A DNA stretch of 64,000 nt from an uncultured delta proteobacterium (lineage in GTDB: Bacteria > Desulfobacterota > Binatia > UBA9968): contig CAWJZV010000030.1 in NCBI GenBank assembly GCA_963847445.1, positions 320,001 through 384,000 of the forward strand. The letters are read 5' to 3'. A program made the position numbers and the translations under genes. Numbering within the stretch: position 1 is the first letter of the stretch; every line of letters begins with the position of its first letter. The notes beneath the pieces were generated by a model. The model was not told the DNA's origin and did no database searches. It saw nothing but the letters and a program-made list of their open reading frames with translations. Below are positions 1 through 64,000 of this stretch, piece after piece.

Positions 1-321
1 CAGAGCGTTGCCGCAAGGCAGCTCCTCGGCGTCGCCTTCGCGAAATTCCACGCCGGAGTGAATGCGCCGGGCATGAGCGACCATCGCCGCCGAGAAATCG
101 ACGCCGAGCACCGTCGCGCCGCGCTTGGCAGCGGCAGCCGCCACGTAGCCTGGCCCGCTGGCGATATCGAGAAACTTCATGCCCTTCTTCAAGCGCACGG
201 CATCGAGCAACGAATCGATGGTCTGGGTGGTCAATGGGCCGAAGGCATCATGATAACCGGTAGGGATTTCCTGCCAGCCGGCCAATTCGAAACTGCGGAA
301 TTTTTCCGGGTCACGGATCAT
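1..321 (-). CDS. Class I SAM-dependent methyltransferase (3' end runs off window)
   Basis: Manual translation from ATG 321: MIRDPEKFRSFELAGWQEI...KFLDIASGPGYVAAAAAKRGATVLGVDFSAAM...FREGDAEELP (SAM motifs I-III). Confidence 0.85.
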   Translation of the reverse strand, partial: MIRDPEKFRSFELAGWQEIPTGYHDAFGPLTTQTIDSLLDAVRLKKGMKFLDIASGPGYVAAAAAKRGATVLGVDFSAAMVAHARRIHSGVEFREGDAEELPCGNAL

Positions 322-438
322 CTTCAGTTCACGGTTCGTGGAATCTCGCTGGTCTTATAGCATGTCCAAGCGCGCAAGGGTATTTCGCCTTGACCGTGTC
401 ACGACTTTTCTTTACTGTCGGGTTCGCGGAGGTGGTTT

Positions 439-1485
439 ATGAAACTTCAACTTGGATTCCGACACTTGCTGCTTTGCTGTCTGATGACAACAGCGGTGCC
501 CGCCTTCGGCGCCCAAACGGTCACTAAAGTCGTCATGACCAGCGGCTCGTTCAGCGAACGGGAAGCGGCCATGTACGTGGCCCAGGATCAAGGGATATTC
601 CGCCGCTACGGTTTGGAACTGACCTTTGTCACCGTGCGCAATGGACCGGTCGGCATGGCGGCACTCGCCTCGGGTGAAACCCAGTTCCACTCCGGCTCGG
701 CCACTGGCGCGGTGCTCGGCTCCGCCGCCGAAGGCATGGACATCGTCTTTGTCGCCGGCATCATCAACAAACTCATCGGCAACATCATGGCCTCGCCAAA
801 AATCAAAATCCCCGCGGATCTAAAAGGCAAAACCATCGCCGTCACCAGCGCCAGCGGTGGCAGCTGGATGTTTACGACACTGGCGCTCGAATATTGGGGC
901 CTGGACGCCAAGCGCGACGGCATCACGTTTCGCATACTCGGCGACGAGTCGGTGCGCAGCCAGGCGCTGCTCAATGAAAGCGTCGCCGCGACGCATTTAG
1001 GCTACACCTTTTCCGCGCCGCTCATCAGCAAAGGATTCACCAATCTCGGTGACCTCTCCAAGCTGCCGATTCCGTTCCAAAGCACGGGTATCATGACCAC
1101 TCGGCGCTACATGAACGCCAATCCCGAGATCATCGAGAACGTCCTTCGCGGCGTGGTCGACGCGTTACAGTTCGTCGAAAAACCGGAAAACAAGCCGGCG
1201 GTGCTGAAAAGTCTAATGAAGGGGTTGCGGTTGAAGAATGTTGAACAGGCGATGGAAGGCTACGACACCCTGGCCAATATCTACGAACACAAAATCTACC
1301 CGCGCGCCGACGGCGTGCGCAATGTCATACGCTTGCTCGGCCAGACCAATGAGAAGATCCGCAAACTCAAAGCGGAAGAGTTAGTCGATGACCGGTTTGT
1401 CAGGAAGCTGGAGAAGGAAGGCACGGTTCTAAAAGCCATCTCCGAGATCCAACATGTAGGAACGCGATTTATCGCGCCCTTTTGA
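439..1485 (+). CDS. ABC transporter substrate-binding protein, NMT1/THI5/SsuA-like
   Basis: Signal peptide; YVAQDQGIFRRYGL and DLKGKTIAV motifs. True stop probably TAA at 1432 (EKEGRF*), lost through a 1-bp insertion near 1423. Confidence 0.85.
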   Translation: MKLQLGFRHLLLCCLMTTAVPAFGAQTVTKVVMTSGSFSEREAAMYVAQDQGIFRRYGLELTFVTVRNGPVGMAALASGETQFHSGSATGAVLGSAAEGMDIVFVAGIINKLIGNIMASPKIKIPADLKGKTIAVTSASGGSWMFTTLALEYWGLDAKRDGITFRILGDESVRSQALLNESVAATHLGYTFSAPLISKGFTNLGDLSKLPIPFQSTGIMTTRRYMNANPEIIENVLRGVVDALQFVEKPENKPAVLKSLMKGLRLKNVEQAMEGYDTLANIYEHKIYPRADGVRNVIRLLGQTNEKIRKLKAEELVDDRFVRKLEKEGTVLKAISEIQHVGTRFIAPF

Positions 1486-1596
1486 CGTTACCACCTCACG
1501 CCAGCCATTGGGCGCAGTGAATTGCGAGCCTACAGAAACGACCCGAATTAAACGGGATTGGTCATGTAGGATGGGTGGAGCGAAGCGATACCCATC
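1456..1596. repeat. GTAG-type REP/REPIN-like palindromes
   Basis: GTAGGAACGCGATTTATCGCGCCC (1456) paired with inverted GGGCGCAGTGAATTGCGAGCCTAC (ends 1533); third unit GTAGGATGGGTGGAGCGAAGCGATACCCATC (1566-1596). Confidence 0.75.
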
Positions 1597-1611
1597 ATCG
1601 ATTTCGTATGT

Positions 1612-2337
1612 CTACGGCATCTCTTCGAGCAGCTTGCCGAATCCTTTAACTTTCTGCCGAATATGCAGCCGCTTCTGCACCGACCAGACGCGCGCCGGCA
1701 CGGCGTGCACCACGGGAACCTGCAAATCTTCTTCGAGCAGATGGATGATATCTAAACAGCGCCAGCCGGTGCCGAGCATGTAGATGCCGTCGGCGTCGGG
1801 ATGCTTGAGAAACGCCTGGCGCGTGTGGCCGTAGATTTCGGTCGAGGCTAGACGGCCGACATCGGCGAAGTCGACTTTCATCCCTTCCATCGCCAACACT
1901 TCGAAGCCGGCTTCCTGAAAGTAGCGGCTGAACATGTCGTTGATGCTGCCGACGAAGTAGGTCACGCCGACGAACTTCTTCACGCCCAACGCGCGCAGCG
2001 CTTCGACCTGGGTCTGCGCCGCGGTGACGATGGGAATTTTAAATTCGTCTTCCCACTCTTTGGTGATCTTCGCTTCGCCCTTGAAGCCTTGGATCATGAA
2101 CGGCGGCGCGCCTTCGGGGTGGATCAAATCGACGCCTTCCTTGGCAAGCTCGGCGACTTTTTCGTGAACAGCGTTGAGTGCCGCGCCAAATTCGTCTTCG
2201 GTGCCGCGCTTGAAGTTCAAATACACCGGCACGACGCCGACGCCTTCCGGCATTAACCGGATGAACTCTTCCAACGACCCCGGCCGATGGGTCGGTTTGA
2301 CGACCCCGACCACGCCACGCCAACTGGTAAAAACCAT
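1612..2337 (-). CDS. Maleate cis-trans isomerase / arylmalonate decarboxylase (Asp/Glu racemase) family protein
   Basis: EFIRLMPEGVGV, ALRALGVKK..VTY, YFQEAGFEV, DADGIYM, LEEDLQVPVV pattern. Confidence 0.8.
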   Translation of the reverse strand: MVFTSWRGVVGVVKPTHRPGSLEEFIRLMPEGVGVVPVYLNFKRGTEDEFGAALNAVHEKVAELAKEGVDLIHPEGAPPFMIQGFKGEAKITKEWEDEFKIPIVTAAQTQVEALRALGVKKFVGVTYFVGSINDMFSRYFQEAGFEVLAMEGMKVDFADVGRLASTEIYGHTRQAFLKHPDADGIYMLGTGWRCLDIIHLLEEDLQVPVVHAVPARVWSVQKRLHIRQKVKGFGKLLEEMP

Positions 2338-2343
2338 AAATCA

Positions 2344-2439
2344 GTTCCAATCGTTCCAGGGGTTCCAGTCGTTCCAAGTGTTTCGGAGGCTTCGGGTTTT
2401 ACCATTGGAACCTCTGGAACTCATTGGAACGATTGGAAC
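2344..2439. repeat. Inverted array of 9-bp units (GTTCCAnnn x4 / nTGGAAC x4)
   Basis: GTTCCAATCGTTCCA is the exact reverse complement of TGGAACGATTGGAAC (2425-2439). Confidence 0.85.
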
Positions 2440-2448
2440 CGTCTTCGT

Positions 2449-3918
2449 TTATTTAAAGATCTGCGGAAACTTCGCCTTCATCTTAACGCGGTAATCTTCC
2501 GGCACTTCAACAACCTTGGGAAACTCGCCCTTCAGCTTGCGATTATACGGCTGGCAAGCGTCGATCAAGATGCGGTTGTTGAAATTGCCCGGCAAGAACA
2601 TCGGGTCGCGCCCAGACGACCAAGCCTTCTGCACCAAGTCTATGTCGGTGATCGGATCGAAGCGAGTGCCCATGGCCCAGAGCACTTGATCGATGTCCGA
2701 GCAGTCGACATCGTCGTCGACGACCACGGTCCACTTGCCGTTGTAGGCGCCGGCCATGCAGTTGGACGCGACGTGCAACACGTTGCGCGCGTGGCCGGGA
2801 TAGCGCTGGCGGATTTGAATCGCCGTGAAACGGGTCGCCGGCGCGCCTTCGTGGTTCCACACGCCGAGAATGTCGGGCAAGCCGCAAGCTTCCAGCGCGT
2901 TCCAGATCTCCGCCGCCCCGGCGATGCCTTTGAGCAGGCCAGTTTCATCCACCGGCTTATGCTGCGGCGCGCAGGTGAGAATCGGATTGTTGCGGTACAT
3001 GACGGTTTTCACATTGAGATAGGGGCGCGGCACGACATCGTCGGAATAGTAGCCCATCCATTCGCCGAAGGGTCCTTCGGGCTGCGTCTGTCCCGGCACG
3101 GCTTCACCTTCGATGACGATCTCGGCATCGGCGGGAATCGGAAATCCGGTAAAGGGCCCCTTCACCACTTCCACCGGTTCGCCGCGGATGCCGCCGGCGA
3201 AATCATACTCCGACACGCCCGAGGGCAACGGACTGGCGGAAAGCAGATAGAGCAACGGATCTTGGCCGCAGACGATGGCAAACTTGCAGCTCTGGCCGCG
3301 CTCGAAATATTTGTCGCGATGAATCCGCCCATGTTTGCCTTCGGTGATCTGGCAGCCGATGGTCTTGCCGTCGTAAACTTCACAGCGATAGGCGCCGAAA
3401 TTATACCAATCCGCGTCGGGATCTTTGGTGATGCACATATCCGCCGTGCCGACATAACGGTGCGTGTCGGCCTGGTGGTGGATCGGCACCGGCAACTTGA
3501 GCACGTCGACTTTGTCGCCTTCCAAAACGTTCTCGAAGATCGGCCCGGTCTTGACCATCTTGGGCTTAAGCAGCTTCATGTCGGTCATGACATGGTGGTA
3601 GGCCTTGACGATATCGGCCTTGTGTTCGTATTCGAGCGGCAAGCCGAGGGTCAGCGCGACGCGCTTGATGGTTGAGAACTGGCCGTAAAGAGTCCGATAA
3701 CCTTTCGGATAACCCGGCACTTCGTCGAACACGATTGCCGGCGCTTTGCCCTTACCGCCTTCGGTCAGCATCTGCGTGATCGCGCCCATCTCGCGGTCCC
3801 AGTGGGCGCCGTTGACCTCAAGTAACTCACCCATCTTGCCGACTTGCTCGATCCAATCGCGCAAACCGCGATAGGTTACGCTGCTCTGCGCCGCGCCAGC
3901 GCGTTCCGGACGTGCCAT
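2449..3918 (-). CDS. UbiD family (prFMN-dependent) decarboxylase
   Basis: NFGAYR, PADAEIVIEG, EGPFGEWMGYY, VVVDDDVD...VLWAMGTRFDP; RBS AGGAGG. Confidence 0.92.
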   Translation of the reverse strand: MARPERAGAAQSSVTYRGLRDWIEQVGKMGELLEVNGAHWDREMGAITQMLTEGGKGKAPAIVFDEVPGYPKGYRTLYGQFSTIKRVALTLGLPLEYEHKADIVKAYHHVMTDMKLLKPKMVKTGPIFENVLEGDKVDVLKLPVPIHHQADTHRYVGTADMCITKDPDADWYNFGAYRCEVYDGKTIGCQITEGKHGRIHRDKYFERGQSCKFAIVCGQDPLLYLLSASPLPSGVSEYDFAGGIRGEPVEVVKGPFTGFPIPADAEIVIEGEAVPGQTQPEGPFGEWMGYYSDDVVPRPYLNVKTVMYRNNPILTCAPQHKPVDETGLLKGIAGAAEIWNALEACGLPDILGVWNHEGAPATRFTAIQIRQRYPGHARNVLHVASNCMAGAYNGKWTVVVDDDVDCSDIDQVLWAMGTRFDPITDIDLVQKAWSSGRDPMFLPGNFNNRILIDACQPYNRKLKGEFPKVVEVPEDYRVKMKAKFPQIFK

Positions 3919-3962
3919 GAAATCCTCCTAGAAATTGAGCCGTTGAAAGTTGAAGTTTTTTC

Positions 3963-3991
3963 ACCTTACGTTCAGCCCTTAACCTTGTCAA
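3963..3991 (-). promoter_or_regulatory. Sigma70-type promoter for ubiD operon
   Basis: TTGACA-N17-TAAGGT on minus strand. Confidence 0.6.
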
Positions 3992-4108
3992 GAAAGTGAC
4001 GACTTGCCGGGCTCTTGTCGATCGGGCGTCGAGCCAGTGCTATGACGCCGATGGCCGAACACCCGGATTTTGCCACGGGGCCAATAGTCATGAATGAGGG
4101 ATTCATCA

Positions 4109-4601
4109 ATGGCGGACAACACCACCTACGACCGGCAACTGCGCAGCATCGGCCAATCTCTCGAAGCACAGCGCATCCAGGTTTTCGAGCTAACCCGTCA
4201 AGGCGAAAACTATACTGCCCGCGGCGACCCGGAAAAAGAAACCTCGCTGTTAGCGGCCTTGCGTAATTGGCAAAAACGGCTGCGCAGCGAAGGAATGACG
4301 ACTTCGTTGGCGTTCACCCAGCCAAGACATTGACGAAATAGACCACCAGGGCTCTGGCAACCGCAGCAAGGCCAACCGGATCCCCGATTTTCATAGCCTG
4401 GCGAATACACTGCGAACGGTGGGCGCCTATCTGGATGAAAAAAACGCCGAGCTGATCGAGCTGCACAAGAAGCAGCTGAGCGTGACGATTCTCTCACGCA
4501 ACACCACCGGTTACCCGGAGATGGAAGAACGCAGCCTGGGCTCGTTCTACGAACTGTTTGTCAAGCTCCATGCGCTGCGAAACCGGGCATGTAAACGATA
4601 A
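4109..4601 (+). CDS. Hypothetical protein (frameshift near 4320)
   Basis: ORFs 4094-4333 and 4419-4601 join into one ~160-aa protein if one indel is corrected. Confidence 0.6.
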
Positions 4602-4713
4602 TCGCGACTCAGCACAGCTTAATTCGCCAAGTGAATCGAACCGCTTGACAAGCTCCGGCCTGGCACTATGCCGCATCGGCAGTTTGCATCCTCATCGTGC
4701 GGGGAAAGTTCGC

Positions 4714-5078
4714 CTAGCCGAGCAACAGTATGCTCCAGACCGCCACCGCCAAGACGATCGAGCAGAACACCCCGGCGGAACCTAAGTCCTTCGCCAGGCC
4801 GGACAGCTCGTGTCGATCCGGACCGATCCGGTCGACCACCGTCTCAATGGCGGTATTAAGCATCTCGACGACCACGACGAGCAGGGCGCTGCCGATCATG
4901 AGCGCGCGTTCGACGGCATTTCGCCGCGAGCAACCAACGCCGCCGGAATCGCCAGAGACAAAACATAAATCTCGTAGCGCAACGCCGCTTCCGACCTCCA
5001 TGCCCGTGCCAACCCGTTCAGCGAGTTCCTCGTCGCATTGATCAGCCGCTGGAGCGGGCTGATGTCGTTTCCCGTCAT
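4714..5078 (-). CDS. dgkA: Diacylglycerol kinase (frameshift near 4930)
   Basis: RLINATRNSLNGLARAWRSEAALRYE + VVEMLNTAIETVVDRIGPDRHELSGLAKDLGSAGVF. Confidence 0.9.
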
Positions 5079-5147
5079 GTCGGTAAGCACTGCGCCATCG
5101 TTTTGTATCTCGAATCTATTTGTCGTAGCGCGCTCGACCTCAACCAA

Positions 5148-5664
5148 ATGGGAAAGAGTTTTTCACCACGAAGTGAATCATGATCTTACGCACGCCCACG
5201 GATAATGAAAATGGATGGGATTCCCTCCATAGGCAGTCTGCTTGACGCGTCATTCCCGCGCACGCGGGAATCCAGGTTAGCCTGCGCCCAATTAGCCTGG
5301 ATACCCGCTTTCGCGGGTATGACGGAACCCAGGTGACATCTTCATTGTGGAGACCCTCCCCTTACAGGTATTTTCTAAGGAGCTCACGAAGATCACGAAG
5401 TTCAGAAATTTGCTCATCCGAACCCTTCGCGTCCTCCTTCGAAAATACACGTGCAGCGATGATCTGCGCATCGATAACGACTCTCTGTTCCGTCATACCG
5501 GCGCAGGCCGGTATCCATCCCGTTCCCGCCCCTGCCGGCCTGCGCCGGCATGACGAGTCTAAGGAATGGCTTCCGGTATTTTCATTATCTGTGGGCGTGC
5601 CTAAGATCATGATTCACTTCTTGGTGAGTTCCTCCGGATAAACAACCAACCACGTGAGACACCC
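5148..5664. repeat. Composite nested palindromic repeat, copy 1 (two inverted copies of the ~200-bp element, 5174-5382 and 5434-5616)
   Basis: 50-bp inverted repeat 5163-5212 / 5578-5627 with 3 mismatches; flanks homologous to 8119-8548. Confidence 0.85.
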
Positions 5665-5694
5665 TACTAGCTAAATCACCGATTCACTAACTCA

Positions 5695-7923
5695 CTATCC
5701 CCGCTGTTTCAGCGCATTGAGCACCTTCTCGGCGGTAATCGGCAGCGAAGTAATCCGCACCCCCACCGCATCCGCCACGGCGTTGGCGATCGCCGCCGCA
5801 GTCGGGATCAGGGCGGTCTCGCCGATGCTCATGCTATTGTAAGGTCCGCTGCCGAACTCGGATTGCAGGATGGTCGTGTGCAGCGGCGGCATATCCTTGA
5901 TGTTGGGAATCTTGTATTCACCGAGATTGGCCGCCAGCACTTTGCCGCTCTCGTCGTAAGCGAGGTTTTCCACCAGGCCATAACCGAAACCCATGGCTAC
6001 GGAGCCGTCGATCTGTCCCTGATGGGTCAACGGATTCAGGATCGCGCCGGTGTTATGCGCGGTGGTGAGTTTGGTCACGCGCACCTCGCCGGTCTCGTCG
6101 TCGACCTCGACTTCAGCGACTTGAGCAACCAACGAGGCCTCGGGCCCATCCGACATGTTGGCGTAATGACCTTCGACCAGAATCGGGCCGCCATTGGCGC
6201 GGGCGATTTCCGCCGTAGGTCATACGCCGCTCGGCCCGTCCGTGGGTCACGCCGCCGTCGAACAGCAGGAGTTCGTCCGGCACCGGCTTGCATCGCCACG
6301 CCGGCAATCTGGAGAATCTCCGCGCGCGCCCGCTGCGCCGCGTTTAACGCCGAGCCGCCATGGACGCGGGTGCTGCTGCTGCCACGGACACCGGTATCTT
6401 TAAGGACTTTATCGGAATCGAGCATCTCCACGGCGATGGCATCGAGGGGCACTTTCAGTTCTTCACCGACGATCTGGCGCATCATCGTGAAGACACCGGG
6501 ACCGGTATCGGTGACCGCCGAAGACAAAGTTATTGTCCCTTCCTCGTCAATGGCAATGCGCGCGTAGGACTCCCCGCCTTTGGAAACCCAGTCGCCGACA
6601 GCGCAGCCGCGGCCGCTATTTTTTTTCTTGGGCTTGGCAAACTCCGACACTTCGACAGCGCGCGCGAGCGTCTCGGTCGCTTTGATATGTGGAATCACAT
6701 GGCCCAGCGGCGACGGGTCGCCATCGTGCATGAAATTCATCCGGCGAAACTCGATGGGATTCATGTTCAAGCGCTTGGCGACGACATCCATGTGGCTCTC
6801 GGAGGCAAACATGCCTTGAAGATGGCCCGGAGCGCGCATGTAGCCCGCCGGCATTGTATTGGTGTAGACATATTTTTCTTCGATCAAACAGTTGGGCACC
6901 CGATAGGGCCCAGGCGCGTCATGGGCGCCGACCAGATAGCCTTGCGGGCGGTAGGCACCGTAGGCGCCGCTGTCGAAAATAAACTCGATATGCTCGGCGA
7001 TCATCAGGCCATTTTTCTTGACCCCGGTCTTGATCTTGATCACCGCGCCATGGCGCGGATTGCCCGCCATCAGCTCCTCGGTATAGTCGATCAACAGCTT
7101 GACCGGCCGGCCGGTTTTCTTAGCCAACGCATAGCAAAGCGCGACATCGTTGCCGTCGCCCTTGCCGCCGAAATCGCCGCCGACGTAGCAGGAATGGACG
7201 ATCAAACTCGCCGGTGGGATCTGCAAAGCGTTGCCGACCTGATCGCGCATATTGAACGGGCTTTTGTTCGACGACCACACTTCCGCCGTGCCGTCGGCTG
7301 TTGACGCGCACCAAGGAACAATGCGGTTCGATATAGGCCTGGTGAATCGCCGGCACGGTGTAGCTGTTCTCGACGATCACGTCGGATTGGCGAAAGCCCT
7401 CTTCGACCACGCCCTTCTTCCAGACCAGGCTGACGAAGACATTGCTCGGCGTATCGATCTTGTGCAGCAGCCCTTTGTAGTCCGCGACATTGGGATGGAT
7501 CAGCGGCGCATCGGGTTTAGCAGCCGCCAATGGATCGATCAGCACCGGCAGTTCTTCGTACTCGACTTCGATCAAATCCAGCGCGGCCTCGGCAACCGCT
7601 TCGCTCTGCGCCGCCACCGCGGCGATTTTCTCGCCCATGAAGCGCACCACGGCTTCGGCCAGCAGCGGCATGTCGATGATTTTTTTGCCGATCTTGGCGC
7701 CGGCGAGATCGGCACCGGTCAGCACCGCAACGACACCGGGAAGCGCGCTCGCTTTGGTCACATCGATTTTTTTAATCCGCGCGTGAGCCAGCGGACTGCG
7801 CAACACTTTGGCCCACAGCATGCCGGGCAAACTTATGTCGACGGCGTACTTGGCGCCACCGCCGACTTTATGCTCGCCTTCGACTCGGGGACTCGGAATA
7901 CCGACGCTACGGATTTCTGCCAT
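5695..7923 (-). CDS. Xanthine dehydrogenase/CoxL-family molybdopterin-binding subunit (several frameshifts)
   Basis: AKYAVDISLPGMLWAKVLRSP, HQAYIEPH, VGGDFGGKG, YMRAPG, QGQIDG, GEYKIP, SIGE across three ORFs. Confidence 0.9.
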
Positions 7924-8118
7924 GATGATTCCCTCGTAAACCTTTCAGAGGTGTCGTGGATAAACCTTAGCTATCGCTAACGGCTTCAAGTTCTGCAAAA
8001 TTATTTGCGTTAGCCAATGATTGTATTTGCATCGCAACTGTTGTGAGAGAGTTACATCAACCCCAAATTCACCGCAAGCTCTCGGCGGAGGAATCCCATG
8101 GACGACGTAAAAGGAGAG

Positions 8119-8548
8119 ATGGGAAAGAGTTTTTCACCACGAAGTGTTTATGAGCTTACGCTCGTCCACCGACTATGAAAATGGATGGCATCCCCTCCAA
8201 ATGCTCCTGTCCTCGACTCGTCATTCCCGCGCACGCGGGAATCCAGGTGTCGGACACAGTCCGTCATACCGTTGAAAAACGGTATCCAGGTGGGGATTAG
8301 CCTGGATACCCGCGTGCGCGGGTATGACGGAACCCATGTGTCTAATCGTTGCGCAGATCATCCACGCACATATATTCTCGAAGGAGTAAACGAAGATGCA
8401 TTAGAAGCGCGAAAGTCAGCAGGGCCGCTTTTTCGCCCTTACTTCGATCATCCGAACCCTTCGTGGCCGGAGTCTGTGGTGAGCGTAGTCGAACCATGAA
8501 CTTCGTGGTGAGCGACTCCGGATAAATGACTAACAGCGTGAGACACTC
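8119..8548. repeat. Composite nested palindromic repeat, copy 2 (one ~240-bp element, 8145-8386)
   Basis: Starts ATGGGAAAGAGTTTTTCACCACGAAGTG, identical to 5148; shares TCATCCGAACCCTTCG and CTCCGGATAAA...CGTGAGACAC ends with copy 1. Confidence 0.85.
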
Positions 8549-8596
8549 CACCAGAATTCGCGCCCGCTAGTTTGCGTCTACCGTGAGCATCAACGA

Positions 8597-11500
8597 TCAA
8601 GTTCGATTGCTGCGTTCTGGCGGCTGCAGACGACTCATCAGTTCGCCGAGAAGACCCGAGTCGATCATTTCGCCGTTGCGGTAAGCGAGGGATTGATTGG
8701 AATAGGGCGAGATGCGCGGCCCAGGGGTCAGTATCCCGGCAAGATTCAGTGGATCGGCGGCGGCCAGCAATATTTCGCTGGTTGCCGCTTGGCCGCGGCG
8801 CAACTCACGCAAGCGCTCCACCGCCGCCGGCAAGGCAAACTGCTCACCGACAAAGCCATTGACAAAACGGCCGCCGCGGATCTCGCCGCGCGCTTCCAAG
8901 CGGCGGTAAATCGCCAGTAAATTACGCCAACTGCCCCAGCAGCCATTGCTGGATTCGCGCGCCAATAGGTCGCGAAACACCACGCCGTAGCGCTGTAACA
9001 GCTGGCGCGCCTGGCGTTCCATGCGGCTCGTGCTGCTGACTTCTAGTTTCGAGAATTGCCCGCGCCACAGCGACCAGCGGCCCGCCGGCATGGCCCGCTC
9101 GGAATTGCGCCCGCCGCTGATCAAGCGCAGACTGCGGCGCCGTTCGACACGCTTGTGTTCGGGAGTCAGGAGCACGCGTAAGCCGGCGATGCCGTCGCCG
9201 CTGGCTAACCCATGAGCGACCAGTTGCCAGAGCGCCTCTTCGACTTTCACTTTGAGCAGGCCGGTGTCGCGGGCGATATCGGCGAGAAAAGACGCACCCC
9301 GCTGCTCAAGATAGCGCGCCACCTCCAGCGCCATGGCCGACAGGCTCGGGATATCGGTGTAGCGGCCGTGCATCGGTTCGAGATAATTTTCCAGCTCGTC
9401 ACGCAGGATAAAACCGATGGGCGCATTGCGCGCCGGCGCCAGCAACCGTTTCAACCTTTTGCCGGAAGTAGTCTTCGGCTGGCTGAGCTCTTCGGGCAGA
9501 GTATCGTTGCGCAGCCTGCCCCACGCGACGATGCCGCCTAGACAGAGATACTCCAGGTCGGCGGGGTCGTAAGTTTCGATGCGCGCCGGCAGCACATGCT
9601 GCTCCCAGGCCGGCGCGGGCAATTCCAAGCCCTGTAACTGTTCAATGACCCGCAGCACGCCGTCGCGGCCGCGCAATCTGCTGCCAGGCGCGGCATGCTG
9701 CCAGTGAATGAGAAAATTGACGAAGTCGGCGGCCGATACCGGTTCGATCTCGCGGCGCATCTTGCCCAGGGTCAAACGATGAATGCGCGCGAGCAAAACC
9801 CGATCGCACCACTCGACGGCTTCGCCATCTTGGCCATCTTGAGCATCTTGGGCAATTTGGGCGCCAAGAACGCGCCCGGTGAATTGGCCGCGCATCGCCA
9901 CCCCGGCGCTTTCCAAGGCGAGCAGCGCGGCGGCGACTCTATTGACCGGCAGGCCGATGCGCGCGGCCAGCGCCGCGGCGCTGATCGGCCCGCTCACTTC
10001 GAGCCAGCCTTGAACGATTTTCTTGACGGCGTCTTCCGCCGTCGCAAGGGTCTCGGCAAAACCGAGCGGCAGCGCGATCGCCGGCGAGAAAGAAACCTCC
10101 GGTAAACAGATCTTGATCAAATCGACTCGCTCGGCGGCGATGATGGCGCGCTGCGTGCCATTTGAATCCTGCCAGGTCGCGACCGTCGCGCGGCCGCGGT
10201 CGATCAATTCGCCGGCAAGAGACTGCCAATCGCGGCGCAAGTCCGCCGGCAGTATGCATACGCCCAGGAGCAAATCATGCAACTCATCGGCATTGCGTGC
10301 CTCGGGCCAGGCTTGTTTGCAAACCTCGGCGATGGCCTGGGGATCGAGCTGGCCAAACTCCCGGTCCAACCGCGGATCGACCCGGCGCAGCGACACCGCT
10401 CGCGCCCGGCGCTCCTCCAACGGCGCATCGTCGAGGAAAGCGTAGGGATTGGCGTTCAAGATTTCATGGGCCATCGGCGACGGCGCCGGTGTGTCGATGG
10501 CCAGAGTGGCGATCTCGCCGCTGTCGATCTTGGCGAGCAGCGCCGACAGGCCGTCGATGTCCATCGCCTCGTGCAAACAGTCGCCGATGGTTTCTTTGAC
10601 CAGCGGATGATCGGGCAGCTCCACTCCGCCGCTGCGGTTGTCTTGGCACATCACCTGTTCGGGAAACACCGCCGCGAGCAGATCTTCGGCGCGCATGCGC
10701 TGGATCGCCACCGGGATTTTTTTACCGCCGTTGCTGCGCTTGAGCGCCAGTGCGCGGGTCGCGTTCCAACGCCAGCGGTTGGTAAACATCGGCGACGCCA
10801 GCACGGCCTGGGTTAGATTGTATTCGAGGATCGCCGGCTTGAGCATGGCGAACACGTCGCTGAGCGGAAAGGAATGCTGTTCGACGAGCGAGATACAGAT
10901 GCCGTCGTCGGTGGCCGCCGCTTGCAACTCGCGGTCGAAGCTGACGCAAAAACGCTTGCGCAACGCCAAGCCCCAGGCGCGGTTGATCCGCCCGCCCCAA
11001 GGCGCATGGAGAATCAACTGCATGCCGCCGGCCTCGTCGAAAAAGCGCTCGGCGATGATCTTATCCTGCGACGGCACGGTGCCGAGGACGGCGACGGTGT
11101 CGGCGACGTAGTTGACGATCTGCTCGGCCGCGGCTTGGGGCATCGATACTTCGTCCTGAAGCCAGCTCGCCGCCATGATGCGATCGCCGATCCGCTCGGC
11201 CACCGCGGTGCGCAAATCGGCGACCGCCTGAGATAACTCCAGCGTGCGCGCCGGCGCCTCGCCCATCCAGAATGGAATACTCGGCGGCAATCCCTGGGCG
11301 TCGTCGACCCAGACTTTGCCGGAACCGACGCGGCGAATGCGCCAGGAGCGGTTGCCCAACAGAAAAATATCGCCGGCCAAACTCTCGATGGCGAAATCTT
11401 CGTGCACCGTGCCGACAAAGGTCTCGCTGGCAAATTCCACGACATTGTAATCGGCGGTATCGGGAATCGCCCCGCCGTTGGTGATCGCCGTCAAGCGCGC

Positions 11501-13001
11501 GCCGCGGCGCGGCCGCAGCATGCCGTTAATCCGATCGCGATGAATATAAGCGCTGCGCCGGCTGCGCCGCGTCTCGACGCCTTCGCTGAGCATTTCCAGA
11601 ACTTGCTCGAACTCTTGCCGCTGGCAAATCGCGGTACGGATAGGCGGCGCGCATGAGTTGCCACAGCGCTTCTTCGGAAATCCCCTCTTCGTCATTTGCG
11701 CCCTTTGCGTTCTTTGCGGCCAATCTGGAACTCGCCACCGTCGCCACCATCTGCTGCGCCAGGATATCCAGCGGCTTGTGAATTAAATTTAACTTGTCCA
11801 ACTGCCCCTGGCGCACGGCGCGGATCGCCGCGATCGACTGCATGAGATCGTCGCGCGTGAGCGGATAGAAAAGCCCCTTGGGAATCGCGCCCAGCCAGTG
11901 GCCCGAGCGGCCGACCCGTTGCAGCAGCACCGCCAGATTGCGCGGCGAGCCGATATGGCAGACCACGTCGACATGGCCGATATCGATGCCGAGTTCGAGG
12001 GACGCCGTGGCGACCACCACCGGATAATGACCGGACTTGAGTTTCTCCTCGACCTCCAGCCGGGTTTTGCGCGACAGGCTGCCATGATGCGCGCCGACTT
12101 TGTCTTCGCCCAGCCGTTCGCTCAGTTGATGCGCGACCCGCTCGACCAGGCGGCGGGTGTTGACGAAGATCAATGTCGTGCGGTGCGCTTTAATTTGCTC
12201 GACCAGCTTGTCGTAGACCGCCGCCCAGATATCCTGGCGGATGATCGGTCCCAGCTCTTCGTCCGGCACTTCGATGCGCAGTTCCATCTCGCGCTGATGG
12301 CCGACGTCGACGATCGCACAATCAGGTGTACCGTCAGCGCGAATTCGTTTTGTGCCAACCAACAGCCGCGCCACTTCGTCGATCGGTTTCTGCGTCGCGC
12401 TCAAGCCGATGCGCTGCAATGGCCGCTCGGCCAAGGCTGCCAGCCGTTCGATTGAAAGTGCTAGATGGGCGCCGCGCTTGTCCTGGGCGATGGCGTGAAT
12501 TTCGTCGAGGATCAAAGTTTCGGCCGAGCGGAGAAACTCCCGGCTGCGCGCCGAAGTGAGCAGAATATACAGCGACTCCGGCGTGGTGATGAGAATATGC
12601 GGCGGCCGGCGCACCATCGCCTGGCGCTCCCGCGCCGGCGTATCGCCCGAGCGCACCGCCACGCGGATCGACGGCAGAAGAATCCCCTCGCGTCCGGCCA
12701 GTTGATAAATCTCCGCCAGCGGCGCCTGGAGGTTCTTGGCGATGTCGTTGCCGAGTGCTTTCAAGGGCGAGACGTAGACGACGCTGGTGCGCTCCTGCAG
12801 CGCACCGCCGAGCGCCTGCTTGATCAATCTGTCGATGGACCAAAGAAACGCCGCCAGTGTCTTACCAGAGCCGGTGGGCGCGGCAATCAACGTCGCCTTA
12901 CCAGCGGCAATAGACTGCCAACCCGCGGCTTGCGCCGGCGTCGGCTGGTGAAATCGTTCGGTAAACCAGCGCTCGACTAAGGGATGAAATAGTTCGTTCA
13001 A
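8597..13001 (-). CDS. lhr: Lhr-family ATP-dependent DEAH helicase (frameshift near 11620)
   Basis: APTGSGKT, DEIH, SAT, HHGSLS, SLELGIDIG, QRVGRSGH; C-terminal ITNGGAIPD, RGGRFVNGFVGEQFALP. Confidence 0.9.
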
Positions 13002-13031
13002 GCAGGAATTCTCCGCAGTATGGAGAATTTC

Positions 13032-13060
13032 AAGCTAAAGGGAATTTTACTGAGGGTCAA
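13032..13060 (-). promoter_or_regulatory. Sigma70-type promoter for lhr
   Basis: TTGACC-N17-TAGCTT. Confidence 0.5.
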
Positions 13061-13169
13061 TAAGAGATGGTAAATCGTCAGGTATGCGGAAGCAGACGTA
13101 CGTCGGGTTGCGCCTTGCGAGGTGATCTTTCACTATTCGTCATCGCCGCCAATGATGATAGATTCTCGG

Positions 13170-13341
13170 CATGGTCCCGGATTCACTCACGAAGCCGCCA
13201 GCACTCCCGACGCACTGAATATCTTTATGTGATTCAGGCGACCAACTTGGAAGGCGTCGTGGTATATTCAAGGGCAAGCTCGTTCGGGAACGCGGTGAGG
13301 ATCATTTTTGCTTTCTTATTTCAGCCAAGAGGGCGCTATGA
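13170..13341 (+). pseudogene. Truncated small protein, likely toxin partner of the downstream zinc-finger protein
   Basis: EYLYVIQATNLEGVVVYS / KGKLVRERGEDHFCFLISAKRAL*, stop overlapping next ATG; no clear 5' half. Confidence 0.45.
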
Positions 13342-13587
13342 AGACAAACTTGCAAAAAGAAACATTGTCCATTTCTAGCTGTCCGTCCTGCGGCAGCTCC
13401 GCTATTCGCAAAATTAAAGGAAAGTGGAGCGGCACTTATCGCGGCAAGACATTTACCGTAAACTGCGCTCGAATATTTCGAGTGTCCAAATTGTCGAGAA
13501 AAAGTTTATCCTCCCCAGGCAATGCGGAGAATACAGGAAAGCTCCCCGGCGTATGCCAAATCCCGTGCCGTGCGGCGCGCTTCCTGA
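13338..13587 (+). CDS. YgiT/MqsA-type zinc-finger protein (frameshift near 13462)
   Basis: CPSCG...YRGKTFTVN / LEYFECPNCREKVYPPQAMRRI (two CxxC). Confidence 0.75.
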
Positions 13588-13619
13588 ACAGACGAGACCA
13601 GGAAAATCCGCAGGAGATC

Positions 13620-13830
13620 AAGACAAATTGACGCTCGCGTTACGCCGTATGTCCGAAGCTTTCGGCGGTGTATCGAAGCTAGCCCGCAGCGCAAGATTGA
13701 ACGCGAACACGCTTTCGTCGAAATGGATCCGGAATTGAAGAGCTTGCGGGTGGTTCTCCGGGCGATGAGCATGCAGCTCATAGTCCGTCTACTGCGGAGA
13801 CAAATAGCCTTGAGTTACATTTCCGGATGA
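13620..13830 (+). pseudogene. Addiction-module antidote (HI1420-like HTH) remnant
   Basis: LALRRMSEAFGGVSKLARSARLNANTL ... DPELKSLRVVLRAMSMQL; no N-terminus, internal deletion. Confidence 0.65.
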
Positions 13831-14020
13831 AATCCGCTCCAGCGCGGAACGTATGTGGCGACCTGGAATATAGCGACAGATTGAGGAGGCAGGCAGACTG
13901 GTTGTGCAAAAGTTAGTGGGGGTGTTTAGGGATTTGTCCAAGTTGGGGAACGATAGATACGCACAGCAATCTTGTGCCGCTGGTATCACGGCAGAGGGAG
14001 TTAACCGGAGGTAAAAGGTC

Positions 14021-14540
14021 GTGGCGGAATCTGACAGTTGTCCTGTCCTGTCCGTTTGTATCGTCAACTGGAATTGCTGCGAACACCTGCGAGCTTTATT
14101 AGCTTCGATCGAATCTGAGCGCGACGAAGTTTCGATTGAGGTTATCGTGGTCGATAATGCCTCGACGGACTGCTCCAGCGGCGCTAGTGAAAGCGGAATT
14201 TCCTGCCGTTCATTTAATATGCAATCAGCGTCATAGAGGGGTAGCGGCATCTAACAACGAGGCGGCCGCGCGCGCGCGGGGGAAGCTTTTACTATTCCTT
14301 AATAACGACACCAAAATCCAGTATGGCGCTTTGACGGGGCTAGTAAACTTTGCGGGAAATCATCCCGAAGATATCCGCAGTCGCGCCCAATCTCATCTCT
14401 CCCGACGGTAAGCCCCAGGGGAATGTACGTAAAATGCTTGGCTTTCGAGCACTACTCCATCGTGTCCTGTTTCTTCGTTGGACCGGTCTTTTCCGCTCTG
14501 CCAATCGTGCCTATCGACAAGTCGATTTCGACCTCACGCG
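14021..14540 (+). pseudogene. GT2 glycosyltransferase N-terminal fragment, frameshifted and truncated
   Basis: LSVCIVNWN, EVIVVDNASTD, NNEAAARARGKLLLFLNNDT in successive frames. Confidence 0.75.
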
Positions 14541-15009
14541 AATCCTAGCATTTTCGATCGCGATCTTATGCGCGTCGGCGACATTCGTTATTTTCCTTGT
14601 GAGCGTAGCGACCTCGGTTGGATTCATGCGCCGGTACCAACTCAATTTACTACTCATTGGAAACAGCAAAGATAATAGAACAACATTATTCCGTCAAATA
14701 TTCTACGAAAGATCACGAAGTGATTTGGGAATCGAAGGGGAACTCAGGCGACGTTGTTGACTAGCTGGACAAACTCTTTGTCAGGATTCTTACACCTCCG
14801 AGATCAAGGCCCTACTTGGCGGCCAACCTCGGCGGTGACTACCCCGAAGCTCTCCACCAGCCGGCGAAAGGTTAACCGTCGTTCGACTGTTGAATCGTTG
14901 GTGTGAAAATAATCGGTGCCCCGGCGAGATGAAGTGCACTCGACAGTTTGGCGATGTACAGGCGAGAAACTACTTAGCGGGTTTGGCTTCCGCCTTATCT
15001 GGAACCTTC

Positions 15010-15354
15010 TCAGAAGGAGTTGGTAGGCCCGGCCATGCCCATGCCTTGGCGCTGCAAGCCTTCCATCACCATCTTGGCGCCGCCGTGGCCTTTGTCGGCG
15101 AGTTCGCCGGTCTTGGTAACGATGGTTCTGAATTGGGCTTGGGTTTTTTGCGCTTCTTGGAGGGCAGTCTCTTGGCTGTTCTTGATCAGGCCGAGGTTGC
15201 TCCGTTCGGCGAGTAAGGAGACGGTTTGAAAGCCGAAATAGGTGATCAGTGCGACCAACGTAATAATCAGCGGCAGGTTCGATTGAGTTGCCATCGGCGC
15301 ACTGGCGAATTCTTCTTCGCTGGCGTTGGTGTCGTTATTGTTTTCGTTGTCCAT
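15010..15354 (-). CDS. Small single-TM hypothetical protein
   Basis: TM LPLIITLVALITYFGF then coiled coil; an indel near 15025 would extend the C-terminus to ~14970 (TPSEKVPDKAEAKPAK*). Confidence 0.7.
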   Translation of the reverse strand: MDNENNNDTNASEEEFASAPMATQSNLPLIITLVALITYFGFQTVSLLAERSNLGLIKNSQETALQEAQKTQAQFRTIVTKTGELADKGHGGAKMVMEGLQRQGMGMAGPTNSF

Positions 15355-15361
15355 GGATGTC

Positions 15362-15649
15362 TCACTTCGCCGGCGGCTTGGTTTCTGGACCCGCTTGCAG
15401 GTTGATGCCGGCCGCGGCTAGTACGCCCATGAGCGGCTCGTCGTTTGTCTTCATCGCGAGATTGGCAAGTACATTGATGAGCTGGCGGTTGAGCGCGTCG
15501 AGCTGCATAGTCTGGCTGATGATTTGCTGGCGCTCACTGACATCGCTCTGGATCGACTGATTGCCGATGCCGATAAAGATATTGACCAACACCAGGAGCA
15601 AGACCAACACTGACAATCCGGTCAGCAGAATTTTGCTTTTTTTCGTCAT
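15362..15649 (-). CDS. Small single-TM hypothetical protein
   Basis: N-terminal TM and Gln-rich helix; directly after lepB, same strand. Confidence 0.7.
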   Translation of the reverse strand: MTKKSKILLTGLSVLVLLLVLVNIFIGIGNQSIQSDVSERQQIISQTMQLDALNRQLINVLANLAMKTNDEPLMGVLAAAGINLQAGPETKPPAK

Positions 15650-15702
15650 GCACGAACTCGTACTTTCAGCCGGTATTCAAGCGTTGCCGATGGCGTCAGC
15701 GG

Positions 15703-16359
15703 CTAGCGGATCAAACTGCCCAAGCGTTCCCAGCGCACCCAGCGGTCGATGCCGTCCCAGGACCAATAGATCAAGAAGGCTTTGCCGCGCACTTCGCTCA
15801 AGCTTACATAACCCCAGAAGCGGCTGTCGTAGCTGCGGTCGCGATTGTCGCCCATGACGAAGACATGGCCTTCGGGAACCACCTTCGGCCCATAGTTGTC
15901 GCCGTTCACCGTGCCGCCCAACTGGGGATCGTAACCTTCGAAGTGGGCGTGGCTATCCTCCACCGCTTTGCCGTTGATGAAAACCTTCTTGCTGCGCACT
16001 TCGACATTGTCGCCGGCCACACCGACCACCCGTTTGATGAAATCTTTCGAGCGGTCCTCGGGGTAGATGAAGACGATCACATCGCCGCGCGCCGGCGCGC
16101 CGAAGTCGATCAGATACTTTTCCAAAAATGGCAGGCGCACGCCGTAGGAGAGCTTGTTGACGAGGATATGATCGCCAATCGCCAACGTCGGGATCATCGA
16201 ACCCGACGGAATTTTGAAAGCCTGGACGATGAAGGTGCGGATAAACAACGCCAGGAGCAATGCCGTCAAGATCGCTTCGGCATACTCGCGAAACGTCGAT
16301 TTGGCTTTCGGCGCCACGCCGCCCTCAGCCACCGATTGATCTTTTACTTTTTCTGCCAT
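15703..16359 (-). CDS. lepB: Signal peptidase I
   Basis: FKIPSGSMIPTL, FIKRVVG, GDNRDRSYDSRFWG. Confidence 0.96.
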   Translation of the reverse strand: MAEKVKDQSVAEGGVAPKAKSTFREYAEAILTALLLALFIRTFIVQAFKIPSGSMIPTLAIGDHILVNKLSYGVRLPFLEKYLIDFGAPARGDVIVFIYPEDRSKDFIKRVVGVAGDNVEVRSKKVFINGKAVEDSHAHFEGYDPQLGGTVNGDNYGPKVVPEGHVFVMGDNRDRSYDSRFWGYVSLSEVRGKAFLIYWSWDGIDRWVRWERLGSLIR

Positions 16360-16371
16360 GAAGTCTCCAAT

Positions 16372-18165
16372 TTACACCTTTAGCGCGGCAAGAAAAGCCT
16401 CTTGGGGAATTTCCACCTTGCCCACCTGCTTCATGCGCTTCTTCCCCTCCTTTTGCTTTTCCAGCAGTTTGCGTTTGCGCGTAATATCGCCGCCATAGCA
16501 TTTGGCGATGACGTTCTTGCGCAGCGCCTTGACCGCTTCGCGGGAGACGATTCGGCTGCCGATCGCGGCCTGGATCACCACTTCGAACATCTGCCGCGGG
16601 ATCAGTGAGCGCATCTTTTGCACTAGATCGCGGCCGCGGTAATAAGCGTTGTCGCGGTGCACGATCATCGACATGGCGTCGACGATGTCGCCATTGATGC
16701 GCACGTCGAGTTTGACCAGGTCGGATTCGCGATAGCCGGCCAGCTCATACTCCATTGACGCGTAGCCGCGACTCACCGACTTCAGGCGATCGTAAAAATC
16801 GGCGACGATCTCGTTGAGCGGCAACTCATAGGCGAGCATCACCCGCTTGGGGCCGAGATAACGAATCTCTTTCTGGGTGCCGCGCTTCTCCTGGCACAGC
16901 CCCAGGACGCCGCCCAAAAATTCCTGGGGCAAATGGATCGACGCGTCGATGATCGGCTCTTCGATCTTTTGGATATCGCCTTCGTTGGGCATGCGCACCG
17001 GATTGTCGATCAGCAAAACTTCGCCGGTCACCTGGGTCACCTGGTAGATGACCGTCGCCGCGGTGGTAATCAGGCTTAAGTTAAATTCCCGTTCGAGCCG
17101 TTCGCGAATGATGTCCAGATGCAACAGGCCCAAGAAGCCGCAGCGGAATCCGAAACCCAAAGCCTGGGACGTTTCCGGCTCGAAAGTAAACGACGAGTCG
17201 TTCAAACGCAGCTTGTCGAGGGCGTCGCGCAGCGCCTGATACTGATGCGCCTCGGTCGGGTAGAGACCGCTGAAGACCATCGGTTTCATCGGTTTGTAAC
17301 CGGGCAGCGCTTTGCTGGCGGGATTATCGTCCAGCGTAATCGTATCGCCGATGCGGGTTTCGGAGACTTCTTTGATGCCGGCCATGATGAAACCGACTTC
17401 GCCGGCGTTGAGTCCGGTGGTTTCCACCGGACCGGGCGAATAGACGCCGGTCCGGGTTACTTCAAAGCTCCGGCCGCTCGACATCATGCGAATCCGCGAG
17501 CCCTTGGCGACTTGGCCGTCCATCACCCGCACCATCACCACCGCGCCGTGATAAGGGTCGAACCAACAGTCGATGATCGACGCCGTCAACGGCGCGTTGA
17601 CGTCGCCCTGGGGCGGCGGAAAAAAGTGGATCACCGCTTCGAGGATATCTTCGATGCCGACGCCCTCTTTCGCGCTGGCCAGGATCGCATTCGAAGCGTC
17701 GAGCCCGATGACATCCTCGATTTCCTGTCTGACCCGTTCCGGCTCGGCGCTGGGCAAATCGATCTTGTTGATCACCGGCAGGACTTCGAGATTGAGATCC
17801 AGCGCCATGTGAACGTTGGCGACGGTCTGCGCTTCGACGCCTTGGGCCGCGTCGACGATCAATAAAGCGCCTTCGCAAGCGGCCAAACTGCGCGACACTT
17901 CATAGGTGAAATCGACATGACCCGGCGTATCGATGAGATTGAGCTTGTACTCTTTGCCGTCCTTGGCGCGGTAGCGCAGGCATACCGGGCTGGCCTTGAT
18001 GGTAATGCCGCGCTCCCGTTCCAGTTCCATGCTATCGAGAATCTGATCGGTTCTTTCGCGCGCGCTGACCGCGCCGGTGAACTCCAGCAGCCGGTCGGCC
18101 AAAGTCGACTTGCCATGGTCGATATGGGCGATGATGGAAAAATTGCGAATATGATCGAGTTTCAT
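16372..18165 (-). CDS. lepA: Elongation factor 4
   Basis: [38 protein letters not shown]. Confidence 0.98.
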
Positions 18166-19089
18166 TTGGCCAAATGTTCGCGATAATAAGCCGCCGTGCG
18201 TTGCAGTCCGTCGGCCAGTGTCACTTGCGGCCGCCAGCCCAAAACTTCTCCGGCGCGCCGATTATCGATGCAGCTGCGCCGCTGTTCTCCCGGTTTTGCC
18301 GGGCCATGTTGTGCTTGCAGCTGACTGCCCACGGCATCGCGCAAATGATTGTAGATCGCCACCACGTCGGTTTCGATGCCGGTACCGATGTTGACCGGTC
18401 CGACAAAGTCACTATCGAGGGCCGCGACATTGGCCGCGACGACATCGCCGACGTAAACATAGTCGCGGCTTTGTTTGCCGTCGCCATTGATGACCGGCGT
18501 TTTCCCCGTCAATAGCAGGGACAGGAAGATCGCCACCACACCAGCCTCGCCTTGGGCCGACTGGCGCGGGCCGTAAACATTGGCATAACGCAGGGCGATG
18601 TACGGCAAGCCGAACGCCTGGCGATAGTACGAAAGATACAATTCGCCGGTGCGCTTGCTCACGCCGTAGGGACTGGCCGGTTGGGTTGCATGGCTTTCCG
18701 CCGCGGGAAAACTCTCCTGCTCGCCATAGACCGCACCGCCGGAAGAGGCGAAGATCACTTTCTTGACGCCGGCGTTCTTACAGCCCTCGAGCAAATTAAT
18801 AAAACCCAAAATATTCACCCGCGCGTCGAAGGTCGGGTCGGCCACCGAGTGGCGCACATCCATTTGCGCGGCGTGATGACTCAAAATATCGGGTTTGATT
18901 TGCTCGATGAGCTTAGCTGCTTTGACGGTCGGCGATATCGATCTGGTGCAAGGTCGCCTTAGCGTTGACGTTGCTGCGCTGCCCGGTGGAAAAATCATCG
19001 AGGATATGGACCTCATGGCCGCGCTCGATATAGGCATCGGTAATGTTCGAGGCGATAAAGCCGGCGCCGCCGGTAACGACGATTTTCAC
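18162..19089 (-). CDS. NAD-dependent epimerase/dehydratase, GalE-like (frameshift near 18925)
   Basis: GTG 19089 [14 protein letters not shown]... joins ORF containing [26 protein letters not shown]. Confidence 0.88.
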
Positions 19090-19099
19090 AGTCTCGCTC

Positions 19100-20032
19100 C
19101 TAGAGTTTGGTTCTGAAATACTCGATGGTCTTGACCAAGCCCTCTTCTAGTTTGACCTTGGGCTCCCAGCCGAGAATATTTCTCGCCTTGGTGATATCCG
19201 GCTGGCGCACCTGCGGATCGTCTTCCGGCAGCGGTTTGTAAACGATCTCGCTCTTGGATTGGGTCATTTCGATAATTTTCTTGGCGAATTCCAAAACCGT
19301 CATCTCGTAAGGGTTGCCGATATTGACCGGTAGATGGTGATCGGACTTGAGCAGCTTGTCGAGCCCGGCGACCAGATCGTCGACGTATTGGAAGCTGCGC
19401 GTCTGTTGCCCTTGGCCATAGACCGTCAGCGGCTCGCCTTTGAGCGCCTGCATAATAAAGTTGGGCACCACCCGGCCGTCGCGGATGCGCATGCGCGGCC
19501 CGTAGGTGTTAAAAATGCGCACGATCCGGGTGTCGAGCTGATGGAACCGGTGGTACGCCATGGTCATCGCTTCGGCGAACCGTTTGGCTTCATCGTAAAC
19601 GCCGCGCGGCCCGATCGGATTGACGTTGCCCCAGTACTCTTCGCTCTGCGGCCGCACCAGTGGGTCGCCATAAACCTCCGACGTCGAAGCGAGCAGATAG
19701 GTTGCGCCTTTCTCTTTCGCCAGGCCGAGAGAGTTATGGGTGCCCAAGGCGCCAACTTTCAAAGTCGGAATCGGCAATTCTAAATAATCCACCGGACTCG
19801 CCGGCGAGGCGAAGTGCAGGACAAAGTCCAAGGGCTCCGGCACTTCGATATAGCGGCTCACATTGTGATCGATGAAGCGAAAGCGGGGATTTTTCAGAAA
19901 CGCGCTGATGTTTTCATTGGCGCCTGTGGAGTAGTTATCCATGCACAAGACTTGGTGCCCTTGATTGAGAAAATACTCGCACAGGTGGGAGCCGATGAAA
20001 CCCGCGCCGCCGGTGATTAAATATCTAGCCAT
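19100..20032 (-). CDS. UDP-glucuronate decarboxylase (UXS-type)
   Basis: [46 protein letters not shown]. Confidence 0.92.
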
Positions 20033-21329
20033 CATTTCTCCCGATGGAATAATAGGTAAATCCCAGTTTGCGCAAATCCGCCGGATCGTAGACATTGCGG
20101 CCATCGAAAATAACCGGATGGGTGAGCAGGTTTTTGACCCGAGTAAAATCCGGCCGGCGAAACTCATTCCACTCGGTGACGATCAGCAACGCCGCCGCGC
20201 CATGCAGCGCATCGTAGTTACGATGGGTATATTGAATGCGGTCGCCGAAGATTTTACGCGCTTCTTCCATCGCTTCGGGATCGAAGGCCTGCACCCGGGC
20301 GCCGGCGCCGAGCAGCGCTTCGATGAGGTTGATCGCCGGCGCATCGCGCATGTCGTCGGTGCGCGGCTTGAACGCCAACCCCCACACTGCGAAAGTCAGT
20401 CCAGCGAGTTTATCGCCGAAGTGGCGCCGGACTTTGTCGAACAGTAATTGCTTTTGCCGTTCGTTGACTTGTTCCACCGCCTTGAGCAGGACCATTTCCT
20501 GGCGCTCACCGCCCATGCCGATCATGGCGCGGGTATCCTTGGGAAAACAGGAACCGCCATAACCGGCGCCGGGGAAAATAAAATGCGGCCCGATGCGCCG
20601 GTCGAGGCTGATCGCCCGGCGCACCTCGCCGATGTCGGCGTTCATCGCCTCGCACAGCCGGGCGACTTCATTGATAAACGAGATCTTGGTCGCGAGCATG
20701 GCGTTGGCGGCGTACTTACTCATCTCCGCGCTGCGGCTGTCCATGATCAGGATGGGATTGCCGGTGCGGACAAAAGGCTCGTAGAGTTCGCGTAGTGTCG
20801 CCAGCGCCTGTGCATTATCGCCGCCCAAAACCACCCGGTCGGGCTTCATGAAATCTTCCACCGCTGCGCCCTCTTTCATGAACTCGGGGTTGGACGCGAC
20901 GGCAAACGGTTGGGTGGTTTCTTCACCGATCCACTGTTTGATCTGGTCCGCCGTGCCCACCGGGACGGTGCTCTTGGTGACGATGATCTTGAATGAATCG
21001 AGCGCTTTAGCGATGCCCTTGGCGGTCGCTTTGACGAATTCCAGATTGGCATGACCCGTCGGGCCTTGGGGCGTGCCGACGGCGATGAAAATGACATCCG
21101 ATTTCTGCACCGCGCTGGGCAGATCCGTGGTGAAGCTCAAGCGCTGATCTTCGGCATTGCGCCGCACCATCTCTTCCAATCCCGGCTCGTAGATCGGCAC
21201 CTTGCCGCCTTTCAGCATGTCGATTTTTTTTGCGTCGATATCGACACAGATCACGTCGTTGCCGCTCTCGGCCAGGCAAGTTCCCGCGACCAGACCGACA
21301 TAACCGGTTCCCACAACTGCCAATTTCAT
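20025..21329 (-). CDS. ugd: UDP-glucose 6-dehydrogenase
   Basis: [33 protein letters not shown]. Confidence 0.95.
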
Positions 21330-22279
21330 GCGCCAGTTCTCCCTTCGAGAATTTCGCCGACCACATAGACCGGGCGGTCCTGGGATTCATGATAGGTCCG
21401 CGCCAACATTTCACCCAATAAGCCCATTGTAACGAATTGAAAGCCAATGAAGATTAACAGTATGGCGAGCAACAGCAACGGACGGGCGCCAATATCCTGG
21501 CCGTAGAAAACCTTCTGCACCGTCAGATGCAGGCCGATGGCAAAGCCCGCCAGGCCGCTGCCGATGCCGATGGGCCCGAATACATGGGACGGCCGGGTCG
21601 AATAACTGCTTAAAAACTTTACCGTCAATAGATCCAGCACCACGCGCAACGTTCGCGTGATACCGTACTTCGACTGACCGCGCAGGCGTGGCCGGTGGTT
21701 AACCTTTAATTCGGCGATGCGCGCGCCGCGCTCGTAAGCGATGGCCGGAATAAACCGGTGCATTTCGCCGTACAGGCGCAAACTCTTCGCGACATCTTGG
21801 CGCAGCGCTTTCATAGTACAGCCGTAGTCATGGAGCTTCACATGGGTGGTCAACGAAATCAGCCGGTTGGCGATCATCGACGGCAACCGCCGGGTGAAAA
21901 ACGGGTCTTGACGATTATGCCGCCAGCCCGCCACCAGATCGTTGCCTTCGTCGAGCTTGGCCAGCAACGCGGGAATATCGGCGGGATCGTTCTGCGCATC
22001 GCCATCCATGAGGATCACAACATCGCCCTGGGCGTGGGCCAAACCGGCCGCCAGCGCCGCAGTTTGGCCGAAGTTGCGCTTGAGACCAATGACCTTGAGC
22101 TGCGGCACGCGTTGGTGAATCTGCCTTAGCTTGAGGAATGTTCCGTCCCTGCTGCCATCGTCGACAACCACGACTTCATAGCTTTTTCCCAACGCCGACA
22201 TTGCAGTTTTAATCTCGCCAATCAGCGGCTCGACGTTCTCTTCCTCGTTGTAGACCGGAATGACGACAGAAAGCTCCAT
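21326..22279 (-). CDS. GT2 glycosyltransferase, ArnC/DPM-synthase-like
   Basis: LSVVIPVYNEE, VDDGSRD, RNFGQTAAL, LYGEMHRFIP, two C-terminal TMs. Confidence 0.92.
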   Translation of the reverse strand: MELSVVIPVYNEEENVEPLIGEIKTAMSALGKSYEVVVVDDGSRDGTFLKLRQIHQRVPQLKVIGLKRNFGQTAALAAGLAHAQGDVVILMDGDAQNDPADIPALLAKLDEGNDLVAGWRHNRQDPFFTRRLPSMIANRLISLTTHVKLHDYGCTMKALRQDVAKSLRLYGEMHRFIPAIAYERGARIAELKVNHRPRLRGQSKYGITRTLRVVLDLLTVKFLSSYSTRPSHVFGPIGIGSGLAGFAIGLHLTVQKVFYGQDIGARPLLLLAILLIFIGFQFVTMGLLGEMLARTYHESQDRPVYVVGEILEGRTGA

Positions 22280-22283
22280 CGGC

Positions 22284-23189
22284 TCAAGAATGAAAATCGG
22301 TAAGCTCGATAAAACGTTGGTAGCGTTCTTCGATTGCCGGCAGTGAGACATCGATGAGTCTTTTGACGCCAAAGTCCTCGACGGTAAACGACGCCACCAC
22401 CGAGCCGTAGACGATCGCCCGGCGCAGGCCGCCCTGGCTCAAATCGCCAGTGCGGGCCAGTTGGCCCATCAGGCCGCCAGCAAAGGAATCGCCGGCGCCG
22501 GTGGGATCGAAGACTTCTTCCAAGGGATAGGCCGGCGTCGCAAAAATCGCGGAATCGGAGAATTGCAAAACCCCATACTCGCCGCGCTTGATCAAAACCA
22601 TCTTCGGGCCCATGCGCAGAATCGCCCGCGCCGCCTTGACGATATTATCGTAACCGCTCAGCAGACGCGCTTCGGAATCGTTCAGCACCAACATCTCGAC
22701 GCGCCGCAGGAGCTTTTTGAGATCAGCGTTGCTCTCGCGGATCCAGTAATCCATGGTGTCGCATACCAGGAGCTTCATGTGGCGAATCTGCTCGACCACT
22801 TCCATCTGTATGACCGGATCGATATTGCCGAGAAATACATACTCCGCGTCGCGATAACTTTCCGGCAGTTTCGGCTTGAAACCCGCTAAAACATTCAAGT
22901 GCAGTTCGATGGTATCGCGCTGATTGATGTCTTCATGATAGCGGCCGCGCCAATGAAAGGTATCGCCCTGCTCGCGCTCGATGCCGTCGATATCGATGCC
23001 GCGCTGGGTAAACAGGTCCAAGTGATCCTGGGGGAAATCCTGGCCGATAACGCCAACCATGCGCACCGCCGCGAAATAACTCGCGCCCAGGGCGAAATAG
23101 GACGCCGAGCCGCCGAGAATTCTCTCGACGGAACCCGCCGGCGCCTCAATGGAATCGAAAGCAACCGTGCCGACAACCAATACACTCAT
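22284..23189 (-). CDS. PfkB family carbohydrate/nucleoside kinase
   Basis: GGSASY, DPTGAGDSFAGG. Confidence 0.9.
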   Translation of the reverse strand: MSVLVVGTVAFDSIEAPAGSVERILGGSASYFALGASYFAAVRMVGVIGQDFPQDHLDLFTQRGIDIDGIEREQGDTFHWRGRYHEDINQRDTIELHLNVLAGFKPKLPESYRDAEYVFLGNIDPVIQMEVVEQIRHMKLLVCDTMDYWIRESNADLKKLLRRVEMLVLNDSEARLLSGYDNIVKAARAILRMGPKMVLIKRGEYGVLQFSDSAIFATPAYPLEEVFDPTGAGDSFAGGLMGQLARTGDLSQGGLRRAIVYGSVVASFTVEDFGVKRLIDVSLPAIEERYQRFIELTDFHS

Positions 23190-24046
23190 AGATATTTTCC
23201 TATAATGGGCCGCAAATCTTGCCGCAGTTTTTTAGCAATCGCCCGTCGATCGGTAATAATAGCATCCTTTAGCGCGCTCGCACAGCTGCAAAGGCGCGGC
23301 TCTGCCAGAGCGGCAAGCGCAGCGCCGATGGTGCGCCGCGCTAATGCAACATTATTATGCAATACGGCCAAGACCTGCTCGATTTCGACATCGCCGGCCT
23401 GCTCGTTCCAACAATCGTAGTCGGTGGCCAAGGCCAATGTGCCGAAACAGATCTCCGCTTCGCGGGCCAGCTTGGCTTCTTGCAAATTGGTCATGCCAAT
23501 CACATGCGCGCCCCAACTACGGTACAGATGCGACTCTGCCCGGGTCGAAAATTGCGGCCCTTCGATGCACAGGTAGGTTCCGCCGCGATGCACGGTGGCG
23601 CCCGCCTGCTCGGCCGATTGCACCAGAACCGCGGAGAGCTCTTGGCAAAATGGATCGGCCAGGCTGACATGGGCGGCCAGTCCCTTGCCAAAAAATGTAC
23701 TCGGCCGTTGGCTGGTGCGATCGATGAATTGATCGGGCACGACCAAATGGCCGGGAGCGATTTCCGCGCGCAGGCTGCCCACCGCGCTGACCGAGATAAT
23801 CCGCTCGACGCCCAACTTCTTCATGGCGAAAATATTCGCGCGAAAATTGACTTCCGTGGGCAGCCAGCGATGGCCTCTGCCGTGCCGCGGCAAAAACACC
23901 AGATCGATATTGCCGAGTTTGCCGCGCACGAGCTTGTCGGAGGGTTTGCCGAATGGCGTCGACACCGCCACTTCCCGTACCCCTTTGAGACCGTCCATCC
24001 GGTACAGCCCGCTGCCGCCGATCACGCCGACGATTGGAGGTTTCAT
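23186..24046 (-). CDS. mtnP: S-methyl-5'-thioadenosine phosphorylase
   Basis: GVIGGSG, FLPRHGRGH, EGPQFSTRAES, IGMT, TDYDCW; start at MKPPIV. Confidence 0.92.
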   Translation of the reverse strand: MKPPIVGVIGGSGLYRMDGLKGVREVAVSTPFGKPSDKLVRGKLGNIDLVFLPRHGRGHRWLPTEVNFRANIFAMKKLGVERIISVSAVGSLRAEIAPGHLVVPDQFIDRTSQRPSTFFGKGLAAHVSLADPFCQELSAVLVQSAEQAGATVHRGGTYLCIEGPQFSTRAESHLYRSWGAHVIGMTNLQEAKLAREAEICFGTLALATDYDCWNEQAGDVEIEQVLAVLHNNVALARRTIGAALAALAEPRLCSCASALKDAIITDRRAIAKKLRQDLRPIIGKYL

Positions 24047-24050
24047 GTAT

Positions 24051-25130
24051 CTAGTTTGCCGCGACCGGCGCAACGGAGACGAGCAATTCCCGTTGTACCT
24101 GCCCCTGGAGTTGGCCGCAGGCCGCCGCGATATCGTCGCCACGCGGCCGGCGCACGTTGACTTGCAGCTTATGATCGAAAAGAACTTGTTGAAAGCGCTT
24201 GACGGCCTCATCGCTGGGCCGATGAAATTCGCTGCCCGGATGGGGATTGAACGGAATCAAGTTCACCTTGCTCGGCACGCCGCGTAACAGCCGGCAGAGC
24301 GCGGCGGCGTCCGCCAGCGAATCGTTCACGCCGCCGAGCAAGACATACTCGAAGGTGATCCGTTTGCGCCGCGGCAACGGCAGATTGCGGCAACAGTCGA
24401 TCAGCTGCTCGAGCGAGTACTTGCGGTTGATCGGCATCAAGCGGCCACGCAATTCCTCGGTGGCGGCGTGCAAAGAAATCGCCAGCGTGACGTTGGTTTG
24501 TTCCATCAACTTTTCGATTTGCGGGACCAAGCCGACAGTCGACAAGGTGATTTTCCGCGGCGCGATTCCCAGCCCCCAGGAGGCGTCGACCATGATTTCG
24601 ATGGCACGCAAGGTCTGCGCATAGTTGGCCAAGGGCTCGCCCATTCCCATGACGACGATATTGGATATCCGCCGGTCGTCAGACAGCGTGCGGCCGGCTT
24701 CGAGAATCTGCTCAACGATCTCGCCGCACGTGAGATTGCGCTTAAAACCCAAAAGCGCGGTGGCGCAGAAGGCACAGCCATAAGCGCAACCAACCTGAGT
24801 GGAAATACACAGGGTTAAGCGATGCTTTTCAGGAATTAAAACGCTCTCGATGCTTTGACCGTCGGCCAGGCCAAAGAGGAATTTTACCGTGCCGTCCTGG
24901 GCGTCATGGCGGCGCAGGATCGCTAACCGGCCGATGGTAAAAGACTTGTCCAGCTGCTCGCGCAAGGCAGCCGGCAGGTTGGTCATGGCCGCGAAGTCGG
25001 TGACGTGCTCACGGAACAGCCACTGGCAGATTTGTTTGGCGCGATAGGCAGGCTGCTTGGCCGCGGCGAGAAATTCAGCGAACTCGCTCGCGCTCAAATC
25101 CTTGATATTGGGCTTCTCGTCTGCCTTCAC
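24051..25130 (-). CDS. rlmN: 23S rRNA m2A2503 radical SAM methyltransferase
   Basis: CISTQVGCAYGCAFC, MGMGEP, DIAAACGQL. Confidence 0.95.
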   Translation of the reverse strand: MKADEKPNIKDLSASEFAEFLAAAKQPAYRAKQICQWLFREHVTDFAAMTNLPAALREQLDKSFTIGRLAILRRHDAQDGTVKFLFGLADGQSIESVLIPEKHRLTLCISTQVGCAYGCAFCATALLGFKRNLTCGEIVEQILEAGRTLSDDRRISNIVVMGMGEPLANYAQTLRAIEIMVDASWGLGIAPRKITLSTVGLVPQIEKLMEQTNVTLAISLHAATEELRGRLMPINRKYSLEQLIDCCRNLPLPRRKRITFEYVLLGGVNDSLADAAALCRLLRGVPSKVNLIPFNPHPGSEFHRPSDEAVKRFQQVLFDHKLQVNVRRPRGDDIAAACGQLQGQVQRELLVSVAPVAAN

Positions 25131-25156
25131 GTCAAACCAGCCAATATGGCAAAACC

Positions 25157-25576
25157 TTAAAACAATTCTTCAGGTTTAAAATAAAAAGCGATTTCAGAGG
25201 CGGCAGTCTCCGGCGCGTCTGAACCATGCACCGCGTTCTTCTCGATATCCTGGCCAAACTCCTGGCGAATCGTCCCTGGAGCGGCTTTTGCCGGGTCCGT
25301 CGCGCCCATCACTTCGCGATTCTTGGTGATCGCGTTATCGCCTTCGAGCACCGATACGAAGATCGGTCCAGATGACATGTAGTCACACAAGCCCTGAAAA
25401 AACGGCCGCGCTTTATGCACGGCATAAAAAGCCTGGGCTTGCTCGGGTGAGAGGCGAATCAATTTGCCGCCGGCGATTCTTAGCCCGGCGCTTTCGAATT
25501 TTCTCAGGATCGCGCCGATCAGGTTGCGTGCCACCGCGTCAGGTTTAACGATCGATAAGGTTCTTTCCATAGCCAT
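25157..25576 (-). CDS. ndk: Nucleoside diphosphate kinase
   Basis: [17 protein letters not shown]. Confidence 0.97.
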
Positions 25577-25577
25577 A

Positions 25578-26450
25578 TTACTTTCCTAGTGCCTCCTGCA
25601 TTGAGCGACCGATTTCCGCCGGCGACGACGCCATGCGAATATTCGCTTGTTGCATCGCTGTGACTTTCTCCCTCGCCGTACCCTTGCCGCCGGAGATGAT
25701 CGCGCCGGCGTGGCCCATGCGTTTTCCAGACGGTGCCGTCTGGCCGGCGATAAATCCGGCCATGGGCTTTGTCATATGCGATTTAATCCACACCGCCGCT
25801 TCCTCTTCCGAGCTGCCGCCGATCTCACCGATCATCACCACCGCTTCGGTTGCCGGATCGTCGTTGAACAATTTCAAGACATCGACGAAGTCGAAACCAT
25901 GCACCGGATCGCCGCCGATGCCAACACAGGTCGATTGGCCCAGACCCAGGCGGGTCAGCTGGTCGACCGCTTCGTAGGTCAACGTGCCGCTGCGCGAGAC
26001 CACACCGATGCTCCCTGGGCGGTGAATATGGCCCGGCATGATGCCGATCTTGCACTCACCAGGGGTAATCGTCCCTGGACAATTGGGGCCAAGCAGCTGC
26101 GAGGTTCGGCCGGCGAGAAAGCGCTTGACCTTAACCATGTCGCGCACCGGCACACCCTCGGTGATACATATGATCAACGGGATGTTGGCATCGGCGGCTT
26201 CAAGAATCGCATCCGCGGCAAACGGCGGCGGCACATAAATGACCGTGGCATTGGCGCCGGTTTCACGCACCGCTTGGTCGACGGTATCGAAGATCGGAAT
26301 CCCCTCGTAGGCCGTGCCGCCCTTCCCCGGCGTCACTCCGGCGACCATTTGCGTGCCATACTCTTGGCACGCTTTGGTGTGAAACTGGCCGGTCGCGCCG
26401 GTGATGCCTTGGGTCAAAACCCGCGTGTTCTTGTTAACTAGAATGGCCAT
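25578..26450 (-). CDS. sucD: Succinyl-CoA synthetase alpha subunit
   Basis: [28 protein letters not shown]. Confidence 0.97.
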
Positions 26451-26457
26451 GAATTTA

Positions 26458-26565
26458 TTTTGGATTTTCGCTTTTAGACTTTAGATTATCGGACAAATTC
26501 ACTAACGCCGTAAGCCTTTTCTCTACGTTTCCCTAATCCAAAATCGGCAATCCAAAATCCAAAAT
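26458..26565. repeat. Inverted heptamer arrays (TTTTGGA/TTTTAGA ... TCCAAAA)
   Basis: TTTTGGATTTTCGCTTTTAGACTTTAGAT and AATCCAAAATCGGCAATCCAAAATCCAAAAT between sucC and sucD. Confidence 0.75.
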
Positions 26566-27725
26566 TACTTGATTGCGTTGACGATTTTCTCCGCCGCTTC
26601 CGCCATGGTGTCCGCAGAAATGATGGTAAGCCCGGAATCGGCGAGAATTTTTCTTCCCTGCTCGACATTGGTCCCTTGCATGCGCACGACCAGCGGCACC
26701 TTGATGCTCAACTCCCTGGCGGCATCCACCACCCCCTGGGCCAACACATCGCAACGCATGATCCCGCCGAAAATATTGATCAGCACGCCCTTGACGCGCT
26801 CATCGGCGAGCAAGATGCGGAAGGCGTTGGCGACCTTCTCCTTGTCCGCGCCGCCGCCGACATCGAGAAAATTGGCCGGCTCGCCGCCATACACTTTGAC
26901 GATGTCCATGGTCGCCATCGCCAGGCCGGCGCCATTCACCATGCAAGCGATGTTGCCGTCGAGGGAAATATACGACAGATCGAACTTGCTCGCCTCCACT
27001 TCGCGCGGATCTTCTTCATCGGTATCGCGCAGAGCGAGGATATCCTTTTGGCGAAAGAAGGCGTTGCTGTCGAAGTTCATTTTTGCATCGAGGGCGAGCA
27101 CCTGGCCCTCTTTGGTGAGGATCAAAGGGTTGATCTCCGCCAGCGCTGCGTCACACTCATCAAAGGCGCGGTAGAGCCCCTGCATGGCGCCGATGAACTT
27201 ACCCGTGAGCGCGGCGGGAATCCCTAATGCAAAAGCGATGCGCCGGCACTGAAACGCCGCCAAACCGATCACCGGGTCGATGGTCTCTTTGAGGATTTTT
27301 TCCGGATGTTTTTCGGCGACCTCTTCGATCTCGACGCCACCCTCCGACGAACAAATGACGGTGACCCGGGATTGCGCGCGATCCAGCACCATGGCGAGAT
27401 ACAGCTCGCGGGCGATATTGAGCCCCTGTTCGACCAACACCCGGCGCACCAGACGGCCTTCTGGACCGGTTTGATGGGTCACCAGATTCTTGCCGAGCAT
27501 GTCACCGGCTCTTGCCGCGGCTTCGTCCGGGGTTTTGACGACCTTGACGCCGCCACCCTTACCACGGCCGCCGGCGTGAATCTGCGCTTTGACCACGCAG
27601 ACGCCGCCGCCGAGATCCTGGGCAGCCTGCTTCGCCTCTGCCGGCGTTGAGGCAACGATGCTGCGCGGCACGACTACGCCGAAACGCTTGAGGATTTCCT
27701 TGGCTTGGAATTCGTGAATATTCAT
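26565..27725 (-). CDS. sucC: Succinyl-CoA synthetase beta subunit
   Basis: [34 protein letters not shown]. Confidence 0.97.
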
Positions 27726-27800
27726 GGCCGAAGATAGAGAAGGGAGAGAGACCGAGAGTTGGCCCGAGCTTATATCTCTGTCTCTATACTCTGTCTGTTG

Positions 27801-28745
27801 TTACGCCACGCTCAGAACGCGGTCCATCGCCTGAACGATATCCTTGACATGATTGAGCGATTCGTCGAAGGCCTTCTTATCTGCGGCGTTCAAACCGATG
27901 TCGATGATTTTCTCGACACCGCCGGCGCCGATCTGCACCGGCACACAGAAGTAATAACCGTTAACGCCATACTCCCCTTCCAACAATGCCGCGCACGGCA
28001 GCAGCTCTTTCTTGTCGAAGAGAAACGCCTCGGTCATTTGAATCGCCGCCGACGCCGGTGAAAAATAGGCCGAGCCGGTCTTCAATAGAGCGACGACTTC
28101 ACCGCCGGCATTGCGCACCCGCGCTTCGATTTCATCGAGACGCGCGCCGGAAATCAACTTCTCCACCGGCACGCCGCCGATACTGCACGAGCTGCGCACC
28201 GGCACCATATCGTCACCGTGGCCGCCCAACACCATCGCCTGAACGCTCTTGACCGAAACGTTCAGCTCTTTGGCGATGAACGACCGATAACGCGACGAAT
28301 CGAGAATCCCCGATTGGCCGACCACGCGGTTCTTGGGGAAACCGAGCTTGCGCTGCATCAAAGTCACCATCGCATCCAACGGGTTGGTGATGACGATGAC
28401 AAACGAATTCGCCGCATGGGTCTTGATGCCCTCGGCCACCGAGCTGAGAATCTTGCAGTTGGTGCCGAGCAGGTCGTCCCGGCTCATGCCCGGCTTGCGC
28501 GCGATACCGGCGGTGACGATACAGACATCGGCGCCGGCGATATCTTCATACTTGTTGGTGCCCATGACATTGCCGTCGAACCCTTCAACGGGACCGGCAT
28601 GCGAAAGGTCGAGGGCTTTACCTTGGGGCAAGCCGTCGACGACATCGAACAACACCACATCGCCCAATCCCTTGAGCAGCGCCAGGTGGGCCATCGAACC
28701 GCCGATGTTGCCGGCGCCAATTAAAGCAATCTTTTTCCTAGCCAC
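27801..28745 (-). CDS. mdh: Malate dehydrogenase (LDH-like)
   Basis: [23 protein letters not shown]. Confidence 0.96.
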
Positions 28746-28765
28746 AACTTTATCCTCTTCGAAAG

Positions 28766-30172
28766 TTACATATTGGCGATAATCGCGTCGCCGAATCCAG
28801 AGCAGGTAACGAGTTTCGAACCCGGCATAAGCCGCTCGAAATCGTAAGTCACGGTCTTGTTATCGACCGCCCCTTCGATGCCTTTGATGATCAAGTCAGC
28901 CGCTTCGCCCCACCCCATATAGCGGAGCATCATTTCGCCGGAGAGAATTACCGAACCTGGATTCACCTTATCGAGATCCGCATACTTCGGCGCCGTGCCG
29001 TGAGTCGCTTCGAACACCGCGTGGCCGGACTCGTAATTGATATTCGCGCCCGGGGCGATGCCGATGCCGCCGACCTGGGCCGCGAGGGCATCCGAGAGAT
29101 AATCGCCATTCAAGTTTAGCGTCGCGATGACATCGTAATCCTTGGGCCGGATGAGCACGAACTGTAGCGTCACGTCGGCGATGGAGTCTTTGAGCATCAG
29201 CTTGGACTTCCATTTACCGTCGCCGTGGGTCGGCCAGAGCTTGAGCGCTTCTTCGACTTCTTTCTTAATATCATTCTGTTGGTCCGGCGACATCATGTCA
29301 AAACCAGGATCGATCGCCTTGGCATTATCGGCAACACTGATATTCGGGTTTGCCTCTTTGTTACCCAAGATCCACGACTCGCGTTCGGCGATCACGTCGC
29401 CGCGAAATTCGCGCTTGGCGAGGGCATAGCCCCATTCCATGAATGAGCCCTCGGTGTATTTCATGATGTTGCCCTTATGGACAAAGTTAATATTCTTGCG
29501 CTTATTGACCAGCGCCCATTGAATTGCCGCGCGCACCAAGCGTTCGGTGCCCTCGACGGAAACCGGCTTCAAGCCAACGGATGCCGTGTCGGGAAAGCGA
29601 ATCTTGGCATATTCCTTGGGAAAATTTTCTTTGAGCAGCGATTTGAACTTGGCGTTGGCCTCGGTGCCGTTGGGAAACTCGATGCCCGTGTAAATGTCTT
29701 CGGTGTTTTCGCGAAAAACCACCATATCGACAAATTCAGGATGCTTCACCGGCGAAGGCACGCCTTTAAAATAACGCACGGGCCGCAGGCATACGTAAAG
29801 ATCGAGCAATTTTCGTAGACCGACGTTTAATGAAGTCATACCGCCGCCGATCGGTGTGGTCAGGGGCCCCTTGATGCCAACCAGAAATTCCGTAAAGGCC
29901 GGCACGGTTTCTTCGTGCAACCAACTGTTATACTGCTTAAACGACTTCTCACCGGCGTAGACTTCCATCCAGTGGATCTTCTTTTTGCCGCCGTACGCCT
30001 TCTGCACAGCCGAATCGAATACGCGCACCGACGCGCGCCAGATATCGCGCCCCGTGCCATCGCCTTCGATAAACGGAATGACCGGATTATCCGGGACCTG
30101 AAGTTTCTTGTTGGGCCCCATGGTGATCTTGGCGCCGCCAGCCGGAACTTTTACCACTTTGTAATCTGCCAT
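28766..30172 (-). CDS. icd: NADP-dependent isocitrate dehydrogenase
   Basis: [43 protein letters not shown]. Confidence 0.97.
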
Positions 30173-30187
30173 AATCTCCTCACGTGC

Positions 30188-30231
30188 AAAAAAAGCCTAA
30201 GAGCGTCGAGCGATTCCGCGCGCTTTAGGCT
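30188..30231 (-). terminator. Terminator-like hairpin + U7 in icd leader
   Basis: Minus strand AGCCTAAAGCG...CGCTCTTAGGCT then a T-run, ending ~16 nt before the icd ATG. Confidence 0.55.
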
Positions 30232-30262
30232 ATTTGCGTAATTCTAGATTTTGAACTGCTCG

Positions 30263-30291
30263 AAACTAACTGATTAACTATTGGGAGTCAA
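30263..30291 (-). promoter_or_regulatory. Sigma70-type promoter for icd operon
   Basis: TTGACT-N17-TAGTTT. Confidence 0.55.
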
Positions 30292-30300
30292 GGTGACTAA

Positions 30301-30975
30301 CTACTCGCTTTTCTTCTGCTCTAACCACTTTTCAAGTAACCGGCCGGCGACCTCGCGGCCACCTAAGCCGAAAGCCAAGGCAAGCGCCAAACAGGCGGCG
30401 CCAAACACCAAGATGAACGCCCAAATGACGATCTCCGAGGCGATATCGAGGATCTCGAAAATCCCGGCAACGACAAAAATCGTCGTACCGATATAGGTCG
30501 CCCGGCCGATGGATTCAGCGGCTTCCAAGCCGGCATTGGCGCAAGAAGTCCGCGTCACCGACTCGAGAAAATTGGCGAAGTAAAGTCCCAAAATCAACGT
30601 TACCAGGGCAGCGACGATCTTGGGGATGTAGAGATAGATGGTATGGAGCGTATCGGTGGCGCCGCTCAAATTGAGGGTCTCGAGCGTGGTAACGATGGCG
30701 ATCAGGAAGAGAAACCAAAACGCCAACAGGCCGACGATGTCCGATGCCGTCTGGCGCACGCCGCCCCGTTCGAGGATCCGCTTGATGCCGGAGCGTTCCG
30801 CCAGGGTATCGAACTGGCAGAGTTTCAACAGCCGGACGACCACCCGTTTAATCACGTTACAAACCACCCAACCGAGCAAGATAATCGCCACGGCGAACAG
30901 CAAGTTGGGTAGAAACACCGCTATCTTCGTAACGAATGCGTCCCAAAAGCCGGTGACCGTAACCACGGGATTCAT
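30301..30975 (-). CDS. CmpX-like / MscS N-terminal TM-helix repeat membrane protein
   Basis: FLPNLLFAV..., YIPKIVAAL, ALAFGLGGRE. Confidence 0.8.
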   Translation of the reverse strand: MNPVVTVTGFWDAFVTKIAVFLPNLLFAVAIILLGWVVCNVIKRVVVRLLKLCQFDTLAERSGIKRILERGGVRQTASDIVGLLAFWFLFLIAIVTTLETLNLSGATDTLHTIYLYIPKIVAALVTLILGLYFANFLESVTRTSCANAGLEAAESIGRATYIGTTIFVVAGIFEILDIASEIVIWAFILVFGAACLALALAFGLGGREVAGRLLEKWLEQKKSE

Positions 30976-31077
30976 TGATTCCTCCTATTTGACTGCCTAT
31001 TGATGCAGTATTTACATAGTGGTCTCCGCCTTAAAAAGTCAACCAAACGGCCGAAAGAAACAATATTATCTCGCTGC

Positions 31078-31106
31078 TTGAATCCAGCACTGGCGCTCAC
31101 TATAGT
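31078..31106 (+). promoter_or_regulatory. Sigma70-type promoter for ccm operon
   Basis: TTGAAT-N17-TATAGT. Confidence 0.6.
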
Positions 31107-31171
31107 CGAGCCGCTCGCAGCGCGAAGCGAATCTCGCCGGGCTTCGATGGATTGAAACTTGGGATCGACAC

Positions 31172-31879
31172 TTGCGCCTAATCGTTAACCAGCTCGCCAA
31201 AGCCTATGGCTACTTGTGGGCGCTGCGCCCCCTCGATCTCGAACTCGTGCCCGGCGAGTTCGTCGCCCTGCTCGGCCCCAACGGCGCCGGCAAGACGACG
31301 CTGCTGCGACTCCTGGCCGGCCTGTCCACGCCAACGGCCGGGAGCATCGAGCTCGACGGCAAAACCCTCGCTGCAAATTCCGCCACCCTGCGCGGCCAAA
31401 TCGGTCTGCTCGCCCCGGCCGACCATCTCTACGATCAACTTACGGTTTTAGAAAACCTCCGGTTCTTCACCGCGCTTTATGGCAAAGAGCACCAAAGGCA
31501 CGCCTTGGCGGCAGTATTGGAAGAAGTCGGCCTGGCGACCCGCGCCGATGAGTTCACCGGCAACCTTTCGGCCGGCATGAAATGCCGCCTGTCCATCGCC
31601 AAATGGCGCCTGCTCGAACCCGGCTTACTCCTCCTCGACGAACCCTACGGCGTCCTCGATGGCAGCGGTGTCGACCTGTTGGAAGAATTCTTACGGCAAC
31701 AATGCGCCAAGGGTCGCATCGTCATCATGGCTTCCCATCATGTGTCGCGCGCCGTCAACCTGTGCAGCCGCGCCCTGGTGCTGCATCAGGGACGGTTGAG
31801 TTTTAACCAGGCCAAGCAGGTCCCCTGGCCAAGTTTCGATCGCGCCTTTGGCGAATTTTTACCCCGCGGCGGCCTATGA
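31172..31879 (+). CDS. ccmA: Heme exporter ATP-binding protein
   Basis: GPNGAGKTT, LSAGM, LLLLDEP; operon context. Confidence 0.9.
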   Translation: MRLIVNQLAKAYGYLWALRPLDLELVPGEFVALLGPNGAGKTTLLRLLAGLSTPTAGSIELDGKTLAANSATLRGQIGLLAPADHLYDQLTVLENLRFFTALYGKEHQRHALAAVLEEVGLATRADEFTGNLSAGMKCRLSIAKWRLLEPGLLLLDEPYGVLDGSGVDLLEEFLRQQCAKGRIVIMASHHVSRAVNLCSRALVLHQGRLSFNQAKQVPWPSFDRAFGEFLPRGGL

Positions 31880-32553
31880 TCCTGCTCCGCCAGACATACT
31901 TGCTGTTGTCGAAAGACTTGCTGATCGAGCTGCGCCGGCGCGATAGCCTGTTGACGATGTTTTTTTTCGGCACGCTGCTCTTGTTCGTCTTTCACTTCGC
32001 CTTCGATTTGCCGCCGGACAAGATTGCCGAGCTGGCGCCGGCTCTTCTGTGGTTGGCATTTTTGTTTACCGGAACTTTGGGCTTAGCGCAGCTGTTTCAA
32101 GCCGAACGAGACAATCATTGCTTGGACGCGTTGCTGTTGTCGCCGCTCGACCGCGGCGCGCTGTTTTTAGCCAAGACCGGTTTTAATTTCGTCCTGATGT
32201 TTGTCGTCGAACTGGTGGTCATCCCGCTGTTCTGGGTTTTATTCAACTTGTCCGCCTGGAACTTGCTACCGCAACTCTTTTTGGTAACTTTACTGGGCAC
32301 GGTGGGCTTTTGCGTTTTAGGCACGATTACGGCGGCGATCACGTTGCGCGCCCGGGCGCGCGAACTGCTATTGCCCCTGGTCTTGTTTCCCTTGATGATT
32401 CCGGTAATCCTCGCCACCATTCGTTGCATGGAAAGCATTATGACCACTGGCGGCATGACCGCAGCCATGCCATGGCTGCGGCTGCTCACCGGCTTCGATG
32501 TAATTTTTTTGACCATCGGGATTTTGATCTTTGATTGGGTGATCGAAAGCTAA
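31876..32553 (+). CDS. ccmB: Heme exporter permease
   Basis: KDLLIELRRR, LLLPLVLFPLMIPV. Confidence 0.92.
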   Translation: MILLRQTYLLLSKDLLIELRRRDSLLTMFFFGTLLLFVFHFAFDLPPDKIAELAPALLWLAFLFTGTLGLAQLFQAERDNHCLDALLLSPLDRGALFLAKTGFNFVLMFVVELVVIPLFWVLFNLSAWNLLPQLFLVTLLGTVGFCVLGTITAAITLRARARELLLPLVLFPLMIPVILATIRCMESIMTTGGMTAAMPWLRLLTGFDVIFLTIGILIFDWVIES

Positions 32554-32555
32554 TC

Positions 32556-33263
32556 ATGGCGCAGTCCACGGCAGCGGTAAAGAAACGCAAAGGCATCCTC
32601 GGCGGCTTGGCTTTGCTCGCCATCATCGCCGGACTTTGCTGGAGTTTGTTCGTAGCACCGCCCGACGCCTATCAGGGTGAAGTGCAGCGCATCATGTATC
32701 TTCACCTGCCGAGCATTCTGACCGCCTATCTTTCCTATTTTCTCGTCTTCATCGGTAGCGGCATGTATCTGTGGAAGCGCGAGAAGAAAGACGACCTGCT
32801 CGCCCACGCCGCCGCCGAATTGGGCGTCCTGTTTACCGCGCTGACCATCGTCGAAGGCTCGATCTGGGGCAAACCAACCTGGGGCGTCTGGTGGACTTGG
32901 GATGCCCGGCTCACTTTGACGGCAATCCTGCTGCTGATTTACGCCGGTTATTTAATGCTCCGTTCGCTGATCGATGATGAGCAGCGCGCCGCCTCGGCGG
33001 CGGCGATTTTGGGCATCATCGGCTTCCTCGACATCCCGCTGATCCACATGTCGGTCTACTGGTGGCGCACGCTGCACCAGCCACCGTCGATCCTGCGGCC
33101 TGACAAAAAGCCTTGGGAAAATGTCCATCCCGCCATGCTCACCGCCCTGGCCATCAGTTTTGTCGGCTTTCTGCTGCTCTATTTCTACCTATTGTCGCTG
33201 CGCTATCGGGTCGGCGAGATGCGCCAAGAGATCAAAGCGCTGCGCCTGGAGCGAGGTGCTTGA
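32556..33263 (+). CDS. ccmC: Heme exporter CcmC
   Basis: RIMYLHLP, WGKPTWGVWWTWDARLT, WWRTLHQ. Confidence 0.95.
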   Translation: MAQSTAAVKKRKGILGGLALLAIIAGLCWSLFVAPPDAYQGEVQRIMYLHLPSILTAYLSYFLVFIGSGMYLWKREKKDDLLAHAAAELGVLFTALTIVEGSIWGKPTWGVWWTWDARLTLTAILLLIYAGYLMLRSLIDDEQRAASAAAILGIIGFLDIPLIHMSVYWWRTLHQPPSILRPDKKPWENVHPAMLTALAISFVGFLLLYFYLLSLRYRVGEMRQEIKALRLERGA

Positions 33264-33418
33264 TGGGACCCTGGGGATTTGTTTCATTGGCGTATGGAAT
33301 TGTTTGCGCCGTCATCGTCCTGTATTGGTTAATATTGAAGCGCCGCTATCGTCAGGCCGAAGCGGAGCTCAACCGGTTGAAGTCCTCGGAGGCGGTTAAT
33401 AGCCATGACAAAGGGTAA
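33263..33418 (+). CDS. ccmD: CcmD small membrane protein
   Basis: MGPWGFVSLAYGIV..., one TM and basic tail, between ccmC and ccmE. Confidence 0.75.
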   Translation: MGPWGFVSLAYGIVCAVIVLYWLILKRRYRQAEAELNRLKSSEAVNSHDKG

Positions 33419-33848
33419 AAGATTCCTAATCGGCGGTGTCGTCATACTCGCCGCGCTCGCCTACATCATCTACGGTGGCATGCAGCAGGCGCTGGTGTAT
33501 TTCAAAATGCCGTCCGAGCTCCGCGCCGAAGAAAGCGCTATGAAGGGCAAGTTCGTGCGCATGGGCGGCATGGTGGTCAAAGGCTCCATGGAAAAAGATT
33601 TGCAAAATCTCACCTACAAATTCCAAATCACCGACGGCGGCACCAGCTTCCCGGTCTATTTCAAAGGCGTGCCGCCGGATCTGTTCGTTGAAGGCAAAGG
33701 CGCCGTGGTCGAAGGGCGGGTCGAAAGCGACGGCGTGTTTCACGCCACCACGATCATGGCCAAGCATGCCGAAGACTATAGTCCCCACGCCGACGGCAAA
33801 AACGCCAGCAAAAGTTTTATTCCCGCCCAGGAAGCCGGCGCCAAGTGA
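33405..33848 (+). CDS. ccmE: Heme chaperone CcmE
   Basis: PDLFVEG, MAKHAEDY (HxxxY). Confidence 0.95.
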   Translation: MTKGKRFLIGGVVILAALAYIIYGGMQQALVYFKMPSELRAEESAMKGKFVRMGGMVVKGSMEKDLQNLTYKFQITDGGTSFPVYFKGVPPDLFVEGKGAVVEGRVESDGVFHATTIMAKHAEDYSPHADGKNASKSFIPAQEAGAK

Positions 33849-35839
33849 CCGCGAGTATCGGTCATAGCTCGATCGTCATCGCGTTCATCGCTGCGCTGAT
33901 CGGCATCATGAGTCCGATCGTCGCCGCGCGCTCGGCGGGAGATCGCTTTCGCATGGTGGCGGGTTACGCGATCTTGGGCCAATTCGTTTTCGTCACAGTA
34001 GCCGCTGTCGCCCTGATCTATGGTCTGATCGCCACCGACTTCTCGATCAAGTACGTCGCGTCCAATACCACCCGCGCCACGCCGGTTTACTATCGTGTCA
34101 CCGGGCTGTGGGGGGCGCTTGAAGGCTCGCTCTTGCTCTGGGAATGGATACTGATCATCTTCGCCGGCATCGTCGCTTGGGTCTACCGCCAGCGCCACCA
34201 TGAGATGATGCCCTGGGTGATCATGATCTTCTCCATCGTCTCGGCGTTCTTTCTTGGCGTCATCGGTTTCTTGTCCAACCCCTTTGAAACCATTTTTCCG
34301 ATCCCTCTCGACGGCCGCGGTTTGAACCCGCTGCTCGAAGACGCCAACATGATGACCCACCCGCCGCTGCTTTACACCGGCTTCGTCGGTCTCACGGTGC
34401 CCTTCGCCTTTGCCATGGCGGCGTTGATCGTCGGCAAGTTGGATGAAGCCTGGGTGGTCAGCACCCGCCGCTGGACGATCACCGCGTGGTTTTTTTTGAC
34501 GGCGGGCAATCTCGTCGGCGCCTGGTGGTCGTATCATGTGCTCGGCTGGGGCGGTTACTGGGCCTGGGATCCGGTGGAGAACGCCGCCTTCATGCCCTGG
34601 CTGCCGGCCACGGCATTCTTGCATTCGATCCAAGTCCAAGAGCGCCGGCGCATGCTCAAAGTGTGGAATCTGGCGCTGATCATCGTCGCCTTCAGTTTGA
34701 CCATCTTCGGCACCTTTCTCACCCGCTCGGGAATCATTTCATCGATCCACGCTTTTTCATCGGGCCCGGTGGGCGGTTTTTTTCTGGGCTTTCTCGCGTT
34801 CATCCTATTGGGTTCCTTCGGCCTGCTCGCCTACCGCGCCGATCTTTTGAAGGAACAGCCCGAGCTCGATTCCATGGTCAGCCGTGAGTCGGCCTTCTTG
34901 CTCAACAACATCGTGTTGGTCTCCGCTTTGTTCACGATCTTTCTCGGCACGATCTTTCCGCTGATCTCCGAAGCCGTCGCCGGCACTCAGGTGAGCGTTG
35001 GCGCGCCCTATTTCAACTCGGTCACCGTGCCGTTGTTTCTCGTCCTAGTATTTCTCATGGGGGTCGGACCGATGATCGCCTGGCGGCGCGCCTCCTGGGA
35101 TAATCTTAGACGGAACTTTCTCTGGCCCGCCGCGGCGTCGCTAACCTTCGGTTTGTTGCTATTTGTTTGGAAGGTGAAAGACTTTCTGCCGCTGTTGGGC
35201 TTTACCCTGCTCGCCTTCGTCGTTTCCTCGATGCTCTATGACACCGCGCTCGCGCTGCGCGCCCGCAAGCGCATTGCCGGCGAAGGCATCCTGCGCGGCC
35301 TGATTACCCTGACCCGGCGCAACCAACGGCGCTACGGCGGCCTGGTGGTCCATCTCGGCGTGGTCTTGATCATGATGGGCATCGCCGGCTCGATGACCTA
35401 CAGCAGTGAAAAAGACGCCACGCTCGCGGTCGGACAATCCCTCGATATCGGCAACTACAAGGTGCAATTCGAAGGGCTCAAGGGCTCGCAGCAGCCGACC
35501 CATTTCCGCGTCGAAGGAGTCTTTCGCGTGTTTCACAATGGCAGCGACGAAGGCATCGTTACCCCGGCGCTAAAATTCTTCCCAACCCAGCAGTCGCCCA
35601 TCGGCCGCGCCGTCCATCAGAGCAGCTTGAGCGAAGATATTTATTTAATCCTCTCCGGCTTCAGCGAAGTGAACCGCAACCAAGCCACGCTCAAAGTCCT
35701 GGTTCGCCCGCTGGTGATCTGGATGTGGATCGGCGGTTTCGTCATCGCCTTCGGCACAATCATCTGCCTGGTCCCCATGGGCACAGTGAAAGCGCAAGAA
35801 GATTGCCATGCCTACCCCACAGTTTGTCGCAATTTGTAA
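33845..35839 (+). CDS. ccmF: Cytochrome c heme lyase
   Basis: WGALEGS, HPPLLY, WGGYWAWDPVEN, SIHAF. Confidence 0.96.
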   Translation: MTASIGHSSIVIAFIAALIGIMSPIVAARSAGDRFRMVAGYAILGQFVFVTVAAVALIYGLIATDFSIKYVASNTTRATPVYYRVTGLWGALEGSLLLWEWILIIFAGIVAWVYRQRHHEMMPWVIMIFSIVSAFFLGVIGFLSNPFETIFPIPLDGRGLNPLLEDANMMTHPPLLYTGFVGLTVPFAFAMAALIVGKLDEAWVVSTRRWTITAWFFLTAGNLVGAWWSYHVLGWGGYWAWDPVENAAFMPWLPATAFLHSIQVQERRRMLKVWNLALIIVAFSLTIFGTFLTRSGIISSIHAFSSGPVGGFFLGFLAFILLGSFGLLAYRADLLKEQPELDSMVSRESAFLLNNIVLVSALFTIFLGTIFPLISEAVAGTQVSVGAPYFNSVTVPLFLVLVFLMGVGPMIAWRRASWDNLRRNFLWPAAASLTFGLLLFVWKVKDFLPLLGFTLLAFVVSSMLYDTALALRARKRIAGEGILRGLITLTRRNQRRYGGLVVHLGVVLIMMGIAGSMTYSSEKDATLAVGQSLDIGNYKVQFEGLKGSQQPTHFRVEGVFRVFHNGSDEGIVTPALKFFPTQQSPIGRAVHQSSLSEDIYLILSGFSEVNRNQATLKVLVRPLVIWMWIGGFVIAFGTIICLVPMGTVKAQEDCHAYPTVCRNL

Positions 35840-35866
35840 TCTTGAATTTGCAATGTGGAATTTGTC

Positions 35867-36433
35867 ATGCCCGTACGTCGCTTAACCATCACCCTGCTGA
35901 TCATTGCCCCGATCCTGGCGCTGTTGGCCTACGGCTTCACCCGCGACGCCAAGTACATCAAGTCGCCGCTGCTGGCCAAAGCCGCGACGCCATTCTCGGT
36001 CACCCTTTATGACGGCAGGAAGGTTACGCTGGAAGATTACCGCGGCAAGGCGCTGTTCTTAAATTTTTGGGCGTCCTGGTGTGCGCCCTGCCGCGCCGAA
36101 GCCCGTGATCTCGAAGCCGCCTGGCAAAAGATCAAAGACAAGGACATGGTCTTTCTCGGTGTCGCTTTGCAGGATCTCGACGACAACGCCAAAGCCTTTT
36201 TGCAAGAATTCAACGTCACCTATCCCAACGGCCGCGACGAGTCCGGCAAGATCGCCGTCGACTACGGCACCTGGGGCATCCCGGAAAGCTTTTTCATCGA
36301 CCCGCAGGGGCGCATTACCTATAAGCATGTCGGCGCCATCCGCGCCGCGCTGGTGCTGACCAAACTCGATGAAGCGGCCAAAGGCATCGCCAGCGCCCAG
36401 GAAGGCCGCGGCGATTATCAGGGAGTGCGCTGA
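35867..36433 (+). CDS. ccmG: CcmG/DsbE thiol-disulfide oxidoreductase
   Basis: NFWASWCAPC, GIPESF. Confidence 0.88.
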   Translation: MPVRRLTITLLIIAPILALLAYGFTRDAKYIKSPLLAKAATPFSVTLYDGRKVTLEDYRGKALFLNFWASWCAPCRAEARDLEAAWQKIKDKDMVFLGVALQDLDDNAKAFLQEFNVTYPNGRDESGKIAVDYGTWGIPESFFIDPQGRITYKHVGAIRAALVLTKLDEAAKGIASAQEGRGDYQGVR

Positions 36434-36438
36434 CGACG

Positions 36439-38067
36439 ATGCGCTATCCTAGGTTGTTGCTGCTTTGTCGTTCTGGGTCGTGTTCTTCCAACCGCTCCAT
36501 GCGGCGTCCACCACCGACGAGATCGAAGACCGCACCCGGGAGATCTCAACCGAACTGCGCTGCGTCGTCTGTCAAAATCTTTCCGTCGCCGACTCGCCGT
36601 CGGAGATGGCCCAGCAGATGCGCGCCATCGTCCGCGAGCAAGTCCAAGCGGGCAAGAGCACCGAGCAGATCAAAGAATTCTTCGTCTCCAAATACGGCGA
36701 TTGGGTCTTGCTCAGGCCCAAAACCACCGGCGTCAGCGCGCTGCTGTGGATATTGCCCTACGTCGTACTCGTTTGCGGTATGATTGCCGCGCTATGGTTC
36801 ATTCGCCGCTGGACGACAAAAAAACCGCCCGCCGAAGTTCCCACCAGCGAAAGCCTGGCCGCAAACCAAACCCAGCGTGACTCGCTGCGGGAAGAATTCC
36901 AGCTACCGGATATCGACGACGAGACCGAGCGCGCCCAACTGCTGCGCGGGCGCGGCCATGTGCGCGACGAACTGAACGAGTTGGAGTTCGATTTTCAATC
37001 CGGCAAATTGTCGCAGGCCGATTACACGCAACTGCGACAAGAGATTGAAAGCAAAGGTGTCAGTGTGCTGCAACAGCTGAGTGTCCTGCCCGCAGCGCCG
37101 AAAGTAAAGCCGCCAGACATGAAGGCTAAAGCGCAGAAAGACACGGTCGCGCAAAGCCGTTTCAAGCGCTGGCAACTGATCGGCGGTGGCGTGTTTCTCT
37201 TGCTCTTCGGTCTCACCCTTGGCGTCATGCTGACCCAATCGATCCGCCCGCGCCAGGGAGAGGGCGACACCATGACCGGTGATTTCATGACCGGCACGAC
37301 GCCCATGAGTGGCGCGGCAGGCGCAGCCATGGCCGAAGGCAAACAAGCATTCCAACGCCAAGAATTTCCCAAGGCCATCGAGGCTTTCAAGCAAGTCCTC
37401 GATGCCGATCCGGCTCATCCCGAGGCGCATAGCTACATGGGTTTCATTCTCATGCAGGCTGGCCATGGCGACGGCGCGCTCATGGCCTTCGATAAAGCCC
37501 TTGCGCGCGCGCCCAATTTTCCCATGGCATTGTGGGGCAAAGGCATGGTGCTGTACCAGGACAAAAAAGATTTTGCCGGCGCCCGAGAGATTTTCGAGAA
37601 GCTCTTGACAATCGTGCCACCCGGCGAAGAGCGAAATGAAATCACCAAAATCTTGGCGAGATTCCGACAACCGGCGGCCCAGCCAAACCGGTTCAACCCG
37701 TCGCAGCGTCATCCGGCCAGACAATCGCCGGCACAATCACCGTCGATGCGAAAGTTGAAATCGAACATCGATCCCAACGCCGCACTATTTATCATCGCCA
37801 GACCCGCCGGCAACCCAGGCGGCCCGCCGCTAGCCGTCAAGAAAATCGACAAACCGAAGTTTCCGCTGCAATTACTCCCTCAGCCAAGAGAACGTCATGA
37901 TGCAAGGCACGCCGTTCAGCGGCAAGATCAACCTCACCGTCCGTTTAGACAAAGACGGCAACCCGACCAGCCGCGGCGCCGGCGATCTCACCGGCGAATA
38001 CAAGAAAAATCCCGCGGAGGTGGGCGTGAAGAACGTGGATATCGTGATCGATCAACTCATGCAGTAA
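36439..38067 (+). CDS. ccmH: CcmH-CcmI (TPR) fusion, several frameshifts
   Basis: LRCVVCQN, TPR region, C-terminal LFIIARP...PPLAVKK / VRLDKDGNP...DIVIDQLMQ* (stop 38067). Confidence 0.85.
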
Positions 38068-38144
38068 CCCTGCGTGTCCCTTCGGTGAGGAATTGACCCG
38101 CTGGAAAAACACGCGACAGCTATTTCGCGGCAAGGTGGTTTGCC

Positions 38145-38693
38145 ATGGCAGAATCTGATGTGTTACTGGACGCCTTCACACGGGTTTACGAATCGCTGCA
38201 CCGCACCTTGGCTGATCTCAGCGAAGCGGAACTGATCCAAGAGCCGCATCCGCCCATCGGCTGGCTCGCCTGGCGGCTTACTCGAGTCATGGACAGCAAT
38301 GTGTCGCGGCTCTCCGGCCGGGAGCAACTTTGGATCGGCGAGGGTTGGGCCGCTCGATTCAGCATGCCGCCTTTGCCCGCCGACTTTGGCCGATCGGCCG
38401 CCCACACACGCGCGCAAGTGCGAGTCTTTCGCGCCTCGGCGAAACTGCTTCTGGCGTATCACGATGCGACCTACGCGCGAATGAAGGGGTACCTCGAAAC
38501 GCTCTCCCCCGAAGATCTCGCGCGGCAGCTTGACGAGCCCCGGTTTCAACCGTTGCCGACAGTCGCCGTGCGCCTCGTCAGCGTGCTGGAAAATGCCATG
38601 ACCAATCAAGGCCAGATCAGCTACTTGAAGGCCTATCACCGGCTCGGCGGCTGGTTTCCGCAGGAGGCTAAGGATCCCGCCAGCGTTCGTTAG
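38145..38693 (+). CDS. DinB-superfamily protein
   Basis: PIGWLAW, EQLWIGEGWAARF, VRLVSVL...GQISYL. Confidence 0.7.
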   Translation: MAESDVLLDAFTRVYESLHRTLADLSEAELIQEPHPPIGWLAWRLTRVMDSNVSRLSGREQLWIGEGWAARFSMPPLPADFGRSAAHTRAQVRVFRASAKLLLAYHDATYARMKGYLETLSPEDLARQLDEPRFQPLPTVAVRLVSVLENAMTNQGQISYLKAYHRLGGWFPQEAKDPASVR

Positions 38694-38862
38694 TGCATGG
38701 AATCAACTCGATGCTTGATTAATCAATCTCCCATCCATGGCGCTAATGGATTCATTCATGGCGGACTGCTGCGCGGCTTAGATTTTTTTCGACCGCCGCC
38801 ACGGGCAATCGTTGCAACCCAAGCGCGCCAACTGGCAATTAGTCTTATTAACGGAGGAACAG

Positions 38863-39942
38863 GTGGCTAAACCGACCGTGCGCCGTCAGACCAAGTATGT
38901 GGCTTTGACCAAGGCGCAGTTTCGCGAGCGCTTCTTTGCGCGCTTCTACGACCCGGCCTTCGACGAAGTAAAGCTAGAATTGGAGAAGGTTTTCGAGAAA
39001 GCTTGGGACGGCTACATTGTCTACCGTAAGTCACCACGTAAAATACCCGCGGGTAAGGGCTTTGCCGATCCGAGATTCGCGCTGCCGATCGAGTGGCTCG
39101 ATACCCGCGCGAAGATTCTGGCGGCGGCGAAGCGCCAGAAAGATCCCAAGTCACCCTCTCGTATCCTGATCGTCAACGGCTCGACCCGCAGCGAGCACAG
39201 CTGTCCGGGTGAGGTTTCCAAAACCCGCCGCCTGGCGCAGCAGGCGCAGAAGACAATCGAATCCTTGCGCGGCTTCGAAGTCGATTTTCTCGACCTGTCG
39301 ACCCTCGCCGACGAGCCGTACAAAACTATTTTCCCGTGCAAGGCCTGTGTTTCAACGGCTATGCCGCTCTGTCATTGGCCCTGCTCCTGTTATCCCAATC
39401 ACGCCATGGGTCAGGTCAACGACTGGATGAACGAGATTTATCCGCGCTGGGTGGCCGCCCATGGCGTGATGATCCTCTGCCCAGTGCATTGGTATCAGGC
39501 ACCCGCTAGTTTGAAGCTCATGATCGATCGGCTTGTCTGCGCCGACGGCGGCAATCCCGATCCGACGACCACGAAAGGGAAAAATCCGCTATTGGCAAAG
39601 CAGCTTGAGCTCAAAGGCTGGAGCTATCCCAAGCATCTCGCCGGGCGTGCGTTCTCGGTGATCGTCCATGGCGACGCCGCCGGCCCGGAAACTCTCCGCC
39701 GCATGTTGACCGATTGGCTCACCGATATGGCAATGGTTCCCGCCGGTGCAACGGCGCTGATCGATACTTGGGTCGGCTGGTACCAACCCTACGCCACCAG
39801 TCACGACGATCTCGACAAAGATAAGGCCTTATTCGCCGAAGTGGGCAACGCCGCCTTGGCGCTCGCCAATATGATAAAACTCATGCGCACGGGAAAGTAT
39901 CATGCGCCGGACGAAAAGCTGCGTGACCCGCGGAAGAAATAA
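38863..39942 (+). CDS. Flavodoxin-like / NADPH-dependent FMN reductase family (Cys-rich)
   Basis: RILIVNGS, CKACVST..CHWPCSC, PVHWYQAP..LKLMIDRL; GTG start after GGAGG. Confidence 0.85.
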   Translation: MAKPTVRRQTKYVALTKAQFRERFFARFYDPAFDEVKLELEKVFEKAWDGYIVYRKSPRKIPAGKGFADPRFALPIEWLDTRAKILAAAKRQKDPKSPSRILIVNGSTRSEHSCPGEVSKTRRLAQQAQKTIESLRGFEVDFLDLSTLADEPYKTIFPCKACVSTAMPLCHWPCSCYPNHAMGQVNDWMNEIYPRWVAAHGVMILCPVHWYQAPASLKLMIDRLVCADGGNPDPTTTKGKNPLLAKQLELKGWSYPKHLAGRAFSVIVHGDAAGPETLRRMLTDWLTDMAMVPAGATALIDTWVGWYQPYATSHDDLDKDKALFAEVGNAALALANMIKLMRTGKYHAPDEKLRDPRKK

Positions 39943-39992
39943 ACCGCAGCGACCGAGATTGAGCGGCGCTCATGCCCAACCGGCGATTGTTT

Positions 39993-40892
39993 TCATTCAC
40001 CCCGTACCACCAGAACCGGATCGTCGGCGTGACGCACGATTTTTTCAGTGACGCTGCCGAGTATCCAGCGTTGGATGCCGGAGCGGCCATGGGTCGACAT
40101 GGCGATCACTGCGCCCGGCGCCGTCTGCGCGTAGCTGATTATTTCGTTGGCGGCTGCGCCTTCGATCGTTAGAACCGACACCGTCCGCACGCCCTCGCCA
40201 ACCAGAAAATCTTCTTTTACTTTGAGATAGGCGGCCGCTTCCCTGCGCGCATCCTCGCGCATCTCGTCGTAGTCGGGCAGGTAAGCTTCGCTGCTAACGT
40301 ACGCTCTCGCGGGAAACTCGAAAGCGCGAATCAGTGTCACCTCGACGTCAAGCGCTCGCGCCCAACGGCAAACGGTCGGCAGTATCTGCTCCGCCAGCGG
40401 CGAACCGTCCAGGGGGACGACGAGCGAATTGATGATCCGCTGCGGCGATGTCTTCGCCGCCGCCGCCCGCACCAGGAACAATGGATTGGTTGTGCCACGC
40501 AGCACCTTCTCGGCCACACTCCCCAACAACCAGCGCTTCGCCCCTGAGCGACCGTGGGTCGCCATGGCGATCAGGGTATCGCGCTCCTGACGGGTGCTTT
40601 CAAGAATGGTTTCCGCGGGTGTGCCGCGAATCATCCGGCACTCGGTCGCCGCGTGGGAGAAGCGCTTGGCGACATTTGCCAAATACTCCGCGCACTTCTT
40701 TTCCTCGGCAACGATGATGCTGTCCATCTGGCGGACTTTGTCCGGCGCCACATGGGTCGTCATCGCGCCGATATCGATGACCGACAGCAGCTCCACCGAG
40801 GTCTTGAATCCGGCAGCAAACGCCTCAACGTAGGGCAGCACCGCTTCCGCCGTTGCCGAACCGTCCAACGGCACCAGGATTTTTTTATACAT
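39993..40892 (-). CDS. Universal stress protein (tandem USP domains)
   Basis: Two copies of (I/V)VPLDGS and MxTHGRSG..RW.LGSV.EK. Confidence 0.93.
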   Translation of the reverse strand: MYKKILVPLDGSATAEAVLPYVEAFAAGFKTSVELLSVIDIGAMTTHVAPDKVRQMDSIIVAEEKKCAEYLANVAKRFSHAATECRMIRGTPAETILESTRQERDTLIAMATHGRSGAKRWLLGSVAEKVLRGTTNPLFLVRAAAAKTSPQRIINSLVVPLDGSPLAEQILPTVCRWARALDVEVTLIRAFEFPARAYVSSEAYLPDYDEMREDARREAAAYLKVKEDFLVGEGVRTVSVLTIEGAAANEIISYAQTAPGAVIAMSTHGRSGIQRWILGSVTEKIVRHADDPVLVVRGE

Positions 40893-41476
40893 CTTGGCCT
40901 CCTTGCCATTACCAATAGCCAAATATCGCTACGACTCCACCATGCCACCAACAGCTTTCCGATAAAAGCTCGGCTCGAATCTCAGGTCAGCGTTCCCCGC
41001 CGTAGATGCGGCGAGGAGCCGTTGCCTATAGAAATCGCGCCGGGCCGTGGTGGTCGCTTGCCGCAATCCTGGTGGCTGACTGCTGTGGCCCGGCATCTGG
41101 CCTCGACTGCGGGAAAACGAGGTAAGCAGAACAAATTCATTTCTGCGACAACGGCTGTGTACACTTGATCTGCCAGCCAATGAGCGTCCCCTTAGGAGAA
41201 TGACAGCCCGTCCGCCACCAACGCGGCTGCGCTCGACGATCTTGCCGATCACGTCCCGCCTCTTCGTATGCTCTGCCACGTCGCGTTACGACGCGATCTG
41301 CATGGCTAGGCATCAAGCTGGCGCCACGTTGAAGCAATTTTAAGAAGATCAAGTAATTCTAAGAATGGGAACGGGTTAAGGTCGCGTTCCTAAACTCTAG
41401 AGAGACTTACCGGGCAGTAACCCCATGAGTTAGCAATATCGCTCGCCAAACATGCGCTTGGCATTTACTTTGAGAT

Positions 41477-41492
41477 TGGCGCGCGGCTTGCT
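41477..41492 (+). promoter_or_regulatory. Sigma54 (-24/-12) promoter candidate
   Basis: TGGCGC-N5-TTGCT about 60 nt upstream of ORF 41553. Confidence 0.55.
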
Positions 41493-41552
41493 TCGTTATA
41501 CCGTTGCGCAGTGAGAAACGACTAGCGACACGCAAAAGGAGATGCCCCGAAC

Positions 41553-41825
41553 ATGGCCCCGACAACCCCCTGGTCAGTAACCCCCTCAGGCAGCGAAAAA
41601 AACGGTTCGGCGAAGAAGAACTATAAGACGGTGCCGGAAAACTACAAAGTCCTATCCGACACCAAGTACCACAAGGTCGTTGCCGACCTGGAAGCCATTC
41701 TGTTGGATATCAGTACCGACGGCGTAGGCATCAACACACCGGACGGCAAGATTAGCGAGTCTTCCCTAAAGAACTGGGCCGCGTCCCTGCGAGATGCGCT
41801 GGAGACCCTGTCCAAGGCCCAGTGA
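41553..41825 (+). CDS. Hypothetical protein (90 aa)
   Basis: AAGGAG RBS, ATG, protein-like composition. Confidence 0.6.
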   Translation: MAPTTPWSVTPSGSEKNGSAKKNYKTVPENYKVLSDTKYHKVVADLEAILLDISTDGVGINTPDGKISESSLKNWAASLRDALETLSKAQ

Positions 41826-42089
41826 ACCAGACCTCCTTCAAATATCATCGGACTCCGGATGCCCCCGCTGGTGGCTGACAGCGCGCCTCGGTGCGCGTGC
41901 ACTATCGATCCGGCGCAGAGAACCTTTCGCCGGCTAAGCAACCGGCAACACCTCGACGCTGTCCGTCTGATCCCCAACCTCCCCGATCTCCAATGCGCAT
42001 ATAGTCCGCGGCCAAGTGGCTTAGAGAAAGATCGCGCCCCGTCGGCAATCGCAGCCGCAAGCACCCCGATCCCTTAGGCGGTGATCGCT

Positions 42090-42965
42090 TCAGCAAAGCG
42101 CAACCAGCCAGCAGTATATGACCGCGGCTAGTGCAGTGGTGCCGCAGGCCCATTGGATACGCCACTCCGGTGCGCGCGGCGTAACCAACGCGCAGAGCAT
42201 TCCCAGTACGCCGCCAGCCAGGAGGCCGAAGAGATGAGCCCAGATGTCAACGCGCTGTCCATTGCTGCCGAGCATTCCGAGAAGGGCAAGAGCCGCGGCC
42301 ACCGGCAGCCAAGCGCGCCACCGGCTTATGGGGCTGCGGCGGCGCCGCGTCAGCCCGAGGCTGCCGAGCAAACCGACCGCGCCAAAAACCGCCGTCGAGG
42401 CACCGACCGAGACGTGGGGCGAGCCATGGACAAATGCGTTGGCAAGATTACCGCCCGCGCCGGCCAGCAGGACGAGAGCGCCACCGAGCCCCGCACCCAT
42501 CAAGCTGGATACGGCGCTGAGAAATAACGCAGCGGCGACGGCATTGCTCAGTACATGGGCAAAATCGGCATGGAGCGTGAGAGCGGTCACGGTGCGCCAG
42601 AGTTCACCTTGAAGTATCGGCGCAGCGTCGGCGGCACCGCGCGCAAACCAAGGCAGCGCCGCCGGCCATTGCACCGTGATGGAATAAAATATCAGGAGCG
42701 TCAGGCCGACCGCGACGCCGGCGACCAAGCTGCCCGACTCCATGGGCTCGCCTCGCTCCGCTTGTTTGCCCGGATTTTCGCGATCGTATGCCGACAGACT
42801 GGCAAGCGCTCTGGCTACCTCGGTTTCCGCCACGCTAAGAGCATAGCCGTCCGGTGTCAGCCGCAGGCGCGGCGACAGCCCTTGAGCGATGAGCACAAGC
42901 TCCCACTCCTCGGCCAAGTGGCGGTGCACTGTGACGCGCAGATTGGTTTGCGAATCTTGATTCAT
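42090..42965 (-). CDS. Rhomboid family intramembrane serine protease
   Basis: WRTVTALTLH..HVLSN, VGAS, WAHLFG. Confidence 0.92.
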   Translation of the reverse strand: MNQDSQTNLRVTVHRHLAEEWELVLIAQGLSPRLRLTPDGYALSVAETEVARALASLSAYDRENPGKQAERGEPMESGSLVAGVAVGLTLLIFYSITVQWPAALPWFARGAADAAPILQGELWRTVTALTLHADFAHVLSNAVAAALFLSAVSSLMGAGLGGALVLLAGAGGNLANAFVHGSPHVSVGASTAVFGAVGLLGSLGLTRRRRSPISRWRAWLPVAAALALLGMLGSNGQRVDIWAHLFGLLAGGVLGMLCALVTPRAPEWRIQWACGTTALAAVIYCWLVALC

Positions 42966-43365
42966 TGACTCGATGGCAAAGTCAGCGAATTGTTCGAGTC
43001 ATCGCGGTCACCGGGTCTGCGGTGCGTACGCAGAGGCTTTTTTAGTTTATCGCGCAGCGGTGCCGAGCCACGGGCGAGCACTGGGATTTTTGTTGCAGCA
43101 CAATCGCCGTTAGCGGAAACCAGATCTCGGCTAAGCGGTTGTCCGGTTGGATTCATACTGAGGGGAAGAAAAGTCAATGAACTAAGGCCAGGCCCGAATC
43201 ATCGCAATCATGGCAATCATCGCCGATAGGCGCGAGTGGCGAAACGGCCGCGGCCGTTGGCTCACGTCACCGGGTGAAATTTGCCTGGACGGTTGGCGAT
43301 AAGGCAAACCTCGATGCTCACGGCTCTACCGCAGAACCTACCGTTTGCCTTCCATGAAAGTGCGC

Positions 43366-43635
43366 TCAATATTCCGACGGCGCCGGTTTCACAACTTTTT
43401 TTACTTCCTCAGCCGCACCGTTAGTCGCATCCCGAGCGCCCGCACCAATTGAGCGAGTGACATCCCGGGTGCCATGGCCGATCTCTCTGGTAATATCCCG
43501 AGCGCCATGACCGATTTCTTTACTCACATCGCGGGTCGTGTGGCCAATGGTTCGACCAGCTTCTTTAATTTGTCCGCAAGCCGGTAAAGCACCACAAAGA
43601 ACTAACGCTACAGTTTTAACCACAAGCTTGAACAT
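43366..43635 (-). CDS. Small lipoprotein with 11-aa repeats
   Basis: Lipobox LPAC; IGHTTRDVSKE / IGHGARDITRE / IGHGTRDVTRS / IGAGARDATNG. Confidence 0.75.
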   Translation of the reverse strand: MFKLVVKTVALVLCGALPACGQIKEAGRTIGHTTRDVSKEIGHGARDITREIGHGTRDVTRSIGAGARDATNGAAEEVKKVVKPAPSEY

Positions 43636-43858
43636 TTTTTTCCAGACTTCTCCGCACTCCCAGCGGCGATATCAAGTATACCAGCTTTGGGGAATTGGCG
43701 AAGAGCCGGCATGACGAGATCATCAACACATAGAAACTCACTTACTGGCGAGGCTGCGAAATTCACAATTTGCCTGCAAAAGATCGAAATCGTGGACACT
43801 TTTTGGACACTTTACCGATTTAAGACAGGTCCAATCGCTGCAAGTAGTAGATTTAAAA

Positions 43859-43932
43859 TGCCCCCGGCGCGATTCGAACGCGCGGCCTCAGGATTAGGAA
43901 TCCTGCGCTCTATCCACCTGAGCTACGGGGGC
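43859..43932 (-). tRNA. tRNA-Arg(CCT)
   Basis: GCCCCCGTAGCTCAGGTGGATAGAGCG CAGGA-TT-CCT-AA-TCCTG AGGCCGCGCGTTCGAATCGCGCCGGGGGCA; no encoded CCA. Confidence 0.96.
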
Positions 43933-44057
43933 GAATGGATTTTCTTGGCGAAGCCAGTGTTGTTTTGTCGCTGGCTCGGCTATTTGTTACCATCAATGGC
44001 GAAGTCGGGTCAATCGAGGCGGCGACATTCTGGCAAGGAAGCGTGATTGCGACTTTT

Positions 44058-44333
44058 ATGAAACGAAAAACAGCGCGGCAAAGACCACAAACCAGGCTCA
44101 CGGTGATTTTTTTACCGGCAGCACTGGCAATTTTTCTAACGCTACTCCATGGCTGTGCCGTCGGACAGCGCCCGCTGTCGATCAAAATGTTCAACGCCCA
44201 GACCAACACCACGCTTAACTGTGAAGCCCGCGATCTGGGCCGGGCCGATCGCGAGATGCTCGCCGACACCGTCGAAAGCTGCGCCCGCCAGTTGGAGAGA
44301 AGCGGCTTCGCGCGCCAGAGTAGCACGCCCTGA
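44058..44333 (+). CDS. Small hypothetical lipoprotein
   Basis: Hydrophobic stretch then LHGC lipobox; two further Cys; start uncertain. Confidence 0.55.
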   Translation: MKRKTARQRPQTRLTVIFLPAALAIFLTLLHGCAVGQRPLSIKMFNAQTNTTLNCEARDLGRADREMLADTVESCARQLERSGFARQSSTP

Positions 44334-44513
44334 AAGGCCAAGCCGGCTTGACGGCGGGAATCCTTTCCGGTTACTTTCACGTTTCGGAAATTCTCGGGTT
44401 CATGCAAGATTGCAACGGCCTCAAAATGGAATCGCGTCTGCCGTGCTGACGCGCGAAACGGGAGTCCGCTGCGGGTAGTGGTTCAGTTTAATTATTGGCC
44501 GGGCTGCAAGGAT

Positions 44514-44590
44514 CGGAAAGGATTTCTCGCGTCGCTCGAAATGACAGATTCCGGTCGCTGTCATCCCGAAAGAAGAGAGGGATCTTTCCG
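44514..44590. repeat. TGTCATTTCGAGCG..GAGAAATC-type palindromic repeat pair
   Basis: GATTTCTCGCGTCGCTCGAAATGACA + TGTCATCCCGAA..GAGGGATCT; related copies at 53890-53946 and 63460-63486. Confidence 0.75.
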
Positions 44591-44621
44591 AACTGAACCA
44601 CCACATATGCAGCAGTCGAAC

Positions 44622-44650
44622 TTGACTTTGACCCGACCGAGACATAACTT
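44622..44650 (+). promoter_or_regulatory. Sigma70-type promoter for moeB
   Basis: TTGACT-N17-TAACTT; AGGAGG RBS before ATG 44680. Confidence 0.55.
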
Positions 44651-44679
44651 AGACCTCTAAGGTCCATCTAGGAGGAAAC

Positions 44680-45851
44680 ATGGCCAAGAGTTTTCAAGAT
44701 ATCATGGCCGAGGCGCGCAAGGAGATCCCCGAAGCGTCGCCGCAGCAAGTCAGCGAACTGTTGAAGAACAACGGCAAGTCGCCGGTTTTACTTGATGTTC
44801 GCGAGAGCGACGAGTGGCGCCAGGGTCATCTGGAGGGAGCGATTCCGCTGCCCCGCGGCTTTCTCGAAATCAAAGTCGAAACCGCGATTCCCGACAAGAA
44901 CACGCCGATCGTCGCCTATTGCGCCGGCGGCGTGCGCTCGCTTTTGGCCGCCAAAGTCATGCGCGAGATGGGCTATCAAAACGTCACTTCCATGGCCGGC
45001 GGTTACGGCGCCTGGAAGAACGGCGGCTTCAAGTGGGTGCAGGATTTTCAGTACACACCCGAGCAGCTGATCCGTTACAGCCGCCATTTTCTCCTGCCGG
45101 AAGTCGGCGAAGACGGCCAGGCTAAATTGCTCCAAGCGAAAGTTTTGATGGTCGGCGCCGGCGGCCTGGGCTCGCCTGTCAGCTTACTATCTTGCGGCGG
45201 CCGGTGTCGGCACAATCGGCATCATCGACAACGACGTCGTCGATATTTCCAACTTGCAGCGGCAAATCCTGCACGCCAACGACCGCGTCGGCATGCCCAA
45301 GGTCGAGTCGGCGAAGAAAACTCTGGAAGGTCTAAATCCGGACGTGAAGGTGATCCCGTATCAGGCCAAGCTCACGTCGGAGAACATCATGGAGATCTTG
45401 AAGGATTACGACTTGGTGATCGACGGCTGCGATAATTTTCCCGACGCGCTATCTGGTCAACGACGCTTGCGTGCTCACCGGCAAGCCCAACGTCCATGGC
45501 AGTATTTTTCAGTTCGAGGGACAGGCGACGGTTTTTTATCCGGGCAAAGGCCCCTGCTACCGCTGCTTGTATCCCGAGCCGCCTCCGGCGGAAATGGCGC
45601 CGAGCTGCGCCGAAGCCGGCGTCCTGGGCGTGCTGCCTGGATTGATCGGCGTCATCGAAGCGTTGGAAGCGGTGAAGTTAATTCTCGGCAAAGGCGACAG
45701 CTTGGTCGGCCGGCTGCTGCATTTCAACACGCTGACCATGGAGATCAACACGCTTAAGCTGCGCCGCGATCCCAACTGCCCGATGTGCGGCGACAATCCG
45801 ACGATCAAAGAGCTTATCGACTACGAGGAGTTCTGTTCCTTGCGCCACTAG
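44680..45851 (+). CDS. moeB: Rhodanese-MoeB/ThiF adenylyltransferase (two frameshifts)
   Basis: LLDVRE..YCAGGVRS; RYSRH, GAGGLGS, SNLQRQ, CYRCLY, CPMC. Confidence 0.88.
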
Positions 45852-46684
45852 ACGATGGCGGTTTGTTCGAGTAGGTGGAGCGGCGGCTGTTGAAGCCGCC
45901 GCTTTTTTTTGGCGTGATCACCGGGCGGCGCTCGACTCCTGATCGTGCCTGGTTTGGCCAGACCCACGGCAATTTTGAGCGCCATGACTTCGCTTTGGTA
46001 CAACGGTCGCAGTTCACCGACCGGCAAGCGATCCCAGTTCAATCGGCCCGACCTTGATGCGAATGAGTTTCTCGACGAAGTAATTGAGCGCTTCGAACAT
46101 CCGGCGCACTTCGCGCTTCTTGCCCTCGTGAACTTCGATTTCGACCCAAGCGTTTTTGCGCAGCTTCTCGATCACCCGCACCCGCGCCGGCGCGGTCATG
46201 CCGTCTTCCAGGCGGATGCCTTTGCGCAAGATCGCGAAGTCATCTTCAGTCGGACAGGCGCTCAAGCTTCACTTGATAGAGCTTTGGAATGCCGTACCTG
46301 GGATGGGCGATGCGCATGGCCAAGCTCGCCGTCGTTGGTCAAGAGCAACAACCCCGTGGTGTTGTAGTCCAAGCGACCCACAGGAAAGACCCGCTTTTTC
46401 TCGCCCAGGCGCGCGACATACGGCGTGATGTCCGGCCGGTGCTGCGGATCGTTCAAGGTCGTGATGACGCCAGGCGGTTTGTGCAGCGCATAGTAAAGCG
46501 GCTCGGCGGCGGACTTCACCCGCTTGCCGTCGATCTTGATGCTGTCTTTGAAGGGATCGGCTTGGGAGCCCAATTTGTCGACCACGGTGCCATTGACCGT
46601 AATGCGCCCCTCGACGATCCAGCGCTCCGCCTCCCGGCGCGAAGCCAAGCCCGCCCGGGCGATAATTTTTTGCAGCCGTTCCAT
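45848..46684 (-). CDS. rluB: rRNA pseudouridine synthase RluB/RsuA family (frameshifted)
   Basis: MERLQKIIARAGLASRR (S4), VGRLDYNTTGLLLLTNDG, EGKKREVRRM. Confidence 0.88.
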
Positions 46685-46696
46685 CTGGTTTAGCGC

Positions 46697-47272
46697 TTAA
46701 CTTTCTTCGGCCTGTTCGAGCGGGATCACGTCGCGGGATATCTCCGGCAGCGAGATTTCGTCAGTCTCCTTGAGTGTCGGCAAATCGGTCAAGTCTTTGA
46801 GATTGAACAACTGTAGGAACTCCGCCGTCGTGCCATATAGAAACGGCCGTCCCGGCACATCCTTGCGCGCCACCGCGCGAATCAAATTGCGCTCCAAGAG
46901 CGTCGTAATCACGCCGTCGACATCGACGCCGCGAATCGATTCGATCTCCGCTTTGGTGATCGGCTGGCGGTAAGCGATAATCGCCAAGGTCTCCAAGGTC
47001 GCCCGGCCCATGCGCGCCGGCCGGCCGCCGAGGAGTTTTTTTACCCAATCGCCGTTGATCTTGGCGGTGCGCAGTTGATAGCCGCCGGCCACCTCAACCA
47101 ATTGCAAACCGCGGCTCGGCGCTTCGAGATCGCTTTGCAGTTCCTGAAGCAGCCCGTGAATCATCTCCTTGTCGACGCCATCGACAACTTCGGCGAATCG
47201 CTGCACGGTCAGCGGCCCATCGGCGACGAACAGCAAACTTTCCAAGATCGATTTGACTTCCTCACGCTCCAT
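46697..47272 (-). CDS. scpB: SMC-Scp complex subunit B
   Basis: LETLAIIAYRQPITKAEIESIRGV, GRPFLYGTT. Confidence 0.95.
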   Translation of the reverse strand: MEREEVKSILESLLFVADGPLTVQRFAEVVDGVDKEMIHGLLQELQSDLEAPSRGLQLVEVAGGYQLRTAKINGDWVKKLLGGRPARMGRATLETLAIIAYRQPITKAEIESIRGVDVDGVITTLLERNLIRAVARKDVPGRPFLYGTTAEFLQLFNLKDLTDLPTLKETDEISLPEISRDVIPLEQAEES

Positions 47273-47283
47273 AGGGATCTTCC

Positions 47284-48036
47284 TCAGCCTGATCGAGCAC
47301 CACGCTGCTCAGCGACGCCGTCCATGTCGGCCGCGGCCTCGATCTTGATCGGCCCGGCCATTTCCTCCTGAAAGATACGAATCGCCCGGACCTTGACCAA
47401 CTCCAACATGGCGAGAAAGGTCACGATGATCTCCATGCGCGAACTGACCTCGGCGAAGAGCGATTCGAACAGGATCGAGCTCTGCGCCCGCAGGATATCG
47501 AGCAGATGGGTCATCTTCTCGCGCACCGTGATCTTTTCCAGCGTAACCTCGTGAAAAGTATCCTTGGGCAAGCGGTCGATAATGCGCTTCAACGCCGCCA
47601 GCAGCTCGAACACCGACACCTCGCGAAAGCCGCGCGGTCCGGCCTCTTCGGTGGGTGAAGCCGAACGGGCGAACACGTCGCGGCTCAACACCTCGCGCTG
47701 GTCGAGATCCTGCGCCGCTTCCTTGTAGCGCTGGTATTCGAGCAGACGGCGCACCAACTCATCGCGCGGGTCGAACCCTTCATCCTCATCGTCGCCGCCG
47801 TCGTCGCCCGCCGGCAGCAGCATGCGCGACTTGATGTGGATCAACGTCGAGGCCATGACCAAAAACTCTCCGGCGACATCCAGACTCAAGGTCTGCAACA
47901 GGTCGAGGGTCGCTAGATACTGCTCGGTGATGGTCGCGATCGGAATATCGGTGATGCTGACTTCGTTCTTCTTGATCAGATGCAGCAGCAGGTCGAGAGG
48001 ACCTTCGAAAATTTCCAATTCGACGCGGGTACTCAC
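47284..48036 (-). CDS. scpA: SMC-Scp complex subunit A
   Basis: FEGPLDLLLHLI, IVTFLAMLEL. Confidence 0.95.
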   Translation of the reverse strand: MSTRVELEIFEGPLDLLLHLIKKNEVSITDIPIATITEQYLATLDLLQTLSLDVAGEFLVMASTLIHIKSRMLLPAGDDGGDDEDEGFDPRDELVRRLLEYQRYKEAAQDLDQREVLSRDVFARSASPTEEAGPRGFREVSVFELLAALKRIIDRLPKDTFHEVTLEKITVREKMTHLLDILRAQSSILFESLFAEVSSRMEIIVTFLAMLELVKVRAIRIFQEEMAGPIKIEAAADMDGVAEQRGARSG

Positions 48037-49012
48037 AGTCCCAGAGCCTCTCTGACTTCAGTCATGGTTTCGCTGGCCTTGTGCTGTGCGACGCCTGGTT
48101 GCCAGCGAGCAAAATATCTTCGACATCCTGCGGCCGCTGCTCCAACGCCGCGCGCTTCTCCGTGATCGGCGCCAACTGCGCCACTACATGTTTGATCATG
48201 ATTTTTTTACAATCGAGACAGCCGATTCCGGCCGTGCGGCAACCTTGAGACACCTCGGCGATTTCTTCCGGCGTCGAATAGATTTTATGAAATTGAAACG
48301 CCGGGCACTTCTCCGGCTCGCCGGGATCGCTGCGCCGCACCCGCGCCGGATCGGTGATCATCTTGCTCAGCTTCTGATCGATCTCCTTGGGGCTGTCCGA
48401 GAGCATTACCGCGTTACCGAAGCTCTTGCTCATCTTACGGCCGTCGAGCCCTGGCAGCTTCTGGGTTTCGGTCAGCAGAACCTCAGGCTCTGGAAAGATC
48501 GGCGTGTAAACCTGATTGAAACGACGCACGATCTCGCGGGTCAACTCCACATGGGGCGCCTGGTCGACACCTACGGGAACTTTGTTGGCCTTATACATCG
48601 TAATATCGGCCGCCTGAAGCACTGGATAGCCGAGAAATCCATAGGTCGACAGATCCTTGCCGATCAACTCCTTGATCTGATCCTTATAAGTCGGGTTACG
48701 CTCAAGCCAAGGGACCGGCACGATCATCGAATAGAGCAGATGCAGTTCGGCATGCTCCTTAACCCGCGACTGGCGAAACACCACCGCCTTGGCCGGATCG
48801 AGGCCGACGCTCAACCAATCCATGACCATCTCGATGGTGTTCTGATTGATCCCCTGCGGCGTCGCATAATCGGTCGTCAGCGCGTGCCAATCGGCAACGA
48901 AAAAGTAGCATCGATAGTCGTCTTGCAGCTTGAGCCAATTGGTCAACGCGCCAAAATAATGTCCAAGATGAAGCCGTCCGGTGGGCCGCATGCCGCTAAC
49001 GATGGTGTCCAT
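48033..49012 (-). CDS. trpS: Tryptophan-tRNA ligase (C-terminal frameshift near 48090)
   Basis: SGMRPTGRLHLGH, YPVLQAADI, KMSKS; alternative frame ends ETMTEVREALGL* at 48033. Confidence 0.95.
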
Positions 49013-49089
49013 TTCTCCTCAATTAAACATCCGCCGGCTATATGCCGGGGCGATTCTGATTACGTTGTCGCAATGGCCACTTTGTCTTT

Positions 49090-49160
49090 TTCGTCTTCCC
49101 GCCAAGGCGGGAATCGGTGACGGTCAGCATCCCGTCATACCGATGAAAAAGCATGTCCTC
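49090..49160. repeat. Degenerate GTCATTCCCGC..GCGGGAATC units
   Basis: CGTCTTCCCGCCAAGGCGGGAATC and CGTCATACCGATGAAAA, similar to units inside 5148/8119 repeats. Confidence 0.55.
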
Positions 49161-49199
49161 GCTTAAAAGTGACAAATGCAATCCTCCCCGAGAAGGACA

Positions 49200-49854
49200 T
49201 TAGAAAATCGCCAAATAAAGTTTCAACAAGAATTCCGTCGGTCCCGTCGATGAACCGATCGATCACGCGGGTGTATAAGAGCCCAATGAGGAGCAACATG
49301 CCAAAGCGCTCGACGCCGGCGACTTTGGACGACCAGGGCTCCGGCAACAAGCCAACCAGGACTCTGCCGCCATCCAACGGCGGTATCGGAAACATGTTAA
49401 ACACCGCCAACGAGATATTGATCAATAAACCGCCCTGGGCCATCAGCACCAGCGTGGTCAAGACGGCGGAGTTTCCTAAATCCGCCCTGCTTTGCGGCAG
49501 GAACAGCCGCCACATCAGCACGAAACCCAACGCCAGCAACAAGTTCATCACCGGTCCAGCCAAAGCGACCCATACCATGTCGCGCTTGGGATTGCGCAGG
49601 TTGTAAAAATTCACCGGCACCGGCTTGGCGTAACCGAAGACAAACGGCGAATTGACCAAGATCAACATCGCCGGCACGAGAATCGTCCCAAACAAGTCGA
49701 TATGCGCGATCGGATTGAGCGTCAGCCGGCCCAGATTTTTAGCCGTCGGATCGCCCAGCCGGTTCGCCACCCAACCGTGGGCAACCTCATGAAAAACCAC
49801 AGCTACAAGAACGGGAAACGCCCAAATGGCAATTTTCTGGATGGTGTCTTCCAA
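49200..49854 (-). CDS. Site-2 protease (M50) family
   Basis: HEVAHG, GRLTLNP, ALAGPVMN, NMFPIPPLDG; start TTG and C-terminus approximate (indel). Confidence 0.9.
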
Positions 49855-50009
49855 TAACTTCTCGCGGCGAGATGCTGCTATAGAAATACGGTATGAAATG
49901 CGAAAACACAAGGCGAGAGCGGGCTATTCGGGGCGGTGCAACATTAGCATTGAAAGACTCACCGTCAGATTGAACATGTCGAACGAGGTCCATGCGCGCT
50001 CAGGTTGGG

Positions 50010-50404
50010 CATCTGAAACAAATCCGCCGATACGGCGAGGGCGATCCGTGGGCCGATGGACGAATGCGCCGTGTAAGTCATCGCATAGCTCTGGAACCTT
50101 TCCACGAACGTGATGCGCGGATCCTCACAGCCGACGCTGCCGTCAGACCGAAGCTCGTAATCCGCTTCCGGTTCCAGTGCAATGCCGAGCCGCTCGACGC
50201 CTGTCGGGTTGCCGGCGTCATCAAACCGAACTCGGACAATGCCATGCGCGAATAATTGCCGCGCGCGACGAGTCGCGGAAACAGGTAGAGCTTGCCATCA
50301 GGTCCACGAATGGCAGCCGGATTGAGGACACCTTCAGCCTCCAGCAAATTGCGCGGTTCCGGCTCCATCACCTGCCGCAAGCGCTGCAACTGAAAGCCGG
50401 TCAT
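50010..50404 (-). pseudogene. GH130-like glycosidase/phosphorylase N-terminal fragment
   Basis: [25 protein letters not shown] / [23 protein letters not shown], then truncated. Confidence 0.75.
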
Positions 50405-50519
50405 CTCGACTGCTCGATGAGTTTGTTGTCGTAAAAGTAATCTAAACAAGCAGAGGTCGCTTCGACGCCCTATTTCGTCTGAGTGCCATCTCTGACCTCG
50501 ATAATGACGGCTCCCCGCG

Positions 50520-53349
50520 AATGGCTTGTTTGGCGTAGGCGGCCTTGGGGCCGAGTTGGGCCACGCGATCGTTCGGTGCAGTCGCCGGAGGAAGCTGTGA
50601 AAGCGTTTGCCAAGTCGGCGCGATCGGAGCTCATGAACGCGCGCGTGGAGGATCACATCGGCGACGAGATGGAAACGGTCCAAGTCGTTCATCACCACCA
50701 TGTCGAAAGGCGTCGAGGTCGTGCCCTCCTCTTTGTAACCGCGCACATGGAGGTTTTCGTGGTTGGTGCGCCGATAGGTGAGCCGATGGATCAGCCAGGG
50801 ATAACCGTGATAGGCGAAGATGATCGGTTTGTCGGTGGTGAAGAGCACGTCGAACTCTTTATCGCTCAGTTCGTCGTCAGAGATCTTGTCCAGCTCGACG
50901 CCCGCGATGGCCAAATCGTCGGCTGAAGCGATACCGATATCTCGCGCAATCGCCGTCGCGGTGTGCGGATGGTCACCGGTAATCATCACTACGCCAATGC
51001 CGGCGGCGCGACATTTTGCCACGGCATCTTTGGCCTCCTGACGCGGCGGATCATACATTCCCGATAGACCCACGAATACGAGATCGTGCTCCACGGCCTC
51101 CGCCGTGAGGCCGGCGGGCGAAGCGTTGTCCAGGTTGCGATAGGCCGAACCGAGCACACGCAGAGCTTGCTCGGCCATCGCGGTGTTTTGCGCCACGATG
51201 TTCCGGCGGTCCTCGTCCGTCATGGGACGGACTCCGGTGCTGCTGTAAAGGTTTGCGCAACGCTCTAACAACACGTCGGGCGCGCCGTTAACGAAGGCGC
51301 GGAGCTTCCCATCCGGCATCTTGCGAACACCGTGCGGATGTTTGCGCTCGGAGTCGAGCGGTAGCTCATCAGATGCGCGAACCACGATGATCACCGCCGG
51401 ACTTTGAGTGTGGGAAAATATTGCCGCAGCAATTCCACCGCGGCCAGGGTTTCGAGCGTCGGCACGTCGCCACAGCACACCATGACGACATCGGGCTCGC
51501 CGCCCTGATCGTTGCTCGCCCAGGGCCAGATGCCGATGCCGGCGCTGCAATGCTTAATCGCGGCGTCCATGTCGAGCCACTGCGGCGCGGGTTGCTTGCC
51601 GGCGACGATGACGTTCACGCAATTGCGGCTGCGCAGGCAGTAATCCGTCACCGAAAGCAACGTGTTGGCGTCGGGCGGCAGATAGACCCGGATGATTTCC
51701 GCCTTCTTGTTGACCACATGGTCGATGAAACCGGGGTCCTGATGGCTGAAGCCGTTGTGGTCCTGGCGCCAGACATGGGACGTGAGCAAGTAATTCAGCG
51801 AGGCGATGGGGCGACGCCAGGGGATGTCGCGCGTGACCTTGAGCCACTTGGCGTGCTGATTGAACATCGAATCGACGATGTGAATGAACGCTTCGTAGCA
51901 GGAGAAAAACCCGTGACGGCCGGTGAGCAGGTAGCCTTCCAGCCAGCCTTCGCACTGATGCTCGCTCAACATCTCCATCACGCGGCCGTCCGGGGCGACG
52001 TGATCGTCGCCGGGAACTATTTCCGCCGTCGAGCAACGGTTCGTCTCTTCGAACACGCCGCCCCAGCGGTTCGAGGAGGTTTCGTCCGGGCTAAAAACGC
52101 GGAAGTTTTGCCGATTCGCTTTGATCACGTCGCGGATGAACTCGCCCTGAACGCGGGTGGCTTCGCCGTCGACGGCGCCGGGCTTTGGCACTTTCACTGC
52201 GTAGCTGCGGAAATCAGGCAGGCGCAGGTCGCGTAGCAGGAGCCCGCCGTTGGCGTGGGGATTGGCGCTCATGCGGCACTCGCCCTTCGGCGCGAGCTCT
52301 GCGAGTTCGGCGCGCAACTTGCCCGCCCGGTCGAACAACTCCTGCGGGCGGTAACTCTTCAGCCACTTCTGCAAAATCTTCACATGCCCTGGATGACTCA
52401 TGTCGCCCATCGGCACCTGGTGCGAGCGAGACGTGCCTTCGCTCGGTTTGCCATCGACCATTTTCGGGCCGGTCCAACCCTTCGGCGAGCGCAAAATAAT
52501 CATCGGCCAGCGCGGCCGTGCCTTGAACCCGTTGGTACGGGCATCGCGTTGGATGCGCCGAATGTCGGCCACGACAACGTCGAGTGTAGCGGCCATGAGT
52601 TGGTGCATCTTGATCGGGTCCTCGCCCTCGACGAAATACGGCGTGTAACCATAGCCTCGGAAAAGCGCTTCCAGTTCGTCATGGGGAATGCGCGCCAGCA
52701 CGGTGGGGCCGGCAATCTTGTAGCCGTTTAAATGCACAATCGGCAACACGGCGCCGTCGTGGACCGGATTCAAAAATTTGTTCGAGTGCCAGCTGGTGGC
52801 GAGCGGGCCGGTCTCCGCTTCGCCGTCGCCGACAACGCACGCGACCAGCAGGTTGGGATTGTCGAACGCCGCACCAAAAGCGTGCGACAGCGAATAGCCC
52901 AGTTCGCCGCCCTCGTGAATCGAACCGGGCGTCTCCGGCGCAACGTGGCTCGGAATGCCGCCGGGAAAGGAGAACTGCTTGAACAGCCGCTGCATCCCGT
53001 CTTCGTCTTGCGCGATGTTGGGATAGACTTCGCTATAGGTGCCTTCGAGGTAGGCGTTCGCCACCAACCCAGGCCCGCCGTGGCCCGGGCCAGTGATGTA
53101 GATGACGTTAAGGCCATGTTCCTTGATGACTCGGTTCAAGTGCACATAGATGAAGTTCAGCCCAGGCGTCGTGCCCCAATGGCCGAGCAAGCGCGGTTTG
53201 ATATGGGCCAGCTTGAGCGGCTGCTTCAGCAGTGGATTGTCATACAGATAAATCTGTCCGACCGAGAGGTAGTTCGCCGCGCGCCAATAGGCGTCGATCT
53301 TGCGCAGCGATTCTGCACTAAGTGTCTTTGAGTTCGTTTTGGTTTTCAT
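50520..53349 (-). CDS. xfp: Xylulose-5-P/fructose-6-P phosphoketolase, 3' end interrupted
   Basis: [47 protein letters not shown]; C-terminal pieces at 50869-50651 and 50570-50520. Confidence 0.9.
50870..51328 (-). pseudogene. Internal fragment of P-type (Ca2+-type) ATPase lying inside xfp
   Basis: [38 protein letters not shown]. Confidence 0.85.
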
Positions 53350-53361
53350 GGCAGTATTGGT

Positions 53362-53709
53362 TCAGGATCGGATCATCGTCAGAATCATTTTGAACCGCTT
53401 GAGCGCCTTGAGCGCGTGCGGCTGGCCGGCGGGCAGGAGAATCATCTCGCCGCCCTGCAACGGATGGGACTGGCTAGCAATCACGATCTCGGCCGCGCCT
53501 TCCACCACTTGCACCAGCGCATCGAACGGGGACGTGTGCTCACTCAAGCCTTGCCCTTCGTCAAACGCGAAAATAGTCACGCTACCCGTTGGCTTCTTGA
53601 TAATTTCACGGCTGACAACGGCGCCGTCCTGGTAGTTCACCAACCCGGCGGCCGTCGTGGCTTCGGCGCCGGCAAGTCCTTTGGGCTTGGATGGGGTTTC
53701 TGGTTGCAT
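53362..53709 (-). CDS. Cupin domain protein
   Basis: FAFDEGQGLSEHTSPFDA, PAGQPHAL. Confidence 0.88.
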   Translation of the reverse strand: MQPETPSKPKGLAGAEATTAAGLVNYQDGAVVSREIIKKPTGSVTIFAFDEGQGLSEHTSPFDALVQVVEGAAEIVIASQSHPLQGGEMILLPAGQPHALKALKRFKMILTMIRS

Positions 53710-54128
53710 GATTCTCCCTTTCACTAGGTTCATTAGTTGACGGTCGCCGGCTCTTTTACCGCGGAATAGCCCCGCCTTGGCCGCTCAGCTTTCCGGCTCT
53801 TTACTTGGCTGCGTATAGCCCAGAACGTCTCGGATTCGGATATTCCTCGGGCCACGGATGCCAATGTCGTAAGTGACGGGCCGAGGCCGGTCATCCCGAT
53901 GAGATGCGAGGGATATCGGAAAGATTTCTCCCTCGGTCGAAATGAGCTATTTCTCTTACCTTTGCGCGCTTTTGCTTGCCTTGCGCGAAATGTTCCGGGT
54001 CTAGGTTCTTTGTGCTTGCATGGGCGTCTCAATGATTTCGTCCGGCGCATGACGCATTCGCCGAGCGTCTGTGCAGCGATGATGCTATACTGGTGGCACA
54101 GCACACAGAGTTTTGACCAGTCAGCGCT

Positions 54129-54824
54129 TTACACAACCGTGCCAAACAGGGCTCCTATTCCTGCCGTTATTGCCATGGCCAGTGCTCCCCAGAATGTCAC
54201 GCGCACGGTTCCGGTCAGGATGCCCGCACCGCCGGCCTGAGCCGCCAGGGCACCTAAAAGCGCGAGAAAGAATAACGAAGTTCCTGTAACAAGGGCCACG
54301 AGGCTCGTGACAGGCGCGATCACAACGACGAGTAAAGGCAGCGCGGCACCCACTGCAAACGTGCCGGCGGAAGTAAATGCCGCCTGAACAGGCCGGGCAC
54401 TGATGGTTTCTGAAATGCCGAGTTCGTCCCGGGCATGTGCGGCAAGCGCGTCCTTAGCCATTAGTTGCTCTGCGACTTGGTTTGCCAGAGTCGGATCGAG
54501 ACCCCGTTTGACGTAGATAGCGGCAAGCTCCTTCTTCTCGTTGGATTCGTTGGCAGCGAGTTCACGCCGTTCACGTCCGATGTCCGCTTGCTCGGTGTCT
54601 GACTGAGAGCTGACCGAAACATATTCACCCGCAGCCATGGACATGGCTCCGGCAACCAAACCTGCGACACCTGCCACCAGTACCGCAGTATGTGTTGCAT
54701 TTGACGCGGCCACTCCAACAACCAGACTAGCGGTTGAGACAATGCCGTCGTTGGCGCCCAGAACGGCTGCGCGGAGCCAGCCTATATGTTGTGTACGGTG
54801 CCGCTCACGATGGACTATGGGCAT
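54129..54824 (-). CDS. VIT1/CCC1 family Fe/Mn transporter
   Basis: WLRAAVLGANDGIVS, SMAAGEYVSV, HARDELG. Confidence 0.95.
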   Translation of the reverse strand: MPIVHRERHRTQHIGWLRAAVLGANDGIVSTASLVVGVAASNATHTAVLVAGVAGLVAGAMSMAAGEYVSVSSQSDTEQADIGRERRELAANESNEKKELAAIYVKRGLDPTLANQVAEQLMAKDALAAHARDELGISETISARPVQAAFTSAGTFAVGAALPLLVVVIAPVTSLVALVTGTSLFFLALLGALAAQAGGAGILTGTVRVTFWGALAMAITAGIGALFGTVV

Positions 54825-55212
54825 GCTATTTTCCTATCCATAAAATTACTGCCGGAGTGAGATACGCTCCGGTCCACCTCACTATTACTCCAATCTTACT
54901 AACAGCTTTGCTTGATTTGAAGTAGCGGAGTCATACAATGCTCTCGCCTGAAGTGAACGTTAGGCTGAGTTCATTTTTTCTGTCAGGGAGGCGAAGGTTC
55001 GTATAGATGATTGCGAAAGTCGAAAAGCTCGTCGTTTCGCGGTGACACTGAAAAAGCGATGTTCATTTTAATATTTCACCGTAATTCGAGCGATTGCGCA
55101 GTTCAATTTTGGACGGCAATCAGAATAATTTATTCTCAGGACCGGTTAATTTATCTTGGCGAGACGAACGCGACTGAATACCGATCTTCTTAGAGGCCGA
55201 GGTTAGGATTGC

Positions 55213-56133
55213 TTACCCGCTTCCCTTCTCCCGCGGATGAAACTGTTGATGCACCTTCTTCAATCTTGCGCCGTCGACGTGGGTATATATCTGCGTCGTC
55301 GAAATATCGGCGTGGCCGAGCATGGTCTGCACTGAGCGCAAGTCGGCGCCGCCTTCGAGTAGGTGCGTAGCGAAGGAGTGGCGCAGGGTGTGCGGTGTGA
55401 CTCGTTTATCGATGCCGGCGATCAGGGCGTAGCGGCGGATGAGTTTCCAGAAGCCTTGGCGGCTCAGCGGTTTGCCGGAACGGTTGATGAAGACGAACGG
55501 ACTCAATTTCCCCTTGAGCAATCGCCGCCGGCCATCGGTCATGAAGGAGTTCAACTTTTCGCGCGCGTAATTGCCGAACGGCACGGCGCGCACTTTCGAG
55601 CCCTTACCTTTGATGATGACGTAGTTGCCCTGGAAATTGACCTGCTGTGTCTGCAATCGCACCAACTCCGACACCCGCAGGCCGGTGGCGTAGAGCAATT
55701 CGAACATCGCCTGGTCACGCGCGCCCAGCGGTTCGTTGGCGTCCGGCTGGTTGAGCAGGCATTGAATGTCCGCCGCCGAGAGCGTCTGCGGCAGCTTTCT
55801 CTGTCCCGGCGTCGGCAAGAGCGCCGGCATGGGATTTTCCTTGAGCAGGTTTTCGGTTTGGAGGAAGCGCAATAGCCGGCGCAGTGTCACCACATGGCGC
55901 GCGACGCTCTTTGGACTCAGTCCCTTGGCGCGCAGCGCGCCGACGTAGGCGCGAATATGGTTCGTGTCAACTTCGCGCCAGTCGGAAACCTTTTGCCCGA
56001 TAAGAAAGCCCGACAGCCCGGCGAGATCGCGGCTGTAAGCATCGAGGGTATTTTTCGCCAGCCCCTTCTCGACGGCGAGCATCGAGAGGAACGAGTCAAT
56101 GTACGGACTCAGCGAGTCGTTCGTTGGTAACAT
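55213..56133 (-). CDS. xerD: Site-specific tyrosine recombinase XerD
   Basis: LYATGLRVSEL, GKGSKVR, HTLRHSFATHLL, LGHADISTTQIY. Confidence 0.93.
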   Translation of the reverse strand: MLPTNDSLSPYIDSFLSMLAVEKGLAKNTLDAYSRDLAGLSGFLIGQKVSDWREVDTNHIRAYVGALRAKGLSPKSVARHVVTLRRLLRFLQTENLLKENPMPALLPTPGQRKLPQTLSAADIQCLLNQPDANEPLGARDQAMFELLYATGLRVSELVRLQTQQVNFQGNYVIIKGKGSKVRAVPFGNYAREKLNSFMTDGRRRLLKGKLSPFVFINRSGKPLSRQGFWKLIRRYALIAGIDKRVTPHTLRHSFATHLLEGGADLRSVQTMLGHADISTTQIYTHVDGARLKKVHQQFHPREKGSG

Positions 56134-58818
56134 TCTCTGGCGCCAGACTTTGGAAAAGCGAGCTTCTGACTTCCTCGACCCTTTCGGCCCCGGCGATTTT
56201 CTCGCCCGAGCTCTCGGTGACGTAAAAGACATCGGCCACTTGATCGACATTGGTCGAGATCTTAGCGACATGGATCGACAGTCCCAACCGATGCAAGTTA
56301 TGAGCTATGGTAAACAGCACGCCGATCCGATCATCGGTAAAAATCTCAACGACAGAAAAATCGTCCGATACGCGGTTGTCGATATTGATAACAGTGGATA
56401 CCTTGGGCGCGCGCTTGAGCAGGTAAAGCGAAGGTTTGGCCGCTTCGACCAGGCGGACGACATCGGCTATTGCCATCCAACACATTGTCCAAGACGGTTT
56501 TGAACTTGGCCCATTTCGCATCGGCCATGACCAGTTCCGGCCGGCCGCGATGCGAGATACGGAAGACGTCGAGAATGCGCCCGTCGCTGGCGGTAAAGAT
56601 CCGCGCGTTGAGAATATCGAGGTTGAGCGAGGTCAAGACGCCGGTGATGGAGGCGAACAGTCCGGGCCGGTCCTGGGTGCAGATTATCACCGAGCTACAG
56701 TTACGTTCAGGGAAATGTTCGACATAGGAGAGCGCGCCTTTACCGCGAAACTTCTCCATCAAAGCAAAGTGCTTGGGGATCTCAGCCTCGGAGGTGGAGA
56801 GGAAATACCGGTCGGGCATGGCGTCGATAAAATCATCGACCTTGGCCTCGGGTTGCGGCAGCGCGAGCAATTGGCGCCGGACGCGGCCTTGGATGCGCTG
56901 CAAGACGGCGCGCACGTCTGCGCGCGGGAACTCGCCCTTCTCGGCTTCTTCGAGGAGGTTCAAAGTTTTTACATAGAGCTCGCCCAGGAGCGAACCCTTC
57001 CAAGGATTCCAAACATCCGGCCCCACCGCTTTGACATCGGCGAAGGTCAGGAGATAGAGCATCTTCAAGTTGTTGACGCTACCCATGGTTTTCGCGAATT
57101 CAAAAATGGTTTTCTCGTCCTCGAGGTCGCGCCGCAGGGCGGTGTGGGTCATGAGCAGATGGTGGCGCACGAGAAACTCCACCAACGCGCCATCATCGGC
57201 ATTAAGCCCCATGCGCCGGGCGATCGGGCGCACCATGTTGGCGCCGACTTCCGAATGACCGCCGCCGAAACCCTTGCCGATGTCATGGAACATCATGCCC
57301 AGGTAGAGCAGCTCGATCTTTTCCGCCTCGCGCGCCACTTGCGTCAGCAAAGGCAGCGTCGCTTCGTAGATTGCCGGCGCGCAGCCGTTCGATCTCTTGA
57401 ATCAGCATGAGAGAATGCTCATCCACCGTGTAGGTGTGATAGGCGTCGTGCAACACCATGCACAGCAAGCGGCCGAATTCCGGGATAAACGCGCCGAGCA
57501 CGCCCGAGCGATGCATTTCCAAGAGCGTCTCATAGACGGAATCTTTCCATTCGAGAATCGCGAAAAACGGCTGGTTGGCGGCCGCCGAACAGCGAAACTC
57601 CTCGTCGATCAAGTCGATATGGCCGCGCAGTAGCTCGCGGGTCTCATGGCTCAAGCGGCAGCGATATTTCTGCCCATCATCGAACAGGCGGATCAAATTA
57701 CTCGGATCGTTTTTGAGCACCTCGGGTTTGGTCAGGGTGAGTTGACCTTTCGAAATGCGCACGCCTTCGCGCAGGGTGCGGCCGAAGGCCAATTTGTCGC
57801 TGAAGCGCGGCTTGTCGCAGTCGGTGACCCGGTGCACGATCAGATCCGAAATCCGGCAAATCTGCATGGCGTGCAAGTAGTACACGCGCATAAACACTTC
57901 GACGCCGCGCAGCGTTCCCTCGCTCTGAAATCCCAAGGCCTCGCTGACTTTTTCTTGCTGCTCGAAGGTCAGCTGGTCCTGATGCTTGCCGGTGGCAAAG
58001 TGCATTTCATTGCGCACTCGCAGAAGAAAATCCTGCGATTCCTTGAGACCGACCACGTCGGCTGCGCTGATCACGCCGTGATTGACGAGACCGTCTAATT
58101 CCTTGACCTTAAGTTGTGCGCGGGCGATCCAGCGGGCGGTCTGGACATCGCGTAATCCACCCAAACCCTCTTTGACCTCGGGTTCAAGCAAATAGACCGA
58201 TCCGCCATAGGTTTTGTGACGGACAATGCTTTCATTGAGCTTCTCACGAACGAATCGGCCGATTCCCTTCTTGAGCAATTTGTTGTCGAGGGTCTTGCTG
58301 AATTCGCCAAACAGCGGAAAATCGCCGCAGAGAAAGCGCGTGTCAAGCAATGCCGTGCGAATCTTCATGTCCGATTCGCCCAAGCGCACGCAATCGGAGA
58401 TGGTGCGCGTCGCGGGCCCGACCGCCAAACCCAAATCCCACAACGTGTGCAGCAAGCGTTCGTTGAGCGCTTGGACAAACGGATTGACCCGACCGTTGTG
58501 CAAAAATATTAAATCGATGTCGGAATAAGGACTTAGTTCGCCGCGGCCATACCCCCCTTGAGCGATCAAAGCCAGCCCGCCCCCCTGGCCGCGAAAGCGC
58601 GGCAGGAGTTCAGCGCCCAAGGAGCTAAACAAATAGCGGATGATATGATCCATCACCGTCGAGTAGGCCGCTGCGACTTCCATGCCGCCGGCGCCCTGAC
58701 GATGGCGCTCGAACAAAATGCGCCGGCCACGCTCCAGATAGCTCCGGCCCAGCGCTTTGAGGTTGACTTCGACCTGACTGTCTTGAAGTAAGGCTAATGA
58801 AATAGCGACTGCGTCCAT
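56096..58818 (-). CDS. glnD: [Protein-PII] uridylyltransferase (two frameshifts)
   Basis: GGYGRGELSPYSDIDL, HTYTVDEH, HDIGKG, ACT domains DRPGL / DRIGVL. Confidence 0.93.
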
Positions 58819-58826
58819 GATTGATA

Positions 58827-60229
58827 TTATAGCGGTTTGGCGATGGCGATCGACTGACCATATTTCTGAATGCCTTCGAACAGCGAGTTGGCCATGGCAT
58901 CTTGATTGTCCTCACGGCTCATCGCCGGTCCCTCGACGCGATGGGTGACGAAAAACATCTCCACCAAGACGCTCGGCATGCGCGCGCCGACCAGGACATA
59001 AAATAGCGCCGTCTTGACGCCGAGGTCGCGCACCTCGCCGACCGCTTTGGTCATGCCGCCGACCATCGACTGCTGCAAGCGGTGCGCTAGCGTGATCGAA
59101 TCCTCGAGTTTCATGTTCTGGGTCATGTCGCTGAGGATAAATTGCAAATCGGAGACCGGCTTGCGCGCGCCGCCGTTCTCTCGCGCCGCCAGCCGCAGCG
59201 CCGCTTCATCGCTGGTGTTGTTGAGATAATAGGTCTCGACGCCGCGCGCTTCGCCATTGGCGCTGGCGTTCGTATGCAACGAAATAAACAGATCGGCATT
59301 CTCGGCGTTGGCCCGATGGGTGCGGTCCTCCAAGGCGACGAAGCGGTCGTCATCGCGGGTCAAGACCACCTCGACGCCCATTTCATTCTTGAGCTTATGG
59401 GCGAGCTTCTTGGCGATGCTCAACACCAAGTCTTTCTCCATAATACCACCGACGCCGATGGCACCGGGATCTTTACCGCCATGGCCCGGATCGATGACGA
59501 TCTTGCGAATGCCGGTAGCGTTAGCCCAGCGGCAGCGGTCGCCTTATTGTCTCGCGAAGCACCGAGACGGGGAGATTTTTCCCCCTTGGCGGCCTCCTCC
59601 TTGACGGCTGCGCGCACCGGCGTCTGCTGCCCGTGTAAATCGATCACCAAACGATGCGGGTCGGGCAGCATGAACGCATTGTGATCGCGCAGGCTGGTTA
59701 GATCTAAGACCACGCGCACGACCTCAGCGCTGTATTGGCTGACGCGCACCTGACGCAACAGACGATCATCTACCGGCACCGGCACCGGCTCCTTTGAGTT
59801 CAGCGCCAAGCGCGCGCCGCGGATATCGACGTACATGCGCGGCGGTATGCCCTTGGCAGGATCGTCCTTGAGCCGGCGCACTTCGTATTGGGCGTCATGC
59901 GATAGCTCCAACATGACGCGGGTGAAATTTTTCCACGATAACAAACGCACGCCGGTGACTTGAACTTTATCCGCAGCGGCGGTCGACACCGTGCCTGAAG
60001 CCGCCGCGACAGCCATTGGCTTTTTGTCTTTCTCGACGGCGCGTAGCGGCGGCAGCGGTTGATTTTCTCCGCGCTTGGGCGAGCCCGATTGCGCATCGGT
60101 CGATAGCGACTGGCGCACCGCCGGAGCGCTGCGGACTTGCGCTGAAAGCTTGCTCTCAGAGCACAGCCACACTGCCGCCAATCCAACTAATCCGATGCTA
60201 ACCTGACTACCTAGCTTAATAACCATCAC
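58827..60229 (-). CDS. N-acetylmuramoyl-L-alanine amidase with AMIN domain (frameshift near 59520)
   Basis: VRVVLDL..RLVID (AMIN); IDPGHGGKDPGA, EKDLVL, FISLHTN, PSVLVE. Confidence 0.9.
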
Positions 60230-60251
60230 TATTACTCATGATTTCGGCCCA

Positions 60252-62827
<2,576 letters not shown>

Positions 62828-62832
62828 GGCGA

Positions 62833-63363
62833 TCAGGCGGAGCCGCTCCGCCCCTCGTCGAGCCGCCGTGTGGCGCGACTGGCCTTACCCGCCAAGCCGC
62901 CAAAGCGCCTGACCGCGCCATCGAGTTCGCGCACCAAGCTGCCGATACCCAGGGAAATTAAGAACTGGCGCTCCATGACATGGCGAATTTTCTGCCGGTC
63001 GCTGGTCAAGACGAATAGTTCTTCGCCGTCGGTGAGATAGCGCAGCGACTCCGGCGGCCGCGCCGCCGGGTCGGTTTGTTCCTGCAACGGCCGCAAGCAG
63101 CGACGGATCTTTTTCAGGCTAAAACCGTAGTGCGCCAGATCCTTGACCACCTTCAAGCAAACTAGATCGTGAAATGAATAAAGCCGCTTGGTGCCGCGCC
63201 CGCCGGCGAGCTTGATCGACGGCCGGAGAAAATTCTGCTCGTCCCAATATTGCAGCTGGCGCAGACTGACCCCGACAATGCGGCTAGCGGTCTTGCTATC
63301 GTAGGTATCCAAGTCGATGTCCAGATGGGTCAGGGTTGAGAATGGAAACAATAATGTTTTCAT
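62833..63363 (-). CDS. MerR family transcriptional regulator (start uncertain, possibly TTG 63312)
   Basis: [12 protein letters not shown]...[15 protein letters not shown]...GFSLKKIR. Confidence 0.85.
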
Positions 63364-63393
63364 CAAAGTAAACGCAAGGTAGCGGGAAGTCAA
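63342..63393 (-). promoter_or_regulatory. Sigma70 promoter plus palindromic operator for MerR-mutS
   Basis: TTGACT-N17-TACTTT (63393-63365); ATGGAAACA-ATAA-TGTTTTCAT palindrome at 63342-63363. Confidence 0.55.
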
Positions 63394-63570
63394 CTAAAAG
63401 CCGCCGGCCGGCTTAGGCATTGCTGCTCTACTGAGCCAGTACAACAGCGACTCGCAAACTGTCATTTCGAGCGTAGCGAGAAATCTCGTCTTGATTGCAC
63501 ATCAGCGTTACCGATCACTGAAACCGCGTTTACTATTGAACGGGCACCGCCGATATGGTGAAGAGTAGCC

Positions 63571-64000
63571 ATGCCATTTCCCGCTAATCTGCTCGTCGGT
63601 ACTTCCAGCTGGTCGAGCAGCGACTGGCTGGGCTCATTCTATCCGGCGAACTTAAAACCCGGGCAGTTCATCGAGGCCTACGCGCGCAAATTTCCCGCGG
63701 TGGAGATCGACTCCACCTACTACAGCATCCCGCCGGCCCATGTGGTGGCGAGCTGGCGCGAAAAAACCCCGCCGGGATTTATCTTTACCGCGAAGATTCC
63801 CGGCGTGATTACCCACGAGAAGGTATTGAAAGATTGCCAGGCCGAGTTCACCAGCTTTCTCAACAACATTTCGCTTTTGGGCGACCGCTTAGGGCCGCTG
63901 CTGTTGCAGTTCCCCTATTTCAATCGCAACGCTTTTCCGTCGCGCCAGCCCTTCGACAAACTGCTCAAGCCGTTCCTGCAAAGTCTGCCGAAAGAGTTCA
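63571..64000 (+). CDS. DUF72 family protein (partial)
   Basis: VGTSSWS..DW.GSFYP, VEIDSTYY, FTAKIP..ITHE, LGPLLLQFP. Confidence 0.9.
   Translation, partial: MPFPANLLVGTSSWSSSDWLGSFYPANLKPGQFIEAYARKFPAVEIDSTYYSIPPAHVVASWREKTPPGFIFTAKIPGVITHEKVLKDCQAEFTSFLNNISLLGDRLGPLLLQFPYFNRNAFPSRQPFDKLLKPFLQSLPKEF

What the first reader, a model, noticed from the sequence alone, without database searches (positions are those of the whole stretch)
5174..8386. TIR-less ~200-bp element inserted three times at the equivalent site of a host palindromic repeat, with a 2-bp AG core
Seen: a non-coding unit starting TG(AATC/TTT)ATGA.CTTA.GC.CG.CCAC....ATGAAAAT and ending AT(T)TT(C).AAGGAG occurs at 5174-5382 (+), 5434-5616 (-) and 8145-8386 (+). 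Each copy follows TCACCACGAAG (TCACCAAGAAG for the inverted copy) and precedes another 9-bp host unit (CTCACGAAG, GACGCGAAG, TAAACGAAG). Removing the copies restores a simple tandem-inverted CACGAAG/CTTCGTG repeat. The ends are asymmetric and AG lies at both junctions (CT on the other strand). Each copy contains inverted GTCATTCCCGC..GCGGGAATCCA-type palindromes, giving three nested layers. Known: IS110-family elements lack TIRs, recombine at a short core (CT for IS621) and target REP palindromes using a bridge RNA. Inference: a non-autonomous, repeat-targeting element mobilised in trans, possibly by an IS110-type recombinase, or a structured ncRNA. No recombinase is in this window.
Basis: partly seen in the sequence, partly recalled or inferred. 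Interest (0 to 1): 0.7.

Follow-up and report, generated by a model that had tools for sequence, protein, structure and literature searches.

The report
Miniature bridge-RNA transposon copies in repeats

Summary
Three copies lie at 5174-5382(+), 5434-5616(-) and 8145-8386(+). Each follows TCACCACGAAG (TCACCAAGAAG for copy 2), the outermost heptad of an abundant CACGAAG palindrome that I call P1. The genome holds 83 left ends and 60 left-right pairs; 68 of 83 left ends follow that 11-mer with at most one mismatch.

At least 151 P1 arms are empty. One orthologous P1 is filled in a ~95% relative and empty here, cut exactly at GAAG|TG...GGAG|G. There are no terminal inverted repeats and no target duplication; AG lies at both joints.

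Full-length 1.5-kb elements in related genomes (G009, G401, G345) have the same left-end start, right-end terminus and insertion site. They encode a DEDD_Tnp_IS110 + Transposase_20 recombinase. Across 25 relatives, two 8-nt stretches of the left-end RNA copy each element's own left flank+core and right end+core, as bridge-RNA guides do. In a genus whose host heptad is CACAGAG, the guide changed with it.

The window units keep about 50 nt of left end and 13-16 nt of right end, and carry REPIN-type hairpins in place of the bridge RNA and recombinase. This assembly holds no cognate recombinase.

Verdict: a real, high-copy, non-autonomous IS110 derivative. One precedent exists (MITEPpu9).

The parts
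5124..5162 (+). Remnant of another repeat module (..TAGCGCG..CAACCAAATGGGAAAGAGTTTTT) that often precedes the P1 palindrome. It marks the left edge of the region A composite.
   Evidence: The same string precedes CACCACGAAG at many loci. G003 and G014 lack everything from about here to 5670.
5163..5173 (+). Target of copy 1: TCACCACGAAG, the outermost heptad of the left arm of the P1 palindrome. In bridge-RNA terms it is left target + AG core.
   Evidence: It matches 8 of 8 the guide-like stretch CCACGAAG of the G009 element.
5174..5382 (+). Miniature IS110 derivative, copy 1 (209 bp). Left end 5174-5212 (TGAATCATGATCTTACGC..ATGAAAAT). REPIN-type cargo 5249-5326. Right-end terminus 5367-5382 (GGTATTTTCTAAGGAG).
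   Evidence: A 97% identical copy lies at C24:53748-53965. A contig of run X3 joins 5166 to 5385.
5249..5326 (.). Inner REPIN-like pair: REP hairpin 5249-5277 and inverted REP 5296-5326.
   Evidence: Inverted pairs. The same pair occurs alone at many loci, as matches to query positions 101-180 only. It is the dominant hairpin in the DNA fold.
5383..5433 (.). Core of the P1 palindrome: CTCACGAAG ATCACGAAG TTCAGAAATTTGCTCATCCGAAC CCTTCGCGTC.
   Evidence: It has the same architecture as the empty P1 copies listed.
5434..5616 (-). Miniature IS110 derivative, copy 2 (183 bp), in the mirror-image site of the right P1 arm. Its cargo is a second REP type (GTCATACCGGCGCAGGCCGGTATCC / CCGGCCTGCGCCGGCATGAC).
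   Evidence: Contigs of run X5 join 5435 to 5623 with only TC between (weak, because the joined sides are repeat sequence).
5617..5627 (-). Target of copy 2: CTTCTTGGTGA, which is TCACCAAGAAG on the minus strand, one mismatch from the consensus.
5628..5670 (.). Another repeat module (GTTCCTCCGGATAAACAACCAACCACGTGAGACACCCTACTAG), the right edge of the region A composite. It recurs at 8512-8554.
   Evidence: Direct repeat D5. The reverse-complement form recurs before CACCACGAAG elsewhere.
8134..8144 (+). Target of copy 3: TCACCACGAAG.
   Evidence: D8: 28 nt identical to 5148-5175.
8145..8386 (+). Miniature IS110 derivative, copy 3 (242 bp). Its cargo holds three REP hairpins (8219-8247, 8260-8290, 8301-8331). 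Right-end terminus ..TATATTCTCGAAGGAG.
8387..8511 (.). Degenerate remainder of the P1 palindrome of region B. It contains a 33-bp extra insert (about 8468-8500) at the mirror-image site and ends in CTTCGTGGTGA (8501-8511).
   Evidence: The same 33-bp insert type follows CACCACGAAG at C17:178814 and, in variant form, at C4:186345.

Best explanation
The three units are non-autonomous, MITE-like deletion derivatives of an IS110-family insertion sequence, the kind whose DEDD recombinase is guided by a bridge RNA.

What each unit keeps and lacks. Each keeps only what defines the donor: about 50 nt of left end (TG..CATGA.CTTACGC.CG.C.AC.GA..ATGAAAAT) and 13-16 nt of right end (..ATTTTCGAAGGAG). The bridge-RNA region and the recombinase gene are missing. 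REPIN-type hairpin pairs sit in their place.

Inferred mechanism, taken from what is established for IS621 (Durrant et al. 2024). The recombinase and bridge RNA of a full-length copy, supplied in trans, join the unit's two ends into a circle whose junction reads ..TTTTCGAAGG-AG-TGAATCATGA... The donor loop of the RNA reads that junction; its left donor guide is CGAAGGAG. The target loop reads CCACGA-AG, the outermost heptad of the host P1 palindrome; its left target guide is CCACGAAG. Strand exchange at the AG core then inserts the unit in one orientation, without target duplication.

Why two copies face each other in one palindrome. P1 carries the site on both arms, so a single palindrome can take two mirror-image copies, as at 5163-5627.

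Shown here: family size, constant junctions, empty and filled sites, full-length elements with the same ends and target, and covariation of the guide-like stretches. Inferred: circle formation, mobilisation in trans, and whether the copies can still move in this strain, whose assembly has no cognate recombinase.
For: FAMILY AND JUNCTIONS
- 83 left ends and 62 right ends; 60 pairs lie 189-277 bp apart.
- 51 of 83 left ends follow exact TCACCACGAAG, and 68 of 83 follow it with at most one mismatch.
- All 40 aligned full copies share the left boundary. Similarity stops at AAGGAG(G) even in the copies whose right flank is unrelated.

EMPTY AND FILLED SITES
- 151 of 303 exact CACCACGAAG sites run directly into the next heptad.
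- At the orthologous locus L033/G000:C46:475741, G003 reads CGCCACGAAG|unit|GCACGAAGGACGCGAAGGG. G000 reads CACCACGAAG|ACACGAAGGACACGAAGGG, with a homologous P1 loop.
- A contig of run X3 carries 166 nt of flank upstream of copy 1 (4 differences; the outer part is unique, the inner part is repeat module) and then joins 5166 to 5385.

FULL-LENGTH ELEMENTS
- Of the 29 fetched IS110 loci of the genus that I scanned, 3 carry the unit's left end.
- In G009 the element is 1537 bp: tttTCACCACGAAG|TGTGTCATGAGCTTACGCTCGTCCACAGAAGATGAAAATGG.. then a 421-aa ORF, then ..CCAAATTTTCGAAGGAG|GACACGAAGAGCACGAAGG.
- The ORF matches DEDD_Tnp_IS110 (1.3e-32) and Transposase_20 (2.7e-18).
- G401 and G345 elements (80% protein identity) sit after CACCACGAAG as well.

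GUIDE-LIKE STRETCHES
- Over 25 related elements, the 8 nt after the conserved GAGCCCG match the element's own left flank+core at 7 or more of 8 positions in 18 of 25. Non-self controls reach this in 15 of 494.
- The 8 nt after GAGCACG match the element's own right end+core at 7 or more of 8 in 20 of 25. Non-self controls reach this in 27 of 386.
- In G157 the flank is ACCACAGAG and the guide is ACACAGAG.
- This polarity is the one Durrant et al. describe for the left target and left donor guides (passages read).
- A helix that would close the donor loop has 7 or more pairs in 24 of 25 elements, with about ten different sequences.

EXTENT OF HOMOLOGY
- G000 matches only about the first 60 nt of the G009 element, at 34 loci. 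One remnant, at C24:185459-185556, reaches position 113.
Against: - No cognate recombinase or bridge-RNA region is present in this assembly. tblastn finds nothing at E<=1e-3 and the class-wide protein search finds nothing in G000. Its one IS110 gene (C15) is cut by an IS3 element and has unrelated ends. Mobility in this strain is therefore not shown. The assembly is 91.8% complete, and insertion sequences often fail to assemble.
- The right-hand guides (RTG, RDG) could not be located.
- RNAalifold recovered only the helices of the target loop, and Rfam has no match.
- The X3 contig lacks the unit plus one heptad. That allele could also arise by slippage between the flanking CACGAAG repeats.
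- 7 of 25 left-guide comparisons and 5 of 25 right-end comparisons fall below 7 of 8. Four of those five right-end cases (L173, L179, L181, L196) have a truncated or doubtful downstream flank in my fetch.
- No circle junction was observed. The run data were assembled contigs, not raw reads.
Confidence: 0.88

Rival explanations
1. Fossil family. The units are IS110-derived but can no longer move in this strain, because the master element has been lost. On this reading the presence/absence differences arise only from deletion, for example slippage between flanking CACGAAG heptads, and from wholesale turnover of the repeat arrays.
For: - No cognate recombinase or bridge-RNA region in G000.
- Only a decayed remnant that reaches element position 113, at C24:185459-185556.
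- The X3 allele lacks the unit plus one heptad.
- G003 lacks both window composites as wholes.
- Many copies are only 70-85% alike.
Against: - Some copies are 96-97% alike.
- The filled/empty pair at L033 is exact to the nucleotide and involves no heptad loss.
- The assembly is 91.8% complete and fragmented at repeats; copies lie at contig ends C5:52 and C11:1.
- Full-length masters persist in congeners.
Confidence: 0.3
2. Hitch-hiking only. A unit entered one P1 palindrome once, and the composite P1::unit then spread by whatever moves P1. The constant position would then reflect common descent, not target choice.
For: Most units sit in P1 at the same position: 37 of 62 right ends are followed by (C)ACGAAG within 14 nt. 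P1 itself is highly amplified.
Against: - The same orthologous P1 occurs with and without the unit.
- One P1 in the window carries two units with different cargo, one in each arm.
- Some units follow TCACCACGAAG with no P1 on the right, for example C46:463651 and C45:67949.
- Full-length elements use the same site and carry a matching guide.
- No transposase lies between P1-type ends 0.7-4 kb apart in the 11 pairs examined; the largest frames of 7 of those pairs, read by eye without a Pfam scan, look like ordinary genes.
Confidence: 0.04
3. Mobilisation by a Y1 (HUH) transposase of the RAYT or IS200/IS605 type. Such elements also lack terminal inverted repeats and target duplications, and insert 3' of a short motif.
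For: - The cargo consists of REP/REPIN hairpins.
- A RAYT-like gene flanked by one cargo type lies at G000:C39:625-1152.
- Two longer Y1_Tnp genes exist in the genome.
Against: - The same left and right ends enclose three unrelated cargo types.
- The hairpins lie 55-75 nt from the ends rather than just inside them.
- The ends are those of an IS110 element.
- The REPs also occur alone without the shell.
- The C39 gene matches Y1_Tnp only below Pfam's cut-off (21.3 bits against 23).
Confidence: 0.03
4. A structured non-coding RNA or regulatory element kept by selection, not a mobile element.
For: The unit folds better than shuffles (z = -3.3). Its left end is well conserved.
Against: - The fold is dominated by the REP cargo, which differs between copies.
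- No Rfam family matches.
- Copies come and go between 95% relatives.
- The conserved parts are exactly the termini of an insertion sequence.
Confidence: 0.02

Closest known systems
MITEPpu9 with ISPpu9 (IS110 family, Pseudomonas putida KT2440); Pares-Guillen et al., NAR 2025, PMC12288879 (abstract and discussion passages read)
   Same: [quoted passage not shown] It is proposed to move when the IS transposase is supplied in trans. The IS inserts in palindromic repeats (REP). Copies also lie in tandem just downstream of the IS, as seen here in G401, where the right end of the IS abuts the left end of a unit.
   Different: - MITEPpu9 has 8 copies and carries an sRNA gene (ssr9). The family here has 60 or more complete copies per genome across a genus.
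- It carries REPIN hairpins and no recognisable RNA gene.
- It is found here without its master.
- The target is the terminal heptad of a heptad-built palindrome, not a classical REP.
IS621 / IS110 bridge-RNA recombination; Durrant et al., Nature 2024, PMC11208160 (passages read)
   Same: - A DEDD + Tnp recombinase with non-coding RNA in the left end.
- A left target guide and a left donor guide that equal the top strand of left target+core and of left donor+core.
- A 2-nt core at both junctions.
- No terminal inverted repeats and no target duplication.
- In that work a 22-bp donor with the bridge RNA expressed in trans was built and tested. That is the principle a miniature element would depend on.
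   Different: - The core here is AG (CT on the other strand, depending on how the strand is named).
- The guide stretches sit after conserved GAGCCCG and GAGCACG.
- The right guides were not identified here.
- No biochemical test was done.
[quoted passage not shown]
   Same: An element of the IS110/IS1111 superfamily that inserts at one position and in one orientation inside the terminal repeat of another repeated element, so that both ends of the host element can be hit.
   Different: The host there is a large transposon, the element is autonomous, and the IS1111 group has subterminal inverted repeats.
REPINs and RAYTs; Bertels and Rainey 2011, PMC3116915 (search listing only; content recalled)
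   Same: The inner layer is a pair of inverted REP hairpins that also occurs alone. One cargo type flanks a RAYT-like gene on both sides.
   Different: The REPINs are passengers inside the IS110-derived shell. They do not define its ends.

Membership tests
Non-autonomous (MITE-like) derivative of an IS110-family element | Its termini are the same as those of a full-length IS110-family element. | tested here: met
   The left-end HMM built from the units hits 3 of the 29 scanned IS110 loci at E 7e-17 to 2e-14. The G009 element starts TGTGTCATGAGCTTACGC..GATGAAAATGG and ends ..ATTTTCGAAGGAG. G000 matches element positions 1 to about 60 at 34 loci.
Non-autonomous (MITE-like) derivative of an IS110-family element | It uses the same insertion site and orientation as the master. 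| tested here: met
   G009, G401 and G345 elements follow CACCACGAAG. Of the 83 unit left ends, 68 follow TCACCACGAAG with at most one mismatch.
Non-autonomous (MITE-like) derivative of an IS110-family element | It lacks the recombinase gene. | tested here: met
   The 60 left-right pairs span 189-277 bp including the 11-nt target, so the units are 178-266 bp. No DEDD match lies in the window; the only one in G000 is on C15.
Non-autonomous (MITE-like) derivative of an IS110-family element | No terminal inverted repeats, no target duplication, and a shared core dinucleotide at both junctions. | tested here: met
   The junctions read GAAG|TG and GGAG|G. The 2 nt after the right end vary, as P1 spacers do. 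The orthologous empty site restores the target exactly.
Non-autonomous (MITE-like) derivative of an IS110-family element | Excision as a circle and insertion when recombinase and bridge RNA are supplied in trans. | not testable with these tools
   Only assembled contigs of public runs could be laid. One tandem RE|LE junction exists in the genome at C18:9188.
IS110 family (applied to the full-length relatives in G009, G401, G345, G157 and others) | A recombinase with DEDD (RuvC-like) and Tnp domains. | tested here: met
   PF01548 at 1.3e-32 and PF02371 at 2.7e-18 on the 421-aa ORF.
IS110 family (applied to the full-length relatives in G009, G401, G345, G157 and others) | The bridge-RNA left target guide equals left flank + core. 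| tested here: met
   18 of 25 elements match at 7 or more of 8 positions, against 15 of 494 non-self controls. The match lies 104-124 nt upstream in the elements where the best match is the junction. The G157 guide follows its CACAGAG host heptad.
IS110 family (applied to the full-length relatives in G009, G401, G345, G157 and others) | The bridge-RNA left donor guide equals right end + core. | tested here: met
   20 of 25 elements match at 7 or more of 8 positions, against 27 of 386 non-self controls.
IS110 family (applied to the full-length relatives in G009, G401, G345, G157 and others) | Right target and right donor guides, and a two-loop secondary structure. | tested here: inconclusive
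   No consistent right-guide position emerged. RNAalifold gave only the target-loop helices, with 5 of 9 pairs showing compensatory change. The donor-loop closing helix has 7 or more pairs in 24 of 25 elements by my own scan, but the non-self control is confounded by relatedness.
Classical MITE (terminal inverted repeats plus target-site duplication) | Terminal inverted repeats and flanking direct duplication. | tested here: not met
   The ends are asymmetric. Only GAAAAT/ATTTTC is shared between the inner edges of the left and right ends. No duplication is present.
IS200/IS605-type palindrome-associated element | Subterminal hairpins at both ends, bound by a Y1 transposase. | tested here: not met
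   In the fold, the hairpins nearest the ends belong to the variable cargo, 55-75 nt from the junctions.
REPIN/RAYT (inner cargo only) | Two inverted REP hairpins that also occur alone, and a RAYT gene flanked by the same REPs. | tested here: inconclusive
   The pairs occur alone. One cargo type (GTAGGATGTGGTGA..) flanks a 175-aa Y1-like ORF at C39 on both sides, but its Pfam score is below the cut-off (21.3 against 23). No RAYT flanked by the GTCATTCCCGC type was found.

The most novel reading that the evidence does not exclude
A bridge-RNA recombinase has spawned a guide-less "mini-donor" that outnumbers its master by more than 60 to 0 in this assembly and is spread through a whole genus of soil bacteria. 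This would show in nature that about 50 nt of left end and about 15 nt of right end are enough for RNA-guided mobilisation in trans.

The master's target guide appears to co-evolve with the heptad of the host's own palindromic repeat: CACGAAG in this genus, CACAGAG in a sister genus. That would be natural reprogramming of a bridge RNA to keep pace with a moving safe-harbour repeat.

The mini-donors in turn act as landing pads for REPINs, and in one case for a group-II-intron-like insert. The result is three- to four-layer nests that turn over far faster than the flanking genes and can erase small genes.
Probability: 0.45. Interest if true: 0.72.

Novelty: new member of a known kind. Interest (0 to 1): 0.6.

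Why it matters
Bridge recombinases are being developed as programmable genome-writing tools, so natural evidence about what a donor needs is useful. This family suggests that a few dozen terminal bases suffice and that unrelated cargo is tolerated.

The clade also gives a series of natural guide/target and guide/donor pairs with an AG core. It includes a case where the guide has followed a change in the host repeat.

For genome biology, it explains a large part of the repeat load and the rapid turnover of intergenic regions in an uncultured soil lineage. The public records that carry the left-end pattern are labelled Binatia, Deltaproteobacteria or similar.

It is also a caution for annotation. 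These units carry a Shine-Dalgarno-like AAGGAG and short ATG frames that gene callers may mistake for genes.

Tried and rejected
- **Rfam.** No family matched the units at gathering thresholds over the window. No family matched the full-length elements at E<=1.
- **Longer elements with both unit ends in G000.** None encloses a gene. One 991-bp pair at C11 holds an intron-like insert.
- **Transposases between P1-type ends 0.7-4 kb apart in G000.** The 11 pairs examined gave no transposase-like frame. I printed the largest frames of 7 of them and they looked like ordinary genes by eye; I did not run Pfam on them.
- **Y1_Tnp search in G000.** 4 matches, none bounded by unit ends.
- **G000's own IS110 gene (C15).** Its ends are unrelated and it is cut by an IS3 element.
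- **Right guides (RTG/RDG).** Searching for 7-mers complementary to core+flank gave no consistent position.
- **RNAalifold on the donor loop.** It failed because the alignment register differs between clades. No covariance model was built.
- **Target-site duplication models (CGAAG, CACGAAG or 9 bp).** Rejected, because the 2-3 nt after the right end vary like P1 spacers and an extra GAG would remain unexplained.
- **A sigma-70 promoter reading of CTTACG..GAAAAT.** Rejected by eye on spacing; no tool was run.
- **Public runs.** No run held half or more of the sampled words, so the source sample was probably not among them. Parts of the window without cover mean nothing.


Full report
**1. The observation**

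- Copy 1, 5174-5382(+): TCACCACGAAG|TGAATCATGA...TTCTAAGGAG|CTCACGAAG.
- Copy 2, 5434-5616(-), read on the minus strand: TCACCAAGAAG|TGAATCATGA...TTCGAAGGAG|GACGCGAAG.
- Copy 3, 8145-8386(+): TCACCACGAAG|TGTTTATGAG...CTCGAAGGAG|TAAACGAAG.

One search gives a 50-nt, 94% inverted match between the left ends of copies 1 and 2. It also gives direct matches of 55 nt (82%), 45 nt (93%) and 37 nt (95%) between copies 1 and 3. The inner GTCATTCCCGCGCACGCGGGAATCCAGG and CCTGGATACCCGC....GCGGGTATGAC hairpins are there.

- The string ATGGGAAAGAGTTTTT before copies 1 and 3 is itself repeated.
- Each locus is a larger composite of several repeat modules, about 5124-5670 and 8121-8555.

**2. Size of the family and its junctions**

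The window is G000:C30:320001-384000, in a 7.19-Mb assembly of 48 contigs that is 91.8% complete.

Profiles of the left end (LE) and right end (RE), built from 40 aligned full copies, find 83 LE and 62 RE in the genome.
- 60 LE-RE pairs lie 189-277 bp apart, measured from the T of TCACCACGAAG.
- One pair lies 991 bp apart.
- The remaining LE have no RE by this model. Several of them carry a different cargo, with an RE terminus that the model missed.

Of the 83 LE, 51 follow exact TCACCACGAAG and 68 follow it with at most one mismatch.

On the right, 37 of 62 RE are followed by (C)ACGAAG within 14 nt. Where the right flank is unrelated or belongs to another module, similarity stops at AAGGAG(G).

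The conserved shell is short: about 50 nt of LE ending in ATGAAAAT, and 13-16 nt of RE, (T)ATTTTC(G/T)AAGGAG. Between them lie at least three unrelated cargo types behind near-identical LE:
- REP type 1, GTCATTCCCGC..;
- REP type 2, GTCATGCCGGC..;
- a long hairpin, GTAGGATGTGGTGA...

**3. The host repeat and the empty sites**

TCACCACGAAG occurs 268 times against 3.5 expected. It is mostly the outer end of a ~75-bp palindrome, which I call P1: TCACCACGAAG-(G)nCACGAAG-nnCACGAAG-GTTCGGA..loop..TCCGAAC-CTTCGTG..CTTCGTGGTGA.

Of 303 exact CACCACGAAG sites, 151 run straight into the next heptad, which makes them empty arms. By a rough regex, 39 are followed by a unit LE and 37 by another module. 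About 20 more LE sit among the 76 unclassified sites.

Region A of the window (5163-5627) is a single P1 with one unit in each arm, at mirror-image sites. The two units carry different cargo, so they reflect two separate events.

**4. Comparison with relatives**

All 24 congeneric genomes sampled match the unit at E<=0.001. Full-length copies are listed in at least eight of them.

The nearest relative, G003, is about 95% identical over the flanking genes. It lacks the whole region A composite and most of region B. In G014 and G021 an intact small gene (MDDVKGQMEG...) lies where region B sits. Only its first 17 nt remain in the window, at about 8098-8114.

I fetched 18 G003 loci that hold units and compared their flanks with G000.
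- **The cleanest case is L033 against G000:C46:475741.** Both genomes have the same P1, with homologous loops. G003 reads CGCCACGAAG|unit|GCACGAAGGACGCGAAGGG. G000 reads CACCACGAAG|ACACGAAGGACACGAAGGG. This is an exact filled/empty pair with no duplication; only the G/AG at the joint is ambiguous.
- **At L028** the same site holds the unit in G003 and a different ~215-bp module in G000.
- **At L042** orthologous units differ by one extra REP hairpin.

Logan contigs of four public runs were laid on the window.
- An X3 contig has 166 nt of upstream flank with 4 differences, then joins 5166 to 5385. That is the unit plus one heptad missing, with 7 ambiguous letters and 38 nt on the far side.
- An X1 contig joins 5129 to 5684, so the whole composite is missing.
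- X5 contigs join 5435 to 5623 with TC between, so copy 2 is missing.

The tool warns that joints at this likeness setting, or with short sides in repeats, may come from other loci. I give weight only to the X3 contig, because one side is anchored in flank sequence.

Depth over the repeat bins reaches about 1000-3000 in X1, X5 and X6, and about 180-350 in X3. Over the gene it is roughly 0-55.

**5. The autonomous partner**

G000 has one DEDD_Tnp_IS110 match, on C15. It is cut by an IS3 element and its ends are unrelated to the unit.

A genus-wide search for PF01548 returned 30 loci. I scanned 29 of them, L140-L168, with the unit's LE profile; the thirtieth is G000's own L005, examined separately above. 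Three were hit at E 7e-17 to 2e-14:
- L143 (G009);
- L159 (G024, cut by a contig end);

In G009 the element is 1537 bp. It reads tttTCACCACGAAG|TGTGTCATGAGCTTACGCTCGTCCACAGAAGATGAAAATGG.., then about 240 nt of non-coding sequence, then a 421-aa ORF, and ends ..CCAAATTTTCGAAGGAG|GACACGAAGAGCACGAAGG. The ORF matches DEDD_Tnp_IS110 (1.3e-32) and Transposase_20 (2.7e-18).

It therefore has the same first bases, the same last bases, the same target and the same orientation as the window units.

A class-wide search with this protein found it in 27 of 401 genomes at E<=1e-60 and not in G000. tblastn against G000 finds nothing at 1e-3.

G000 DNA matches only positions 1 to about 60 of the element, at 34 loci. 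One decayed remnant, at C24:185459-185556, reaches position 113.

Elements in G401 and G345 (80% protein identity, other genera of the same family) also follow CACCACGAAG. In G401 the RE of the IS directly abuts the LE of a unit.

**6. Is it a bridge-RNA element?**

Durrant et al. [quoted passage not shown] The left donor guide does the same for the left donor. Both guides therefore read like the top strand.

In 25 related elements, two conserved anchors in the LE RNA are each followed by a variable 8-mer.

*After GAGCCCG, the 8-mer equals the element's own left flank+core:*

| Element | 8-mer | Own left flank |
|---|---|---|
| G009 | CCACGAAG | CACCACGAAG |
| L174 | CAGAGCAG | CAGAGCAG |
| L179 | TGCGTTAG | TGCGTTAG |
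| L193 | GTAACGAG | GTAACGAG |
| L175 | CGCACCAG | GCACCAG |
| G157 | ACACAGAG | ACCACAGAG (host heptads there are CGCAGAG) |

*After GAGCACG, the 8-mer equals the element's own RE terminus+core:* CGAAGGAG, CGAGGGAG, CACATGAG, CTTCTTAG, CTTGGTAG and CAGGGGAA.

Tally:
- Left guide: 18 of 25 match at 7 or more of 8 positions, against 15 of 494 non-self pairings. The misses score 5 of 8 in two elements and 6 of 8 in five.
- Right-end guide: 20 of 25, against 27 of 386. Four of the five misses (L173, L179, L181, L196) have a cut or doubtful downstream flank in my fetch.

The core is AG in 19 of 23 elements by my script. Two of the other four (L185, L196) are register slips of the script, and L185 reads AA by eye; L197 and one further element remain unresolved.

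Structure:
- RNAalifold recovers a GGUC/GACC helix and an inner hairpin around the first guide. Five of 9 pairs show compensatory change.
- A 7-12-bp helix that would close the second loop is present in 24 of 25 elements, with about ten different sequences. The non-self control there is confounded by relatedness.
- The right-hand guides were not located.
- Rfam has no matching family.

**7. What the units are and how they most likely work**

They are deletion derivatives that keep the donor-defining termini and have lost the bridge RNA and the recombinase.

The window copies fit the G009-type guides.
- Left flank CCACGAAG in copies 1 and 3; CCAAGAAG in copy 2.
- RE terminus CGAAGGAG in copies 2 and 3; CTAAGGAG in copy 1. 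The G401 and G345 masters also end in CTAAGGAG while their guide reads CGAAGGAG.

Circle formation, recognition of the RE-LE junction, and insertion at the AG core under a recombinase and RNA supplied in trans are all inferred from the IS621 mechanism. They were not observed here.

Whether the copies can still move in this strain is open. No master is present in the assembly, but the assembly is incomplete and breaks at these repeats.

**8. Comparison with what is known, and novelty**

A MITE-like partner of an IS110-family element has been described: MITEPpu9 with ISPpu9. It has 8 copies, carries an sRNA gene, and was proposed to move when the transposase is provided in trans (PMC12288879; abstract and discussion passages read).

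A 2026 preprint (10.64898/2026.08.14.744561; three passages read) reports tandem non-coding repeat units beside IS110 transposases, and partial IS110 fragments that reintegrate.

The kind is therefore known. The following are new here:
- the scale: 60 or more complete copies per genome, across a genus;
- the loss of every RNA gene;
- the REPIN cargo;
- the target, which is the terminal heptad of a heptad-built palindrome;
- the guide that follows the host heptad between genera.

Literature searches:
- For MITEPpu9, IS110-derived, IS1111-derived, bridge RNA-less and miniature IS110: three papers, one of them unrelated to insertion sequences.
- For Binatota or Binatia combined with insertion sequence, REP or MITE: none of the 10 listed papers holds either Binatia term.
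- For IS110 with MITE, non-autonomous and bridge RNA: 17 papers. Only the ISPpu9 paper is relevant, judging by the listing.
- Supplements were not read.

**9. Context**

Records in genome contigs that carry the LE pattern number 94 stretches. Of the 80 listed titles, 74 are MAGs labelled Deltaproteobacteria, Thermodesulfobacteriota, Candidatus Binatia or Syntrophobacter(aceae). Six carry other labels.

The gene between the two window loci (5695-7923, minus strand) belongs to the xanthine dehydrogenase/aldehyde oxidase family and encodes the molybdopterin-binding subunit. It is split over three frames.

Noticed in passing
window 5695-7923 (-): The gene for a molybdopterin-binding subunit of the xanthine dehydrogenase/aldehyde oxidase family is split into three overlapping frames (5695-6156, 6075-7280, 7120-7923). 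Contigs of public runs lack one letter at 6210, 6281 and 7300 relative to the window. The frameshifts may therefore be indel errors of the assembly rather than a true pseudogene.
   Followed up: partly
window 8098-8120, with L020 and L021: G014 and G021 have an intact small gene (MDDVKGQMEGVTRVYTELDNK..., about 110 aa) where the region B repeat composite sits. Only its first 17 nt survive in the window, and G003 keeps a truncated stump. The repeat array appears to have replaced a gene.
   Followed up: partly
G000:C11:1-992: One unit carries an insert of about 770 bp directly after the stem of its REP hairpin. The insert begins GTGCGCCCG, a group-II-intron-like 5' end. It was not checked with Rfam and no ORF search was done.
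   Followed up: no
G000:C39:509-1250 (L004): A 175-aa Y1/RAYT-like ORF (625-1152; HUH-like LPEHLHCIW; Pfam Y1_Tnp 21.3 bits, below the 23-bit cut-off) is flanked on both sides by pairs of the GTAGGATGTGGTGA.. hairpin. The same hairpin occurs as cargo in some units. This is a classical RAYT/REPIN arrangement.
   Followed up: partly
window 8468-8500; G000:C17:178814, C4:186345: A 33-bp insert (TTCATGGTTCGACTACGCTCACCACAGACTCCGG on the strand of the target) occupies the same site after CACCACGAAG. It resembles part of the unit's left end (TACGCTC.CC.ACAGA). It could be a footprint, a micro-derivative or a separate element.
   Followed up: no
G000 genome-wide, e.g. C46:475431-475741, C24:162205-162506: A second large palindromic repeat family (CACCACGAAG-GACCTAGCGCGGCACAGCCGCAACC...GCAAAG heptads...) shares the terminal CACCACGAAG with P1. 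At one orthologous site it sits where G003 has the unit. What moves P1 and this family is unknown: no transposase was found between such ends.
   Followed up: partly
L172 (G157:C65): In a sister genus the host palindrome is built of CGCAGAG heptads instead of CACGAAG. There the IS110 element sits after ACCACAGAG, and its guide has changed to match.
   Followed up: partly
L176 (G297:C472): A related IS110 element is inserted inside the coding sequence of another IS110 transposase gene, at ..GGGGTGTACTGGAAG|, with a partly matching guide (CTTGGAAG).
   Followed up: no
window 8597-11695 (-): A 1032-aa ORF has Lhr-type DEAD_assoc and winged-helix domains but no helicase core domain in the Pfam scan. 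It may be a truncated or split Lhr gene.
   Followed up: no
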